Shown in pieces: positions 1 through 64,000 of a stretch of 64,000 nucleotides of DNA (the first letter of the stretch is position 1; each line of letters begins with the position of its first letter). Under the pieces are notes generated by a model that was given only the letters and a program-made list of their open reading frames with translations, made no database searches and was not told the origin of the DNA. Source of the stretch: a virus. Lineage: Duplodnaviria > Caudoviricetes. The stretch lies in the IMG/VR virus record IMGVR_UViG_3300028833_000086, positions 58,738 to 122,737 of that record; one strand, given 5' to 3'. Both the position numbers and the translations under genes were made by a program.

Positions 1-33
1 GATTATGGTCTGATATAAGAAAGGAGAATGCAT

Positions 34-306
34 ATGGGAAGAACAAAGAATTATTGGTACGTATTGGTAATGACTAATTCGGGCCCGACTTTTGTAACTA
101 AGGTAAATTATTCAGATAAAACAGCAGAGTGGAATAAAGATGACAAGCCTTTAAAAATGAGTATGGAATCCGCTAAGGATCTTGCTATGGGGTTGATGGC
201 AAATCTTAATTTTGCTTTTGCAGTATGTAATTTTTATGAACTTGAAGATCAGCCTTATAGATACAAATTGGGCAAATTTGAATGGAAACCAAATAGCAAT
301 ACTTAA
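34..306 (+). CDS. hypothetical phage protein
   Basis: ORF with AAGGAG RBS 7 nt upstream of ATG 34. Confidence 0.6.
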   Translation: MGRTKNYWYVLVMTNSGPTFVTKVNYSDKTAEWNKDDKPLKMSMESAKDLAMGLMANLNFAFAVCNFYELEDQPYRYKLGKFEWKPNSNT

Positions 307-369
307 AGTGCACTTGGCATAACAACAAAGGAGGTGGTAAGATAATGACAATCTTACGGAAGGAGGGTT

Positions 370-564
370 ATGAAATACGCGGTACTAAGCGATCGGGAGT
401 TCGCTAAACTCCTAAAGAAAAACGGATATGTGGTCGTCAGAAGTAGTGGCGACCACACCATTTGGACAAATGCTAATCGTAAAGACAGCATAACAGTAAA
501 CAAAAACATAAACCCAATGGTAATGAGGCGACTTATTAAAGAACACAATATAAAAGGAGAATGA
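370..564 (+). CDS. hicA: HicA-family mRNA interferase-like protein
   Basis: 64 aa; REFAKLLKKNGY..VRSSGDHTIW matches the HicA 'L...G..r..GSH' motif; AGGAGG RBS. Confidence 0.75.
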   Translation: MKYAVLSDREFAKLLKKNGYVVVRSSGDHTIWTNANRKDSITVNKNINPMVMRRLIKEHNIKGE

Positions 565-568
565 TTTT

Positions 569-1573
569 ATGGCACAGATTATTAATTTTAATTCTTTTGT
601 AACTCCTAACGTCACGGCACAGGCAGAAGTTATTGCTCCTCAGCCGAAGACACATATCAACCCCTTTGAAAACAGAAAACTTCCTTGGTCAGGCATCGGT
701 GCTGATATTCCCGAGGATATGAAAAAGTATGGAACCGCAGAAGATATTGTTAATGCATTTCTTCCTTGGCAACTTGGACTGTCTGAAGTAAGTGTAGGCG
801 GTCAGGTAGTACCTAACTACAAGGCCATTGTCCGCTCTGACACTGGTAAAGTATTTGGTATTACAAAAGACAGATACAGGCCTGTTCAGAACGCAGACGC
901 CTTTGCTTTTGCTGATGTACTCCGTCAACAGGGAGCAACCTTTGAGAAGGTTGGATGTTATAAGGGAGGAGAAAAGATTTGGTTCCTCATGAAACTGCCC
1001 AGCAGATCCTATGGCGGAGATCAGCATGACCTTTACATGTTCCTTATGAACGGTAATAACGGAAAGCAGTCGCTCTTCGCTGCCTTCACTACCATCAGAG
1101 CAATGTGCTGCAACATGGCACACCTCGTAAGTAAGAATGCAACCTACAAGGTAAGCATTCAGCATAGAGGTAATCTTGAAGGTAAGATGCTTGAGGCACA
1201 GGAAGTTATGGCTGGAGCCACTGCGTACTTCGACGGACTTACCCATACCATGGAAGAGTTGAGAAATATTAATCTCACCCGTGCTGAAATGGGAAAGATA
1301 ATCGAAGGACTGTTCCCTTATGCTGAGGATGCGACGGATCGTGTAAAGAGAACAGCGGTAGAGAAGAGAAATCAGCTCACCAATATCCTTTATAATGCTC
1401 CTGATCTTCAGAACGAAAACATGAACGGGCTCAGATTGGTACACGCACTGACTGACTATGAGTCACATGCGATACCCGCAAGACGTCCCGAGGGATTTGA
1501 AGAGAACCGTCTGATCAACCTTGTGGAAAAGCCTATGCTTGCCGATAAGGTAATTCAGCTCCTCACAGCTTAA
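569..1573 (+). CDS. DUF932 / TIGR03299-family phage protein
   Basis: PW..G, AIVRSDT..FG...Y.PVQN.DAF.F, IR..C.N and H motifs typical of DUF932. Confidence 0.8.
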   Translation: MAQIINFNSFVTPNVTAQAEVIAPQPKTHINPFENRKLPWSGIGADIPEDMKKYGTAEDIVNAFLPWQLGLSEVSVGGQVVPNYKAIVRSDTGKVFGITKDRYRPVQNADAFAFADVLRQQGATFEKVGCYKGGEKIWFLMKLPSRSYGGDQHDLYMFLMNGNNGKQSLFAAFTTIRAMCCNMAHLVSKNATYKVSIQHRGNLEGKMLEAQEVMAGATAYFDGLTHTMEELRNINLTRAEMGKIIEGLFPYAEDATDRVKRTAVEKRNQLTNILYNAPDLQNENMNGLRLVHALTDYESHAIPARRPEGFEENRLINLVEKPMLADKVIQLLTA

Positions 1574-1582
1574 CCAATAACC

Positions 1583-1612
1583 AAGAGGGTGGGCATAGTG
1601 CTCACCCTCTTT
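1583..1612 (+). terminator. intrinsic terminator-like hairpin
   Basis: AAGAGGGTGGGCA-tag-TGCTCACCCTCTT followed by T residues. Confidence 0.65.
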
Positions 1613-1623
1613 ATGAAAGGAGA

Positions 1624-3454
1624 ATGATTATGACAGTAGAAATCCATATTACGGAACATGAATATCACGATGAACTTCTCAAACAGATACCAGTACATTC
1701 AGACGGGACGCAACATCGTGAAGACTTGGCTCGCCTCGCCGCAGAGAGATGTAATATTCCTTTTGAATCTCTTGATTGTGTTATTTATGACACCAATGCA
1801 TTCTCTATCCCTATATGGCCAAGAGAAGGAGAAAAATGATGATAAAAATAATGCTTGCATTTGACGGAACAGAAGAAGACTTTCAGAAAAACATGGAAGC
1901 AGATGAAAATTTTGATCTTGTTGACAGTATTTATTATGCAATAAATTACTGTCAAAGAGGAGAAGAAACTTATCATAATAATATTCAAATTACCGTAAAA
2001 GAGGAGGATTAAATATGAGTAAAAGCGCAGTTGTATTTGAAGCACCGAGAGATGGATATACTATAAAGCAGATAGAAGATAGAGCATTAACCATAGGGGA
2101 AGTTAAAGATATTCTTTCCCAGTATGACGAAGATGATTTGTTTGTGCTTAGCCACGACAACGGATATACCTACGGATCAATTGAAAGGTATCCTGAATGT
2201 AGAGAAGTAGAAGAGGAGGAATGAATATGTTATATACAGCACCAAATCAAACATATACGAAAAAATATCTTGCCGAACTTAAAGATAAGTACGGAATTAT
2301 TTATGACGGAAAAGGATGTTTTGCTTTTAAAGTAATTCCAAGAAAAATGAGTAATCCGCTTATTCAATTATTAGCCGAAGATGATGGTACTCTTTCTGAG
2401 ACCGATATTAAGTTTGATATCTATTGGATTAAAGATTTTATTAATAATTTACAAGCGGCTCAAACATATGCAGATAAAATTAATTTCTGATAAGGAGAAT
2501 GTGACTATGGAAAAGAAAATTATAGATAAGATTGATGAAACATATGAAATCTTAAACAAGAGAATTGAGGATATTAACCTGAAGTTCAAGATATTGTTTG
2601 ATGAATTACTTACAAAAGACGTAATTCATATGATAATCGCCATAAGAGACTTTAATAAAGGCAACTATTCGTATAGATTCGCTGGTAATAAAACCATTAT
2701 AATAGGCCTTCAATATAGAGCGAGTGAAAAAATAACCTGTTTTTATACGTTTAGATACGATGACAACAGAAGTTTTAAAATGAATCTGTTAAATCCTATA
2801 GCCTACAATGATAATTACATTTATCACTTAGAAAGCCGAGCAAAAGAATTAAGTGTAATGGAAGATTATTATAAACTTATTATTAATAATCTCAAGAATA
2901 TTATAGATGATATCACCGAGACTTATAGGAATATATCTGAAACTCAGTCTGATAAGTTAGATGCAATATTATCTCAATTTGATGCAGACTACACACCAAC
3001 TAAACACATCAAAGTAACTGTTGAATGGGTATAAGGAGAAAAGCATATGAGAAGGGTAATCGATGATACACATTTAGAAAGACTTGCAGATATGTTAACG
3101 GAAATCATTTTTGCTATTCCTGCTGACAAGGTAAGCGAATATGATTACGGCACATATCGTAGTCAGTCCCACTTAATAAAAGATTTTATATTAAAACACA
3201 CAAATAATATTAAGTTTGGTCAGAGTATGAATAAGACGGGAATTGGGAACAATGGGTGTTATGAACTTATATATACTGGCGATCCCTTAGAAGAACAGAT
3301 ATTCGGGCTTATACATCTGACCAATAATATGTACGGAGGAACTATTTGTTGGATAAGTGATTACGATAATAACATAGAATGGAAATCTCGTACGATTCAT
3401 GGATGTAATCCCAAAGATGAAAGAGCCGTTGCAAGATTAAGATATGCAGAATAA
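1624..3454 (+). other. run of small hypothetical ORFs (1624-1839, ~1838-2012, 2015-2224, 2221-2490, 2507-3034, 3047-3454)
   Basis: tightly packed co-directional ORFs, each with an SD-like sequence; no recognisable family. Confidence 0.6.
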
Positions 3455-3535
3455 AAGAGGTAAATATGAATAAGGATCCGCCGCACTTAACACAGCAACA
3501 AGTTAACAGCAGACTTAAATCTAGGAGGAACGAAT

Positions 3536-4186
3536 ATGAATGTTAAAGTTGTATCGGTTGCTCAATTTGAAAGGGAGACAGGAATTCACATCTCACATTT
3601 GTCTGGCAAAATGGATAAGGTAAGAGCGCTTTCAACATATGCGGGACAGAACCCGAGTTGTAAAGCAATGATGAAGAACGATAAGACTGTTTGTTCTCAT
3701 TGTTACGCCTATAAGCAGGTTGAGTCTGGTGTATACCCGAATCAGAGAACGGCGCTTGAGCGAAATGGAAAGGCGTTAAGTAATAAATTACTTACTATCG
3801 TACCCAACTTATCAAAGCAGGAGATATTCCGTTTTGAATCTCACGGCGACATTATAAATGTAATTCATGCACGCAATTACATTAGGATCGCCAAGGCAAA
3901 TCCAACTGTAAACTTTGCAGCATGGACAAAACGTCCTTCAATATGGGAATCGGCAATTGGAAAGGAGGGAAAGCCCGATAATCTTAAGATAGTTTACAGT
4001 AGTCCTATTGTAAACTATCCTGCTGAAGTTTGGAACAGATTCACTTTCGTAGATAGCATATTCACGGTGTATGAGAAAGGAGTTGTAGCACCAAATCAAA
4101 CACCATGCCAGTGTGGTAAAGGATCTTGTAACAGATGCAGATTCTGTTATACCAAAAGTGGAATGATCGCCGAAACATTACGATAA
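3536..4186 (+). CDS. GP88-like Cys-rich (probable Fe-S) phage protein
   Basis: SGKM, C..CSHCYA, FRFESHGD, WTKR and C-terminal C.C...C..C..C motifs resemble the GP88 family. Confidence 0.65.
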   Translation: MNVKVVSVAQFERETGIHISHLSGKMDKVRALSTYAGQNPSCKAMMKNDKTVCSHCYAYKQVESGVYPNQRTALERNGKALSNKLLTIVPNLSKQEIFRFESHGDIINVIHARNYIRIAKANPTVNFAAWTKRPSIWESAIGKEGKPDNLKIVYSSPIVNYPAEVWNRFTFVDSIFTVYEKGVVAPNQTPCQCGKGSCNRCRFCYTKSGMIAETLR

Positions 4187-4213
4187 CTTGACAATATAAC
4201 AAAGGAGAGTATA

Positions 4214-4573
4214 ATGAGTAGAGTAGCATACAAACTTATGAGACTTAAGAAAGACGGAAAAGTTTATCCATTGTTTATTGATAAGGGAACGCCAACCAAG
4301 TTTGGTAAATGGCTCCCTGCAGAATGTCACCCGACAAAGGGATTTGCTGTTCGTCAAGGTTGGCACTGTTGTTTTACGCCCTATGCTCCACATCTCAAAG
4401 AGAAGTTAGCAAGTGGAGAACAGAGAGTATGGGTTGAGGTAATGGTTGATGATTATACAACTTACGACCGTCCTGAATCACAAGGAGGAGCGTGGATCCT
4501 TGCTAATAAAATGAAGGCAATTCGCACCATAACAATGGAAGAGGCCGAACAGATTAGAAAGGAGGCAGCATGA
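4214..4573 (+). CDS. conserved phage hypothetical protein (R.GWH motif)
   Basis: 119 aa ORF with RBS; YPLFI, R(Q/P)GWH and QGG.W motifs. Confidence 0.6.
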   Translation: MSRVAYKLMRLKKDGKVYPLFIDKGTPTKFGKWLPAECHPTKGFAVRQGWHCCFTPYAPHLKEKLASGEQRVWVEVMVDDYTTYDRPESQGGAWILANKMKAIRTITMEEAEQIRKEAA

Positions 4574-5807
4574 TTACATTTGAACAGGGAGTTGAAATAG
4601 GACATCCCGATAGGTTAGGTATGACAAAACTCTTATTGGCTTGTGAACACTTCGAACGCTTAAGTAATTATCAAATACAGGCTAGAGTTAAAGATACATG
4701 GGCTGACCTTGGTGCTCGATTATGGTACAAGCAAATCGTAATCTATAGAGGTTGCGAAAATGATTCTTTTCAAATAAATCCGAATGAAAGGGAAGCAATA
4801 CTTAATTCCAGCAATGATGCTGAAATAATCTGGGCTGTTAAACACGCAATGGAAAACTATCCTGAACTTTATACAAAATCAAAATGGAGGAAGTAAATAT
4901 GGCAAAATATGAAGTGCAGCTTGTGAACCAACACTATTATAGCTCAATAATTGAAGCTGAGGATAGAGAAGAAGCCGAGAAAAAAGCAGAAGAACTTTTA
5001 TCTGAACTTGGTACCAGCATCATGACATTCAATGAAGAATCTTGGGTTGATGAAATAGAGGAGGTAGAAGAATGAGATATTATTTTACAGACTTTTATAA
5101 TTGGGAACAGCCGAAAATTGATCAGCTCCGCAAGGAAGGTAAGTATGTCTATTCTGTAATTGATGATGAGGGCGAACATTACTCTATCAGAAGATGGGGG
5201 ATCTGTAATAGATTCGCTTTCCTTGTTACAGATGTAGACATCATACCCGCCGATGAAGATTCAATAATGGATGAAGAGTTTTTTGACATTGACGGTGAGG
5301 AAGATGAATGGGTTGCAATTCCCTTTAAAGATGTATCGGCCGAGTGTGCAGCAAAGAGAAAAGAGTTTGAAGCAGGGAGATACGCATGAAGTACACAATT
5401 AAAATTCAATACAATGACGGAACAGTTGTTGGCTGGGTAACAAAAGATCGTTGGCTTGTTAAGTATATACTTAACAAAGAGGGTAGACGATATGATAAGC
5501 AAATTATAAGAGCAATTGTGAGAGGGGAGTGCGTATGAATATCGATATAGTATATGACAATATAACAAACTTATTAAAAGAGAACCACATGTTTGCCGAA
5601 ATAGGAGTGATGCCGATAGAAAATAAAATTGAATTTGAAATTCATCGGGGAGATTGGAAACATGATCATCTGCGCCTTGATTTGTTAGTTCAGGACTATC
5701 TTAATAATAATGGAATTCACTTCATCAAAAGTGAGTGTGTAACCGAAGAAGATAGCAGCGACTGTTACTCATCTATCCATTATTACAGGCTGCTAGGTGT
5801 AAGTTAA
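4570..5807 (+). other. run of small hypothetical ORFs
   Basis: overlapping ORFs 4570-4896, 4899-5075, 5072-5389, ~5535-5807. Confidence 0.55.
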
Positions 5808-6010
5808 TGGGCGGCAAGATGCATGCTGGGACATATAGTGTGAGAGATTTTAAACGCTTATTATTAGATAATGGTTTTGAGCATATAAGACAAAGTGGTA
5901 GTCACATAATATATAAGCGCGGAAAAGAAACACTATCAATGCCCAGTCATAAACCTAGTCAAACTTGTTTGTACGATCTGATCAAACAATATAATTTAAA
6001 AGTGAGGTAA
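5807..6010 (+). CDS. hicA: HicA-family mRNA interferase-like protein
   Basis: 67 aa; LLLDNGF..IRQSGSHIIYK...L..P.H. Confidence 0.8.
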   Translation: MGGKMHAGTYSVRDFKRLLLDNGFEHIRQSGSHIIYKRGKETLSMPSHKPSQTCLYDLIKQYNLKVR

Positions 6011-6017
6011 ACTTATT

Positions 6018-8800
6018 ATGAGTAAAAAACTTTGGTATGAAGGGATCCGCTTTAACGATTACATTGATGCAGAAGATGATAACGAACTTGGTATCTGTTG
6101 GAACTACTTATGTGCGCAGCACTACAACAAGTACCGTAAGATGTTTCCAAAGAAAAGAATTAGTGACTGCCCCGCAATAGCCACATGTTCAGTGGCTGGT
6201 TGTGGATGCCAAGCTCGTTATTGTCTTGATGTATATAAGAAAACTGCGGAGGGATTTAAATATGATAAAACATTACACGGTTGATGATTTTCTATCAGCA
6301 ACAGAACTAAAAGCAATGCCGATCGGTTCCCACATCACGGGAACCGATACTTACTACACAGCAATTAAGACGGAAGCAGATGTATGGACATTTAATGATC
6401 GCATTGATACGATGCATGATCGCACGTCTTATTTTATTGCCAACGTATTTGAAGATACAGAGTTTGATGTTTACACATTAGATGTGTAATTGACAATATA
6501 ATATGGAGGAAAAACATGAGTCAAATAACGGAAAACACCGTAGTCATTAAGCCTGATGCTGAAGAAAGAGTTATGAATGATCTCGCGGATTATGGTTGCT
6601 CTGGTATCAATAAGGTTTGGAGCAATGATAAGATGGTCATAATCTTATTTGACAACAACGGAGATAATCCTTGGGATATTGAGGGAATAGATAACCTTCA
6701 GGCTGATTGGGAAGATTTCTATGTAATAGAAACTAATTATGAAGATGATGATGGGTATTGGACACAGGTATTTGTTGATGGTTGTGGTGTACCATATGAT
6801 GGTGAAGCTCTTGATTGGTTGTTTGACAATTTGACTTTTGATGAATATCAGAAAGTAAAAGAACTGGTTGTATACACAATTTAATAGGGAGGTGTAGCAT
6901 GTATAACTTTAATTGGCATATGTCAGAAAAAGATTGGGACAATTTTAGGAAAGGAACTGGTAACTTCTGTGGTTCTGTTCTAATAGGAATTATGTTGATT
7001 GAGTTTATTTATGATGAAATTCAGTATACAAATAGTTTTGTTGCTGGTATGGACGCTGGATACGGATATCTTAAAGATGGTACCCCTTATAATTTAATAG
7101 ATGATGAAATTAATTTGAAATACGCACTTAAAGCGAGATCCTTTGAGAGCTTTAAACACAGGATTGAAGAGTCGTTTATAACTATATGTAAGAAATATCC
7201 TCAATGGGAAGAATGGGCAACAACAGAAAAGGAGATTGCTTGGAATTAAGGAGGGAATAATATGATAGCAACAAGAAAAGTAAACAAAAACGTAGTGGCG
7301 GTATTATCATTTGGAGCTTATCCCGCATCCATGGCTCTTCGCAATAGTGGCCGAGATTATTATGGTACAGAAAAAGACGCTGTACATTTTGAAGAAGATA
7401 AATTGGTTATAAACAAAAAAGTGCTGGATCATTTTGGACTAAGTTTGGAGGTGAGAGTGTGAAAGCAACAGTAACTTTAATGCATAAGGTAACCGTAGTT
7501 GTAGAACCTATCGTAAAAAAGGAATATATTGAGCCAACACGCAAAGAAAAGAAAGAATGGAAAGAATATCTTTACAATTCTTTATGCATCCTTGCAACGG
7601 AAAGACCAGAGTTTTACCCACGCAAAAAAGATTCTTTACAGACTATGCTTGAGTCTTTCTTAAGTTGGGCTGACAATTATAACGATGGTTATTTCACAGA
7701 AAAAGATAATGCCGACACAGACAGATACTGTGCTTGGCTGGTACAAGAACAGATGATGAAAAATGACTGGAAACGATTTTTACAAGAATACGACCACCCG
7801 TTTGATGCATAAAAACACGAACAAAGAACGCTCAAAAAAGGAGAATTCTATGAAAATAAAACATTGGCAAGGATACGGTAGCGTTGATGTATTCAAAAAA
7901 GAAAGAGAAGTACGCAGTGATGGCTGCGTGAGATTGCATTTACAGGTTCGCGGCAATCATGAATGGGGCATCGAACGCAAAGATGTTTATGATGTAGTGC
8001 GCTGGATCGGACATAAGTGTGATGCAAACTTAATTGACGAGCGTCAAGTATGTGAACTGCTAACTGATAACTGGTGGGATAGTAATAAGCATGAAGATGT
8101 ATGCGATTACTACATACTCTATTTACTGGAGGGCTAACATGAAAATTGAAATCTATAACTTAAACCATTCAGGTAATCATCCGCCAGCCGAAGTCTTTAC
8201 GCCTAAAAAGAAAATTGAAAAGGGTCATTTCCTTTCTGAATTTGATATAAACATGTAGAAGAAGACACCAGAAGTAAACACACCTCGCTGGACAGGCTAT
8301 ACCTTATCGGATGGGACGCATGTACCCGCTGTCCTTTGTGGGCGAATCTTCAAAGGGAAGAAGGAAAAACTTAAGGAACAGGAAGCTAAAGAGTTTGATA
8401 AGATAAGGAGGGAATACACATGAAAGTAAATTTTTATGATGATCCTGAAAAAATGCGTGACTTTGTTGTGCTTACAAAAGATCAATTTCTGTGTAGTTAT
8501 AGTTACCTAACAGAAGAAGAATATGATAACACAAAGGCAATTTATTTGAAACAACATATTGATCACAAGGTAAAGAAGATTATTGACGAATTTAATCTTC
8601 CTGCAAATTATATTCAGGTAAGCATTGATGATGATGATATGTACTCAATAATCATAGATAATGGAATATGGTTATCTTGTGCTAGTGGAATAGAAGTATA
8701 CGATGAACTAATAACGTTGGAACGTGGTATTGCTATAGGGAGGGATACAATTTGGAAGCAACTTTGTGACTATATTCACTTGACAAAAAAGCAATTTTAA
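6018..8800 (+). other. run of small hypothetical ORFs
   Basis: about 8 co-directional 60-130 aa ORFs with SD sequences. Confidence 0.55.
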
Positions 8801-8830
8801 TATATTATGCAAAAGAAAGGAGAATTGCTT

Positions 8831-9634
8831 ATGGTAATTATAGTTTTTCTATGTATCTTTATTATCTCCAGTATGCTTGCATCGGGCAGCGAATTATTTG
8901 GTGATATAAGAAAGATGTTTGATGCACAAGAAAATAATAGGCCGACTTACCAAGATCATAAAGGAACTCTAAGAAATAGTTCCAATGGCCACAGTGTTAA
9001 TATAGGAGAAAGTGGAAAATTATATGACTCATGGTCAGGTGAAATGATCCATAATCCTTATGCCAGCAAGGAAAGTGAACAGCGAGCCAAGGAAAATAAA
9101 TTAGGATATGGCAAACATAGAGTATTTAACAATAGTACTGAAGAATGTATTAATTTTGGTAACTATGGTCATAAGGTAGTTTATAGAGAAGGCGGCGTTC
9201 TCTATGGAAAACTTAATTGTAATCTTGGTTATCAGTTCTGGGTTAACCTGAGCAATGGAATTATGGAGGAAACGGAACTCTCAAAGAGGATCCCTCATAC
9301 AGAAGTTGAAAAGTATCATAGAAAACCTATTGATAATAGGAAGAGAAAAAATCAAACATATATAGATGATTATAAGAGACCTTATACTCAAGCTGAAAAG
9401 GAAAGAGAAAATGAAAAGATATTAAAACATCTCGAAAATCATAATCGAAATGTAATGAATGATCCAACATTATCTAAAAAACAGAAGTTCACACCATGGT
9501 GGTGTCATAATCCAATAAATGGTCGATCAGAAAATTGTCATCATGAATATGATGATGATATTATTTACGATTATGAATTTAAATACGAAGAGAAACCTTT
9601 TATGACAAAAACAGAGGAGGGCTGGAATGATTAA
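8831..9634 (+). CDS. N-terminally membrane-anchored hypothetical protein
   Basis: hydrophobic N-terminus VIIVFLCIFIISSMLA; TTGACA-type promoter just upstream (8781). Confidence 0.55.
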   Translation: MVIIVFLCIFIISSMLASGSELFGDIRKMFDAQENNRPTYQDHKGTLRNSSNGHSVNIGESGKLYDSWSGEMIHNPYASKESEQRAKENKLGYGKHRVFNNSTEECINFGNYGHKVVYREGGVLYGKLNCNLGYQFWVNLSNGIMEETELSKRIPHTEVEKYHRKPIDNRKRKNQTYIDDYKRPYTQAEKERENEKILKHLENHNRNVMNDPTLSKKQKFTPWWCHNPINGRSENCHHEYDDDIIYDYEFKYEEKPFMTKTEEGWND

Positions 9635-10106
9635 TGAATATAATGTTCTTTATGACGTCAATGATATTCCAAAAATAAATGTTTTACGAAGTTATAAAGA
9701 CGCTCCTAAAGATAATACTTCAATATTAAGCCAGCTTAAATATCTTGAAAGCAAAACAAATTTAAAAGATTTAGCTTATGAACAAGTTTATATATTGTCT
9801 CATAATATAAATCAAAGAATTAAAGGTTTTATGTGTGTAGGCAGTGGAGATTATGATCACTGTGATATTTTCTTTAGAAATATTGGAATGTTTCTCCTCT
9901 TATCAGGAGCAGAAATGGCAACTATAGTTCATAATCACCCCGAAGATGTAAGGGAACAGAGCACAGATGATGAAGACTTGACACAAAAATTCAGTACCGT
10001 GTGTGATATGTTTAATATAAAGAATTGTGGATCATATATAATATCTCGTAGCGGCATAACACAGATACCCCTTGGAGTATTTTATGATTGGAGGTTTATA
10101 AAATGA
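9627..10106 (+). CDS. JAB/RadC-like domain protein
   Basis: E...HNHP......S..D MPN/JAB metal-binding motif. Confidence 0.75.
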   Translation: MINEYNVLYDVNDIPKINVLRSYKDAPKDNTSILSQLKYLESKTNLKDLAYEQVYILSHNINQRIKGFMCVGSGDYDHCDIFFRNIGMFLLLSGAEMATIVHNHPEDVREQSTDDEDLTQKFSTVCDMFNIKNCGSYIISRSGITQIPLGVFYDWRFIK

Positions 10107-11137
10107 AAGGTAGATTAGAGAATGAACTTAAAATTGATAAGACAATTGAAAGAATGGTGGAAGATTTACCGATTGAAGTTACAAAATGGAATAACCTTAT
10201 GGACGCATCAAGAAAGACACCTGCGACAAGGAGAGATTTTGTAACAAAAATAAGATATTTTATTTGCGCCCTTACTGATAATCCCAGAAAATATAAGCTT
10301 AATACTCTTACTGAAGAAGATGTTATTAGGTTTATGAAGAAGATCCGCACAAGGGAAAATGAGGTAGGTGATATAGTTGAAACGAGTGATTCATACCAAA
10401 ATACAGTATGGTGTTGTCTAAATAGTTTTCTTGGATATCTTGCAAAAGAAGGGGTCATTCCATACAACTACATGCAGGATATAAAGAAGGGTAGAAATCA
10501 TGATCTCGAAAGGATCAATGAGCACAGAGTTCTTTTGACCAGCAGAGATTTTAAACAGATAGTAAGAGCACTTGACAAGGTAGATCAAAATCAAATTGGT
10601 CGCACAAATGCTTATAATAGAGATAAACTTATTATTCTCTTGCTTATGACTACTGGTATGAGAGAAACGGCACTCATTGAAATAAATCTTGAAGACATTC
10701 ATCTTGACACTCAAAGTTTATATGTAATTGATAAAGGAAAATTGCCTCATAAATATTTCCTTGAAGATGAAGTGTGTGATGTTATAAGAGATTATCTTGC
10801 TGATCGAAAAGAAATGTTATTTGATAAGGCAGAAATGACCGATGCTTTATTTATTTCAAAGTATGGAGAAAGAATATCTGCAAAAGGAGTTTCAAATATT
10901 GTAAAAAAATATACCAAGGCTGCCCTCGGCAAGGAATTGTCTCCTCACAAGTTAAGAGCTGGATTCTGCTCCATTCTTTATAATAAGACACACGATACAG
11001 AATTTGTTCGTCGTGCGGTTGGACATTCAAATATATCTACTACTCAAAGATATATTGTAACTGGCGGAGACGAAAAGAGACAGAGTGCTTCCATAATTAG
11101 CAAGGCAATTGGAATTGATATTTCTGATGATGATTGA
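10103..11137 (+). CDS. XerC-like tyrosine recombinase
   Basis: RD..I..L..TGMR, SPHKLR and VGHSNISTTQRY catalytic motifs intact. Confidence 0.9.
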   Translation: MKGRLENELKIDKTIERMVEDLPIEVTKWNNLMDASRKTPATRRDFVTKIRYFICALTDNPRKYKLNTLTEEDVIRFMKKIRTRENEVGDIVETSDSYQNTVWCCLNSFLGYLAKEGVIPYNYMQDIKKGRNHDLERINEHRVLLTSRDFKQIVRALDKVDQNQIGRTNAYNRDKLIILLLMTTGMRETALIEINLEDIHLDTQSLYVIDKGKLPHKYFLEDEVCDVIRDYLADRKEMLFDKAEMTDALFISKYGERISAKGVSNIVKKYTKAALGKELSPHKLRAGFCSILYNKTHDTEFVRRAVGHSNISTTQRYIVTGGDEKRQSASIISKAIGIDISDDD

Positions 11138-11516
11138 TATAGGAGGTAATTAATATGAAACATGCAAATCTCAACTCTCGCGGAATCGAACGTGTATGTA
11201 TCTACGGCGACTGGGGACGCCGCACAGTGTACCAAAAGCCAAACGAATGGGTGTTCTACGTATTTATAGACGGTTATCAGATCCGAGTGTGGCATAAGGC
11301 AGATTATTTTTCCACCACACCTGACGAGGAATTCATCCATAACTTGCCCACCACATACTGCTGTCACGGCTGTGCCGTAAAGTTAGACCGTGCCACAGAT
11401 ATCTACTACGTGCCAGTACGCGACGGTTATAAGGTAATGTACAGTACAGAGGAAGTGCGTGCCTATATAGAAAAGCAGTTAGAAAGACTTGACATAATAA
11501 TATAAGGAGATATATA

Positions 11517-11942
11517 ATGAGACTATGGCATAGAGATTTAATTAAATATTTGCCTAAATTGCAGCTGCTGTCCCAGTGGCGCGAGTGTTGCTGCATAGCA
11601 AAGAATATAGCGGATAAGGGAACGCCCAACCACATCCTTGTTAACAAAATCATGAACTATCCAATGGACGACTTTTGGAATTACACACGCCTTGTAACGG
11701 AAGAGATGCGCCGACGTGGATATAAGGTAGATGTGGACAAGTTTACTAAACATTATTACAAGTTCGGGGATCCGCTGCCAGCGCCTAACAACAATCCATT
11801 TGTTGGCTGGCACAATGATCGATACTTAAAACAGTGCTATTACAATTTATCCGAGAAATATGATTGTGGCGGAATACCAAAGGAAGAATGGGAAAGAATA
11901 GCAGTTTATTGGTATATGGCTCATATTGCAAAAGGAGTTTAA
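11517..11942 (+). CDS. Pyr_excise / TIGR02328-like protein (pyrimidine-dimer glycosylase/endonuclease V-like)
   Basis: MRLWH..LI..LP..QLL.QWREC, H..VN and EM.RRGY motifs. Confidence 0.75.
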   Translation: MRLWHRDLIKYLPKLQLLSQWRECCCIAKNIADKGTPNHILVNKIMNYPMDDFWNYTRLVTEEMRRRGYKVDVDKFTKHYYKFGDPLPAPNNNPFVGWHNDRYLKQCYYNLSEKYDCGGIPKEEWERIAVYWYMAHIAKGV

Positions 11943-14900
11943 ATGACTAATCAAGAAGTCCACGACATAATGGAAAACGAATTACGCTGTGTTCAGACGG
12001 CAAGTACAAACTGTTGTGACAGAGACTGCGGTAAATGTCCACTGGTAATGGATACAGATAGGATCATCAAGGCATATGGTATTGTAATTAAGATATTGGA
12101 GGGAAAAGATGAAGGTAATGATTGATATACCTGATCACATTTACGGTATGGTAGTGAATTCAGGTACCTTTGGCTGCTATAGATTTAAAACAACAGCAGC
12201 AATAAAGAAAGGTATAGCATTTTCTGATGATGATACAAACGGAGATGTGTTACACACATTATTTCCTGATGTAGAAATAGAACATTTCACTGAAGAAGGC
12301 TATGATTCTTATGATTTTGGAGATATAGCTACATTTGATTCTGACTGGTGGAACGCACCTTGGTGCGGCTATGAAAAGAAAAAGGAGACGAATAATGAGT
12401 AGATATATAGATGCAACTGAATTAAATGGTTATAAGTTTGGTCTTATATCTCCGTATGCTCAGAAGTTGTTTCATCAGACTATTGATGAAGCACCCACAG
12501 TCAAGGCAATTCCCATATCGGAATTAGAGTATATTATAAACCATATTGAAGAAGACGTGATTCGGTACAAGATGATATGTGCATTGGTGGAGAGGTATAA
12601 GAATGAGTGATTATAGGTGAAATATAATATCTGCGCGTCAAAAAGAATCGAAATTCTATTGACGCAAGATGAAGTTGGAGGTAATCATGAGAATAATTGA
12701 TAAACAGTATGACTACTATGATTATTTGCAGAACTATACAGACACCATAGTATTTGATCGCAGAGGTTCGTGTGTATTAACTAAGGAAAATGTGTGTCAG
12801 GCGTTATTACCTTATGATGACAGAACTGATAAGTATTTACTCTTACTACATTGTGGCGCAACATACTGGCTTATTTTAGCCACAATTACCGAAAAGGGAA
12901 AGGATTATTGGGGGACACGTGTGATGCCCAAGGATTACGACCTCAAGGTTCTGAGTAAGTGGTCAGATTATTCTAAAGAAAGAGAGCTGATTTCTCTTAG
13001 CGTTATCACGGTTCCTATGTGGAAAATATATAGCAACGTATACTCACGCGAAGTGGTCGAAGAAGCTGTTATTAAGTACATGGACGAAATTAAAGAAGCA
13101 ATTCGAGTTAATGATTATAATTGTTCTGTAATACGTAACTCATATTGTAGGGAGTGGGATTATGCTGAACAGAAGTATATCAAGCAGTATCGACCTCCAC
13201 TTCTTAAGGCTTGTGGCATATCTGATATAATTGATCCTATGGAAATTTTCCTCGCCATTGAGGAACACTTCTCGTTGCTTAAGACCGAGGCTGAGCGAAC
13301 GGAACCATTGGGTGCGACCAATGATGACAAAATAATTATGCACGGATTTGACACAAAGACGTCGTTTAGAGGAAAGTAATTTGATCCAATTCACTTACGA
13401 AAGGGAGACCATAATATGTCAAACGCAATCAAAACCTACAACAGCATCATGTGGAGCATCTGCCGCGAGTATAACACAATTGGTACGTCCATGACCGAGG
13501 ATGCGGAAACAAGAAACAAGTGGAATTTGCGCGATCTGGTGTCCGAAATGCAGTACACATTAGACATCTACAATGATCCAGACTGCTGCTACTATGAAGA
13601 AGCACACGATCCTGATGCAAGTTACCACAAGGAGGCGTTAAAGGAATGGAAATCACTTACCGCCCGCATGAAGAGATTTATTAACAAATACAGAGCAGAA
13701 GCAATGACAATGCGATGCACGGAAGGTCACTGTTCAAAATTTGATTAAGGAGACTAAAATGGAAAATAAAACTGTAATAATGTTGTGTCCTACTTTCCGT
13801 AGAGCCGTGTATGAGTGGGAGAGGCTGGCTGAACTGCCTTTGTGGGCGAAGGTAAACAAGCCTCAGCTCACCTTGACCTCGATCTTTGGCAACACATGGA
13901 AGTTTGTGGTCGAGACAGAGGGGCAGCGTGGGCTGCGCGGCTATCATGGAGAAATAATAAGTGTTGATGATTTCGATTGGAATACGGAGGGATAATAATG
14001 GAAAGCAAACTTGACATTGCAAAAAAGATAATAGAGGAGCAGTACGAATATTACCGATGCGGCATCTTTAACAGTCGCAACACAGCGGGCGATCACATGT
14101 GCACTATCTATAACGAAAACGGTTTAGTCATAGATGTGTGCGACGACTGGGAGTACTTTGAAGTGTTTGGACTTACTCAGAAAGAGTTTAATGAGCTGTC
14201 AGATTTCTATGACAAATTAAGGGGGGGAAGAGAAAATGATAGACGCAAAGAAAGCAAGGTTTGAAACAAAGTATAGGGAACGAGTAAACGAGATCCTGAT
14301 TGATTGTGAAAAAGAAATAAAAGCGGCGATCAGTAAGGGAAAATATGAGGCAAATGTAAATATATGGATTGGTAATACTTCTGAAGAAGTATATGCAGAG
14401 GTGTTAAAGCAACTTGAAGACCTTGGGTACAATACTCATCTTGGTGATGAAAGAATAAAAACTAAAGACGCGCCTTGTGATCAGTGTGCCTATTGGGAGA
14501 GTCTAAAAATTAATTGGGTGGATTAATTATACACTATGAGAGGAAGAGAACGATATATGATCTACTTTAGCACACGCGAAAAACTTGTTAAAGAATATTA
14601 TGACTGGTTAAAAGAAAATCCAACTGTTGAAGATTGTGCTTTTAATTTAATATCTTTTTTGGAATCAAAATATTATCTGGATGATCTCTATATAAAAAAG
14701 ACACACCCACCATATAATTATTATCTTGAAACTTTAGATAAGGAGGAAATAATATGTATGCAGAAGTAATTGTTTATGATGATAACGGAATAAAAAAGAA
14801 CGATAAGCCATATCGGATTCCTGCTGAGAAAATATATGAACACACGACTATGGAACCTTATTATGAAATGATTGATTACGAGTTTAAATTTACATGGTGC

Positions 14901-16911
14901 GAGCGCATACCTAAGGATCAAAAAGAAATTGATATCCATAAGATAAAGCGCGAGGCTTATGAAAAAGGATATGAAGAAGGAATGGAAGCTATCGAAAGGT
15001 ATTATGCCGGAGGGAGATATTAAATGAAGATAATTAAGCAAGGTGATCCAAACAAAGCCAATAGCGGCGTAGAATTTGAGTGTGACCGATGCGGCTGTAT
15101 ATTTGTGGCTGATAGAACCGAGTGGGACTACACACCTCAGATAGCCCAGCAAAAGGGCGAAGGAACTTATATGTGCACATGTCCTTGTTGCGGATATAAT
15201 GTGTGGAAATAAATAGGAGGATTAAAAATGAAAGTATACTTAGTACACCATGGCGAGTATAGTGATTATACAGTTGACGCGATATTTGCCGACGAGAATA
15301 TGGCCGATAAGTATTGCGAGCTGCATAATAAGTATGACTACGGTTGGCATACTTATGAATATGAAGAGTGGGATACCATGCAATGCGTTATAAATATGCA
15401 AAAGGAAAGGGATCAGATTGGATATTTGTATTTCTTTGATAAAAAGGGTCACCTCAAAGAAGAAGATCCTAGCCCTAAATTAAAAATTCAGTGGCGCGAA
15501 AACGGAAAGGTTTACGTAGGCAAAAATGGATATAGCGTGACGATATTCGCCAACGACAGAAGCGAAGCTCAATGCCGCAAGATAGCGTGCGATAAGGTGG
15601 CTGCGTTCAGAGCAATGGAGGAATTAATATAATGGGAGAAAAAGAAATGGAAGGTCTCTTATATTTCAGATCCGAAGATGGTAATTCTTATCACACATTG
15701 GGTGTTCTTAAAGAAGAAGATCTTACGCCAGAAATTAATGATAAAATTTGTCATACATTTTATGACGCACGCACATTTTCTGGCTCTTGTACTACTCAAA
15801 TAAATCTTGCCGATATGCACAAGCTGGATGTATTGCTTAGACCTTATGTAATTTGTTGTAATCCTGAAGATGAACAACTTTTTGAGGAATATAAAAAGAA
15901 GGGATTTATTATTTATACTGATGCAGTTATAGAGAAGGGAATGTGTTACATTATCGATAGAAGTAAACTTGAACTGGAGGCTGATGCATGGTACACAATG
16001 TAAAAGAACTGAGGAAGAAGGTAATGTCTAATATATTAAACATTATGGACGTTAGTGTATATCATACTAAACATTATATTTTTTGAGGAGAAACAGAATG
16101 ACATTAGAAAAGTTAAATAAAATATGCGCTGATAATAATATACCGTCTGATGTAACGCTTAGTGGCTGGGATTGCGGTTTGGCAGAAATGAATGGAGTTT
16201 GGTATAATCCTGAAACTAGAGTAATAGTATTTACTCAGCGCTTTCAAGAATTAACATCTTATAATGATTATGAACGAACTACAGGGTATGGAGTTGATCC
16301 TAATTATATTTGTTTGTATTGTGTATAATTTGTAAACCAAAATAGTTTACATTACAAAAAAAAGTAATGTAAGGTAATGTATAAAATAATTTACATTTCA
16401 GCAATGGTCGTTTATGACGAAGAGTAAGGGAGAAATAAATTATGAAATGCGAAGATTATATTGAGATGAATAAATTGCAAGAATTAGTCACAGACATGTC
16501 TAATACATTAGACCATCACAATAAACTTACGTCAGTCGCTTATATAGGTTATAATCCAGTTTATAACACCATAGATTGTGCATCTTATCATCGTGATATA
16601 GTTTATATTCACAAAACAAATTGCCCAAACTGTGGTGGTTTATTAGATGGAGACGAACATAGTCCATACGTTAAGTGCGCATGCTGCGGAGCTAAGATAT
16701 GGTCAGAAAGAGAGGTATCGTGATGGAAGATAAACTCATTGTAACTTATGATAATAATTCAAAGGATATGCCAGCCATTGCAATAGCAAGAAAATGTGAC
16801 AATGATATAACCATGCTACGCATGTATGTTGGTAAAAGAGCAGAGGATCTATATCGCATAATCACTGATCAGAGCGTAAAGTTTAAAATTGTGGAGGATA
16901 AGGAGCGATAA
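11943..16911 (+). other. run of small hypothetical ORFs, several with CxxC zinc-ribbon motifs
   Basis: about 17 closely spaced ORFs, e.g. 12687-13379 (230 aa), and 15024-15212 and 16442-16723 (CxxC...CxxC). Confidence 0.55.
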
Positions 16912-16913
16912 TT

Positions 16914-18098
16914 ATGCTTAAAGGTGTTCGTATTAGGATATATCCTAATAAAACGCAGAAAAAGTTAATATCGAAAACCTTTGGCTGTTGTAGGCTTATT
17001 TACAATAAAGGTCTTGCTTTGCGTAAAGATACCTATGAGTCTACAAAGGAATCTATTGGTTATAAGGAAACCAGCGCTATGCTTACGGCTTTAAAGAAAG
17101 AGGATGATTTCTCTTTTTTAAAGGAAGTAGACTCCGTATCTTTACAACAATCCTTACGGGATTTAGATAAAGCATATAAGAACTTTTTCCGTACAAAGAC
17201 AGGATATCCTAAATTTAAGTCAAAGCATAATCCTTTACGCAATTATCGTACTCAAAATGTAAATAATAGTATTTGTGTTACTTTGGATGGCAAGCATATT
17301 AAGTTGCCTAAATTAGGCTATGTAAAGGCTAAATGCTCATACGACCTCACCTCTGCTAAAATTAATAATGCTACGATAGAACAACTACCAAGTGATAAAT
17401 ATTACTGTGTTCTTAATATCGAAGTAAAAACACCTACGTATACCAATGATGGTTGTATGGTAGGTATTGACCTTGGTATTAAGGATTTCTATACCGATAG
17501 CAATGGTTACAAATGTCCTAACCATAAATGGATTGCTAAATCTATAGCTAAACTCCGTAAAGAGCAACGGAAACTTTCTAAAATGATAGAAAGTCATATT
17601 GTAGAGTATAAAATCATTAAAGGTTATAGACATCCTGTATATGATAAACCGCTATCAGAATGTAAAAATATCCAAAGACAGCGTATCAAGGTAGCAAAAA
17701 TACAAGAACATATTGCTAACCAAAGAAACGACTTCTTACAAAAAGAGTCAACCAAACTTGTGAAAGAAAACCAAATCATAGGTTTAGAAGACTTAAATAT
17801 TAGAGGAATGGTTCGTAATCATAAGTTAGCAAAATCCATTTACGATGTATCGTGGTCAAAGTTTGTATCCATGCTCAAATACAAAGCACCTTTGTATGGT
17901 ACAGAGATCATTAAAGTACCAAGGTTCTATGCAAGTAGCCAACTTTGCAACTGTTGTGGCTATCAAAACAAGGAAACTAAAAATCTTCTTGTTAGAGAAT
18001 GGACTTGTCCAGTCTGTGGTACTTACCACGATAGAGATGAAAATGCTGCTATCAATATTTTAAATAAGGCTTTAGAAATTAGGAATAAGGTTGCCTAA
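16914..18098 (+). CDS. tnpB: TnpB RNA-guided nuclease (IS200/IS605 family)
   Basis: HTH_OrfB N-terminus (RIYPNKTQ..L...FGC.R..YN), RuvC D (GIDLG), E (LEDL), D (HDRDENAA), CxxC..CxxC zinc finger. Confidence 0.92.
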
Positions 18099-18246
18099 TT
18101 TCCCCATAAACTACCGTAGGGACTACGGGAAGTTACGCCTGTGGAGTGTATGTAAGTCGCTTCTACTCCTGTCCGTAGGACAGGCTTCGGAGTGCAACCG
18201 CACAGAGAAGCAGGAATCCTATTAGTTTTAGCTGATGGGTGGTTCA
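18099..18246 (+). ncRNA. TnpB omega/reRNA scaffold and IS right end
   Basis: TACCGTAGGGACTACGGGAAGTTACGCCTGTGGAG...GAAGCAGGAA, terminal hairpin 18218-18239 ending in TTCA; the same architecture is seen at 46496-46639. Confidence 0.75.
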
Positions 18247-18352
18247 AAAATTTCTGCTGTATTTTGGACATTAACTTGACAAAATAACATATAAATGATA
18301 ATATATAAGAGAAGTGAGTCCCACTTCTCTTTATTTATTAGGGGTATAACAA

Positions 18353-18532
18353 ATGAGAAATAGATATGCTGGAACTTGTTATAAATGCGGTTGCCATGTG
18401 CCTGTTGGTTTTGGATTCTTTGAAAGACATCAAGGCGGATGGAGAGTGCAATGTGTAAAGTGCTGCGATGGACGTGACGCCAAGGAGACTGACAAGGAAG
18501 TGTTAAGAGCAAAGAGATTGAGAGGTGAGTGA
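18353..18532 (+). CDS. small zinc-finger protein (59 aa, not in ORF track)
   Basis: MRNRYAGTCYKCG...QCVKCC, translated by eye. Confidence 0.55.
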   Translation: MRNRYAGTCYKCGCHVPVGFGFFERHQGGWRVQCVKCCDGRDAKETDKEVLRAKRLRGE

Positions 18533-19702
18533 ATGAAACTGATAATTGATCTTCCTGAGTTAGACTATGAATGTGCTAAACAGCGATGGATGATGGGATA
18601 TGATGCTCATAAAATAGATTACTACATATCGAAAGGTACATTGCTTGACAGAATGACAAACGGAGAAGTAATGATAACGTTATGCCCGAATCTAAACAAA
18701 GAACAACTAATATGGTTTTTTGGTGAGGATTGGTGGAACGCACCTTATCAGAAAGGCGGTGAAGAATGAACACATACACGATTTATCTTGATGATGAAGA
18801 AGAAACAGAAATAACTGTTAATGCCGATTCCTTTGAAATATCCAAGGATAATGAATACGTCAACTTCAAACATGGTATGCAGATCATCGGCTTTTTCAAG
18901 ATGTGCGAAATTATTGGAGTTGCAAAGGAGTGAGTGAATGAGCGATACAGTAAAACTAATTATAGAGATACCCAAAGACTACTACGAAGCGTTATCAAAA
19001 ACCAAAGAAATAATATCTTCGCAAAGAAGTGGCAAAACTCTTATGAGTGTTATCTATTCTGCCGTAGCCAAAGGCACTCCACTTGATGATGTAAAGGACA
19101 TAATACGAGATAAAAAGGCGGCTGAAACCGATGTAGCCAGAGAATATTATAATCTGGGGCTTGGCGATGCGATAAATATTCTTGACTATGTAGGCAAGGC
19201 AGAAAGTGAAGATAAGGAATGAAACTAATCGTTGAAAAGCAAGGTGAGATCGTCAAAGCAATCAAAGCCGAATATACTCCAGCAGAAGCACTCATAATCA
19301 ATCACGCTATGCGCAGATATGCTTGTGATGAAGAAGTGAACGCAACAGACCGTGAGATTATGGAACAGATGCTTGATGTTAAGCCGATCTTCAGAAATAT
19401 AAGGGCAGAAAGTGAGGACGCTCTTGGCAAGATAAGGGCAGAGATAGAGGAAAAATACGGCGACTATGATATCTGCGAATGGTTTGAAGATTATGACTAC
19501 GAAGAAAATGATATTTCAGAATACAGCCCGATAGGAAAAATAGCTGATATATTGCAGATTATCGACAAGTACAAAGTAGAAAGTGAGGATAGGTGATGCT
19601 TATAAAGTTATATCTTTTCTTTACTTTATTTATTGGAATGACTACATACATATCATTAAAGGCTATTGAGTGGTTCACAAATTAAGAAAGTGAGAATAAG
19701 GA

Positions 19703-20059
19703 ATGGCAGAACAAGATACACCTAAAATGACACATGATGAAATGATTGATACCTTAAAGGGGTTGGTATTTGGTACTTTTGATAGAACGACAGCAAAAGA
19801 ACGTGAAGCCCTTGATATGGCTATATCGGATTTATCCGAGAACAAGGGAGAGTGGATTCCTGTTTCCGAGAGATTGCCCGAAGATGGAAAATACGTTTTA
19901 TTCTGCGACATTGATGATGATATTATGATTGGATATCACGTTAAGGGCAGACCTGTCACGCACTTTTTACAAGACGGGACTTATGAGGATATGAAGAACG
20001 TGAGAGCGTGGCAACCTTTACCCGAACCCTATAAGGCAGAAAGCGAGGTAAGTAAATGA
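19703..20059 (+). CDS. DUF551-domain protein
   Basis: WIPVSERLPE...V.AW.PLPEPY. Confidence 0.8.
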   Translation: MAEQDTPKMTHDEMIDTLKGLVFGTFDRTTAKEREALDMAISDLSENKGEWIPVSERLPEDGKYVLFCDIDDDIMIGYHVKGRPVTHFLQDGTYEDMKNVRAWQPLPEPYKAESEVSK

Positions 20060-20360
20060 AAAATAGATTTGTCATAATTCATTGTCCTTATACAGGAAGA
20101 AATTATATTTACACCAAAACAATCGTTAACGGCAAGATTTGTGTTGACATAGTAAGGATTGATTAGGAGAAAGGTGGTGAGTAAATGACAGTAAAGGAAC
20201 TTAAAGAAGAGTTAAACGATATGCCCGAAGATAATATCGTTCAGATATTTAACCCGTACAAAAATACGTCCTATGAAATCGGGTTTGTTGAAAAAGGGGA
20301 CGAGTGCATAATATCAGAAAAAGGCTATGTGTTTATCAACGTCAGATAAGGAGTGAGTAA

Positions 20361-20633
20361 ATGAGTGATTTAATAGACAGAGAAGCGGTTATAGATGCGA
20401 TAGCAGATACTATTGTGTACGGGGAGAGTCTTGGATATGTACGTGCAGAAGAAATTGTGAGTGAGATTCCGTCTGTAGAGAACAAGGGAGAGTGGATAAG
20501 ATTTAAGAACTTTGAAAATGGTTACTACCATATCAAATGTTCTAAATGCGGTCAGTATTGGAGCATAGACGACCACGCAAAGATTTTCAAATATTGCTTC
20601 AATTGCGGGGCAGATATGAGAGGTGAAACATGA
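20361..20633 (+). CDS. phage zinc-ribbon protein
   Basis: LIDREA N-terminus; GEW...CSKCG...YCFNCGADM. Confidence 0.65.
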   Translation: MSDLIDREAVIDAIADTIVYGESLGYVRAEEIVSEIPSVENKGEWIRFKNFENGYYHIKCSKCGQYWSIDDHAKIFKYCFNCGADMRGET

Positions 20634-23600
20634 GTAGAAAAATAACAATGCCAAAATGCCCGTATTGCGGCAAAGAAAAAGAATATCGAGTAGGCGACTA
20701 TGACACATCAAGGTTAGTATCAATGGCAATAGGTACAGGCAGTAGTGATATCACCATTAGATGTGTGGAATGTGGTAAGGATTATAAAGTCAGTTGTAAC
20801 ATCAAATTTTACGGCAGAAAGAGAGGATAACCCAAGTGATAAAACATAATCTACTTAATATTGGATATCTGAAAGGTAAGAAAGACGGAGAAAGAGAAAT
20901 TCTCATTAAAGTAAGAGACGAGATTATAAGAGCTGGACTTTGTGATGTAGTTAGCATAGGCAGTGATGATCTGCTTGTAGGCGAAATTAATATAAGAGAT
21001 GTAATAAAAATTATTGACAAATATATAGAGGGTGGAATAAATGATGTCAGTTTCGGATCTGTCTGATATGTTAATTGTTTCTTTTGACTAGGAGATATGA
21101 AATTAATGGAAATTAATGACGATATAACTGTAAATGGAAGTATATTATATATGGCTCATGGCAATGATTTTGATATATATAAAATTAAGCTAAAAAGTGG
21201 GGACGTTATTTGGATCAGAGATGTGGACGTTAATACGGTTCGTCCTCATATGCCAATACCAACAGAAGATAGGAGGACAGGATCATGATTAAAGAAATAG
21301 TTATATGTGATCGGTGTGGAAAAGAAGTAAAACAACCAGCTAAAATTTATATGCGTAAAACTAAATACGCTATTATGGGCTGGAGCATATCAGAAGATCG
21401 CATTGAACTTTGTGAGGAATGTGGATGTGAGCTTAAGAGATGGTTAAAAGAAGGAGGCATATATCATGATTAATCCAATAACCAGTTTATTGTCAGTAAT
21501 ACTCAAACCACCCTCAGTTATTACGCCCGATGCTGTGGCATCCGAGATCAAGGTGGATAACGAGCAAGACGCAGTACAGGCAGAGATTGCAGTCAATAAG
21601 ATCCAGCACTATCTGAGCGCTGGCGAGAACATTGATGAATCTACTTGATATTATAATATATGTGTGATATATTATTTTACGCGGGAGGTAATATTATGAA
21701 TAATATTTTTAAAGCAATAGGTTCACTTACATTCAATGCTATGCTGATTTTACTACCAATGGTTACAGTGATGGCAATACAAAACAACAGGCCAGTGGCG
21801 ACAATACTTGTCATAATAACAATAGTGCAGTGGATCCTTAGCAGCATCTTGTGGTACTGCTGGACGGAGGTAATATATGGTGAATAATGCAGGAGGATTT
21901 CCCCTTAATAAAAGTTTGTCGGAAATTGATCAGACTTTTAATTGTGTGTGTAATGCATTAATAGAAAAGCAAACTGACTATAAGGTGCTTAAAAAACAAT
22001 ACGACGAACTGCTCGAAAAATATCTGGATCGAATTGATAAGTCAGAGAAAACGTGTGCTGAGTGTAACATAATTGAGTCTCTATGTGAGGATAATAAGAA
22101 GCTTAGACTTGAGAATTACCAGTTACAAAAAAGAATTTCGGAACTTGAATGTCCATGGAGGAAATAATTATGAATAAACGACAAGCCAAAAAGAAGCGTA
22201 CTTATCTTGAGGATCGTGAGTATATGGAGTTCATGTGTGGTGGTCGTATAGACAATTATACCCAGTTACGCAAGATTACCCGTTTTGTAAAAGGAGAGGT
22301 GTCTTATGGCAAGAACAGAAGAGTTTAATCGTGGAGCTGAATGTATGCTCGCTGCTATCAAATATCTTTATGATAATACCGATGAGGTGAAAGATTTTGA
22401 TCACATAGGTTTTCATATTCCAACCCGCGGCGTTTATTGTTGGTCAGATGCTTTTAAAAAAGTCATAGATGATTATAGTCCAGATGTAATAATATCTACT
22501 GTCACTAATCATATAGAGAAAATGAGTGAGGTTACCATTGGATCTCTTACAGAGGAGGATGTACTCGAACTTCGTGATCGATATGGTGACGAGGTTGAAT
22601 CTGTAGTTAGAGATATGCTGAGTGGTAAGAATAAGCGTTGGGAACGTCGTGGCACGCGTGCCGCAATGGGAGGCTGATATGTTTAAAGGCAGAAATACAG
22701 GATGCACATGTATAGGAATGTTGGATATGATAACGAATATTAGTATGAGGACAACTTGTCTTTCTAATATATCTTATGCCATAGATATCGGTTATTATAA
22801 CGGTAAAAATGTTCGCCTTGAATATGACGATATTGATGCTCGAGATCATGATTATCTTAAACTTTTAGAGGAGATAGAAAATGTTGAGAGAATTAGACTT
22901 GAAACTTATAAAAGCGGAGGAGAATGGGTTTTTCCCACTTAAGCCAGTAAACTTTGCCATTGGTAAAGTGCTTCGTAAATACTACGCACATGAGATCACT
23001 GAGCACTGGTACGATTCTATGGCTCCTGAATGTGAGAGATGCGAAGATTGTCAATGCGAAAAGTGTGAAGTGTGGGAAAGATATAGAGGTAGCGAAGAAC
23101 AATTATCTTATGCGAATTGGATTGATGCATGGGGTGCTGGGATCTGGGGTATGACACAACAAGAAGTTGATGATTTTGCCAAAGAGCTCTTGACAAAACA
23201 CATTACAAAAGATAAGGGGCATAAGGAAAGATTATTCTACAGTACCACCTCTGATCCCAATCAGTTAATTATCTTTTACTATAATCGTGATCGACAGGGT
23301 AGCGACTATTGGTTTATATTTCAGAAGAAAGGAACAAATATAGGTGATAGAAACTAACGTAATGACAACATGGACAAGTGGAACCGAAACAACAATTAAG
23401 ATCGTCGCAGTCTTATTGATTGTTTGCCTAGTAATTGTTCGTAACCTATCAAAATAATGGTAAGATTGATAAAATTTACCATCAAAATGGAGGTATGGTA
23501 TGATAAAAATTGAAGTATATAATGAAGATGCAACCGAATTAATTCGCATGTCTAGTCGTCTTGGAACTACAATAGCGGAAGTGATCAGTGTGTTGCTGGA

Positions 23601-23640
23601 AATTCATGGCGGAGATATAATGAGTGAATATGAAAAAGTT

Positions 23641-23672
23641 AAGGAAGAGAGTTGATCTCTTCCTTTTTTTTT
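23641..23672 (+). terminator. intrinsic terminator closing the accessory region
   Basis: AAGGAAGAGA-gttga-TCTCTTCCTT followed by a long T run. Confidence 0.85.
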
Positions 23673-23954
23673 ATATACACAACTACACAAGAAAGTTTTC
23701 TTAATTTTTTATAAAATCTCTTGACAAAATTCTAAAAGGTACTTGATTTTGATCTTCGTGTGTGATACACTTGGTTATAGATAATAATAAGATAAATGAT
23801 TTAAACAAGTAGTGATAATACATAATAACAAATCATCTATTAAACATTAAATCAATTCAGCAAATAGTAATAATAAAAATGTGATGTTACGCGATAACTA
23901 TATAATAATAAGACTTTTTCATTTTGTTCCGCTAATGCGGAGAGAGGAGCTCAT

Positions 23955-25163
23955 ATGAGAGGAAAAGAGGAGTTGTGTAAGAGGTTAACGACTGAGTTAA
24001 CAAAAAAAATTACCACTAATACGTTCTCATATAAAAAGGAGGTAACAAATATATGTACCAGTCTTAATGACGCGCACGGTATTCCAATTGATGTGGCAAG
24101 AGATATATTTTGTTTAACTAAGGATCTGGTATTTGAATCTGAATTTATAATCTATTGTTTCTGCGATAAGTTGTTGCCACATTTAGTTCCACAATATTAT
24201 GACAAGAAAGAAATTGATGTTTATAAGACAATGAGATATGAATCAACTGGAGTCACCTTCCCAATTCATATTCCAGTTATTCAAGTATCCGATGATCAAT
24301 GGATTGGATCAATTACTGCAAGAAAATTATTGGAGTTAAAAAATGCGGATTTAATTAATTATAATAAAAATGCACAGCGTACAATGAAACATGTTATTAA
24401 AGGCGATGCGGAATATTTCCGAATAGCTCTTAATAAAAATGCTGTCAAAAAGATTAAAGAATTATATTTATCTGGTGTGTATATACCAAACACAATTACT
24501 CTTAATCTACCCGAAGAAGAAACCATTTTTAAGTATGATGAAGATAAAAAAGAAATTGTTATCAAAGAGATTAAAGCCTTTGATATTACAGATGGTTATC
24601 ACCGCTTTGTTGCCATGTGCGACATAATGAACACGGATGATATATTTGATTACCCCATGGAGCTGCGCATTACAAATTTCCCTGATAATAAAGCTTTGCA
24701 GATGATATGGCAAGAAGATCAGAAAACAAAAATGCGCAGAATTGACAGCGACACATATAATCAAACTTTATTTGGTACTAAGGTTGCTGATTTTCTCAAT
24801 ATATCCACTACCTCAAATCTTAACGGTTTGATTTCGCGTAATGGTGGAATAGTAAATGCATCATGGTTATCAGCGTGTATTGATGCTCTTTGGTTTAAAG
24901 ATAAGAACGCTCAAGATAATTGGATTCAAACAAGAAAGGATATACTAAACAGGATAAATGAATTAACTGATGAGAATCCAAAGATTCTTTCTAAACCTTG
25001 GTCGTATATTTATCTTGTCACATTCTTATTTGCCGCACGTGAGATGCGAGATACAGGCTGGATAAATGATAGTGTTGAAAAAATAGAAAAGGATCATAAA
25101 GAATTATTTATTCCTTCACCACGTAAAATAACAGCGCAAATCAAAATATTAAATAAGATTTAA
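23955..25163 (+). CDS. DndB/DGQHR-like ParB-fold protein (SPbeta YopQ-like)
   Basis: YN..AQR, PNTITLN and ITDGYHR motifs; adjacent to a YopR-like gene. Confidence 0.7.
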   Translation: MRGKEELCKRLTTELTKKITTNTFSYKKEVTNICTSLNDAHGIPIDVARDIFCLTKDLVFESEFIIYCFCDKLLPHLVPQYYDKKEIDVYKTMRYESTGVTFPIHIPVIQVSDDQWIGSITARKLLELKNADLINYNKNAQRTMKHVIKGDAEYFRIALNKNAVKKIKELYLSGVYIPNTITLNLPEEETIFKYDEDKKEIVIKEIKAFDITDGYHRFVAMCDIMNTDDIFDYPMELRITNFPDNKALQMIWQEDQKTKMRRIDSDTYNQTLFGTKVADFLNISTTSNLNGLISRNGGIVNASWLSACIDALWFKDKNAQDNWIQTRKDILNRINELTDENPKILSKPWSYIYLVTFLFAAREMRDTGWINDSVEKIEKDHKELFIPSPRKITAQIKILNKI

Positions 25164-25173
25164 CAGAGAGGGG

Positions 25174-26118
25174 GTGGCTATTATGTTTAACAAAGAAATA
25201 AAAGAGGAATTTATTCAGTCAGCAGCACAAACAAATTCAAATATCGTCGAGTATATGGAGCGTGTATTTGATCGAGCCGAAGAAACGGAAATATTAATTA
25301 AAAAAGATATGCGTGATTGGAATACGGCTGATATTATTACGTTTTACAAGATGCAATTTTACACATCGTATTCTACTCTTAAAGTTCTTAATACCATGTT
25401 GTCCAATTATACAGAATGGTGCTTAAGACATAATCTTGTAGCTGATAGCCAGAATCATTATGATGAGTTGTCGGTAAAGACACTTATGTCGTGTGTTAAT
25501 ACGGCCCTTGCTAAGACTGGTATATTTACTCGCAAGCAGCTTCTGGCTAATATTGAAGGATTCTTTAATGTAAGCGATAAGTTTCTTGTCTTGGGCTTAT
25601 TTGAAGGTTTAATGGGCACAGGAATGAGTGATTTTTGGAATATCACATCAGAAGATATAGACGGCAACAAACTTAATCTTAAGGGCAGCGGAAGAGTGTT
25701 AGAAGTGTCTGATGAATTAATTCATTTTGCTTATAATTCTATCGATGAATTTGATTATCATCCGTTTGTTAATACTGAAAGTGATAGCACCCCTAAGGAT
25801 AAGAGTTTTGCAGTTGATGATCCGCGAGTAATTAAGGCTATGTGGAATACATCAGTAGAAAATGACGCAATACTTCGTAGACGCATGATGAATAGACTTG
25901 CACGTTTGACCAGAAGCGACGAGCAACCTTATAGACGTGGACTATTAATGGAGTCTGGACGAATAGATGCTATTAAACACTACATGAAACAAGATGAATG
26001 TAATGATATTCGTACTGTTTATAAAAAACATAAAGACGAATTGGAATACAGATATAATACTGTATATGATCTCGGATCTTGGATTCTTCAGTATTCATCG
26101 CATTTTGAACAGGCTTGA
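25174..26118 (+). CDS. tyrosine-recombinase-fold repressor-like protein (SPbeta YopR/MrpR-like)
   Basis: SAM-like N-terminal domain (FN...KE.FI, E....KD), L.L.FEG, and L.ESG in place of HxxR; lacks the catalytic R/H set; synteny with the DndB-like gene. Confidence 0.6.
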   Translation: MAIMFNKEIKEEFIQSAAQTNSNIVEYMERVFDRAEETEILIKKDMRDWNTADIITFYKMQFYTSYSTLKVLNTMLSNYTEWCLRHNLVADSQNHYDELSVKTLMSCVNTALAKTGIFTRKQLLANIEGFFNVSDKFLVLGLFEGLMGTGMSDFWNITSEDIDGNKLNLKGSGRVLEVSDELIHFAYNSIDEFDYHPFVNTESDSTPKDKSFAVDDPRVIKAMWNTSVENDAILRRRMMNRLARLTRSDEQPYRRGLLMESGRIDAIKHYMKQDECNDIRTVYKKHKDELEYRYNTVYDLGSWILQYSSHFEQA

Positions 26119-26160
26119 CATTTTTGTGGTTCGATGGTATTATAATCGAACAGATGTTTT
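26115..26160 (+). promoter_or_regulatory. sigma-A promoter with a Firmicutes LexA (SOS) box
   Basis: TTGACA-17-TATTAT with TGn extension, then CGAAC-AGAT-GTTTT at 26147-26160. Confidence 0.65.
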
Positions 26161-26186
26161 GATGACACAATAACGGAGGATATTAT

Positions 26187-26456
26187 ATGTGTAAAACAAT
26201 GATCTCTTATAATAATTTTTTAACTAAGGTATTATATAAAAATCTTTTTGTGAGTACTGGATTTTTCAAAATGGATATGCATGCTGATCATGTTTTAATT
26301 GGCGGAGAGATAGAAGATATCAGTACTGAAGCGTCTATTACAGTTAAGCCTACTGATAATATTTATGAAATTTACGAGGATGATGAAATATTGTTTGAGA
26401 TAAAAGACGAGGATGATAACACAAAATTGTATATTTTTGTTAGGGATACTACTTGA
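26187..26456 (+). CDS. small acidic hypothetical protein, probably SOS-inducible
   Basis: GGAGG RBS; directly downstream of the LexA box. Confidence 0.55.
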   Translation: MCKTMISYNNFLTKVLYKNLFVSTGFFKMDMHADHVLIGGEIEDISTEASITVKPTDNIYEIYEDDEILFEIKDEDDNTKLYIFVRDTT

Positions 26457-26545
26457 CATAAATACAATAATGTGTTATTATAATTATGTCGCCCAGATGG
26501 GCACAATCAAATTAACATTATTACAAAGAAAGGACAGAGAGAATT

Positions 26546-27667
26546 ATGAGATTTAAGTTCACAGGAAATGCTCATGCAGAAACCGACGAGAGTAAGAAGG
26601 GTTATTACAATCGTAGCGGTACAGCAAAGAATGGACAGCCCTACAGCAGCGTCTCGCTGTCAGTAGCGTCCTCAGCCAACAACAGAGGATATGTTGAATG
26701 CTTCGGTATGAAGCAGGATCCTATCCACACATTCGACACAGACGGAAAGAAGATTGATATCGATTGGGATGATCGTGAGAGCGAGGGAGTCCTTAAGACC
26801 GTTCGTTCCAAGAATGTACTGAACTTCACTGAGGAAGGCAGAAAGGAGTTCATAGCAAGTAAGGATGTGGCAGATTTTATTATTGATCACATCTTCGAAC
26901 TTGACAAGAAGAAGGTTACTATTACTGGTCAGGTTCAGAAAGACTTTTATAACGGCGCCGCAAGAGATAGATTTGTAATCTCAAGTATTTTTGTAGCTGA
27001 AGATTCAGTTAAAAATGGATTAAATATTTTGGGTGACTTCTTCTTTACCAAGGATAGCATGGATACTTCTGAGTGGAAGAAAGAAAAGAAGCTTATCATT
27101 GACGGTTATACCAAAGAGTATGTATCATCTGAAAAGAAGCAGATGTATGTACCTCGCCAGCTTATCTTTGATTGTTCAAAGATCGACTTTGACAATGATA
27201 AGCATGTGAGCCTTGTAAACTATAGACTTGCTCAGATTGGGCTTGCTCTTGACGGAGATAGCATTAAGAATAATCTTAAGGCTAAAAAGGTTTACAAGAT
27301 TGCAGTAATCATTTCTTATACCAACGGACAGGAAGAGATTGCTTTTGATGAAAAAGAGCTTACTGAGAACCAGAGAACTGCTATTGATCTGGGCCTCAAG
27401 ACTCTTGACGACTTCAGACCTAAGGGTAAGATTTATGGAGACAGAAAAGTTGAGTATAAACTCGTAGACTTTGATCTCAGGGATGACTACGCAGACGGCT
27501 GTATAGAAATCGACGATACACTTTCAGAATTTGAAGACGAGATTTATATCCCCGCTGAGCCTGAGAACGAGGAAGATGTTTTTATAAATAAGCCTACTGA
27601 GAAGAACGCTGAAACAAAAGACGATGATGATGAGGAAGAAGATGATGATCTTGATCTCTTCAACTAA
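26546..27667 (+). CDS. putative single-stranded DNA-binding protein (OB-fold)
   Basis: first gene of the replication module; very acidic tail ending DDDLDLFN. Confidence 0.55.
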   Translation: MRFKFTGNAHAETDESKKGYYNRSGTAKNGQPYSSVSLSVASSANNRGYVECFGMKQDPIHTFDTDGKKIDIDWDDRESEGVLKTVRSKNVLNFTEEGRKEFIASKDVADFIIDHIFELDKKKVTITGQVQKDFYNGAARDRFVISSIFVAEDSVKNGLNILGDFFFTKDSMDTSEWKKEKKLIIDGYTKEYVSSEKKQMYVPRQLIFDCSKIDFDNDKHVSLVNYRLAQIGLALDGDSIKNNLKAKKVYKIAVIISYTNGQEEIAFDEKELTENQRTAIDLGLKTLDDFRPKGKIYGDRKVEYKLVDFDLRDDYADGCIEIDDTLSEFEDEIYIPAEPENEEDVFINKPTEKNAETKDDDDEEEDDDLDLFN

Positions 27668-27726
27668 CTTGACAGTATAACAATGTGTGGCGTAACTGCC
27701 CCACGAGATTAAAAAGGAGAAAAGAA

Positions 27727-28857
27727 ATGGGTAAATTTGGAAAGAAGATGGAGATTAGCACCAATCCTCTTGACTATAATATCTGTATTCTTGGTGAGTC
27801 TAAAATTGGTAAGACCACCATTGCTAAACAGATGTGTGAAAAGCTTGTAGGCGATGATGGATATATACATTTTGATATTGGTCGTGAAGAAGGATCCTCA
27901 GCAATTGAAGGACTTGTATCTGAAACTATTGAGGACTGGTCAAAACTCTCTGAAGTTATAGACGATATCGTTGAGAATAAGGAATCCGATTATAAGAGCC
28001 TTAAGACCGTAATCTTTGATACACTTGATGAGCTTATTATTCTTGCAGAGAATGAATCTATTCGTCAGTATAATAAGGCACATCCAGATAAGAAAGTTGA
28101 CACAATTAACGGTGCATGGGGTGGCTTTGGAAAGGGTCAGGATTATGCAACCAATCTTATTCTTGACGCTATCTGGGAACTTAAAAAGGTAGGCGTTAAT
28201 TCTATCATTATTGGTCACGTTAAGAGAAGTGATATTACTGATCCTGTTACTCAGGAAACCTTTTCTAAGTTGACCGCTGATACTACTCAGAGATACTTTA
28301 ATGCTATTAAGAACAAGATGCACTTTGTTGCACTTGCTTATATTGACAGAGAAATTGTCAAAGAGAAAACTGGCAGACAGAATGTTATAACTAAAAAGGA
28401 TATTGAAATTAACAAGGCTGTAAAAGAAAGCCGTGTTATTTCCTTTAGAGACGATACTTATTCTGTTGATTCTGGATCTCGTTTTGCAGATATTGTTGAT
28501 AGAATTGCATTTGATTCTGATGAGTTCATTAATGCTATGCAGGATGCTATCGACAAGGAAAAGCATAAAGGCGGCAAGACTGACGCTCAGATCAAGAAAG
28601 AGCAAAAAGCAAGAGATGACGCAAAGGAAAAAGCAGCTAAGGAGTATTCAGAAAATAAGAAGAATGCTGAAGCTAATGCTGAAAAATCTGATGAACTTTA
28701 CGAGAAGATTAAGAATGCGGCACTCAGTATGGATAGCGACACCAAGGCTAAGATTGTTGCATTCTTGAAGGATAATGGTCTTAAGAACTTCAAGGATAAG
28801 GATGCATTCTCCCTTGATCAGCTTGAAGAAGCAGCGCAGATTCTTGGAGTGGCATAA
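27727..28857 (+). CDS. AAA_24 / Sak4-like P-loop ATPase
   Basis: GESKIGKT Walker A, TVIFDTLD Walker B, GGFGKG, IIIGH. Confidence 0.8.
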   Translation: MGKFGKKMEISTNPLDYNICILGESKIGKTTIAKQMCEKLVGDDGYIHFDIGREEGSSAIEGLVSETIEDWSKLSEVIDDIVENKESDYKSLKTVIFDTLDELIILAENESIRQYNKAHPDKKVDTINGAWGGFGKGQDYATNLILDAIWELKKVGVNSIIIGHVKRSDITDPVTQETFSKLTADTTQRYFNAIKNKMHFVALAYIDREIVKEKTGRQNVITKKDIEINKAVKESRVISFRDDTYSVDSGSRFADIVDRIAFDSDEFINAMQDAIDKEKHKGGKTDAQIKKEQKARDDAKEKAAKEYSENKKNAEANAEKSDELYEKIKNAALSMDSDTKAKIVAFLKDNGLKNFKDKDAFSLDQLEEAAQILGVA

Positions 28858-29311
28858 TGGCAACAAAAAAGAAAATAGTTGAACCCGTTGAGGCTAAGAA
28901 ATACGTTAAAGAAAAATCCTATAAAGAGCTGGCAGTTGAAAAACTGCTGGCTCGTGGGGTAAACGTTACGCTAGAGAGCGGGGTAATAATGACAAAAGTT
29001 AGAACACCTGACGAGTTGAAGATATATAAACAAGCAATCAAAGATATCGGATACAATGCAAGTTGGGGAGCAAAGATTATAAAAGGAGAAAATAATTATG
29101 AAACTGAACGAGCAGCTGAGAGTACTCAGGGACAAGGAACAGAAGATTACTGTTAAGGATGGCGATACTATTATCGTCGACAGGGGAATAAAGAACGATG
29201 TAACCTATGGCGTTCTCAATAGGGATGTTTTCTCAACCATTGTTGAAGACGATAAGAGTGTAACTATCTCACTCGTCAATAGAGATGCAGTAAAGAGAAA
29301 GTGAGAATAAT

Positions 29312-29806
29312 ATGAGACAAGTTAAGTGTCAGGATACTGGAATACTTGTCTCAAAATCAGATGCGTGGAAGGCTCCAGACGGTAAATATTACACGTCACA
29401 AGGAGCCTTCGAGCATCTTGAAAAGGAGAAAGTATACCGTCAAAAATGCCTCGAAGAAATAGGGAATATTATGGGATATACCAGAGGTCAAAAGTTCCCT
29501 ACAATTGTAGCTAAGAAACTTAAGGAATATGAATCATATGGGTTTGAAGTGGTATTCAATACCATAATTGAAAAAAGGCAAGTCATAATTAATTCTATTA
29601 GTAATAAGGATTTTACTTCTGAATACAATAAAACATCTTATATCATGGCAATTATTACAAACAGTATTAATGACGTGTATAAAAAACAACAAAATAAAAT
29701 CAAGCAACAACATATTAGTAGATCAGTAGCAACCACAGAAGAAGTTGAATCCATAGTAACTCCAGCAAATACTGGCAATATACACGATATATCTAGATTT
29801 TTATAA
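29312..29806 (+). CDS. hypothetical protein upstream of the helicase (possible loader)
   Basis: position, plus Y..AII.N.IND motif. Confidence 0.45.
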   Translation: MRQVKCQDTGILVSKSDAWKAPDGKYYTSQGAFEHLEKEKVYRQKCLEEIGNIMGYTRGQKFPTIVAKKLKEYESYGFEVVFNTIIEKRQVIINSISNKDFTSEYNKTSYIMAIITNSINDVYKKQQNKIKQQHISRSVATTEEVESIVTPANTGNIHDISRFL

Positions 29807-29818
29807 AGGAGTGGTTGA

Positions 29819-31282
29819 ATGATTGATATAAAAGAATTGCCCTCAGAACTTACTGAGGGACGACAGGAAATTGAATGTAATTTCGTAATAAGTTTCTACA
29901 AGGATCCCGAACTAATTGCGGACTATAAAAATAAGCTTACTGCGGGTGAAGATATAATAACAGATGCTGGGCAATTTTATTACAATCTTGCCCTCGGCAT
30001 GGCTAAGAATGGTTATGAATCGTTTGATGATATGGCAATCATAACCTATCTATCTAATAAAAATACAGTTAAGAAACGTTTTGATGAATACGGCGGATTA
30101 TCCACACTTCATGAAATGATGGGGCTTGTTAATGAAAACAATATAGATTCGTACTATGATAATCTTGCTAAAAATAACTTCCTCACCAAGTTATACCTTA
30201 AAGGTTTTGATATTCTTCGCGACATGAATAAGTATAAGGCTATGAGCGCTGAAGAGTGCTATGATTACATTGAGTATCAAATAAGTGATAGCATGGTTGA
30301 TGGCGTAGATAAGATCTATTCCGAAGATGTTAATGAGGACAATGATAAGTTTATCGATGAACTTGATGAAGGTGCAGAGCAGGGATATCCACTTGGTCTT
30401 AACACTCTCAATTATATGCTGGGCGGACTACACGCTGGAACAATGACGCTTTTGGGTGCGCCTATCGGACAAGGAAAGACCAGTGGATCGGTACCTATAT
30501 TTATCATGAAGAATCTTGAAGAGGGTAGGAATGTTCTTGTAATTAGTAACGAGCAGACTTGTAAAGAATATAGACAACTCATGCTCACATATGCGCTATT
30601 TAATAACTCAGAGTTTAAGGGTTGTGGTCTTAATAGAAAAAAGATTTCTCGTGGACACTTTACACCTGAACAGAAAGCAGAACTAAAGAAAGCAGCTGAT
30701 TGGCTTAAAAACCTTAAGGGTCATGTAAGGTTTGTAGAACTTCAGGATTATAATACGGCGGCAGTGCGTAAGATTATTACCAAGTATTCTAAGATTGGTT
30801 ATCCCATTGTGATCTATGATGTACTTAAACCTGCAGACGGCGCTTCAGACAGGGCATGGGCAGAATTTAACGCCTGTGCCGAAACTCTTTTTCAAATGGC
30901 TAAGAAGACTAAGGTGGCACTTGTATGTACATTTCAGCTGGCACCTGACTCACTCACAAGAAAGTATTTGGATCTCAGTTCAATTGGTAAGTCAAGAGGC
31001 ATTGCAGAAACATGTCATGCATGTATAATGTTCCGTCCTGTGTTTAATAATGAATACGAGAATTTGCATCCGTATAATTATAGAACAACAGAAGATGGCA
31101 AGAAGATTAAAGTATTGCTTGATCTTGATCCCGAGAAGCATTATATAATCATTTTTGTACCTAAGAATAGATCGGGAGAAGTTGAACCACAGATATGTGT
31201 ACAATTTGATATGGCGTTTATGAGAATGAAAGAGATTGGCTGGATAGATATATCGTTTGATAATTTTTCACGCAATCATTAA
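29819..31282 (+). CDS. dnaB: replicative DNA helicase (DnaB family)
   Basis: GAPIGQGKT, ISNE, IYD.LK, T.QL and KNRSG motifs. Confidence 0.88.
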   Translation: MIDIKELPSELTEGRQEIECNFVISFYKDPELIADYKNKLTAGEDIITDAGQFYYNLALGMAKNGYESFDDMAIITYLSNKNTVKKRFDEYGGLSTLHEMMGLVNENNIDSYYDNLAKNNFLTKLYLKGFDILRDMNKYKAMSAEECYDYIEYQISDSMVDGVDKIYSEDVNEDNDKFIDELDEGAEQGYPLGLNTLNYMLGGLHAGTMTLLGAPIGQGKTSGSVPIFIMKNLEEGRNVLVISNEQTCKEYRQLMLTYALFNNSEFKGCGLNRKKISRGHFTPEQKAELKKAADWLKNLKGHVRFVELQDYNTAAVRKIITKYSKIGYPIVIYDVLKPADGASDRAWAEFNACAETLFQMAKKTKVALVCTFQLAPDSLTRKYLDLSSIGKSRGIAETCHACIMFRPVFNNEYENLHPYNYRTTEDGKKIKVLLDLDPEKHYIIIFVPKNRSGEVEPQICVQFDMAFMRMKEIGWIDISFDNFSRNH

Positions 31283-31336
31283 CTTGACAAAGTAACAAAT
31301 GTGTGTTAGTATGCTCTTTGATGGGAGGTAGTATAT

Positions 31337-32449
31337 ATGAATTTAGTTTATCTTGATTATGCGGCAACAACGCCTGTATTACAATGTGCAAAAGATGCGG
31401 TAAATAAGTACATGGATATTTATTATAATCCATCAGCCGCTTATCAGGGCGCGCGTGAAGTTAGATCTGATATTGAAATGGCTCGTGGTATTATAGCAGA
31501 ATGCATTGGAGCAGATCCTGAAGAAATATTCTTTACCAGTGGAGCAACAGAAGGCAATAATATTGTAATACGTGGATTACTGCATTGTACTAATGGTAGA
31601 CTTGTTACAAGTAATATCGAGCATCATTCAGTACTTAATCTTGTTAATGGTAATTCATATATATTACATGTAGATCCCACAGGACATGTTGATCCAGACG
31701 ATTTAAAAGGTGCGATCGACAAGGGTGATCTTGTATCTGTTATGGCTATTAATAATGAGATAGGGACAATTCAGCCCATTAAAGAACTTGCCAAAATAAC
31801 ACACGAATATGATGCATTATTTCATACAGATATGACTCAGGCGGTAGGACATATGCCTATAAATGTGCATGAGTTAGGCGTTGACTTTGCAACAGCAAGC
31901 GGACATAAATTTGGAGCTCCTAAAGGTGTGGGCTTCTTATACATGCGTAAAGGATTAAGACTCTTTCCACTTGTAAATGGAGGTGGACAGGAACGCGGTC
32001 TTAGATCTGGTACAGAGAATGTGTGTGGAATTATGGCTATGGCCGCAGCGCTTCAGCATATGACAGATCATATGGACGATAATCTTAGACACATTGCAGA
32101 CATTAAAAGTTATCTTTGTGATGAACTTGATCATAGCGGATTTCACTTTGCATACAACTATGTCATTACAGATCATTACATGGGCAATTGTAATATATGT
32201 TTTATGAACCAGCGTGGTGAAGAGATTGTTGAGTTCCTGTCTAACAACGGAATTTACGTATCGTCTGGTAGTGCATGCACAACACATGACGAGGAACCTT
32301 CTCATGTGCTTAAGGCTATAGGATTAACGGATGATCAGGCGGAAGCGTCCATCCGTATTTCAATAAGTGAACAAACTACTAAAGAAGAAATAGATGAACT
32401 TATTAAAGCATTAAGAATGTATTTTTCTTTGAGGAGGAGTGATGATTAA
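31337..32449 (+). CDS. iscS: cysteine desulfurase (IscS/NifS family, PLP-dependent)
   Basis: YLDYAATTP, FTSGATE.NN, NNEIG, HTD..QA.G, SGHKF..PKG, RSGTEN, SSGSAC (catalytic Cys). Confidence 0.93.
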   Translation: MNLVYLDYAATTPVLQCAKDAVNKYMDIYYNPSAAYQGAREVRSDIEMARGIIAECIGADPEEIFFTSGATEGNNIVIRGLLHCTNGRLVTSNIEHHSVLNLVNGNSYILHVDPTGHVDPDDLKGAIDKGDLVSVMAINNEIGTIQPIKELAKITHEYDALFHTDMTQAVGHMPINVHELGVDFATASGHKFGAPKGVGFLYMRKGLRLFPLVNGGGQERGLRSGTENVCGIMAMAAALQHMTDHMDDNLRHIADIKSYLCDELDHSGFHFAYNYVITDHYMGNCNICFMNQRGEEIVEFLSNNGIYVSSGSACTTHDEEPSHVLKAIGLTDDQAEASIRISISEQTTKEEIDELIKALRMYFSLRRSDD

Positions 32450-33480
32450 TGATCGACGCCGTAAGTCTCAAAGAATATTTGAGAGGTAAAGAAGACGAAA
32501 TAGTTACCGTGCTTGAGAAAATAGGCATAGAAACCGAAAATATAAAATACCATCCAACACAGAATTACCTATCAATGCCAAGAATCGGAGGAGATAATAA
32601 GAATGGATTACTGATATGGCTTGATAGTCTGAATTATAAAATGATGACAAGAAATAAATCGGGTAATCTTTTCACGCTGGTAATGGATGAAATGGATTGT
32701 AGTTTTCCTAGTGCGTTGGATAAAATAGCCAAATGGGTAGGATATAAAGATGACATTAGGATTAGACTTCCGTTTGACGGTTTTTATAAGCAAGCAAAGA
32801 AAGATATATTTGGTAATTATGATTTAAATTTTACCTATTATTCAGAATCTGACCTACCCCCAGCCAATGCATTATCACAGAAATTCTTTAAGGATGGTGT
32901 TGATTTTAAAACTCAGGAATTGTTTGGGGTACGAATGGATCTCTCGGATAATAGTATTGCAATCCCCATACATGATTATGGCGGTAAATTAATAGGATGT
33001 AAAAATAGAAATAACGATCCTTTCTGTGATAAAGACCATAGATATTATGCTTCTTTACCCTATCCTAAAAACAATGTTGTATATGGATATTCGATGAACT
33101 ATTACAATATCATTAATAAAAATAATCTTGTTTTATTGGAAGCAGAGAAGGGGGTTCAGCAGTTATATAGTTTCGGATCAGGCATTGGATTGGGCGTTAG
33201 CGGACATTGTTTAAGCACCGTACAGGCACATTATATAAAAAGTCTGGGGGTGAAGAACATTATAATAGCGTATGATGAAGGAATATCTGAAGACGAGATA
33301 AGATTTGAGGCAGAAAAACTTAAAGTCAATAATCACATGATGAATAATAATGTGTATTATCTTTTTGATCGGAATAATTATTATCTCAATAAAGGATCAA
33401 AAGACAGTCCTTCCGATCATGGAAGATATGTATTTGAACAAATGTGTAAGAACTCTATAGTGAAAGTAGGTGCAGCATGA
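32449..33480 (+). CDS. DNA primase (TOPRIM)
   Basis: IAIPIHD..G.LIG...R, LLEAEK, IIIAYDEG; next to the helicase. Confidence 0.8.
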   Translation: MIDAVSLKEYLRGKEDEIVTVLEKIGIETENIKYHPTQNYLSMPRIGGDNKNGLLIWLDSLNYKMMTRNKSGNLFTLVMDEMDCSFPSALDKIAKWVGYKDDIRIRLPFDGFYKQAKKDIFGNYDLNFTYYSESDLPPANALSQKFFKDGVDFKTQELFGVRMDLSDNSIAIPIHDYGGKLIGCKNRNNDPFCDKDHRYYASLPYPKNNVVYGYSMNYYNIINKNNLVLLEAEKGVQQLYSFGSGIGLGVSGHCLSTVQAHYIKSLGVKNIIIAYDEGISEDEIRFEAEKLKVNNHMMNNNVYYLFDRNNYYLNKGSKDSPSDHGRYVFEQMCKNSIVKVGAA

Positions 33481-33926
33481 CTAAAAAAGAGTTAAAAGAT
33501 TATAAGATAGTTGACATAAATATAAAGGGCAATACAGTACGTTATTATCTTGCTAAGGACGAAACACTTTTAAAAGAGTATTGGGGCGACGACTGGGGTG
33601 ATCGTCCGTATGAACACAATGCGGGAACTGTATATAGAGAATATGTAGAAAAAATTATTGATATTTTTTACCCCTATGACATGGTTGTAACAGAACCTAG
33701 CGATGATTGGACATATCACGGCAATTCTCCCTTCTGTAAAGAAGACTTTAAAAAACGCAAAGCACCTAGAATATGTATTTATTATCCAGCACAGCCTTGG
33801 GATGAAGGCCCATATTCAAAAATTATGGGTGATGAATCAGTTAATAGAATTTACTATGGGGATCTTATTACAAAGGCACTTAAAGATAGTGTTTATTTTC
33901 AGGAGGTAGAGAATGAAGTTAAGTAA
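33477..33926 (+). CDS. hypothetical protein (WGDDW.D.PYEHNAG motif)
   Basis: coupled ORF with a motif that recurs in phages. Confidence 0.55.
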   Translation: MTKKELKDYKIVDINIKGNTVRYYLAKDETLLKEYWGDDWGDRPYEHNAGTVYREYVEKIIDIFYPYDMVVTEPSDDWTYHGNSPFCKEDFKKRKAPRICIYYPAQPWDEGPYSKIMGDESVNRIYYGDLITKALKDSVYFQEVENEVK

Positions 33927-34225
33927 GGTTGGGTGTTTTAATCTTATTACTGCATATATTAAACAGATTGGAATAGATTATATCGATGCTATGCATAAAA
34001 ATAACATTGAAGAAATGATTGAAATTGAAGAGCATATTTTATCAGATGATTTTTTAGGAGAAGCAATAGGCGTATCGGCAAAATCCACACTTTCATATCT
34101 GCGAGACATTAACGAAAGACATCTAGATTACTTTCATTACAAACCTGAAAAGTATGATTACGAGATTGTAAGGGATAAAATAAGTGGTTATCCTGTTGAG
34201 ATTATAAAGAAGGAGAAGGTATTAA

Positions 34226-35302
34226 ATGGAGAGGGCTAAGGAATCTCGCCTTGAAGAATTAAAAGAGCAGGGCAAGAATATATATTCCATATCAAGACTG
34301 AATAGTCTTAATCAGTGCCCCTATGCAGCGTACATAACGTACGTTCTTGGAGATAGGGGAGACAATAATGTATGGGCTGCACTTGGATCTATAATGCACG
34401 ATACGCTCCAGTATATTATTGATAAGGGCGTGGCAACACCAGCGTTAACGGCTGGGTTACTTACTAATAAACTCAATGACGGTATAGATAATATGGAGAT
34501 CAGCGGCGTTGATTTTCCTAAGGATAGAAATGGCGGCACTGCTATCAGAGATAATTGGATAGCCAACATGACTACCTTCTGCGATCACTTCAAGGCTCCC
34601 GAAGGTGAGTTTAAAACAGAGCAGTTGGTTATATATAGGACTCCCGAAGATGATTATGTGCAAGGCTACATAGATCTGCTCAAGATTAATGATGACGGAA
34701 CCGTAAGTGTATATGACTGGAAGACAAGTTCTCAATTCGTTGGAGACCATCTTATTGAGGCTGGTAGACAGTTGGTTCTTTATGCTCAGGCTCTTGAACA
34801 AGAGGGATATAAAGTTAGAGATCTAGCATGGGTAATGCTCAAGTATTGTGTAGTCAAGTGGAAACAGAAGAATGGTAAGATCAAAGAAAAGGTTTGCGAG
34901 TGGCGTAACTATGTATCACAGATCCGTCCATATCTTCTCAACCCTTCTGTGGCAGTCGACATTGATGAATTTGAATTGGATATGTTAGTCAGTAAGGCTG
35001 TCGAAGAAAACTCTCTTGATGGGCTTCCTAAGGAGTTAAGAGACCAGTTTGAAGTCGAACAGTATGTTAGATATTACGATTACACTCAGGAAATAATTGA
35101 CGAGACACTTGACTATGTAACAAATCAAATCCAATCGTTTAAAGATCGTGGTCAGGACGAGAAGAATTATCCACCTAAAGATGTAGCAAAGGATAGTTAT
35201 TTCTGTTCATCATTGTGCGGACATAATAGAAGATGTCCGTATTATAAAGATTATTGCGCAACGTTTGTTAAAAAAGATAAAGAAGATGAGGATTTATTTT
35301 AA
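34226..35302 (+). CDS. PD-(D/E)XK exonuclease (AddB/Cas4-like, four Cys)
   Basis: YS.SRL....CP, G...H, GYIDL, DWKTS, QL.LY, C-terminal FC..LC....CPY. Confidence 0.85.
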   Translation: MERAKESRLEELKEQGKNIYSISRLNSLNQCPYAAYITYVLGDRGDNNVWAALGSIMHDTLQYIIDKGVATPALTAGLLTNKLNDGIDNMEISGVDFPKDRNGGTAIRDNWIANMTTFCDHFKAPEGEFKTEQLVIYRTPEDDYVQGYIDLLKINDDGTVSVYDWKTSSQFVGDHLIEAGRQLVLYAQALEQEGYKVRDLAWVMLKYCVVKWKQKNGKIKEKVCEWRNYVSQIRPYLLNPSVAVDIDEFELDMLVSKAVEENSLDGLPKELRDQFEVEQYVRYYDYTQEIIDETLDYVTNQIQSFKDRGQDEKNYPPKDVAKDSYFCSSLCGHNRRCPYYKDYCATFVKKDKEDEDLF

Positions 35303-35915
35303 TGAGTAAACGTAGCCTTGATAAGAAAAGAGTATTTCAGGATAACTTTATAAAGCGTTGGTGCTGTTCTGCGGTTAACCATCCTGAAGGCTGGGCGTGG
35401 TGGAAGCGTAAGAATCGTAAGCGTGCCAGACAAAAGAGAAAAGAAGAAACAAGGAAGGAGGTAGAAAGCTAATAATGAAGTGTAAATGTGATAGATGTGG
35501 TAAAGAATATGAATATTACGGAAAGGATGTCGGAGAGGATCTTATTAAGGTTGGGGGAGAGTATATTAAATTATGTGAATCCTGCATGTTTAAAGTTGCA
35601 ACGTTACTAAAAAAGACTGATTATGAATGGATCCGTGACGCTCTTACCCGAGTAGGATATGAAAATGATATTATACCTCATGATGACAAACATTATTTTG
35701 TTCTCAATGCTTATGGTAATAAGATTGCCATAGAGTTTGATGAAGCTGGCGAGTTTGAAAAGATCACCGAGGCTGAATAATGCGGGTTAGTAAGCGTGCG
35801 GCGGCTACGTCGCCGTGTAAGAATTGTAAGAATAGATCTGCAGAGTGTCACAGAAATTGTATTAAATACGTGACATATATAAAATCAAATAAGAAAAGAG
35901 GTTGTGTTAAATATT

Positions 35916-36158
35916 ATGAACACTAATGAAGATGTGGTAAATCATCCCAGTCATTATACTGCTGGGAAGTATGAAGTAATTGATATGATTAGTGAGATTG
36001 TGGGACATTATGAAGGAGAGGTGGCGTATGATCTTGGCAATACAATAAAGTATATATCTCGTGCAGGGCTAAAGAATCCTGATAAATTAGTCGAAGATTT
36101 AAAAAAGGGACGTTTCTATTTAGATCGTGCTATAAAAAAACTTGAAGAGAGTACTTGA
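35916..36158 (+). CDS. DUF3310-domain protein
   Basis: D.VNHPSHY, GN.IKY..RAG.K and EDLKK...YL. Confidence 0.85.
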   Translation: MNTNEDVVNHPSHYTAGKYEVIDMISEIVGHYEGEVAYDLGNTIKYISRAGLKNPDKLVEDLKKGRFYLDRAIKKLEEST

Positions 36159-36183
36159 CATTATAACAATAATATGTTAATAT
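36155..36183 (+). promoter_or_regulatory. sigma-A promoter driving the RNA island
   Basis: TTGACA-17-TAATAT with TG extension. Confidence 0.7.
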
Positions 36184-36189
36184 ATAATT

Positions 36190-36263
36190 GATGAGGGGCG
36201 TTAAGTCCTGTTCATGTTTTTACCTCCTAGAGTCGGGGCGGAGGTGTCGCAAGCCTCCGCCTC
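36190..36263 (+). ncRNA. candidate sRNA with anti-SD/anti-AUG sequence
   Basis: 5' hairpin, then CATGTTTTTACCTCCT, then GC-rich hairpin GGGGCGGAGG/CCTCCGCCTC. Confidence 0.55.
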
Positions 36264-36282
36264 ATATGGTCTAATCATATAA

Positions 36283-36355
<73 letters not shown>

Positions 36356-36738
36356 GTTCAACCGCAGTAATACTTGAATTGACAAGTTATGTCGGGCAAC
36401 AGGGTTGACCGTAGCGGTGCGGTTTCTTCTCGTCTGTACCAACAGGATTAATAAAACAGATATATAGGTTGTAAAGAAGGTGATCCTGACTAAATAGTCT
36501 AAAAACCATCTTCGGTGCTATGAGACCGAGAATCTCATAAGGTTCTCCCTAAGAACTGAAATTAGGCGTATGGAGAGATTGCAGAGCATCGCTCATCCTC
36601 ACTCCACCCCACGAAAATGGTAATTAAAGATGACTGAGAGATGTGTGTAGTGAGAGCGACGAAGAGGACAACATAAGACTCTAACCTCCCATGGCGTAGT
36701 TATGGTTCTGCGTGTGCATGGGGATAAAAACCAACTAA

Positions 36739-36855
36739 GCCCAAACAGTTTGCTATTGTACGTACAAGATGGTAACTTGGCGTGACGCAATATAAAGGTC
36801 GGCTCTGATCTTATCATAACCAATCAGGGCGTAGGTTCGAATCCTACTTTGGGCG
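36739..36855 (+). ncRNA. tRNA-like RNA A (acceptor stem and T-arm with non-canonical core)
   Basis: GCCCAAA/TTTGGGC acceptor stem and GTAGG-TTCGAAT-CCTAC T-arm; 117 nt. Confidence 0.6.
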
Positions 36856-37023
36856 TGATCCTAATCCGAGAATCCTAGGAATGGCAAAAGCTGAAATGCT
36901 ATGTCTACTCGGAGGGCGCGAGCTAATCCGCGAACGAAAGCTGGTCACAGCCCCTTGATTGGAGGCATGAGTATCTTTGAGACAGGAATCCTAGCGATAG
37001 GACGAAAGATATATGGGGCAAAT

Positions 37024-37126
37024 CGGTGAGTGGTGTAATGGTAACACGGCAAGGCTTTTATTCTCCTGTTGCTTACAAAACTTTTCCAAAAATTCGCAGA
37101 TGTTGGTTCAATCCCAGCCTCACCGA
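37024..37126 (+). ncRNA. tRNA-like RNA B (expanded anticodon arm)
   Basis: CGGTGAG/CTCACCG acceptor, GTGT-AATGGTA-ACAC D-arm, GTTGG-TTCAATC-CCAGC T-arm; 49 nt in place of the anticodon arm. Confidence 0.65.
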
Positions 37127-37323
37127 TGTTAAGTGAGAATTAAATGTTGCAGAAAACCAGAGGGTTAGAAGGAGCAACACTGATATGGTGTTGGAGCCTG
37201 ATTACTAGTTTCGATGAGAGGACGCTCTTGCAACAGCTAGCATTTTAAATATAATAATACAAACCAAACATAACGAGGACAATTCCATTAATGACATAAA
37301 GGATGTTTGTAGGAAAGGAGTTT

Positions 37324-37995
37324 ATGGAATGTTTGGTTTGTGGTAAAAAATTAGAAAAGAAACAAACAAAATATTGTTGTAAAGAACATGAAAAAATAAG
37401 CAAAAGAAATAGAGTGGTACAAGCTTGGTTAAATGGTGAAGATCTAGGATATTCAGGTACTGGAATTAAACATTTTATAAGAGATTATCTTTTAGAAAAA
37501 GCTAATTATAAATGTGAAATATGTGGATGGGGGAAAATTAATCCATATAATGGGACATATCCATTAGAAATACACCATAAAGATGGAAATTACAAGCATA
37601 ATACCTTAGATAATTTGCAAGTACTTTGCCCTAATTGTCATAGTTTAACAGATACTTATAAAAGTATGAATAAAGATAGCGTTCGAGATAGAGGTAAATA
37701 CATTGGTAGAAAGAAAGATGTAAGTAATATATGTGTAGATTGTGGCGCAAAAATTTATTACAAATCTGTAAGATGTAGATCTTGTGAATCAAAAAGAAGG
37801 GATAAAATAATAGCAGAAGTAAGAGTCCCAAGAGAAGAATTAAAACAACTTATAAGAACAAAACCATTTTTACAAATTGGTAAAATGTTTAATGTAACAG
37901 ATAACGCTATTCGTAAATGGTGTGATAAATATAAGTTACCAAGAAAGAAATCAGTTATTAATTCTTATTCTGATGCAGAATGGAATTTAATATAA
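37324..37995 (+). CDS. free-standing HNH endonuclease with zinc fingers and C-terminal HTH
   Basis: CEICG...LEIHHKDGN..N...NL..LCPNCH; IGKMFNVTDNAIRKW. Confidence 0.88.
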   Translation: MECLVCGKKLEKKQTKYCCKEHEKISKRNRVVQAWLNGEDLGYSGTGIKHFIRDYLLEKANYKCEICGWGKINPYNGTYPLEIHHKDGNYKHNTLDNLQVLCPNCHSLTDTYKSMNKDSVRDRGKYIGRKKDVSNICVDCGAKIYYKSVRCRSCESKRRDKIIAEVRVPREELKQLIRTKPFLQIGKMFNVTDNAIRKWCDKYKLPRKKSVINSYSDAEWNLI

Positions 37996-38001
37996 ATAAT
38001 T

Positions 38002-38072
38002 GCCGCCATCGTCCAATGGTAAGACTTGACACCTGTAATGTCAGTATCCCCGTCCGAATCGGGGTGGCGGCT
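38002..38072 (+). tRNA. tRNA-Thr(UGU), atypical (C33, T-loop TCCGAAT)
   Basis: GCCGCCA/TGGCGGC acceptor, TGACA-ccTGTaa-TGTCA, CCCCG/CGGGG T-stem. Confidence 0.75.
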
Positions 38073-38217
38073 GAGGTTGGGTCATACCCAAATGATCTGA
38101 GCGAGAGCAGGACACCTCAGAGAGAATAACAATGCCGAGAAAGGTTGCTCACGGAATAAGATGTGTTTGTGAGAATGTAATGAAAACACTACATATTTTC
38201 CCTATCGGAACTGCCCA

Positions 38218-38301
38218 GCTGGTGTGATGGAATTCGTAGACATACGGGATTTAAGTTCCCGTGAAGGAAACTTCGTGTGGGTTCAAATCCCACCACCAGC
38301 A
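38218..38301 (+). tRNA. tRNA-Leu(UAA)
   Basis: GCTGGTG/CACCAGC, CGGGA-ttTAAgt-TCCCG, long variable arm, GGTTCAAATCC. Confidence 0.9.
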
Positions 38302-38305
38302 CTTA

Positions 38306-38387
38306 GCTATCATGGTGGAATTGGTAGACACGCCAGACTCAAACTCTGGTGGAGAGATCCGTGCAAGTTCGATCCTTGCTGATAGCA
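38306..38387 (+). tRNA. tRNA-Leu(CAA)
   Basis: GCTATCA/TGATAGC, CCAGA-ctCAAac-TCTGG, variable arm, T-arm. Confidence 0.9.
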
Positions 38388-38486
38388 CTAGCCCTCTGTA
38401 GACTTTGGTTGGTTCAGTGAAAGACAGCGTTTGCGGACGTGTGATGAGTAGAGATGCGTCTCGAAAATCTTAATTGCGAAAGGCAC

Positions 38487-38515
38487 TTGACATTATAATA
38501 AAAATATGTTAGTAT
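38487..38515 (+). promoter_or_regulatory. sigma-A promoter for the second half of the RNA island
   Basis: TTGACA-17-TAGTAT with TG extension; near-copy of the 36155 promoter. Confidence 0.7.
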
Positions 38516-38522
38516 TATAAAG

Positions 38523-38604
38523 GGTCGTTCGGGCGACCATAAATAGACTTCTAAGCCCGAAGCGTTTACGATTTTCCTGAGGTCAGCAAAATCGTAAGGC
38601 AAGT
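38523..38604 (+). ncRNA. pistol self-cleaving ribozyme
   Basis: P1 GGTCG/CGACC; loop TTCGGG pseudoknots with CCCGAA; conserved TAAATAG; P2 ACTT/AAGT; TAAG-pk-GCG; P3 TTTACGATTTT/AAAATCGTAAG; scissile dinucleotide G38599-C38600. Confidence 0.85.
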
Positions 38605-38761
38605 ACGGTGGAACAGAGGTCGCGAACTCTGGTGGGATAGTAGTATGGGATTGCTGCTATTCGTCCTAAAGGTAAGATGGTTTAAACTAAAACAATCCTA
38701 CCGTCTTATCAGTGGTAGTAGAAGGCCATTATAACGCGAGGTCAACGGCTATCACAAACAT

Positions 38762-38836
38762 CGCGGGATGACGAGCAATTGGAAGCTCACTTGGCTCATA
38801 ACCAAGAGCATGTCAGTTCAAGTCTGACTCCCGCAA
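38762..38836 (+). tRNA. tRNA-Met(CAU), initiator-like (C1:A72)
   Basis: CGCGGGA/TCCCGCA, GAGC/GCTC D-stem, CTTGG-ctCATaa-CCAAG, GTTCAAGTC. Confidence 0.85.
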
Positions 38837-38838
38837 CT

Positions 38839-39180
38839 CGGTTGAAATGTCTTCTGTCATCGTTCCCAAATGACCAGTAGTTCTGGGGAAAAGCAGACGA
38901 ACGAGAGTCTGATCAACTCTCCTATCTGTAAAGGTTCGAAACATGATAGAACGCATACTAAGCCGTCACAATTGCGAGTCGGCTCCGCTAACCGACACTT
39001 TCGAGGTAAGCCAAATAACGGTTAATTGGGCGATAACTCAGGTGCGCAGTGGTCATTGCGCTATACAAATGAGTAGGACAGGTTAGTAGTCTTTTAGGGT
39101 AGCGCCGAAGAGTGAGGATGGGGATCTCGTCCAAGGACACGTATGCTAGAGCCCACTGCTAGTGCTACAAGTGTGGGATA
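38839..39180 (+). ncRNA. unassigned ~340 nt highly structured RNA
   Basis: no ORF; many helices (GCATAC/GTATGC, GCGCAGTG/CATTGCGC, GTCGG/CCGAC, GAGAG/CTCTC, CCCAC/GTGGG); bounded by tRNAs. Confidence 0.55.
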
Positions 39181-39181
39181 T

Positions 39182-39253
39182 AGCCCCTTCGCCAAGTGGT
39201 AAGGCAACGGATTTTGGTTCCGTTATTCACTGGTTCGAATCCAGTAGGGGTTG
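39182..39253 (+). tRNA. tRNA-Gln(UUG)
   Basis: GCC-AAGTGGTAA-GGC D-arm, ACGGA-ttTTGgt-TCCGT, GGTTCGAATCC. Confidence 0.9.
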
Positions 39254-39260
39254 TTTACAT

Positions 39261-39331
39261 AGGGGCTTGGTGTAATGGTAGCATAGCGGTCTCCAAAACC
39301 GCAGGTGGGCGTTCGAGTCGCTCAGTTTCTG
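39261..39331 (+). tRNA. tRNA-Trp(CCA)
   Basis: GCGGT-ctCCAaa-ACCGC, GTTCGAGTC; acceptor stem with three G-U pairs. Confidence 0.85.
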
Positions 39332-39529
39332 TTTGATTCATCAAAAATGATGAGTCGAAAAAAGGAAGTCAATCAACAACTAATTGGAAACGGAGTTGCA
39401 AATCCTAACCAAAGATGTCAGCCTTGGAGAAAGGTCTGTAAAGTGGGTCAGATAGTCAGAGCCTGAAAACCATGCATGCAAAAGACCAAGATAAGTGGCT
39501 TGGGTGGAAATGACAAAAGTTGATTGAAT

Positions 39530-39707
39530 TGAGTGGTGGCAGAAAGGGTAAACGCAAATACAAATTCACGAGGATTCAGCAGTTAACGGTTGGCGGTCAT
39601 GCGAGAATTGAGACTACGTGCCGAAAAAGCGGAACCAGTTGGAGAACATTATACTCAAATCGTGAAGAAAAAGACCGTATGTAAGGTTCGAATCCTTACC
39701 CACTCAT
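39530..39707 (+). ncRNA. tRNA-like RNA C (tRNA shell around a ~120 nt domain)
   Basis: TGAGTGG/CCACTCA acceptor, class-II-like D-arm TGGCAGAAAGGGTAAACGC, GTAAGG-TTCGAAT-CCTTAC T-arm, inner helix TTCACGA/TCGTGAA. Confidence 0.65.
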
Positions 39708-40862
39708 TTGCCGAAATGGGCGCGACAGGCTCGTAAGACCTTTGGCAGAGTCATTAAAATCAAAGACACCAACAAATGAGAAGCGTTTGGTGCGGTAGGC
39801 AAATTTACTCTCTTGCTTATTGCTTGGGGCTATAAAGGCTTCGTCTACTGAGCCAGATCAGTGGACAATTAACAAAATAATAATATCTTAGGAGTTTACT
39901 ATGCAATACAAAGCAATCTTTGATTTACCTGATGATGTAACCCCTCCACGAACTGTAGGGTTTCAGTTTGGGATTATGGTGCAAACTGATCAAGGGATTA
40001 AGTATCAACCAAAAATCTATACGGCGGTTCTCATGCCAATCAAATCCCCACTCGAAGAATGGGAGGATCCCAATGAAACAAATGACAATTGACGATGAAG
40101 ACGCTACGGCAAACGTTAGACGTAATCCATTTGGTATATATGTACCAGAACAAACGAATCAACAATATACAATTCCTGAGGTTTGTAAGAATTGTAATAA
40201 TCATCCGTCAAATGGTGGTAGCGGAGTATGTTGGTGTACTTTAGGTGTAGTATCAGTAACTTGTTGAGGTAAGTTATGACAAGAGAAAAAGCACTGGAAA
40301 TAATTAAAGACATATCAGGATCGGTGGTATATCCAGAACAATTACCCTGCAAATATAAAACTGCTGAGGTACTTGAGGCTGTAGATACATTTGCGGATAC
40401 AATTGATCAACTTCGTAAGGCGCGTAAAAAGGCGCGCAGATATAAACGCATGTTTGTGCGACTTAAACATGCACAATGCAATAGTGAAAAAATAATGGAG
40501 GAAATAAAAGATGAATAAAAATTATAACCCTACACCTGTTTATAACCGCAAGTATGCACGCGAAGTTATCCGTGCTCAGGTACTTAAAAAGAATGGATAT
40601 CATAATGTTAGTAAGACTATGAGTCTTATGTTTAAGATGATGCGTAAGCGTGCACAGGAGGCGGCAGAATGAAACATACAATAACATTTAACACACCAGC
40701 AGAGATTAAAGAGATCCATGACATCCGCGTATCTTTTCTCGATCAGGATGATAAAGCTTACTTCCTAAATGTCAAAGCTAGTACAAAGGTTGAAGAGGTA
40801 AACAATATTAACTGGAAGATTGCAGCAAGAATTAAAGAGCTTAATGAGGATAAGGAGTAATT

Positions 40863-41054
40863 ATGGAAAATAAAAGTACTGGTGGTGGCGGTATTGGATT
40901 CTTTGGACTACTGCTTATCGTGTTCATAACTCTTAAACTTTGTGGTGTGATCACGTGGTCTTGGGTTATGGTGTTAATGCCACTTTGGATTGAAATAGGA
41001 ATTGCGTTAATAGTATTATTTTATATTATTGCTATAATTTTTATTAATAAATGA
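40863..41054 (+). CDS. small membrane protein (Fragile-X-F transmembrane-like phage family)
   Basis: GGIGF.GLL.IVFI.LKL.GVI.WSW..VL.PLW. Confidence 0.65.
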   Translation: MENKSTGGGGIGFFGLLLIVFITLKLCGVITWSWVMVLMPLWIEIGIALIVLFYIIAIIFINK

Positions 41055-41182
41055 CAACTAAAGAGCCTTGCTATTATAGTGAGGCTCTTACATTTTGAGG
41101 ATTAATAGATATAATTAGTTTCACCGAAACGGTGAAAGCGAGAATAAAAATGAAACGAATATAATAAATTTCAGGAGTATAT

Positions 41183-44100
41183 ATGAAAGAATATTATAAT
41201 TATCACAAACATTCTCATATATCAAATATCTTTACGATAGATTCTACCACACGTAACAAGCAGTATGCTGAACGAGCTGTTGAGCTCGGACATACTGCTC
41301 TTTCGACGTGCGAACATGGAACGTTCGGAGACATTTTTGAGTGTCGTACTTTGGCAAATGAGTATAATCTTAAATGTTTACCAGTTGCGGAATTTTATAT
41401 GGTTAAAAATGCGGATCCTGATCTTAAGGATAAGCGTAATTATCATATTATAGTAACACCTAAAACCAATGTTGCCCGTAAAAAGTGTAATTATATTTCT
41501 TCTATGGCAAATATAGAAGGATATTATTATAAGCCTAGGATAGATGTGGCTCATTTGCTTACTCTTGATCCTGATGATGTATATATAACCACAGCATGTG
41601 TAGCTGGTATGCTTCGCGACGAAGAAGGGATTAATGATATTTTTCTCCCATTGTTTAATCATTTTAAGGAGAATATTCTTTTAGAAGTTCAGAATCACAT
41701 CGATCCTAAACAGATCGAGATTAATAAAAGAGTTCTGGATTTCCAAAAAGAATATGGGCTTAAAATCGTTGCTGCAAATGATTCTCATTATATAGATGAT
41801 GAAGGAAGAATACAACGTGACGAATTACTACGTGGGAAAGGTATGAAATATGAGGAAGAGTCTGGCTTTATACTTGACTACCCTGATTATGATACTATGT
41901 TTGGCCGCTTCATTCAGCAAGGCGTGCTTTCAGAATCCCAGATAGAAGAAGCTATTGACAATACAATGATACTTACAGGCGTGGAAGAGATTAATCTCGA
42001 CCACTCAATTAAGATGCCTACAATAGATCCTGATCTTACTCCAGCTGAACGTGTAGCAAAGCTTAAGAAGATAGTGAACCACAGATTTACTCAGATAGTT
42101 AAAGACGAACATATCGAAGGTGAAGATTTTAAGAGATACAAAGACGGTATCCGTTATGAAATGGATATTATTGAGAAGACCAACGATGAAATACATACTG
42201 CTGATTACTTTCTTCTCAACACAAAACTTGTTGACTTAGCGGTAAATAAGTATGGCGGTGTTCTTACTCGCGGAGGCCGTGGATCATGCGCAAGTTTCTA
42301 TATTAATCGTATATGCGGAATGACACAGCTTGATCGCTTTAAAATCAATCTGCCTATATTCCCCGATAGATTTGCATCCACGGCACGTTTGCTTGAGAAT
42401 AGAGCATTGCCCGACATTGATTATAACGTTGAGACTCAGGAACCTTTTGTTAAGGCAGCACGTGAATTACTTGGAGAGCATGGTTGTTATCCTATGTATA
42501 AAACTGGAAACTTTCAACTCAAAGAAGCATTTAAAAATCTATGTCGTAGTAAAGGAATAGATTTTGAAACAAGTAATCAGATTAGTGCTGATATAGATAA
42601 ATATAGAGAAGATCCTGAATGGGGAGATTTAATTACCGAAGCCGAAAAATATGTAGGAGTTATTTACTCTGCAAGTGTCCATGCATGTGCTCACCTTCTT
42701 AGCAATGAAGACATTCGTTATGAGTATGGTGTATTAAGATTTGGTGATGTATTATGTGTCCTTATAACCTCAGCAGAAGCTGATGAATATAAAGTACTTA
42801 AAGACGACTTTCTTATTGTAACTGTTTGGCATCTTATTGCCGAAACATTTAAGGCTATTAATCAACCTATTATGCCAGCACGTGAATTACTAAATGCTAT
42901 AAAAAACGATGAAGAAGTATGGAAGTTGTTTACTAATGGAATGACTTGTACTCTTAATCAGGTGGATTCTTCTAATGGTACGCAACAAGCAAAAAGATAT
43001 GGTATAAAATCTTTTGAAGAAGGTGCTTTATTAGCAGCCGCTATTCGTCCCTCATTTGATTCATGGCGTGAAAAGTTTTTAAATCACGAAGATTATACTA
43101 CGGGCTCAAAACAACTTGATGATGTACTTAATTCTACTGGTGGTTATATATTATTCCAAGAAAATCTTATGGAATACTTTCAATGGCTTGAAATTACTCC
43201 TGCAGAATCCATTGGGTTAATAAAAAAGATCAGTAAGAAAAAAATCAAACCTCAAGATTTTGCTAAACTTGAAAAAAGAATTAGGAAAGTATGGATAGAA
43301 AAGACTGGATCAGAAGATATGTTTGATGAAACTTGGGGTATGATTCAAAGTTGTATGAGCTATGGATTTTGCGTATCAGGAGATACTAAACTTGTAAGAA
43401 ATGGTAATGGTAAATACCAACCTACCATTGAAGAAATGTATAACATAAAGAATGATAGGAAATACGCTGTAGAACAAGGACATCTACCTCTCTATAGTAA
43501 ATATCGTTCTTATGGTTATGGCAAAGCATTGTCTTTATATGATGATGGTTTTGTTCATGAAAATACAATTGAAGATATATATTTTACTGGAATAAGACAA
43601 ACATATAAAATTATTACCGAAAGTGGTAAAACTATCAAATGTACTGATAATCATAAATTTCCTACTCCTAATGGGGTGGTTGAATTAAAAGACTTACAAG
43701 TCGGAGATCAATTATATACTATAGATTCATATCAAGAAAGAGAACACAGTTATAGATTGACCAAAGATTTTGAACCTAATTATCCTAAAGTAGGACAGGA
43801 GGGATTTCAAAGACGAGAGGACGGAGCCTCGGTTGTATTTGAAAGAGAAAGACAAAAACATAAAGATAATCAGGATCGCTGTGAAAAATGTAGGTGTCAG
43901 TATAATATCGATTTTGAACTACATCACATAGATTTGGATCGAACTAATAATGATCCTAGTAATTTTGCATGGTTATGTAACTCTTGCCATAAGAAAGTAC
44001 ACTATGAACAGGATAGGAATAAAAGATATGAAAGAGGATTAACGATTAAACTTGACAAAATAATATCTATTGAAAAAGATCAAATCGAAAAAGTTTATTC

Positions 44101-45124
44101 TGTTTCTATGTCTGATCCTGCTCATAATTATGCAGTTAATGATGGTATTATTACACATAATTGCAGTGCACATGCAGCTGCAACCTCACTTGATATGTGT
44201 TATGGGGCATATCTTAAGGTTCATTACCCTCTTGAATATTATACTGTGTGCTTTAATACATATTCAGATGATGCAGATAAAACAGCCAGATTAACACAGG
44301 AATTGGATTATTTTGGTATTAAAATTAAAAATATTAAATTTAGATATTCAATGGGAGATTATACCTTTGATCGTAATACAAACAGTATTTATAAAGGTAT
44401 GGCATCTTTACCTTATCTTTCCTCAAAGGTTGCTGAAGAACTTTATGCACTCAAGGACAATCAGTATTCTGATTTTATCAAAGTTCTTTGTGATATAAAG
44501 AGCAACACATCTGCCGACTCGCGCCAGATAGATATACTTATCAAACTTGATTTCTTCTCAGAGTTTGGTGAGATTAATGATCTATTAGATATTAAAAACA
44601 AGTGGGAAAAATATTCAAATAGAAAGACCGTTAAAAAAGATAGTGATATGCTTAAAGTGCTCGGTATTGATAATGTGCGCGCTCATTCTGAGAAAGAGAC
44701 TGAGAAACAATTTTCAGGTGTGAATATGCATGCCGTATTTACAGACTGGTTAAGTAGCAGAGAAAATATTCCCACTAGTCTATTTGATAAAATGGATTAT
44801 GAAGCAGAGTATCTTGGTTACGTATCGTCTATAGATCCTGATATTAAATCCAATTACTGGTACGTAGTTGATGTGGGCGGATATAGCAAGAATGTACTTG
44901 ATTTGTACCAGATATGTGACGGACAAACTCAAACTATTAAAATAGATAAAAATTATATTATAAAAAAGGGTGATGTAATCCATATACTTGAATATACTGA
45001 TAGACCCAAATGGCGCAAGACTGGCGAAGATCCAGAAACTCATAAACCTAAATTTGAAAAGACTGGTGAGACTGAAAGAGTGATTGGTAAAATTGCACCA
45101 GTAAATCGACGCAAATGCTCTTGA
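41183..45124 (+). CDS. dnaE: DNA polymerase III alpha subunit (PHP + DnaE) containing an intein
   Basis: YH.H, EHG and NDSHY PHP motifs; GRGS, PDID, HA and K.DFL; YGF/C.AH...YLK.HYP.EYY. Confidence 0.92.
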   Translation: MKEYYNYHKHSHISNIFTIDSTTRNKQYAERAVELGHTALSTCEHGTFGDIFECRTLANEYNLKCLPVAEFYMVKNADPDLKDKRNYHIIVTPKTNVARKKCNYISSMANIEGYYYKPRIDVAHLLTLDPDDVYITTACVAGMLRDEEGINDIFLPLFNHFKENILLEVQNHIDPKQIEINKRVLDFQKEYGLKIVAANDSHYIDDEGRIQRDELLRGKGMKYEEESGFILDYPDYDTMFGRFIQQGVLSESQIEEAIDNTMILTGVEEINLDHSIKMPTIDPDLTPAERVAKLKKIVNHRFTQIVKDEHIEGEDFKRYKDGIRYEMDIIEKTNDEIHTADYFLLNTKLVDLAVNKYGGVLTRGGRGSCASFYINRICGMTQLDRFKINLPIFPDRFASTARLLENRALPDIDYNVETQEPFVKAARELLGEHGCYPMYKTGNFQLKEAFKNLCRSKGIDFETSNQISADIDKYREDPEWGDLITEAEKYVGVIYSASVHACAHLLSNEDIRYEYGVLRFGDVLCVLITSAEADEYKVLKDDFLIVTVWHLIAETFKAINQPIMPARELLNAIKNDEEVWKLFTNGMTCTLNQVDSSNGTQQAKRYGIKSFEEGALLAAAIRPSFDSWREKFLNHEDYTTGSKQLDDVLNSTGGYILFQENLMEYFQWLEITPAESIGLIKKISKKKIKPQDFAKLEKRIRKVWIEKTGSEDMFDETWGMIQSCMSYGFCVSGDTKLVRNGNGKYQPTIEEMYNIKNDRKYAVEQGHLPLYSKYRSYGYGKALSLYDDGFVHENTIEDIYFTGIRQTYKIITESGKTIKCTDNHKFPTPNGVVELKDLQVGDQLYTIDSYQEREHSYRLTKDFEPNYPKVGQEGFQRREDGASVVFERERQKHKDNQDRCEKCRCQYNIDFELHHIDLDRTNNDPSNFAWLCNSCHKKVHYEQDRNKRYERGLTIKLDKIISIEKDQIEKVYSVSMSDPAHNYAVNDGIITHNCSAHAAATSLDMCYGAYLKVHYPLEYYTVCFNTYSDDADKTARLTQELDYFGIKIKNIKFRYSMGDYTFDRNTNSIYKGMASLPYLSSKVAEELYALKDNQYSDFIKVLCDIKSNTSADSRQIDILIKLDFFSEFGEINDLLDIKNKWEKYSNRKTVKKDSDMLKVLGIDNVRAHSEKETEKQFSGVNMHAVFTDWLSSRENIPTSLFDKMDYEAEYLGYVSSIDPDIKSNYWYVVDVGGYSKNVLDLYQICDGQTQTIKIDKNYIIKKGDVIHILEYTDRPKWRKTGEDPETHKPKFEKTGETERVIGKIAPVNRRKCS
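43370..44161 (+). mobile_element. intein (264 aa) with an HNH endonuclease domain, in DnaE
   Basis: starts CVSGDT; block B I.CT.NH.F; HNH ELHHID....NN...N...LC..CH; ends GIITHN followed by Cys+1. Confidence 0.9.
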
Positions 45125-45166
45125 CATAGTAACAACGAAATGATATAATATAAGAGGTATAAAATA

Positions 45167-45295
45167 ATGTCTGAAAAACGCAATTGCCCCAATTGTGGGG
45201 CGCCATATGATGTACAATTAAATAAGTGTCCCTATTGCGATACAAGCTATTTTGATCTGAGTTGTTTACAAATAGGAGATGAGCCTTTTATCTAA
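45167..45295 (+). pseudogene. zinc-ribbon ORF truncated next to the IS insertion
   Basis: MSEKRNCPNCGAP...KCPYCDTSYFDLS... stops 11 nt before the IS left end. Confidence 0.45.
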
Positions 45296-45306
45296 CACGC
45301 CGTGAG

Positions 45307-46639
45307 CAAGAAATCCCCCACCTCTATAGGTGGTGGGATGAATTACGTGAGGTAGTCAATGAATAGAGCAATAAAGTACAGAGTATATCCTACAACTGAA
45401 CAATCTGTTATGTTTACTAAGACTTTTGGTTGTTGTCGTAAGGTCTATAATCTTATGCTTTCGGATAAGATTGAAGGCTACAAGGTTACTGGCAAGTTTC
45501 CTACTGTTACGCCTGCCAAATATAAGAACGATTACCCTTATCTAAAGGAAGTAGACAGCCTCGCCCTTGCCAATAAGCAGATGGACTTGCAAGAGGCGTT
45601 TCGCAATACATTTAGTAAATCCCGTAAAAAGAAAAACGGATTTCCTAAATTCAAATCTGCAAAGCATAGTCGTAAGTCCTATACTACTAATAATCAAAAA
45701 GGCACTGTTGCTATCATAGAGAATAAATATATCAAGCTTCCTAAGATTGGTAAAGTAAAAGCTGTTATCCATCGCATTCCTGATAGCGATTGGATTATTA
45801 AATCCGCTACCGTATCACAGGAATCAGACGGCAAATATTATATTTCTGTTCTCTTTGAGTTCGACAATGTCACAAATTTTTATGTAGCAGATAAGACCAA
45901 TGCTATCGGATTAGACTACGCTTCTAATAGCTTATATGTAGATAACAACGGTAACGTAGGAACTGATCACAAATATTACCGTGAGAGCCATGATAAACTT
46001 GCTAAAGCGCAGCGTAAGCTATCACGTATGCAAGGCTCTAAGAAACACGAGGTTAAATCCAATAATTATATAAAACAACTCCGTAAGGTAAACAAAATCC
46101 ATAGACACATCTCTAATCAGCGTCTAGATAATCTGCATAAGATATCTACTGAGATAGCCAATCAGTATGATGTTGTATGTGTGGAGTCCTTAAACATGAG
46201 GTCTATGGCAAATCATGGCTTCGGTAACGGCAAAGCTACCCTTGATAACGGTTATGGTATGTTCCTGTCTATGCTTGAATACAAGCTATCTGATAGGAAT
46301 AAGTATCTTGTCAAAGTAGATAAGTGGTTCCCGTCATCACAGATATGTCATTGTTGCGGAACAATACATCCAGAAATGAAGGATTTAGCTATTCGTAAAA
46401 TGGTATGCGATTGTGGTCTTACGATGAATCGTGACCAAAATGCAGCTATCAATATCCTAAACGAAGGATTACGATTGATTACTGAGGTAGCATAAAAACA
46501 AAATATTACAGTAGGGATGGAATAGCCCGAACTTATACGCCTGTGGACACTGTGTAAGACGAATGATTACGTATATCGTAGCCAGCGCAGTAGTGGTTGA
46601 AGCAGGAAGCTCCGACTTCTATAAGTCGGAGTAGTTCAC
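45307..46639 (+). mobile_element. non-autonomous IS200/IS605-family element (TnpB only, IS1341-like)
   Basis: left-end hairpin CCCACC-TCTATA-GGTGGTGGG; right-end hairpin CTCCGACT-TCTATA-AGTCGGAG then TTCAC; no tnpA. Confidence 0.85.
45359..46495 (+). CDS. tnpB: TnpB RNA-guided nuclease
   Basis: KYRVYPT..Q....KTFGCCR.VYN; GLDY, VESL and RDQNAA RuvC motifs; zinc finger. Confidence 0.92.
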   Translation: MNRAIKYRVYPTTEQSVMFTKTFGCCRKVYNLMLSDKIEGYKVTGKFPTVTPAKYKNDYPYLKEVDSLALANKQMDLQEAFRNTFSKSRKKKNGFPKFKSAKHSRKSYTTNNQKGTVAIIENKYIKLPKIGKVKAVIHRIPDSDWIIKSATVSQESDGKYYISVLFEFDNVTNFYVADKTNAIGLDYASNSLYVDNNGNVGTDHKYYRESHDKLAKAQRKLSRMQGSKKHEVKSNNYIKQLRKVNKIHRHISNQRLDNLHKISTEIANQYDVVCVESLNMRSMANHGFGNGKATLDNGYGMFLSMLEYKLSDRNKYLVKVDKWFPSSQICHCCGTIHPEMKDLAIRKMVCDCGLTMNRDQNAAINILNEGLRLITEVA

Positions 46640-46694
46640 GTCTAGAAGCTGTTGCTGAAAACGATAAACTTATGACAGTTATAAAGGAGGGAGC

Positions 46695-47294
46695 ATGAAA
46701 CCAATTGGTGAATATAATTTCAGAGAGATAGTTGGTAAGTTTGTGATATTACAAGTCGATAATCCACAGATTATTGATCCTAATTACGATTTATTTATTG
46801 CCTATTGCTATATAGATATGGAGGCTGGAATATCGTTTAGTGTATATGGTGGATATAAAGAAGAACAAATAGATATTTTTAAAACCAAAACAATTATTAT
46901 TAGATATTCCGAAAATATTAAGTTAAAAATATATGAATTAATTACAGATGAAATGAAGGAATATGCAGAGAATATTGAAAATATTTATACTCCTGACTGG
47001 ATAACATCTATAAGAAATAATAAAGATTTAGACAAAGTAAGATCTGAACAATTCCCTGATGATATATTGGTTCCTTGTCAAACAGTAGTTGATGATAAGC
47101 AAGTTGGCGAATATCTTTGGGTCAGACCTATAGGAATTTCAGATGATTTTTTAATAGCTAAATCTATTGAAGATGGTGAAAAAATTTCAAAAAACGAAGA
47201 ATTCATCGTACTTATAGATCCAGATAGAAATGATTTTTCAATTATCGCTGTAACAAGTGAATGGGTGGAATTATTTGATAAAGAGAATAATTAA
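46695..47294 (+). CDS. AT-rich acidic hypothetical protein (moron-like)
   Basis: 199 aa, AGGAGG RBS; R...FPDD..V...E..WVR motif. Confidence 0.55.
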   Translation: MKPIGEYNFREIVGKFVILQVDNPQIIDPNYDLFIAYCYIDMEAGISFSVYGGYKEEQIDIFKTKTIIIRYSENIKLKIYELITDEMKEYAENIENIYTPDWITSIRNNKDLDKVRSEQFPDDILVPCQTVVDDKQVGEYLWVRPIGISDDFLIAKSIEDGEKISKNEEFIVLIDPDRNDFSIIAVTSEWVELFDKENN

Positions 47295-47312
47295 TAGTAA
47301 AAGGAGAGGAAA

Positions 47313-48914
47313 ATGTTTAGAAAGAAAGAAAAAGAAATCGAAGAGCTCGAACTTGTAACTGGTATTGAGAACGTCAATCCTGAAGCACTTGAAGAGTTGT
47401 GTAACGGACTCGGAGAGGACGAAGATACCGAAGAACTTATGGGTATGGCGCTGCAGCGTACTGAAATGGTAGGAGCTAATGCTGCTAATAATAAGGTGTT
47501 TTCACCTTTGTGCTGTAAGATTATACCCAGCCCCAATTACAATGTGCGTGCAGATGCGGCTAAGTATGGTGTGAAGAATAATACAATTGACACAATTACA
47601 ATACACCATATGGCTGGCAATTTAACCGTAGAGACATGTGGAAATATATTTGCAAATCCTAAGCGTGGCGGATCTTCAAATTATGGTATAGGTACAGACG
47701 GACGCATTGCGGGCTACGTTGGTGAGGAAAATAGAGCGTGGACTTCCAGCTCAAAGTATAATGACTTTAGAGCAATAACCATTGAGGTAGCAAATAACTC
47801 TCTTAGTCCCAATTGGACAGTGTCCGAGGCAGCACTTACATCGCTTTACAATTTACTTGTAGATGTTTGTAGGAGAAATGGTATACAGAGATTGATTTAC
47901 TCTCCCAATAAGAATGACAGAGTTAATCATGTGAACGGATGCAACGTCACAATTCACTCTGACTTTGCCTCGACATCGTGCTGTGGCCCTTATTTAAAGA
48001 GTATTATGGCAAATATTTGTACTGTAGTGAACAATCTTCTTGGTGCAAATCCTACGCCCACTCCTGTACCCACCCCCACACCAGCACCTGTGCCTACGCC
48101 TACACCTCCTGCTAACACTCCTGATCCTTATGCGGATTATTCAAAAGCCTTTTGGGACTTCTTTAGAACTCTTAATATGCCCGAGTATGGTGTAGCTGGA
48201 CTCATTGGTAACATTGCTATGGAGAGTGCTATTAGACCTAATAATCTTCAGAACTCTTATGAGAAGAGTCTTAAGATGAATGATGATCAGTATACCGCAG
48301 CTGTTGATAACGGTACGTATACCAACTTTGTAAAGGATGGAGCTGGCTATGGTCTTGCACAGTGGACATTCCATACAAGAAAAAAAGGACTTCTTGATTT
48401 CGCAAAACAGTGTAAAATGTCAATTTGCGATATCAACCTTCAGCTGACGTATTTAACTCAAGAATTGCAGACAAAGTACAAGAGCGTATGGTATGGTCTG
48501 TTTGCTGCTAAGTCAGTGCTTGAAGCAAGCAACATAGTTCTTCTTAATTTTGAAAGACCAGCAGATCAAAGCGTAGCTAATCAGCAGAGAAGAGCGCAGT
48601 GCTGTCAGGGATATTATGATAAATTCAAAGGATCTGCAGTAACAACTACATTTCCTATTGCTGGTGGACTTCCCAAGCAAACACAGGCTGAAACAGAAAA
48701 TCAGCCTGTAAATACTTCGACCGAGTTTGAGCCTTATTTAGTAAAGATTACCGCTCAGTTGCTTAATGTTCGTAGCGGTGCTGGACTTAATAATCCTGTT
48801 AGAACTTCGGTTAAAAAGAATGGTGTATATACAATCGTAGCCGAGCAAAACGGTTGGGGTAAGCTCAAGAGTGGCGCAGGCTGGATTGATTTAAAATATA
48901 CAAAAAAAGTTTAA
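47313..48914 (+). CDS. modular peptidoglycan hydrolase: Amidase_2 + Pro/Thr linker + phage-tail-lysozyme domain + SH3b
   Basis: ITIHHMAG, S.NY.IG.DG, AW, IEV; (PT)n linker; AG..GN...ES, GYGLAQWT and FERP; LNVRSG...GWGKLKSGAGWI. Confidence 0.85.
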   Translation: MFRKKEKEIEELELVTGIENVNPEALEELCNGLGEDEDTEELMGMALQRTEMVGANAANNKVFSPLCCKIIPSPNYNVRADAAKYGVKNNTIDTITIHHMAGNLTVETCGNIFANPKRGGSSNYGIGTDGRIAGYVGEENRAWTSSSKYNDFRAITIEVANNSLSPNWTVSEAALTSLYNLLVDVCRRNGIQRLIYSPNKNDRVNHVNGCNVTIHSDFASTSCCGPYLKSIMANICTVVNNLLGANPTPTPVPTPTPAPVPTPTPPANTPDPYADYSKAFWDFFRTLNMPEYGVAGLIGNIAMESAIRPNNLQNSYEKSLKMNDDQYTAAVDNGTYTNFVKDGAGYGLAQWTFHTRKKGLLDFAKQCKMSICDINLQLTYLTQELQTKYKSVWYGLFAAKSVLEASNIVLLNFERPADQSVANQQRRAQCCQGYYDKFKGSAVTTTFPIAGGLPKQTQAETENQPVNTSTEFEPYLVKITAQLLNVRSGAGLNNPVRTSVKKNGVYTIVAEQNGWGKLKSGAGWIDLKYTKKV

Positions 48915-49048
48915 AACACACTTGACATTATAATATAAAATATGATATCATATAAGTGTCGAAGAAATAGTACTTAGACGTGTGAGGTCACAATTTAAGA
49001 TGACAAAGTTTGGAAGCTTATTCCGTTATGAGATCTAAGACTATAACG

Positions 49049-49077
49049 ATAGGGCGGGTGGCTACTCGCCCTATTTG
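49049..49077 (+). terminator. intrinsic terminator-like hairpin in the leader
   Basis: ATAGGGCGGGT-ggct-ACTCGCCCTAT followed by TT. Confidence 0.6.
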
Positions 49078-49098
49078 TGTCTGAATAAGGAGAATTTT

Positions 49099-49497
49099 AT
49101 GAATACAAAAAGAATATATTTAGCTGGTGGAATAATGAATTTATCGTTCGAAGACGCATATGATTGGCGCCGCTCAATTGCGTATATGCTCAAGGAGCGC
49201 GAGGCAAATTTTGTATGTTTTAATCCACTTGATCACGATATAATGCAGGACGAAGTGGAATATGATTTAAACATTCTTAGACACTCAGATTTAATAGTGG
49301 TAAATTTTAATGATCCCAAATCTTTGGGAACCATGGCAGAAATTGCCATAGCTTACGAATATAGAATACCAATTATCGGATACTGTTCTACCAGTACCGA
49401 CATTGAAGAGTTACATCCTTGGATTCTTCATATGGTAAATGAGATATGTATAGATTTCAATGATTTAATTGACAAAATAATAAATTATGATATTTGA
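49099..49497 (+). CDS. nucleoside 2-deoxyribosyltransferase-like protein
   Basis: IYLAG, W R, FNP, D...SD..VV, S.GT..E...A...IP.IG. Confidence 0.8.
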   Translation: MNTKRIYLAGGIMNLSFEDAYDWRRSIAYMLKEREANFVCFNPLDHDIMQDEVEYDLNILRHSDLIVVNFNDPKSLGTMAEIAIAYEYRIPIIGYCSTSTDIEELHPWILHMVNEICIDFNDLIDKIINYDI

Positions 49498-49511
49498 TAG
49501 GAGGTGAGGGC

Positions 49512-50102
49512 GTGTCGGAATTTTCTGGGAAATGCGATGTTTGCGATTGTTATAGTGATCGAACTGATGAATATTTACAAAATAGTAAATTCTTTATATA
49601 CGGCGCAGATGGTAGAGATCATCAACTAATTATTAATAATCAAAAGGATCTCGCTAAGTATTATCCATATATTGTTAGTGTCTCTGGTGCGGATAAAAAT
49701 AAAGCATTTGTACATATATCCAGTCAATGTTTCATTGACAGTGAAGAGAAAGAATTTATTATGTATACCTACAATGAGATACTTAAATACTACAAGCAGT
49801 GTAAACGAAAAAAGATTCCTTGTACCATTGAAGATATACATAAGAAGAAATGTATAATTGGATGGGGCAGAGAAGAGCCTGATGATTGGGAACTTGAACT
49901 TGCCAATCGCATATTAAAGGATGGCGAGAAGGCTTCAATCGAAGGTATCCACCGTCCAATGCATGAGTATTATCGCAAAGCATGGCGTGATTACTTGGTT
50001 GAGATTGGTTATAGCAAACAAGAAGCAGATCTATGGGTTTACGGATGGAGGCGAGTTTGGGATGAGCGCAAAAAGAAAGAAAGCGAGAGCAAAGATATCT
50101 GA
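49512..50102 (+). CDS. hypothetical protein
   Basis: GGAGG RBS, GTG start, S.FSGKCD..D N-terminus. Confidence 0.55.
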   Translation: MSEFSGKCDVCDCYSDRTDEYLQNSKFFIYGADGRDHQLIINNQKDLAKYYPYIVSVSGADKNKAFVHISSQCFIDSEEKEFIMYTYNEILKYYKQCKRKKIPCTIEDIHKKKCIIGWGREEPDDWELELANRILKDGEKASIEGIHRPMHEYYRKAWRDYLVEIGYSKQEADLWVYGWRRVWDERKKKESESKDI

Positions 50103-50727
50103 ACTTATCAGAAATAAAAAGCTATCAAAGAAGTACGGTAATTGGATCAGAGTAAGGTGGTGGGATTGGAAAAAGGGATTTTATAAATATGCTGATGATT
50201 ACTTAAACGAATATGACGCATTTAGTAGAGGTTGGGGTATGCTTTGGAACATGATGATTGCAGATTTAGCACCTCTTATGCGCAAGTATAATTTGCAGGA
50301 TAAATTTTTCTTTGAGGAAATTAAAGAAAAATACGGAGAGATTCGAGCATATCACAATGGGGCGCCCGATGAAATAGAAGACATAATCGATGCATACTCA
50401 GTTATCTCGCGCAATGTGTGTCAGTGGTGTGGACGTCCTGACAGTGCAATTAGTAAGGGGTATTGGGTGGAGTGTCAGTGTGAACAATGCTTCGATAAAT
50501 ATTGGAAAAATAGTACCAAAGAGCATCCTTCTTACGACGAACAATACGACACCAATCCTGAAAACTGTAGGATACCAGACGTTCGTAGGGTTACACACTT
50601 TAGTAAGGATGGGAATGAAACGATTGAATACAACATAAAGGATATAGCGGATAGATATAGGAATAAATGGAATAACAAGGAAAGACGAAAGAAAGCGAGG
50701 CAAAAAATGAATGGAGTTAGTAATTGA
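50062..50727 (+). CDS. conserved phage protein (GW...KEK.G..R.Y...C..CG family)
   Basis: motif IKEKYGEIRAY...CQWCG...C..C. Confidence 0.6.
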   Translation: MSAKRKKARAKISELIRNKKLSKKYGNWIRVRWWDWKKGFYKYADDYLNEYDAFSRGWGMLWNMMIADLAPLMRKYNLQDKFFFEEIKEKYGEIRAYHNGAPDEIEDIIDAYSVISRNVCQWCGRPDSAISKGYWVECQCEQCFDKYWKNSTKEHPSYDEQYDTNPENCRIPDVRRVTHFSKDGNETIEYNIKDIADRYRNKWNNKERRKKARQKMNGVSN

Positions 50728-53700
50728 CAAAAGAGATGGTCGGAGACAAAACTTCGACAAAGACAAAATTGTGAATGCAATGGTTAAGGCTTGTAAGGCA
50801 GAACGCGGCGAAGCAGACGAGGAGTTTGTGGCGTACGCTAACAAGGTGGCTGATAGTATTGAGGAATTGGTTAAAGGTTCATGGGTGGTAAAGGATCATA
50901 AGGTACTGTCAGTTGAGGATGTGCAGGATATCATTGAGAATAAGTTGATGGCATCCAGATATAAGGATGTGGCAAAACAATATATTCTTTATCGAGATAA
51001 AAGAGCACGTTCAAGAGAATATAATTCTGACTTTATGAAAGAAGTTACTCGCAAGATAATCGCCGAAGATGTTGAAAACCAGAACGCCAATGTGGACGAG
51101 AGATCTTTTGGTGGACGTAAAGGTGAAGCGGAAAGTGTGTTGATGAAGAAATATGCTCTTGATAATTGCGTATCAGAACTTGCAAGAAAAAGACATTTAA
51201 ATAATGAGATTTATATTCACGATCTTGATAACTACGCCGTAGGTATGCATAATTGTTTAACAATTCCCTTTGACGATATCCTTGCTAAGGGGTTTAACAC
51301 TAGACAGACAGATGTACGTCCAGCAAATAGTGTTAATACAGCGTTTCAACTGGTTGCCGTAGTATTTCAGTTGCAGTCTCTTCAGCAATTTGGCGGAGTT
51401 TCCGCGAGTCATTTGGATTGGACTATGGTGCCATATGTGAGGAAAAGTTTTAGAAAACATTTCAAAGATGGAATGTATTATATAGAAAATGCAAGTATAT
51501 TTAAAGAAACAAGTGATGGAGTTATAGATACTTGGAAATCTGCAGAAGAAATGAGCATTGATGCTCCAGAATATAAAATGTTTCCTAAAGCATATCAATA
51601 TGCTATGGATATGACAATTAAAGAAACGTGTCAGGCGGTCGAGGGTATGTATCACAATCTTAATACTCTTCAGTCTAGATCTGGAAATCAGTTGCCATTT
51701 ACCTCAATCAACTATGGGACTTGCACATTACCTGAGGGGAGAATGGTTATCAAAGCTCTTCTCGAAGGTAGTATTAAGGGCGTGGGCAAATATCATAAAA
51801 CAAGCATCTTCCCTTGTGGTATTTTCCAACTTATGGAAGGTGTCAATAGAAAAGAAGGAGATCCTAATTATGACCTCTTTAAACTTGCCCTTGAGTCCAC
51901 AGCAAAGAGATTATATCCCAACTATGCAAACTGTAATTGGAGCGGAAATGCTGGATATGATCCAAACGATCCTAGAACATATTTTAGCACCATAGACAAA
52001 CTTGTGGCTTAATACAGAAATGTATTTCGAAAACTTATCTAAACGGGGAAAATCTTAATATTTTAGTTCGGATATTAAGACAACCCAGTGTTAAATTACA
52101 ATATTACGTATGCTTTTCTATGAGGTGATGATATGGAAGAATGGAAAAGCATTGATGAATTAGATAACAAATATGAGATCAGTTCATTAGGTAATGTAAG
52201 AAATGTTAATACTGGAAAAATCCTAACTGGAGATATAAATAACATAGGATATAGAAGAATTACATATAACAAAAAGCATTACTTTATACATAGACTAGTG
52301 GCAAAATATTTTGTCGAAGGATATGAAGAGAGACTGGTTGTTAATCATAAGGATGGGAATAAACTTAACAATACAAAAGATAATTTAGAATGGGTAACTA
52401 GATCAGAAAATGACCTTCATGCATTCAGATTACATTTAAGAAAAACCTATCCTTGTACACACAAACACAAAGTAATAAGATTCGATCTTGACACAAATGA
52501 AATATTACAAGTTTATGAAAATACAACTCAATGTAGCGAGGATTTAAATGTGGCAAGATCAAACGTATACAACACTTGCAATGGCAAGCAAAAAAGTTGC
52601 AAAGGTTTTGGATTGAAGTATGCGTGATATTGTATAAAAACTAAACGACTATCGAAAGTATAACTTAAATGAAATATTTAGGTGAATAAATGAGTAGAGT
52701 ACATCCAAGCGGATGGAAAAGATAAGGTTCTTATAGAGGATAAAACAATATAAGAATGTGATATAGTCTGAACTTTGCGGTGACGTAAAGAAGTTCATAA
52801 GAGAACTGCGTAGGAGTAGCGAACCTACGTGAACATATTGGGGATGTAGAACTGCCAATGGATACGATATTAACGGTTTTGGTCAGCTCAAAGATGGAAG
52901 AGGAAATATCTGCCCTGTAACTATCATCATGCCCACCTTAGCAATGGAAGTCAAAGAAGAGATATCTTCTTATTCAAATGTATCATCTGATGAAGATCTT
53001 ATTATTACTGGGTTTATGAGTCATTTAAGCCAAGCAATAGATGACGCCAAAGATATGCTTATAGAACGCTTTGAATATATTTGTTCACAAGATCCATCCT
53101 CTGCAAAGTTTATGTATGAGAATGGCACTATGGCTGGATATATTCCTGAAGAAGGAATCCGTTCTGCCCTTAAGCATGGGACTCTTGCTATAGGACAAAT
53201 AGGTCTCGCTGAGACGCTGCAGATCCTTATTGGTTGTGATCATACAACAGAGAAAGGAATGGAATTAGCTAAGCGTATTGAACAGCTATTTAAAGATCGC
53301 TGTGCTGAATTTAAAGAAGAATATAAACTTAACTTCGGTGTATATATGACCCCCGCTGAAAATCTTTGTTATACAAGTATGAAGAAGTTTCAAGCTAAGT
53401 ACGGTAAGATTCCCAATGTTTCTGATAGAGATTACTTTACCAATTCAATTCATGTTCCTGTATGGAAAGAAGTATCTCCATTTGAGAAGATTGATATTGA
53501 AAGCCAGTTAACAGGATATAGTTCTGCTGGATGTATAACATATGTTGAATTTGATTCGGCTGTAGTTGACAATATAACAGCGCTTGAAACTGTGGTAAAC
53601 TACGCTATGGATCATGATATACCTTATTTTGCTGTTAATGTTCCTAACGATTTATGCAGAGATTGTGGATTCACCGGTCTTATAGATGATGCATGCCCTC

Positions 53701-53846
53701 AATGCGGTGGCAAACATATTGACAGATTACGTAGGGTTACAGGCTATTTAACTGGAGATTACAAGACAGCGTTCAATCTTGGAAAACAAAAAGAAGTTGA
53801 AGACAGATATAAACATAGTCAAAAAATGAGAGGATATAAAACATGA
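50711..53846 (+). CDS. nrdD: anaerobic ribonucleoside-triphosphate reductase, split by a group I intron (exons 50711-51993 and 52841-53846)
   Basis: ATP-cone (KRDGR..FD..KI), IYIHDL, NC; splicing restores TYFSTMGCRT; TPAE, YFTNS, RRVTGYL glycyl-radical motif; 762 aa when spliced. Confidence 0.93.
51994..52840 (+). mobile_element. group I intron in nrdD
   Basis: 5' exon ends in U, paired U-G in P1 (CCATA/TGTGG); P7 elements AACGACTA (~52643) and ATATAGTC (~52761); ends in G; removal restores the frame. Confidence 0.9.
52133..52627 (+). CDS. intron-encoded NUMOD4-HNH homing endonuclease
   Basis: EEWK.I....YEISS.G.VR; HRLVA..F; VNHKDGNK.NN...NLEW.T..EN. Confidence 0.9.
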   Translation: MEEWKSIDELDNKYEISSLGNVRNVNTGKILTGDINNIGYRRITYNKKHYFIHRLVAKYFVEGYEERLVVNHKDGNKLNNTKDNLEWVTRSENDLHAFRLHLRKTYPCTHKHKVIRFDLDTNEILQVYENTTQCSEDLNVARSNVYNTCNGKQKSCKGFGLKYA

Positions 53847-54591
53847 ACTCATTAGAAGGTTATGAATCGCCAGTAAAAGTATATCAATCTGAATTACAAA
53901 CGGACATAATAGAAGACGAGATTCTACATGTCATTCAAAGCATAGGTGTAGACGTAAACAAAGAAGAACTTCTTAAGGCGCTCGCATATGATCGTAATCA
54001 GTATAAAAAGGGTTATGAAGCGGGATACAACGAGGCATATCGTGAGATGCATGATCAGTTTTTTAACTTCGCTGCGAACATGCGACCAGCTACACCTGAA
54101 GAACAACAAAGTTGTAAAGAATATCTTGACAAGATAAGCACTCCTACGGGAATAAATATTTGGAATTTGTTTGAAAATAAAGGAGGTGATACCGATGAAG
54201 TTGGCATTTGAAAAAGGATACTTACGAGACATAGACGATGAGGCGATTCACGCTCTCCCAATAGAGTACGAGTCTGACACTCTCGAAGATATGTATAAAT
54301 ATATAAAAGATCATAGAAAAGTTTCTTATCTATCAATTAACTTTGACCTAAACAAATCAGACGTACTTGCCATTGACTTTGGTTCGCATGTAGAGTTCTG
54401 CTATGTGTGGGGACTGAATGATGCTAACTGGATGGAGTTTACCAATCCAGTAAAGAAGAAGACAAAGGTAGAAGAGGAAGAGGCAAGTAAAAGACGTTTT
54501 GCATATGATGTACTTTATGATCTTAAGAAACGTAAAGAACTAACATACGAAGAAGCGGTGGCAATACATAAGATTCTCGGGGGAAATTAAT

Positions 54592-54774
54592 ATGAATAAT
54601 GACGTACCAATAATGTATACTGTACAACAGGCAGCGGAGCATTACGGGCTTTCAGTTTCAGCCGTCAGAAAGATAGCCAAATCGGGAGCAGTTTATACTG
54701 TTCCTATTGGCGAGACTGGAAAAAAGATTCTTATTAATAAAGATTCTTTCGACAAATACCTTCGTGGCGAGTAA
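54592..54774 (+). CDS. xis: excisionase-like HTH_17 protein
   Basis: YTVQQAAE..GLS...VR; 60 aa; adjacent to attP and int. Confidence 0.75.
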   Translation: MNNDVPIMYTVQQAAEHYGLSVSAVRKIAKSGAVYTVPIGETGKKILINKDSFDKYLRGE

Positions 54775-54777
54775 AAC

Positions 54778-55008
54778 TTGGGGTTTATTTTGGGGCTTAT
54801 TGGGGTTTATTTTTATAAAAGTTTTGAATAGTTATAAATAGAAAACCCGCATAAACACTGGATTTGTATAGTTATAAACTCGATAGTTTCATTTTGGTAA
54901 GGCGGAGGTCACCAGTTCGATTCTGGTCATCAGCTTCAGTAAATACGGGGTTTCCTGATTAGGAGATCCCGTTTTTCTTTTCCTTGGGGTTTATTTTGGG
55001 GTTTATTC
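54778..55008. repeat. integrase arm-type repeats flanking the att core
   Basis: TTGGGG(T/C)TTATT three times at 54778-54812 and twice at 54984-55008. Confidence 0.7.
54894..54938 (+). other. attP core: 3' half of tRNA-Thr(GGU)
   Basis: TTGGTAAGGCGGAGGTCACCAGTTCGATTCTGGTCATCAGCTTCA = anticodon loop, T-arm and acceptor 3' strand, with no 5' half. Confidence 0.8.
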
Positions 55009-56287
55009 CAAGAGCGCGCACTATGGCATCAGATCCCTGACGATCTGCCTCTCGGAACATATCTACATAGATATTAAGTGTAGTGGTGATATCTGCATGT
55101 CCTAAACGCTTTGAGAGAGCATAAGTATCTGCACCTCCCAGTTTTGCCAGAGAAGCAGATGTATGCCTTAATCCGTGAAGGGGAATGTCTGGTAATATAT
55201 CATTGGGGTCTGTAACCGTCTTATTATAGGCGTGAATGATTCTTTTGAATTCAGCGTAAGGAGTTTCCACTCGCATCTGTAACCCATCTTCTTGGGCAAA
55301 TAAGAAGGCCTGAGAGCCTTTTGGCCCTTTCCAATACGATCCAACTTCATTTATATATTTAGTTTGTTCTAATCTTAATTCCTCAGCAATATCCATGACG
55401 AACAAAGGGATGCACACCTTTCTGATTCCGTTACTGGTTTTAGGAGTCTTAGTATATTGTTTGCTACCGCTGCGCACAGTGGCCTTAGTTATATTGATAA
55501 TTCCTTCTTCTATGTCTAAATCTTCCCATGTAAGTGCCATAATCTCACCACGTCGCATTCCTGAAAAGATAGCGATATAATAGAAGAGTTTGTACTTAAG
55601 TGCCACCTTAAATGTTTTATGAGAGTCGCATGCCTTGAGAGTAATTGTTTTACCATTGCGAATTACTTTACGCTCGTCAAGTAAAATTGGAATTTCGCCA
55701 TCAAGTATTTGTAAAAATCTTAATGTCTGTTGAGGAGTAAATACTTTACCCCCCACTTTATCCCCCACATTCTTATGTTTTATTCGTACTGAATGACAGG
55801 GATTCGCTTGAATATATCCGTATTGTACGCCAAATTCTAATACGCTGGATAGCATAGTGCGTAAACGATTAATGGTGCCTTCAGCATATCCGCTTTTGCC
55901 ATCCTTGCGTTTAGTTGTACGTAAGTCAATAAGGAAATCATGTATGATCATGGGGGTAAGATTAATTAATTTATACACACCGAGCTTGGGCAATATTATA
56001 TTTTCTATACGTGCAGTAGTATCAGCAAATGTGCTTTTTTCAAGATTGTCTTTTCCCTCTTTGGCTTTCCATAAGGCGTATAACTTATTAAGAGTCATGT
56101 GTTCTTTTTCAAGACTCTCTGCTGATAAAGATTTTTGTATTTTCTCAATCTCATAGGCAATCTGCGCCTTGCTAGCTCCTTCTGGAGGAGTATAAGTTTT
56201 TCTAATCTTAATCTGTTTACCCCTATCATCATAACCTTTAGATACGGTTATTCTGTAAGAATTACCTCTTTTTTCCACACCTTTCAT
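54959..56287 (-). CDS. int: phage integrase (tyrosine recombinase)
   Basis: SGMRRGE, TPKT, HGLRHT, RLGH...TT.NIY; AGGAGG RBS before ATG 56287. Confidence 0.93.
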   Translation of the reverse strand: MKGVEKRGNSYRITVSKGYDDRGKQIKIRKTYTPPEGASKAQIAYEIEKIQKSLSAESLEKEHMTLNKLYALWKAKEGKDNLEKSTFADTTARIENIILPKLGVYKLINLTPMIIHDFLIDLRTTKRKDGKSGYAEGTINRLRTMLSSVLEFGVQYGYIQANPCHSVRIKHKNVGDKVGGKVFTPQQTLRFLQILDGEIPILLDERKVIRNGKTITLKACDSHKTFKVALKYKLFYYIAIFSGMRRGEIMALTWEDLDIEEGIINITKATVRSGSKQYTKTPKTSNGIRKVCIPLFVMDIAEELRLEQTKYINEVGSYWKGPKGSQAFLFAQEDGLQMRVETPYAEFKRIIHAYNKTVTDPNDILPDIPLHGLRHTSASLAKLGGADTYALSKRLGHADITTTLNIYVDMFREADRQGSDAIVRALGINPKINPKEKKNGIS

Positions 56288-56375
56288 AAGCACCTCCTTT
56301 TTCTTAACTATATCATACGACTTTACAAAAAATGCCGTAGGTGACATAACAATTAATCACCTACGGCTCATCGTT

Positions 56376-57272
56376 TTATTTCCTTTTTATACAATTTTTA
56401 ATCGAAGTTTTCATTTTATTCATTAATATTAAAAAAGGCGAATCTATTTCTTTTCCGTCTCCATAATATTTTTCAAGATATTGATCGAACTTCATCATCA
56501 TCGTGTTGTCTACGGCGACATAAGCATCTTGCATCCACGGGTATTCTTCTGGTAACCAGCAAGAACCATTGATACCATATTCTTTCCCCCAAGAGTTTTT
56601 AATTAGCCACCATAGTTTACCATTACTATCAGTCTTCCAGCCATATACAGCAAGGGCGTGGCCACCATCACTACAGTAATCTTTACATGGGTCGTAATTT
56701 ACATGTCCATTTTTATCAGGAGTATAAAAACAATTAAAAACTTGTATGCCTATTAGTACGGCTCCAGTATTCATAATTGCCTGTTGAACATCCCTACGAC
56801 TAGTACATTGATAATAAGAATTGATAGCAAAGGGTTTAGCCTTTTTCATCCATTCATTCTTATTATTATTGTATTTTATTTTAAGGTCAGATAATTTCCC
56901 AAACTCGGGAAAGTCTGAAAGTAGTATGGATCCATTTTTACCATTACGCATAGGCGTTTTAAGATACATGCCTTCCATAGCCTCATTGTCTGGTCGGTTA
57001 CAATAAGTAAAGGCTGGACTAAAAGGTACGGTTATTTCACTTTGTGCCTTTTCACGTTCCTGTAAAAAACGAATAAAGTTATATGCACAAGCAGCACACA
57101 TCATGGAATCACCTTGATCATAAGTAAACGGGGAATCTTTTGTCTGATAGTTGTCAGGGATACCATGCGGCGCTACGGCAAACACAGTATCCCTGAATTT
57201 CCAATCACGAGGATCATAAGGATCTGCGAGCGCACGGTTTGTGTGCCCGTATTTATCCCCAAAATCTATCAT
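56376..57272 (-). CDS. papain-like (C1 family) cysteine peptidase
   Basis: DQG...MCAA, GGHA...YG, KNSWG..YG..G. Confidence 0.85.
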   Translation of the reverse strand: MIDFGDKYGHTNRALADPYDPRDWKFRDTVFAVAPHGIPDNYQTKDSPFTYDQGDSMMCAACAYNFIRFLQEREKAQSEITVPFSPAFTYCNRPDNEAMEGMYLKTPMRNGKNGSILLSDFPEFGKLSDLKIKYNNNKNEWMKKAKPFAINSYYQCTSRRDVQQAIMNTGAVLIGIQVFNCFYTPDKNGHVNYDPCKDYCSDGGHALAVYGWKTDSNGKLWWLIKNSWGKEYGINGSCWLPEEYPWMQDAYVAVDNTMMMKFDQYLEKYYGDGKEIDSPFLILMNKMKTSIKNCIKRK

Positions 57273-57589
57273 TTATCGATAGCCTTTCTAAGTCTCTCTT
57301 CAACAAATATCTTTGAAGTTCCAACTGCTTCTTCAATGCTGGATGGAGCATCTTCTTTCTTGATGACTTCAATTATAATAAGTACTGCTTCAGTGACAAG
57401 CTTAATAGCTTTTTCGCTTACACCATGTTTAATAACCTCAATTGCGAGGGCAATAATTGCAATTGTAATCGACATCCAAGGAGCGGTAACTCCCGATGAT
57501 TGAAGATTAACAAGTATAGCACTAATGGCGCCAAGAATAATAAGTATATCTGCTGTGTGTTTCTTTATCCAATCAAAAATATTTTTCAT
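57269..57589 (-). CDS. putative holin (two TM helices)
   Basis: 106 aa with two hydrophobic segments and a charged C-terminus; lysis-cassette position. Confidence 0.55.
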   Translation of the reverse strand: MKNIFDWIKKHTADILIILGAISAILVNLQSSGVTAPWMSITIAIIALAIEVIKHGVSEKAIKLVTEAVLIIIEVIKKEDAPSSIEEAVGTSKIFVEERLRKAIDK

Positions 57590-57804
57590 AGTTTAAATCC
57601 CTCTTTTCTTAATCTATACATAAATAAAACGTAAGTTGCGATCATCCATCCTATTAAAAACATGGACATATATCCAAGTAAAACAAGACGGGGATCTTCT
57701 TGTGTCCAATGAAAATGAAAAACTGCTATTGGAAATAAAATCAAATTGATAATATTTCCAATTACTACAATCGTGTTCACTGTATGAACTGCTTTATCTA
57801 ACAT
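57586..57804 (-). CDS. small membrane protein
   Basis: two hydrophobic segments. Confidence 0.5.
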   Translation of the reverse strand: MLDKAVHTVNTIVVIGNIINLILFPIAVFHFHWTQEDPRLVLLGYMSMFLIGWMIATYVLFMYRLRKEGFKL

Positions 57805-58090
57805 CTTTTTTCAACTCCTCTATTTCATTTTCCATTATTGCTTGCTTTTGTTCGAGTTTGTACATACGCTCGACAACGGAGTTATGCTTCTTTACTTCTT
57901 CTGTTAAATTCTTTATACGCTCATCTGTAAGAGCCATTGCTTTTCCCGTCTCAGCGGCGAACTTATTAAATGTATTTCTCTGTTCATCTCTGATTTTTAC
58001 CATTTGAGCATTGTTGTTAATTACTCCAACCACAATAGCAGAGATTGCGGCAATAGCTGCCGACACAATGCTTCCCCATGTAGGATCCAT
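57794..58090 (-). CDS. holin-like TM + coiled-coil protein
   Basis: N-terminal TM segment; R...L...V.KHN...ER.Y.LE motif common in Clostridia phage lysis regions. Confidence 0.55.
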   Translation of the reverse strand: MDPTWGSIVSAAIAAISAIVVGVINNNAQMVKIRDEQRNTFNKFAAETGKAMALTDERIKNLTEEVKKHNSVVERMYKLEQKQAIMENEIEELKKDVR

Positions 58091-58152
58091 ATACAATACC
58101 TCCTTTCTATAAATATATATAAAAGCTGGACGATATAACGCCCAGCCTTTAC

Positions 58153-58485
58153 TCAAATTTTCTTATACATACCCACGATTTCTTCAGGGGTTATGTCTGA
58201 ATCTGCGTCACGAAGCAAATCCATTGCGTCCGCATGTCGTCGCATATCGTATTCATTTTTCTTTTCTGAGTATGTTTCTATGAAACTCTTAATCATATAG
58301 GCGACAGTTGTACCAAGTATAACTGAGCACACATTAGATGATAAGTTTTCAAGTAGATCTGTTGAACCCATAGTAAAAAGTTGAATTGCCGCAAGAACAT
58401 AACTAAGGCTTATCCATATAACTGCAAATACAGTTATAAAAGTCACATAACGCTTTGTGTATTGAACGAATTTAGTTTTATTCAT
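58153..58485 (-). CDS. membrane protein (lysis region)
   Basis: two TM segments; Y..KS..E motif. Confidence 0.5.
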   Translation of the reverse strand: MNKTKFVQYTKRYVTFITVFAVIWISLSYVLAAIQLFTMGSTDLLENLSSNVCSVILGTTVAYMIKSFIETYSEKKNEYDMRRHADAMDLLRDADSDITPEEIVGMYKKI

Positions 58486-58721
58486 TCCGTATCTCCTTCT
58501 ACAGCATTTACAATTTCTTGTTGATTTAGTTCTTTAGTTATCTCGTCAGGAGTTTGCATGTCCTTCAATCGTTCACTATTAATTACAGCTATATATTGAT
58601 TTTGAACTTTCGTATATAATTCCTTACATACAAGTTCAACTACTGCAATAGGAAGATTAGAATTGTTAATAACATCAACAAGATTATTTCTTAAATCATC
58701 AATTTGTACATTTATATTCAT
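58482..58721 (-). CDS. small tail-region protein
   Basis: INNSNLP...V motif; follows the tail gene. Confidence 0.5.
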   Translation of the reverse strand: MNINVQIDDLRNNLVDVINNSNLPIAVVELVCKELYTKVQNQYIAVINSERLKDMQTPDEITKELNQQEIVNAVEGDTE

Positions 58722-58722
58722 A

Positions 58723-61700
58723 TTAATCCACATTCTCCTTTTGACAAAGCAAATATACATTGGCACGATTTAATCTAGATAAAGTTCCACTAATATCAGT
58801 TACTATACCTGTGCTTGCAAGGTCACAACTAGTAACAACAGTATGCCCATCTATATTTTCAGTATGATAATCTCTTAAGTAATTAATACTAGTTTTTGCA
58901 TATGAATTTATTTTATAAAAAGCGTAAGGATCTTGTTGAACAGTTGTACTCATACCAGTTACAAAAGTAACCAATTGCCACTCAACAGCGTAGCCATCAA
59001 TTTCTCCTGAAGCCAAATGTTCAGCTTTGACTACCAGTTTTCCTGTACTTGTTCCACTTTCAGAAGGAGATAAAATTTGACAACCACCAATATCTCCACT
59101 TCGTGCTTCTATATGATTACAAATTACATTACCACTAGAATCAACAGTAAAATTTCCATTACCAATATTAATCATTCCACCAGTAATAATTGTACCATTA
59201 AGCTGTGTGCCCTCGACAATAGTACCACGTATCGTACCACTAATATCTGCATTAGTCGCCGTAAGATTACCAGCTGCATCAACAGTAAATGTACCGCTAC
59301 CATTATTAATAGTAGTACCAGTTATTGAACCACCACTTATTGCCGTACCAGTAATAGTTGAACCATCTATATTGGATGCTTTAATATCTCCTTTAACAGT
59401 AAGTACTTTATTATGTGTAGTAGGATTCTCGGTAAATGTGAGTGATCCGTCCCCGATACTAAAGTCTCCATCATCAAGATCAATATGACAACCAGTACCA
59501 GTATGCTCATCCCAATTGCTTGAGAAAATATCTGATCCAACTATCGTGCCGCCTCTGATAGATGAGCCACTAATATCCGACGCACTAATATTACCAATAA
59601 GTGACAAATTGCTTCCGTCAAATTTTAAATTACCACCAGCAAAACTAAAGTTACCATTGAGTAAATCTATATGCGTTCCCCTTGCTGGATTAATAGTTCC
59701 TTCAGGCACATAATTGCTTGAATAGATATTGCCACCAATCATTTGTGATCCATTAATCTGACCAGCCGTTACAAACTGAGCGGTAAGACCATAGTCGGTT
59801 TTATCAATAAAAGCAACATCCTCATCACTCCAAGTTTTATAATCATGCTTACCAAGGGCAGCGGAAGATGTTGCCCAACCATCAGTGGTGAACGATATAA
59901 TATTGTGCGTAATACGCAACTGCTCAGGATTATATGAACGTCCATCATCTTCGAGGGTCTTGGCCATAATACCGTATTCGTTGATAATAATTTCTTCGCT
60001 GTCGTTATTCTTCAGAGTTCCCATCGCAGACAGTAAACCAGTTTCAACAAAGTTATTTACATCAACGCTCGTCTTAGCGGCGAACTCTGCCTGATTGGCT
60101 ACACTACCAAATGTAGTAGCCATTGAACGAGCGGAATTAATAACAGACTGCATGTCACTCATCACTCCGCCCATTTGTGTGACAGTGGAAAATGTCAAAT
60201 CGACTTTACTTATATCTGAATAATCAACTTCAATCTCAATTAGACGAAGTCTGAATATTCTGCGATCTGCTTCTACACGTATCCAATTGCCGATCAAGAA
60301 AGCCGATTCGGCTAATTCGTACCCAGTAAGTAAAAGAAGATTATGCATATCACATGAGATAGTATATTGAGGAGTGCTTGCTTTTATTAGTTCATTATTA
60401 GCAAGTTCAATATATTCTTGTGCCTTCTGAAATAGCTCAGTATTTGTCAATCCTTCAGATGAGAAATTACTATTAGTGTACGTATCCTCTCGCCTATAAG
60501 CACAATATATTTGATATAATTCTTCTCCTAAATAGTTTTCGAAGTTGAGTATATTTTGAATACGTCTTATTTCCTTAAGATATCCGTCACGGTAATTAGT
60601 CCAATATAAAACGTTTGCCTGTGCATAATCAGGATTCTCTGTACCATCGAGATTATAACCAGTGGCACGTCTGCTAATTTCTTCTTCACAAGCGACAAGC
60701 TTTTCAAAATATGGTTCGTATATTTCATGGTAAAACTTCGCTACCGCATTTGCCTGTTGCTCCTGATTAAGAATATCCATACAACCCTGAATTGCATCTC
60801 TGAAGGAAGTAAGTCTATTTACACAGTAATAAGTAAGTGCATCTTTAAAGGTATCTAAGTTCTTTATAGATAATACGTTGTATATGCTACCCTCATTATC
60901 ATCATACTTAACAATTTGTTTAGCGATCTTTTGTTTAAGAAATTCTTCATAGTTATCATCAACTTTAATTGTAAGAATGCTAGTGGTTACAACGTCATTA
61001 TCATCTGAATAGTTTGTTACCTTAAATGCACCAGTCCACAAACCATAGTGAGTTTTACCCTTTGGGTCAGTCGGATCTTCGCCATAATAAGTAAACTCGG
61101 CGCCGTCAACAACTTCAACTTTTACATATCCAGTCTTAACATACACAGATGCATATAACCTTAATGCAGCCGACACACTCGCAACACTTGTTGTGCTTGT
61201 AACTTTCGACAACGACATAGGAGAGAGGTTGGCTACAGTAAGTTTGGCTGCCTCGCTTGCCGCCGTAATATTCTCAGGCACATACGCAGGCATCATACCA
61301 GACTGGTAATAAAGTACCTTGTCTATTCCTTCGTAATAGTTATAGACATATTGCTCATATTCAGGTAAATAACTTTCATATAATGTACCATATGAATTGA
61401 TACGATCAACTAACTCTTGAGGCATATCGTCTAATTGATACTCATCAAATCGTGTGATATATGCTGATCCATTGGGATTAAGAGCTTGAATTGTGGCGGT
61501 CATAAGATCGTCCCCAGCTTCAAGCTTCATAGTATTCTTAATTGAATCGGCATCCATTGTGAGCTGAACTTCATCAGTGAGTATTTCTTTATTAATAAGC
61601 ATCGTTGTATCTTCACCATAATACTCAAGATCTGTTCCGCCACATTTCGGACATGTCATATATCTCAAGGTTTCTGTATTGCCTTCATCGTCTACTTCAA

Positions 61701-62769
61701 TTTCTTTCCTTTTAAAATTAGGTTCGACTCTTTTACGACAATCCTTACAATAAACTTTCATGTCATAGACATTAATGGTTTTATTTACATTATCAATCTG
61801 AAATATACATCCAATTTCTTCCGCTACGGTTTGAGATAAGAACTCCCATACACTTTGTCCATTGACAGAGAAAGTTCTTTGGATATTGCATAATTGCTGT
61901 GGTACTTCTCCAATTGTCCATTGAGGAAGTTTATATAAAACTCTATGCAACAATGAAGCTTCTGCATTATCCATGTTGTAAAACTTTGTAACAACATAAT
62001 CTTCACGTGCAATATCAGCTTCTGTATTTACCTCAAATCCATAAAGTAATGTCTGAGACAATTCAGCTATACCTGCACTAACTCCTTGTACGCTTTTTCT
62101 TTGTTGAACTGAATCATAATCGGTAATTGTAATCTCAAGGAAATCATCAAGTTCAGGCACATATACCAACTTAAGATCACCAATCTCATCATACAAAGGA
62201 TCTTCTTCACCATCTAACGTTCTATATACATCAAAAGCTATGGAATTACCATTAACCAATCCAGTAGCAACATGAATAGTATCAGTGGGTATGTTTACTA
62301 TTTCTCCACGCAATTGATGCGCACGATTTGAAAGTATAAAGCGCAGACCATGAGTCAGTGAACTAACCCCCGCAAAAGGAGTAAGACGAGTATTAATTAC
62401 TTCAACCAGCTGTTCAATTGGAATATTTGGAAGATCAATTGTTTCAGCTGTATCATTAAATCTTAATTTTATAGGGTGAATAACTTTGATTTCAGTACCG
62501 TCTTCCAAGGCCCCAAGCCTCATTTCGTTAAACACAACATCGGCAACAGTATCTGAGAACTGTAATTGCATGGGAGGCACAAGCGTAATATCTTTTGTAT
62601 CTCCAAGATTTTGCAAGCTCATACCAGTTAATATAACTGGATTTGGGTTATCCACAACATTAAGCTTAATTGGCTGAAGTAGTCTAAAATTAACAGAATC
62701 AGTCAGCCCGTCTAAAATCATTTTCTTTAATTCTGAAGAGCTGACTACATCTGATAAATTAACTACCAT
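58723..62769 (-). CDS. large tail / baseplate-hub (Tal-like) protein with C-terminal Gly-rich beta-helical repeats
   Basis: 1348 aa following the Dit-like gene; I.G..I.G.TI repeats; FTVD..GN repeats. Confidence 0.7.
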   Translation of the reverse strand: MVVNLSDVVSSSELKKMILDGLTDSVNFRLLQPIKLNVVDNPNPVILTGMSLQNLGDTKDITLVPPMQLQFSDTVADVVFNEMRLGALEDGTEIKVIHPIKLRFNDTAETIDLPNIPIEQLVEVINTRLTPFAGVSSLTHGLRFILSNRAHQLRGEIVNIPTDTIHVATGLVNGNSIAFDVYRTLDGEEDPLYDEIGDLKLVYVPELDDFLEITITDYDSVQQRKSVQGVSAGIAELSQTLLYGFEVNTEADIAREDYVVTKFYNMDNAEASLLHRVLYKLPQWTIGEVPQQLCNIQRTFSVNGQSVWEFLSQTVAEEIGCIFQIDNVNKTINVYDMKVYCKDCRKRVEPNFKRKEIEVDDEGNTETLRYMTCPKCGGTDLEYYGEDTTMLINKEILTDEVQLTMDADSIKNTMKLEAGDDLMTATIQALNPNGSAYITRFDEYQLDDMPQELVDRINSYGTLYESYLPEYEQYVYNYYEGIDKVLYYQSGMMPAYVPENITAASEAAKLTVANLSPMSLSKVTSTTSVASVSAALRLYASVYVKTGYVKVEVVDGAEFTYYGEDPTDPKGKTHYGLWTGAFKVTNYSDDNDVVTTSILTIKVDDNYEEFLKQKIAKQIVKYDDNEGSIYNVLSIKNLDTFKDALTYYCVNRLTSFRDAIQGCMDILNQEQQANAVAKFYHEIYEPYFEKLVACEEEISRRATGYNLDGTENPDYAQANVLYWTNYRDGYLKEIRRIQNILNFENYLGEELYQIYCAYRREDTYTNSNFSSEGLTNTELFQKAQEYIELANNELIKASTPQYTISCDMHNLLLLTGYELAESAFLIGNWIRVEADRRIFRLRLIEIEVDYSDISKVDLTFSTVTQMGGVMSDMQSVINSARSMATTFGSVANQAEFAAKTSVDVNNFVETGLLSAMGTLKNNDSEEIIINEYGIMAKTLEDDGRSYNPEQLRITHNIISFTTDGWATSSAALGKHDYKTWSDEDVAFIDKTDYGLTAQFVTAGQINGSQMIGGNIYSSNYVPEGTINPARGTHIDLLNGNFSFAGGNLKFDGSNLSLIGNISASDISGSSIRGGTIVGSDIFSSNWDEHTGTGCHIDLDDGDFSIGDGSLTFTENPTTHNKVLTVKGDIKASNIDGSTITGTAISGGSITGTTINNGSGTFTVDAAGNLTATNADISGTIRGTIVEGTQLNGTIITGGMINIGNGNFTVDSSGNVICNHIEARSGDIGGCQILSPSESGTSTGKLVVKAEHLASGEIDGYAVEWQLVTFVTGMSTTVQQDPYAFYKINSYAKTSINYLRDYHTENIDGHTVVTSCDLASTGIVTDISGTLSRLNRANVYLLCQKENVD

Positions 62770-62784
62770 AAGTTACTCCTTTCC

Positions 62785-63624
62785 TCACACAAAATGTATT
62801 TTACAAATTGGTGAATATTTTAATTCTTTTATAAGTGCAGCATTTGTTTTTGTTGTATAAACATTCTGTCTGCTATCTGTTCCGTCATCATTCATAGAAT
62901 TTAATACACGCGGATAGATATAATTGAAATCATTAAATAATGTTTTATGATCAGCATTCTCAGAAGTGATAATGCCTCTTTCTCCATCAAGCGTAATTAT
63001 TTCCCCGACCTCACAATTATCTATAACTGTATGACGAGACTCCATGCTATTAGATAGAACTATAGCTCCAGCTGTTACCACTTCAAGTTTAACGGTAGGA
63101 TATATATATCCTTGCTCGTCAGAAATATCATTAAGTGTTAGAGTGGGAGAGTTGTTGTCAATGGTAATTTCATCGTAATAACCAAATGGAGCATCAGATA
63201 TCATTTCAAGAGAAAATCCACTAACACTACTACCAACTGTAAGTGCTTGTATATTAAAAGTCACATGATAGTGCGCACGTATATCCCAATCGGGACGAGT
63301 ATACTCAGGAATAAATTCTCTATACTTGGGCTGATTAAGCCAGCGTACTATATCCCTTGCTTCGGTATGAGTAAAGAATGGCTCATTCTGACAAGGATCC
63401 TTTATAATAGAAATTGTGGCGCCAAGCATCTCGTCATAGGTAGGCCATACAGATTTCTGTTTCTTTAAGAACGGAAGATCTATAGGGTTAAGATTAAGCT
63501 TGTTACCAATATCAGTGGTGTCTAATCCGCCACTTGTATCAACGCCACCTATGACACATCCAAAGTCAGACAGTTTCTTTCCACAATATGTAAAGTCAAT
63601 CAAATCATTCACTGTGATTGTCAT
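62785..63624 (-). CDS. distal tail protein (Dit-like)
   Basis: DF.Y.G..LSDFG, WL, APFGY, GE.I..D and FN..YP motifs. Confidence 0.65.
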   Translation of the reverse strand: MTITVNDLIDFTYCGKKLSDFGCVIGGVDTSGGLDTTDIGNKLNLNPIDLPFLKKQKSVWPTYDEMLGATISIIKDPCQNEPFFTHTEARDIVRWLNQPKYREFIPEYTRPDWDIRAHYHVTFNIQALTVGSSVSGFSLEMISDAPFGYYDEITIDNNSPTLTLNDISDEQGYIYPTVKLEVVTAGAIVLSNSMESRHTVIDNCEVGEIITLDGERGIITSENADHKTLFNDFNYIYPRVLNSMNDDGTDSRQNVYTTKTNAALIKELKYSPICKIHFV

Positions 63625-63928
63625 TTGCTTTACCTCCCTTGTAACCAATATCATTAAAAAACTTATTCATTTTCTTTTTATATTCAGCGTTGAGTTTCAC
63701 AAACTTGTTCTTCTCAGCGGTATATTCATCAATAGCTTTTTCAAGATCGAATATCTCTTCAGACATTTTTGTCTGTAATTCTACGAGTTGATATATAAGA
63801 GCATCCGCTTCCTCTTGCTTACTCTTTAATACGTCCTCATCAACAATACGTTTCTTAAGATCCTCGTTTTCCTTCTTAAGAGCAATGATCATTTTTTCAC
63901 GTCTTTTAATTTTCTCATTTTCAAACAT
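63605..63928 (-). CDS. coiled-coil hypothetical protein
   Basis: 107 aa heptad-rich ORF with AGGAG RBS. Confidence 0.5.
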   Translation of the reverse strand: MFENEKIKRREKMIIALKKENEDLKKRIVDEDVLKSKQEEADALIYQLVELQTKMSEEIFDLEKAIDEYTAEKNKFVKLNAEYKKKMNKFFNDIGYKGGKANDNHSE

Positions 63929-64000
63929 TCTTAACTCCTTCCTTAACTCAATTAAAATCGAGTAAAAAAAAAAAAAAAAAAAGGGAACAGTATTTTTTTC

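Follow-up and report, generated by a model that had tools for sequence, protein, structure and literature searches.

A pistol self-cleaving ribozyme set between a phage promoter and a conserved structured RNA probably forms part of a processing cassette, in which the ribozyme makes the 5′ end, and RNase P the 3′ end, of a cargo RNA of ~155-160 nt. The unit lies on the plus strand of the window (the whole 64,000-nt stretch analyzed), which is the right half of the 122.7-kb IMG/VR virus record IMGVR_UViG_3300028833_000086, a record that is 97% complete. The ribozyme and the RNA are located within a 3.7-kb, nearly gene-free island of tRNA genes and structured RNAs, flanked by the replication module and the DNA polymerase gene. 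Our searches place the phage in sheep gut and rumen samples. Exact and gapped pattern scans of IMG/VR identified the same promoter-pistol-RNA-tRNA unit in 5 further phage contigs. The six loci compared here (the window, L002, L003, L004, L005 and L006) comprise just 4 distinct sequences from one narrow rumen-phage clade, so that several of the covariations reported below represent single events.

A pistol ribozyme in a phage RNA island

The first-pass annotation, made from the letters alone, had recognized a pistol ribozyme at this site and had proposed a search with the Rfam model as a check. This search confirmed the identification: RF02679 matched positions 38523-38583 with 43.6 bits, where the gathering score is 34.5; the E-value was 1.2e-4 when the 64-kb window was searched and 5.4e-8 when the genome was. 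Scores above the cut-off were obtained in the window and 4 relatives (44.8, 37.8 and 36.9 bits in the relatives). Direct reading of the sequence located every listed pistol element at the position given in that annotation. P1 is formed by 38523-27 and 38534-38 and closes a 6-nt loop (38528-33, UUCGGG), which forms a 6-bp pseudoknot with 38556-61 (CCCGAA) in the 5′-strand junction between P2 and P3. The A-rich linker between P1 and P2 (38539-46, A-U-A-A-A-U-A-G) contains the three conserved adenosines whose role in pistol ribozymes has been described (PMC8495972), and its A run is kept in L005 and L006. P2 consists of 4 bp (38547-50 with 38601-04). It is followed by a C at position 29 (C38551), by UAAG (38552-55), which holds purine 32 (A38554) and G33 (G38555), and, directly after the pseudoknot strand, by the GCG motif (G40-C41-G42, 38562-64). 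P3 has 11 bp (38565-75 with 38588-98) and a 12-nt loop (38576-87). The active-site bases A38554, G38555, G38562, C38563 and G38564 are present in all six loci, except for a change of A32 to G in L005 and L006, a change reported to leave pistol ribozymes active.

The Rfam alignment of the window compresses P3 and deletes the 3′ strand of P2 (positions marked "vvvv"), and the match stops at 38583 because the model cannot accommodate the long P3. The true 3′ end of the predicted self-cleaving ribozyme is 38604, and the fold drawn in the first-pass annotation fits better than the Rfam alignment. The ribozymes of L005 and L006 have diverged: three pseudoknot pairs are swapped on both sides, a G-C pair in P1 is replaced by A-U, and P3 is shortened to 5 bp, with G-C replacing U-G. 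Across the six sequences, 100% of the alignment cells in the pistol segment pair.

The pseudoknot-containing hammerhead (PMC11300833) has essentially the secondary structure and connectivity of the pistol ribozyme and was considered as an alternative class. It is characterized by the core loop C-U-G-A-U-G-A, by GAAA and by cleavage after C, a base other than G (PMC11300833). The ribozyme in the window has the loop C-U-A-A-G, GCG after the pseudoknot and G at position -1; the hammerhead assignment was rejected because of this different core sequence. Other ribozymes were sought in the RNA island and none was found. As a separate observation, L004 is otherwise nearly identical to the window, but its P3 loop reads as the exact reverse complement of the window loop; the loops of L002 and L003 also match that reverse complement apart from one base. 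This difference looks like a hairpin-loop inversion and shows that the loop is unconstrained in sequence, whereas the stem is retained.

A conserved four-hairpin RNA downstream of the ribozyme

The segment between the predicted cut site and the tRNA (38600-38761) begins with a 14-nt 5′ tail (38600-13) that is identical across the six loci. Three hairpins had been named in the first-pass annotation, and all of them proved real and covarying: H1 (38614-31), H2 (38635-62) and H3 (38671-38710). Beyond these, the comparison revealed a fourth hairpin, H4 (38712-55, with an inner stem of 38724-27 and 38740-43), and a loop-loop contact between the H2 loop (38647-52) and the 3′ portion of the H3 loop (38694-99). 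In L002 a pair of this contact has changed from A-U to U-A. A 6-nt spacer (38756-61) separates H4 from the tRNA. The H1 loop (38619-38626) contains the 6-nt palindrome UCGCGA (38620-25), and the corresponding loop of L005 and L006 reads UUGCAA, with two changes that preserve the palindrome.

To evaluate the structure as a whole, the six sequences were aligned over 70 pairs covering the pistol and the downstream RNA. Pairing was retained in 98.3% of the cells, and 17 of the 70 pairs had changed on both sides, namely 1 in P1, 3 in the pseudoknot, 1 in P3, 4 in H1, 1 in H2, 4 in H3, 2 in H4 and 1 in the loop-loop contact. Shuffled controls predicted 5.5 ± 1.8 changes of this kind (0 of 500 shuffles reached 17), and controls with slid partners gave at most 2. 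The four-hairpin segment also folds with z = -4.2. It has no Rfam family: on this strand, covariance model searches at E<10 returned just the pistol and the tRNA, and searches at E<1 across 36000-40300 returned nothing for the RNA. Judged from its conservation and covariation, the segment 38600-38761 is a real four-hairpin RNA of ~155-160 nt that represents a new conserved phage RNA family.

Several other features of this segment were considered and rejected. A small protein encoded by the only reading frame, of 29 codons from 38645, was discarded since indels of 1 and 2 nt disrupt this frame and no stop codon is shared; the segment is non-coding. A long-range closing helix in the minimum free energy fold (38606-10 with 38759-63) is lost in L002 and L003 and overlaps the tRNA, and a pairing of the H1 loop with the 5′ strand of tRNA-Met is absent from L005, L002 and L003. 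The phage genome was also searched for an antisense target of the invariant 5′ tail, and no match exceeded the control.

RNA-library data were available as contigs, which show presence but cannot show ends, strand or level. One 120-nt contig from a sheep-gut metatranscriptome matches 38619-38718 exactly (100 nt). Among the RNA-library contigs, none covers the pistol or bridges 38600, and these data are accordingly uninformative on cleavage and ends. Separately, a second RNA between tRNA-Met and tRNA-Gln (38849-39136), which matches no Rfam family, occurs exactly in contigs of three sheep-gut RNA libraries, in pieces of 228-288 nt.

Predicted cleavage site and a probable paired variant of the active site

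The cut is predicted between G38599 and C38600. The Rfam model covers the ribozymes of L005 and L006 (44.8 bits) and that of L242 over their full length, with "GC" lying over the consensus "GU" junction, and these full-length alignments fix the predicted site, which was transferred to the window by alignment. An independent parse agrees with it. The two bases form a strictly two-base junction between the end of P3 (38598) and the start of P2 (38601). By homology, the cut site proposed in the first-pass annotation is thus the expected one, and its remark that the scissile step is G-C instead of G-U can be read directly from G38599 and C38600. The G-U step has been described as "modestly conserved", with a strict junction length and varying base identity (Harris 2015, PMC4604425). 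The G-C step is therefore a known kind of variation and is of no concern for the pistol identity.

The variant extends to a second position. Structural papers describe U29 as conserved and as pairing with U(+1), which extends P2 and sets up the in-line attack. In all six loci these positions are occupied by C38551 and C38600, which replaces the U29·U(+1) pair with C·C. Approximately 20 IMG/VR pistols were pulled by a generic pattern and parsed; in this small and pattern-biased sample, U29 accompanies U(+1) in 11 pistols, C29 accompanies C(+1) in the window clade and in the unrelated L358, and C29 occurs with A(+1) in L278. A mixed U/C combination at 29 and +1 was found in none of the ~20. Because positions 29 and +1 change together, also in L358, the G-C step reads as a natural variant involving both positions rather than a defect. 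By Harris 2015, the U29·U(+1) pair is not a defining feature of the class.

The C·C replacement could nevertheless slow the reaction. The extreme form of this concern is that C29 and C(+1) render the pistol inactive or very slow, so that it would be a relic and the RNA would take its 5′ end from a host nuclease or simply keep a primary 5′ end. The structural role ascribed to the conserved U29 in pairing with U(+1) for in-line attack is the argument for this view. We regard it as very unlikely, given that cut-site bases vary among natural pistols in the Harris 2015 survey, that the same C29 and C(+1) combination recurs in L358, and that the compensatory upkeep of the pseudoknot, P1 and P3 is hard to square with a dead ribozyme.

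Promoter and predicted transcript start

A sigma-70-type promoter (38487-38515) precedes the ribozyme, with a -35 box TTGACA (38487-92), a 17-nt spacer, an extended -10 TG (38507-08) and a -10 box TAGTAT (38510-15). Despite differing upstream flanks, L002, L003, L005, L006 and L240 share the -35 box, the spacing and the TGn-TAnTnT pattern. The DNA upstream of the -35 box falls into two differing groups, and the promoter is kept in every relative. P1 begins 6-7 nt past the -10 box, in agreement with the earlier observation that the ribozyme directly follows a promoter, and the match to conserved promoter boxes suggests a transcript start near P1. No terminator-like site was detected on the plus strand between tRNA-Leu (38388) and the promoter, so that read-through from the upstream tRNAs may be a second source of precursor and the "+1 of a transcript" of the first-pass annotation may be one of two origins. 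The type of promoter and the known distribution of pistol ribozymes point to a Firmicutes-like host.

A near-identical promoter is found at 36155-36183; it has the TG motif, the -35 box and most of the spacer in common with that at 38487-38515. These twins suggest that the RNA island is transcribed from promoters of a phage-specific class, and in L240 the same promoter precedes tRNA-Met.

tRNA genes adjoining the unit

As the first-pass annotation had indicated, a tRNA-Met (CAU) starts at 38762; ARAGORN calls it at 38762-38837 on the plus strand, and its Rfam tRNA score is 38.3 bits. In each of the six loci, 6-7 nt separate H4 from a following tRNA, which is tRNA-Met in four and a Gln-like tRNA in L002 and L003. 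The Gln-like tRNAs that replace tRNA-Met (L002:6816-6886 and L003:1524-1594) have a UUG anticodon loop and a non-standard T loop; they received no call from ARAGORN, and their Rfam scores are 43.5 and 44 bits. The tRNA-Met of the window is itself unusual. Its acceptor and D stems are separated by two additional bases, it shares the C1/A72 mismatch of bacterial initiator tRNA, and its Rfam score is low; the same form is found in L004, L005, L006 and L240.

Other tRNA-like sequences were also noted. ARAGORN annotated L003:2086-2169, L005:169-252 and L006:795-878 as an 84-nt "tRNA-???" with a two-base anticodon (ca), and these genes score ~50 bits with the Rfam tRNA model. Directly before the one in L003, at L003:1980-2084, lies a near-threshold match to the Rfam "drum" model (41.1 bits against a cut-off of 43). 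In the window, 37024-37126 is a 103-nt full-length Rfam tRNA match (41.7 bits) without an ARAGORN call, corresponding either to a tRNA with an insert or to a look-alike.

Distribution among related phages

Wider scans added no relatives, which indicates that the clade is narrow. Two 14-base motifs of the RNA, scanned singly in IMG/VR, gave ~230 loci, all of which were chance matches by nhmmer. The three-part RNA pattern matched 2 metagenome contigs, both already among the known relatives, and had zero matches in 185,579 species genomes; these metagenome-contig and species-genome scans thus yielded no further relatives and no prophage or host link. BLAST against 50,697 phage records returned nothing except a match to tRNA-Met.

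Within the clade, all 6 loci share the order promoter-pistol-RNA-tRNA despite the differing tRNA (Met or Gln-like) and upstream flanks, and the pistol and the RNA occur in a single copy per genome. A contrasting arrangement is found in G001, a complete (100%) relative of 129.6 kb with 85% identity in the DNA polymerase. This genome carries the same promoter directly before the same tRNA-Met, but neither the pistol nor the downstream RNA was detected anywhere in it. The joint absence indicates that the ribozyme and the RNA are gained or lost as one block, and the presence of tRNA-Met without them indicates that the tRNA is independent of both.

Such presence or absence as one block among close relatives, together with the two different flanking contexts and an island and genome rich in mobile elements (HNH genes, TnpB-like genes and an intein), would also suit a selfish or drifting insertion cassette that brings the phage no benefit and persists because it is harmless between promoter and tRNA. 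This explanation is quite unlikely in our view. The compensatory changes in P1, the pseudoknot, P3 and H1-H4 show purifying selection on structure, and the ends of the element carry no second ribozyme, repeat or integrase-like feature, with one copy per genome.

A model for processing of the RNA

The first-pass annotation had further proposed that the pistol frames an RNA extending to tRNA-Met. The conserved structured RNA and its coupling with the ribozyme in six loci bear out one part of this proposal, and its excision is the probable but conditional part. In the processing model that we favor, transcription would start at the promoter at 38487-38515, and the first ~77 nt of the presumed transcript would fold as the pistol, which, as homology and covariation suggest, would cut co-transcriptionally between G38599 and C38600. 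Cleavage by pistol-class ribozymes yields a 2′,3′-cyclic phosphate upstream and a 5′-OH downstream. The small ribozyme piece would accordingly carry the cyclic phosphate and the downstream RNA the 5′-OH. Since P2 has just 4 bp and the C·C pair, the ribozyme piece would be expected to fall off, exposing the invariant 14-nt single-stranded 5′ tail. The RNA always ends 6-7 nt before the tRNA, and RNase P cleavage at the tRNA 5′ end would therefore set its 3′ end. Processing is predicted to release a discrete RNA of ~155-160 nt, with four hairpins and the loop-loop contact, that would act as the functional cargo. The presence of a ribozyme would be explained by the lack of any host enzyme that sets the 5′ end of this RNA, as one does for a tRNA, and the ribozyme would give an identical 5′ end whether the precursor came from its own promoter or from upstream-tRNA read-through.

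The suggestion in the first-pass annotation that a 5′-OH shields the precursor from decay is doubtful and depends on the host. In Bacillus subtilis, the 5′-OH product of the glmS ribozyme is a substrate and entry point of RNase J1 (PMC3328962). Because a 5′-OH in Firmicutes invites RNase J1, the released RNA may need its own structure or a partner for survival. The phage lacks RtcB, a ligase that could rejoin 5′-OH and cyclic-phosphate ends.

The same property of RNase J1 can be turned into a different explanation, in which the pistol serves the tRNA operon by cutting read-through transcripts and starting 5′-to-3′ removal of the leader, the conserved stretch being a cis-acting tRNA leader that aids or times maturation. 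The lack of a terminator-like site on the plus strand between tRNA-Leu and the promoter is compatible with this explanation, as are the constant abutment of the RNA on a tRNA with a 6-7-nt spacer and the use of a 5′-OH as an RNase J1 entry point in B. subtilis. We nonetheless consider it unlikely, because G001 has the same promoter before the same tRNA-Met with neither leader nor ribozyme, the same RNA precedes two different tRNAs, and four covarying hairpins, a loop-loop contact and invariant single strands exceed what a disposable leader needs.

Returning to release of a cargo RNA by the pistol, one speculative extension concerns what the RNA would do. It could conceivably be a small self-assembling phage RNA, an idea to which we give a low probability. 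The H1 palindrome might mediate a kissing dimer, and the pairing of the H2 and H3 loops might occur between molecules, giving a dimer or a ring, with the exact 5′-OH tail required for assembly or for binding a host target. The phi29 pRNA and the ROOL and GOLLD cages would be analogues of such an assembly.

Comparison with known systems

The ribozyme shares P1, the pseudoknot, the linker, P2, P3 and the two-base junction with the pistol class (RF02679; Weinberg 2015; Harris 2015, PMC4604425; env25 structure 5K7C), and its phage location is that of many members. It differs from the class in its long P3, in which the 11 bp are followed by a mismatch and 3 more bp, and in the replacement of U29·U(+1) by C·C. 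Its setting is also distinct: it lies behind a promoter, before a structured RNA and in a tRNA cluster, whereas most of the sampled phage pistols precede protein genes. For the latter reason, a role in making RNA 5′ ends cannot be generalized to the class, and the 5′-end role proposed here may be one of several.

Theta (minimal HDV-like) ribozymes are likewise small self-cleaving ribozymes of phage tRNA regions and are proposed to participate in the maturation of a neighboring RNA (PMC10879173). They belong to a class and fold different from those of the pistol in the window. They also sit immediately downstream of tRNAs, whose 3′ ends they release, whereas the pistol lies 5′ of a non-tRNA RNA and is predicted to free the 5′ end of that RNA.

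The downstream RNA can be likened to species 1 and 2 of phage T4 (rnaC and rnaD), which are small stable non-tRNA RNAs located in a tRNA cluster and processed from a common precursor; this likeness is one of gene setting and processing. No ribozyme is known to take part in the processing of rnaC and rnaD. Structured phage RNAs near tRNA genes are also represented by ROOL and GOLLD, which are 500-800 nt long and are reported to self-assemble through loop contacts. The RNA described here is ~155-160 nt, and the Rfam models of ROOL and GOLLD gave no match at the locus.

Pistol ribozymes have been studied in chemical detail, and the pistol literature cited here assigns them no natural role. The present locus, with its promoter, ribozyme, structured RNA and tRNA, would offer a concrete and testable job for a pistol. 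Should cleavage at 38600 be confirmed, the locus would clearly exemplify a pistol that makes the 5′ end of a non-coding RNA, a role that would complement that of the theta ribozymes processing phage tRNAs. The locus also adds a new family of conserved phage RNAs that form tertiary contacts and, for mechanistic study, a natural C·C replacement of the U29·U(+1) active-site pair.

Other genes and mobile elements of the phage

Several genes elsewhere in the phage are interrupted or carry signs of mobile elements. The anaerobic ribonucleotide reductase gene NrdD (50711-53846) is split into two ORFs, 50711-52012 and 52929-53846, separated by an HNH/NUMOD endonuclease gene (52133-52627). The arrangement resembles an intron that carries a homing endonuclease; Rfam searches detected no group I intron. 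In the 1313-aa DNA polymerase (41183-45124), HNH-endonuclease matches at residues ~873-995 suggest an intein or the insertion of a homing-endonuclease domain. Outside the window, a 670-aa ORF (G000:C1:47147-49159; L363:1156-3168, minus strand) encodes an RNA-ligase-family domain (PF09414) together with an intein splicing domain and a LAGLIDADG endonuclease; this intein-interrupted gene has no shown link to the pistol locus. Finally, the window contains two IS605 OrfB/TnpB-like genes, one at 16914-18098 with matches to Cas12f1-like TNB, OrfB_IS605 and HTH domains, and one at 45359-46495 with a match to a PHROG transposase family.
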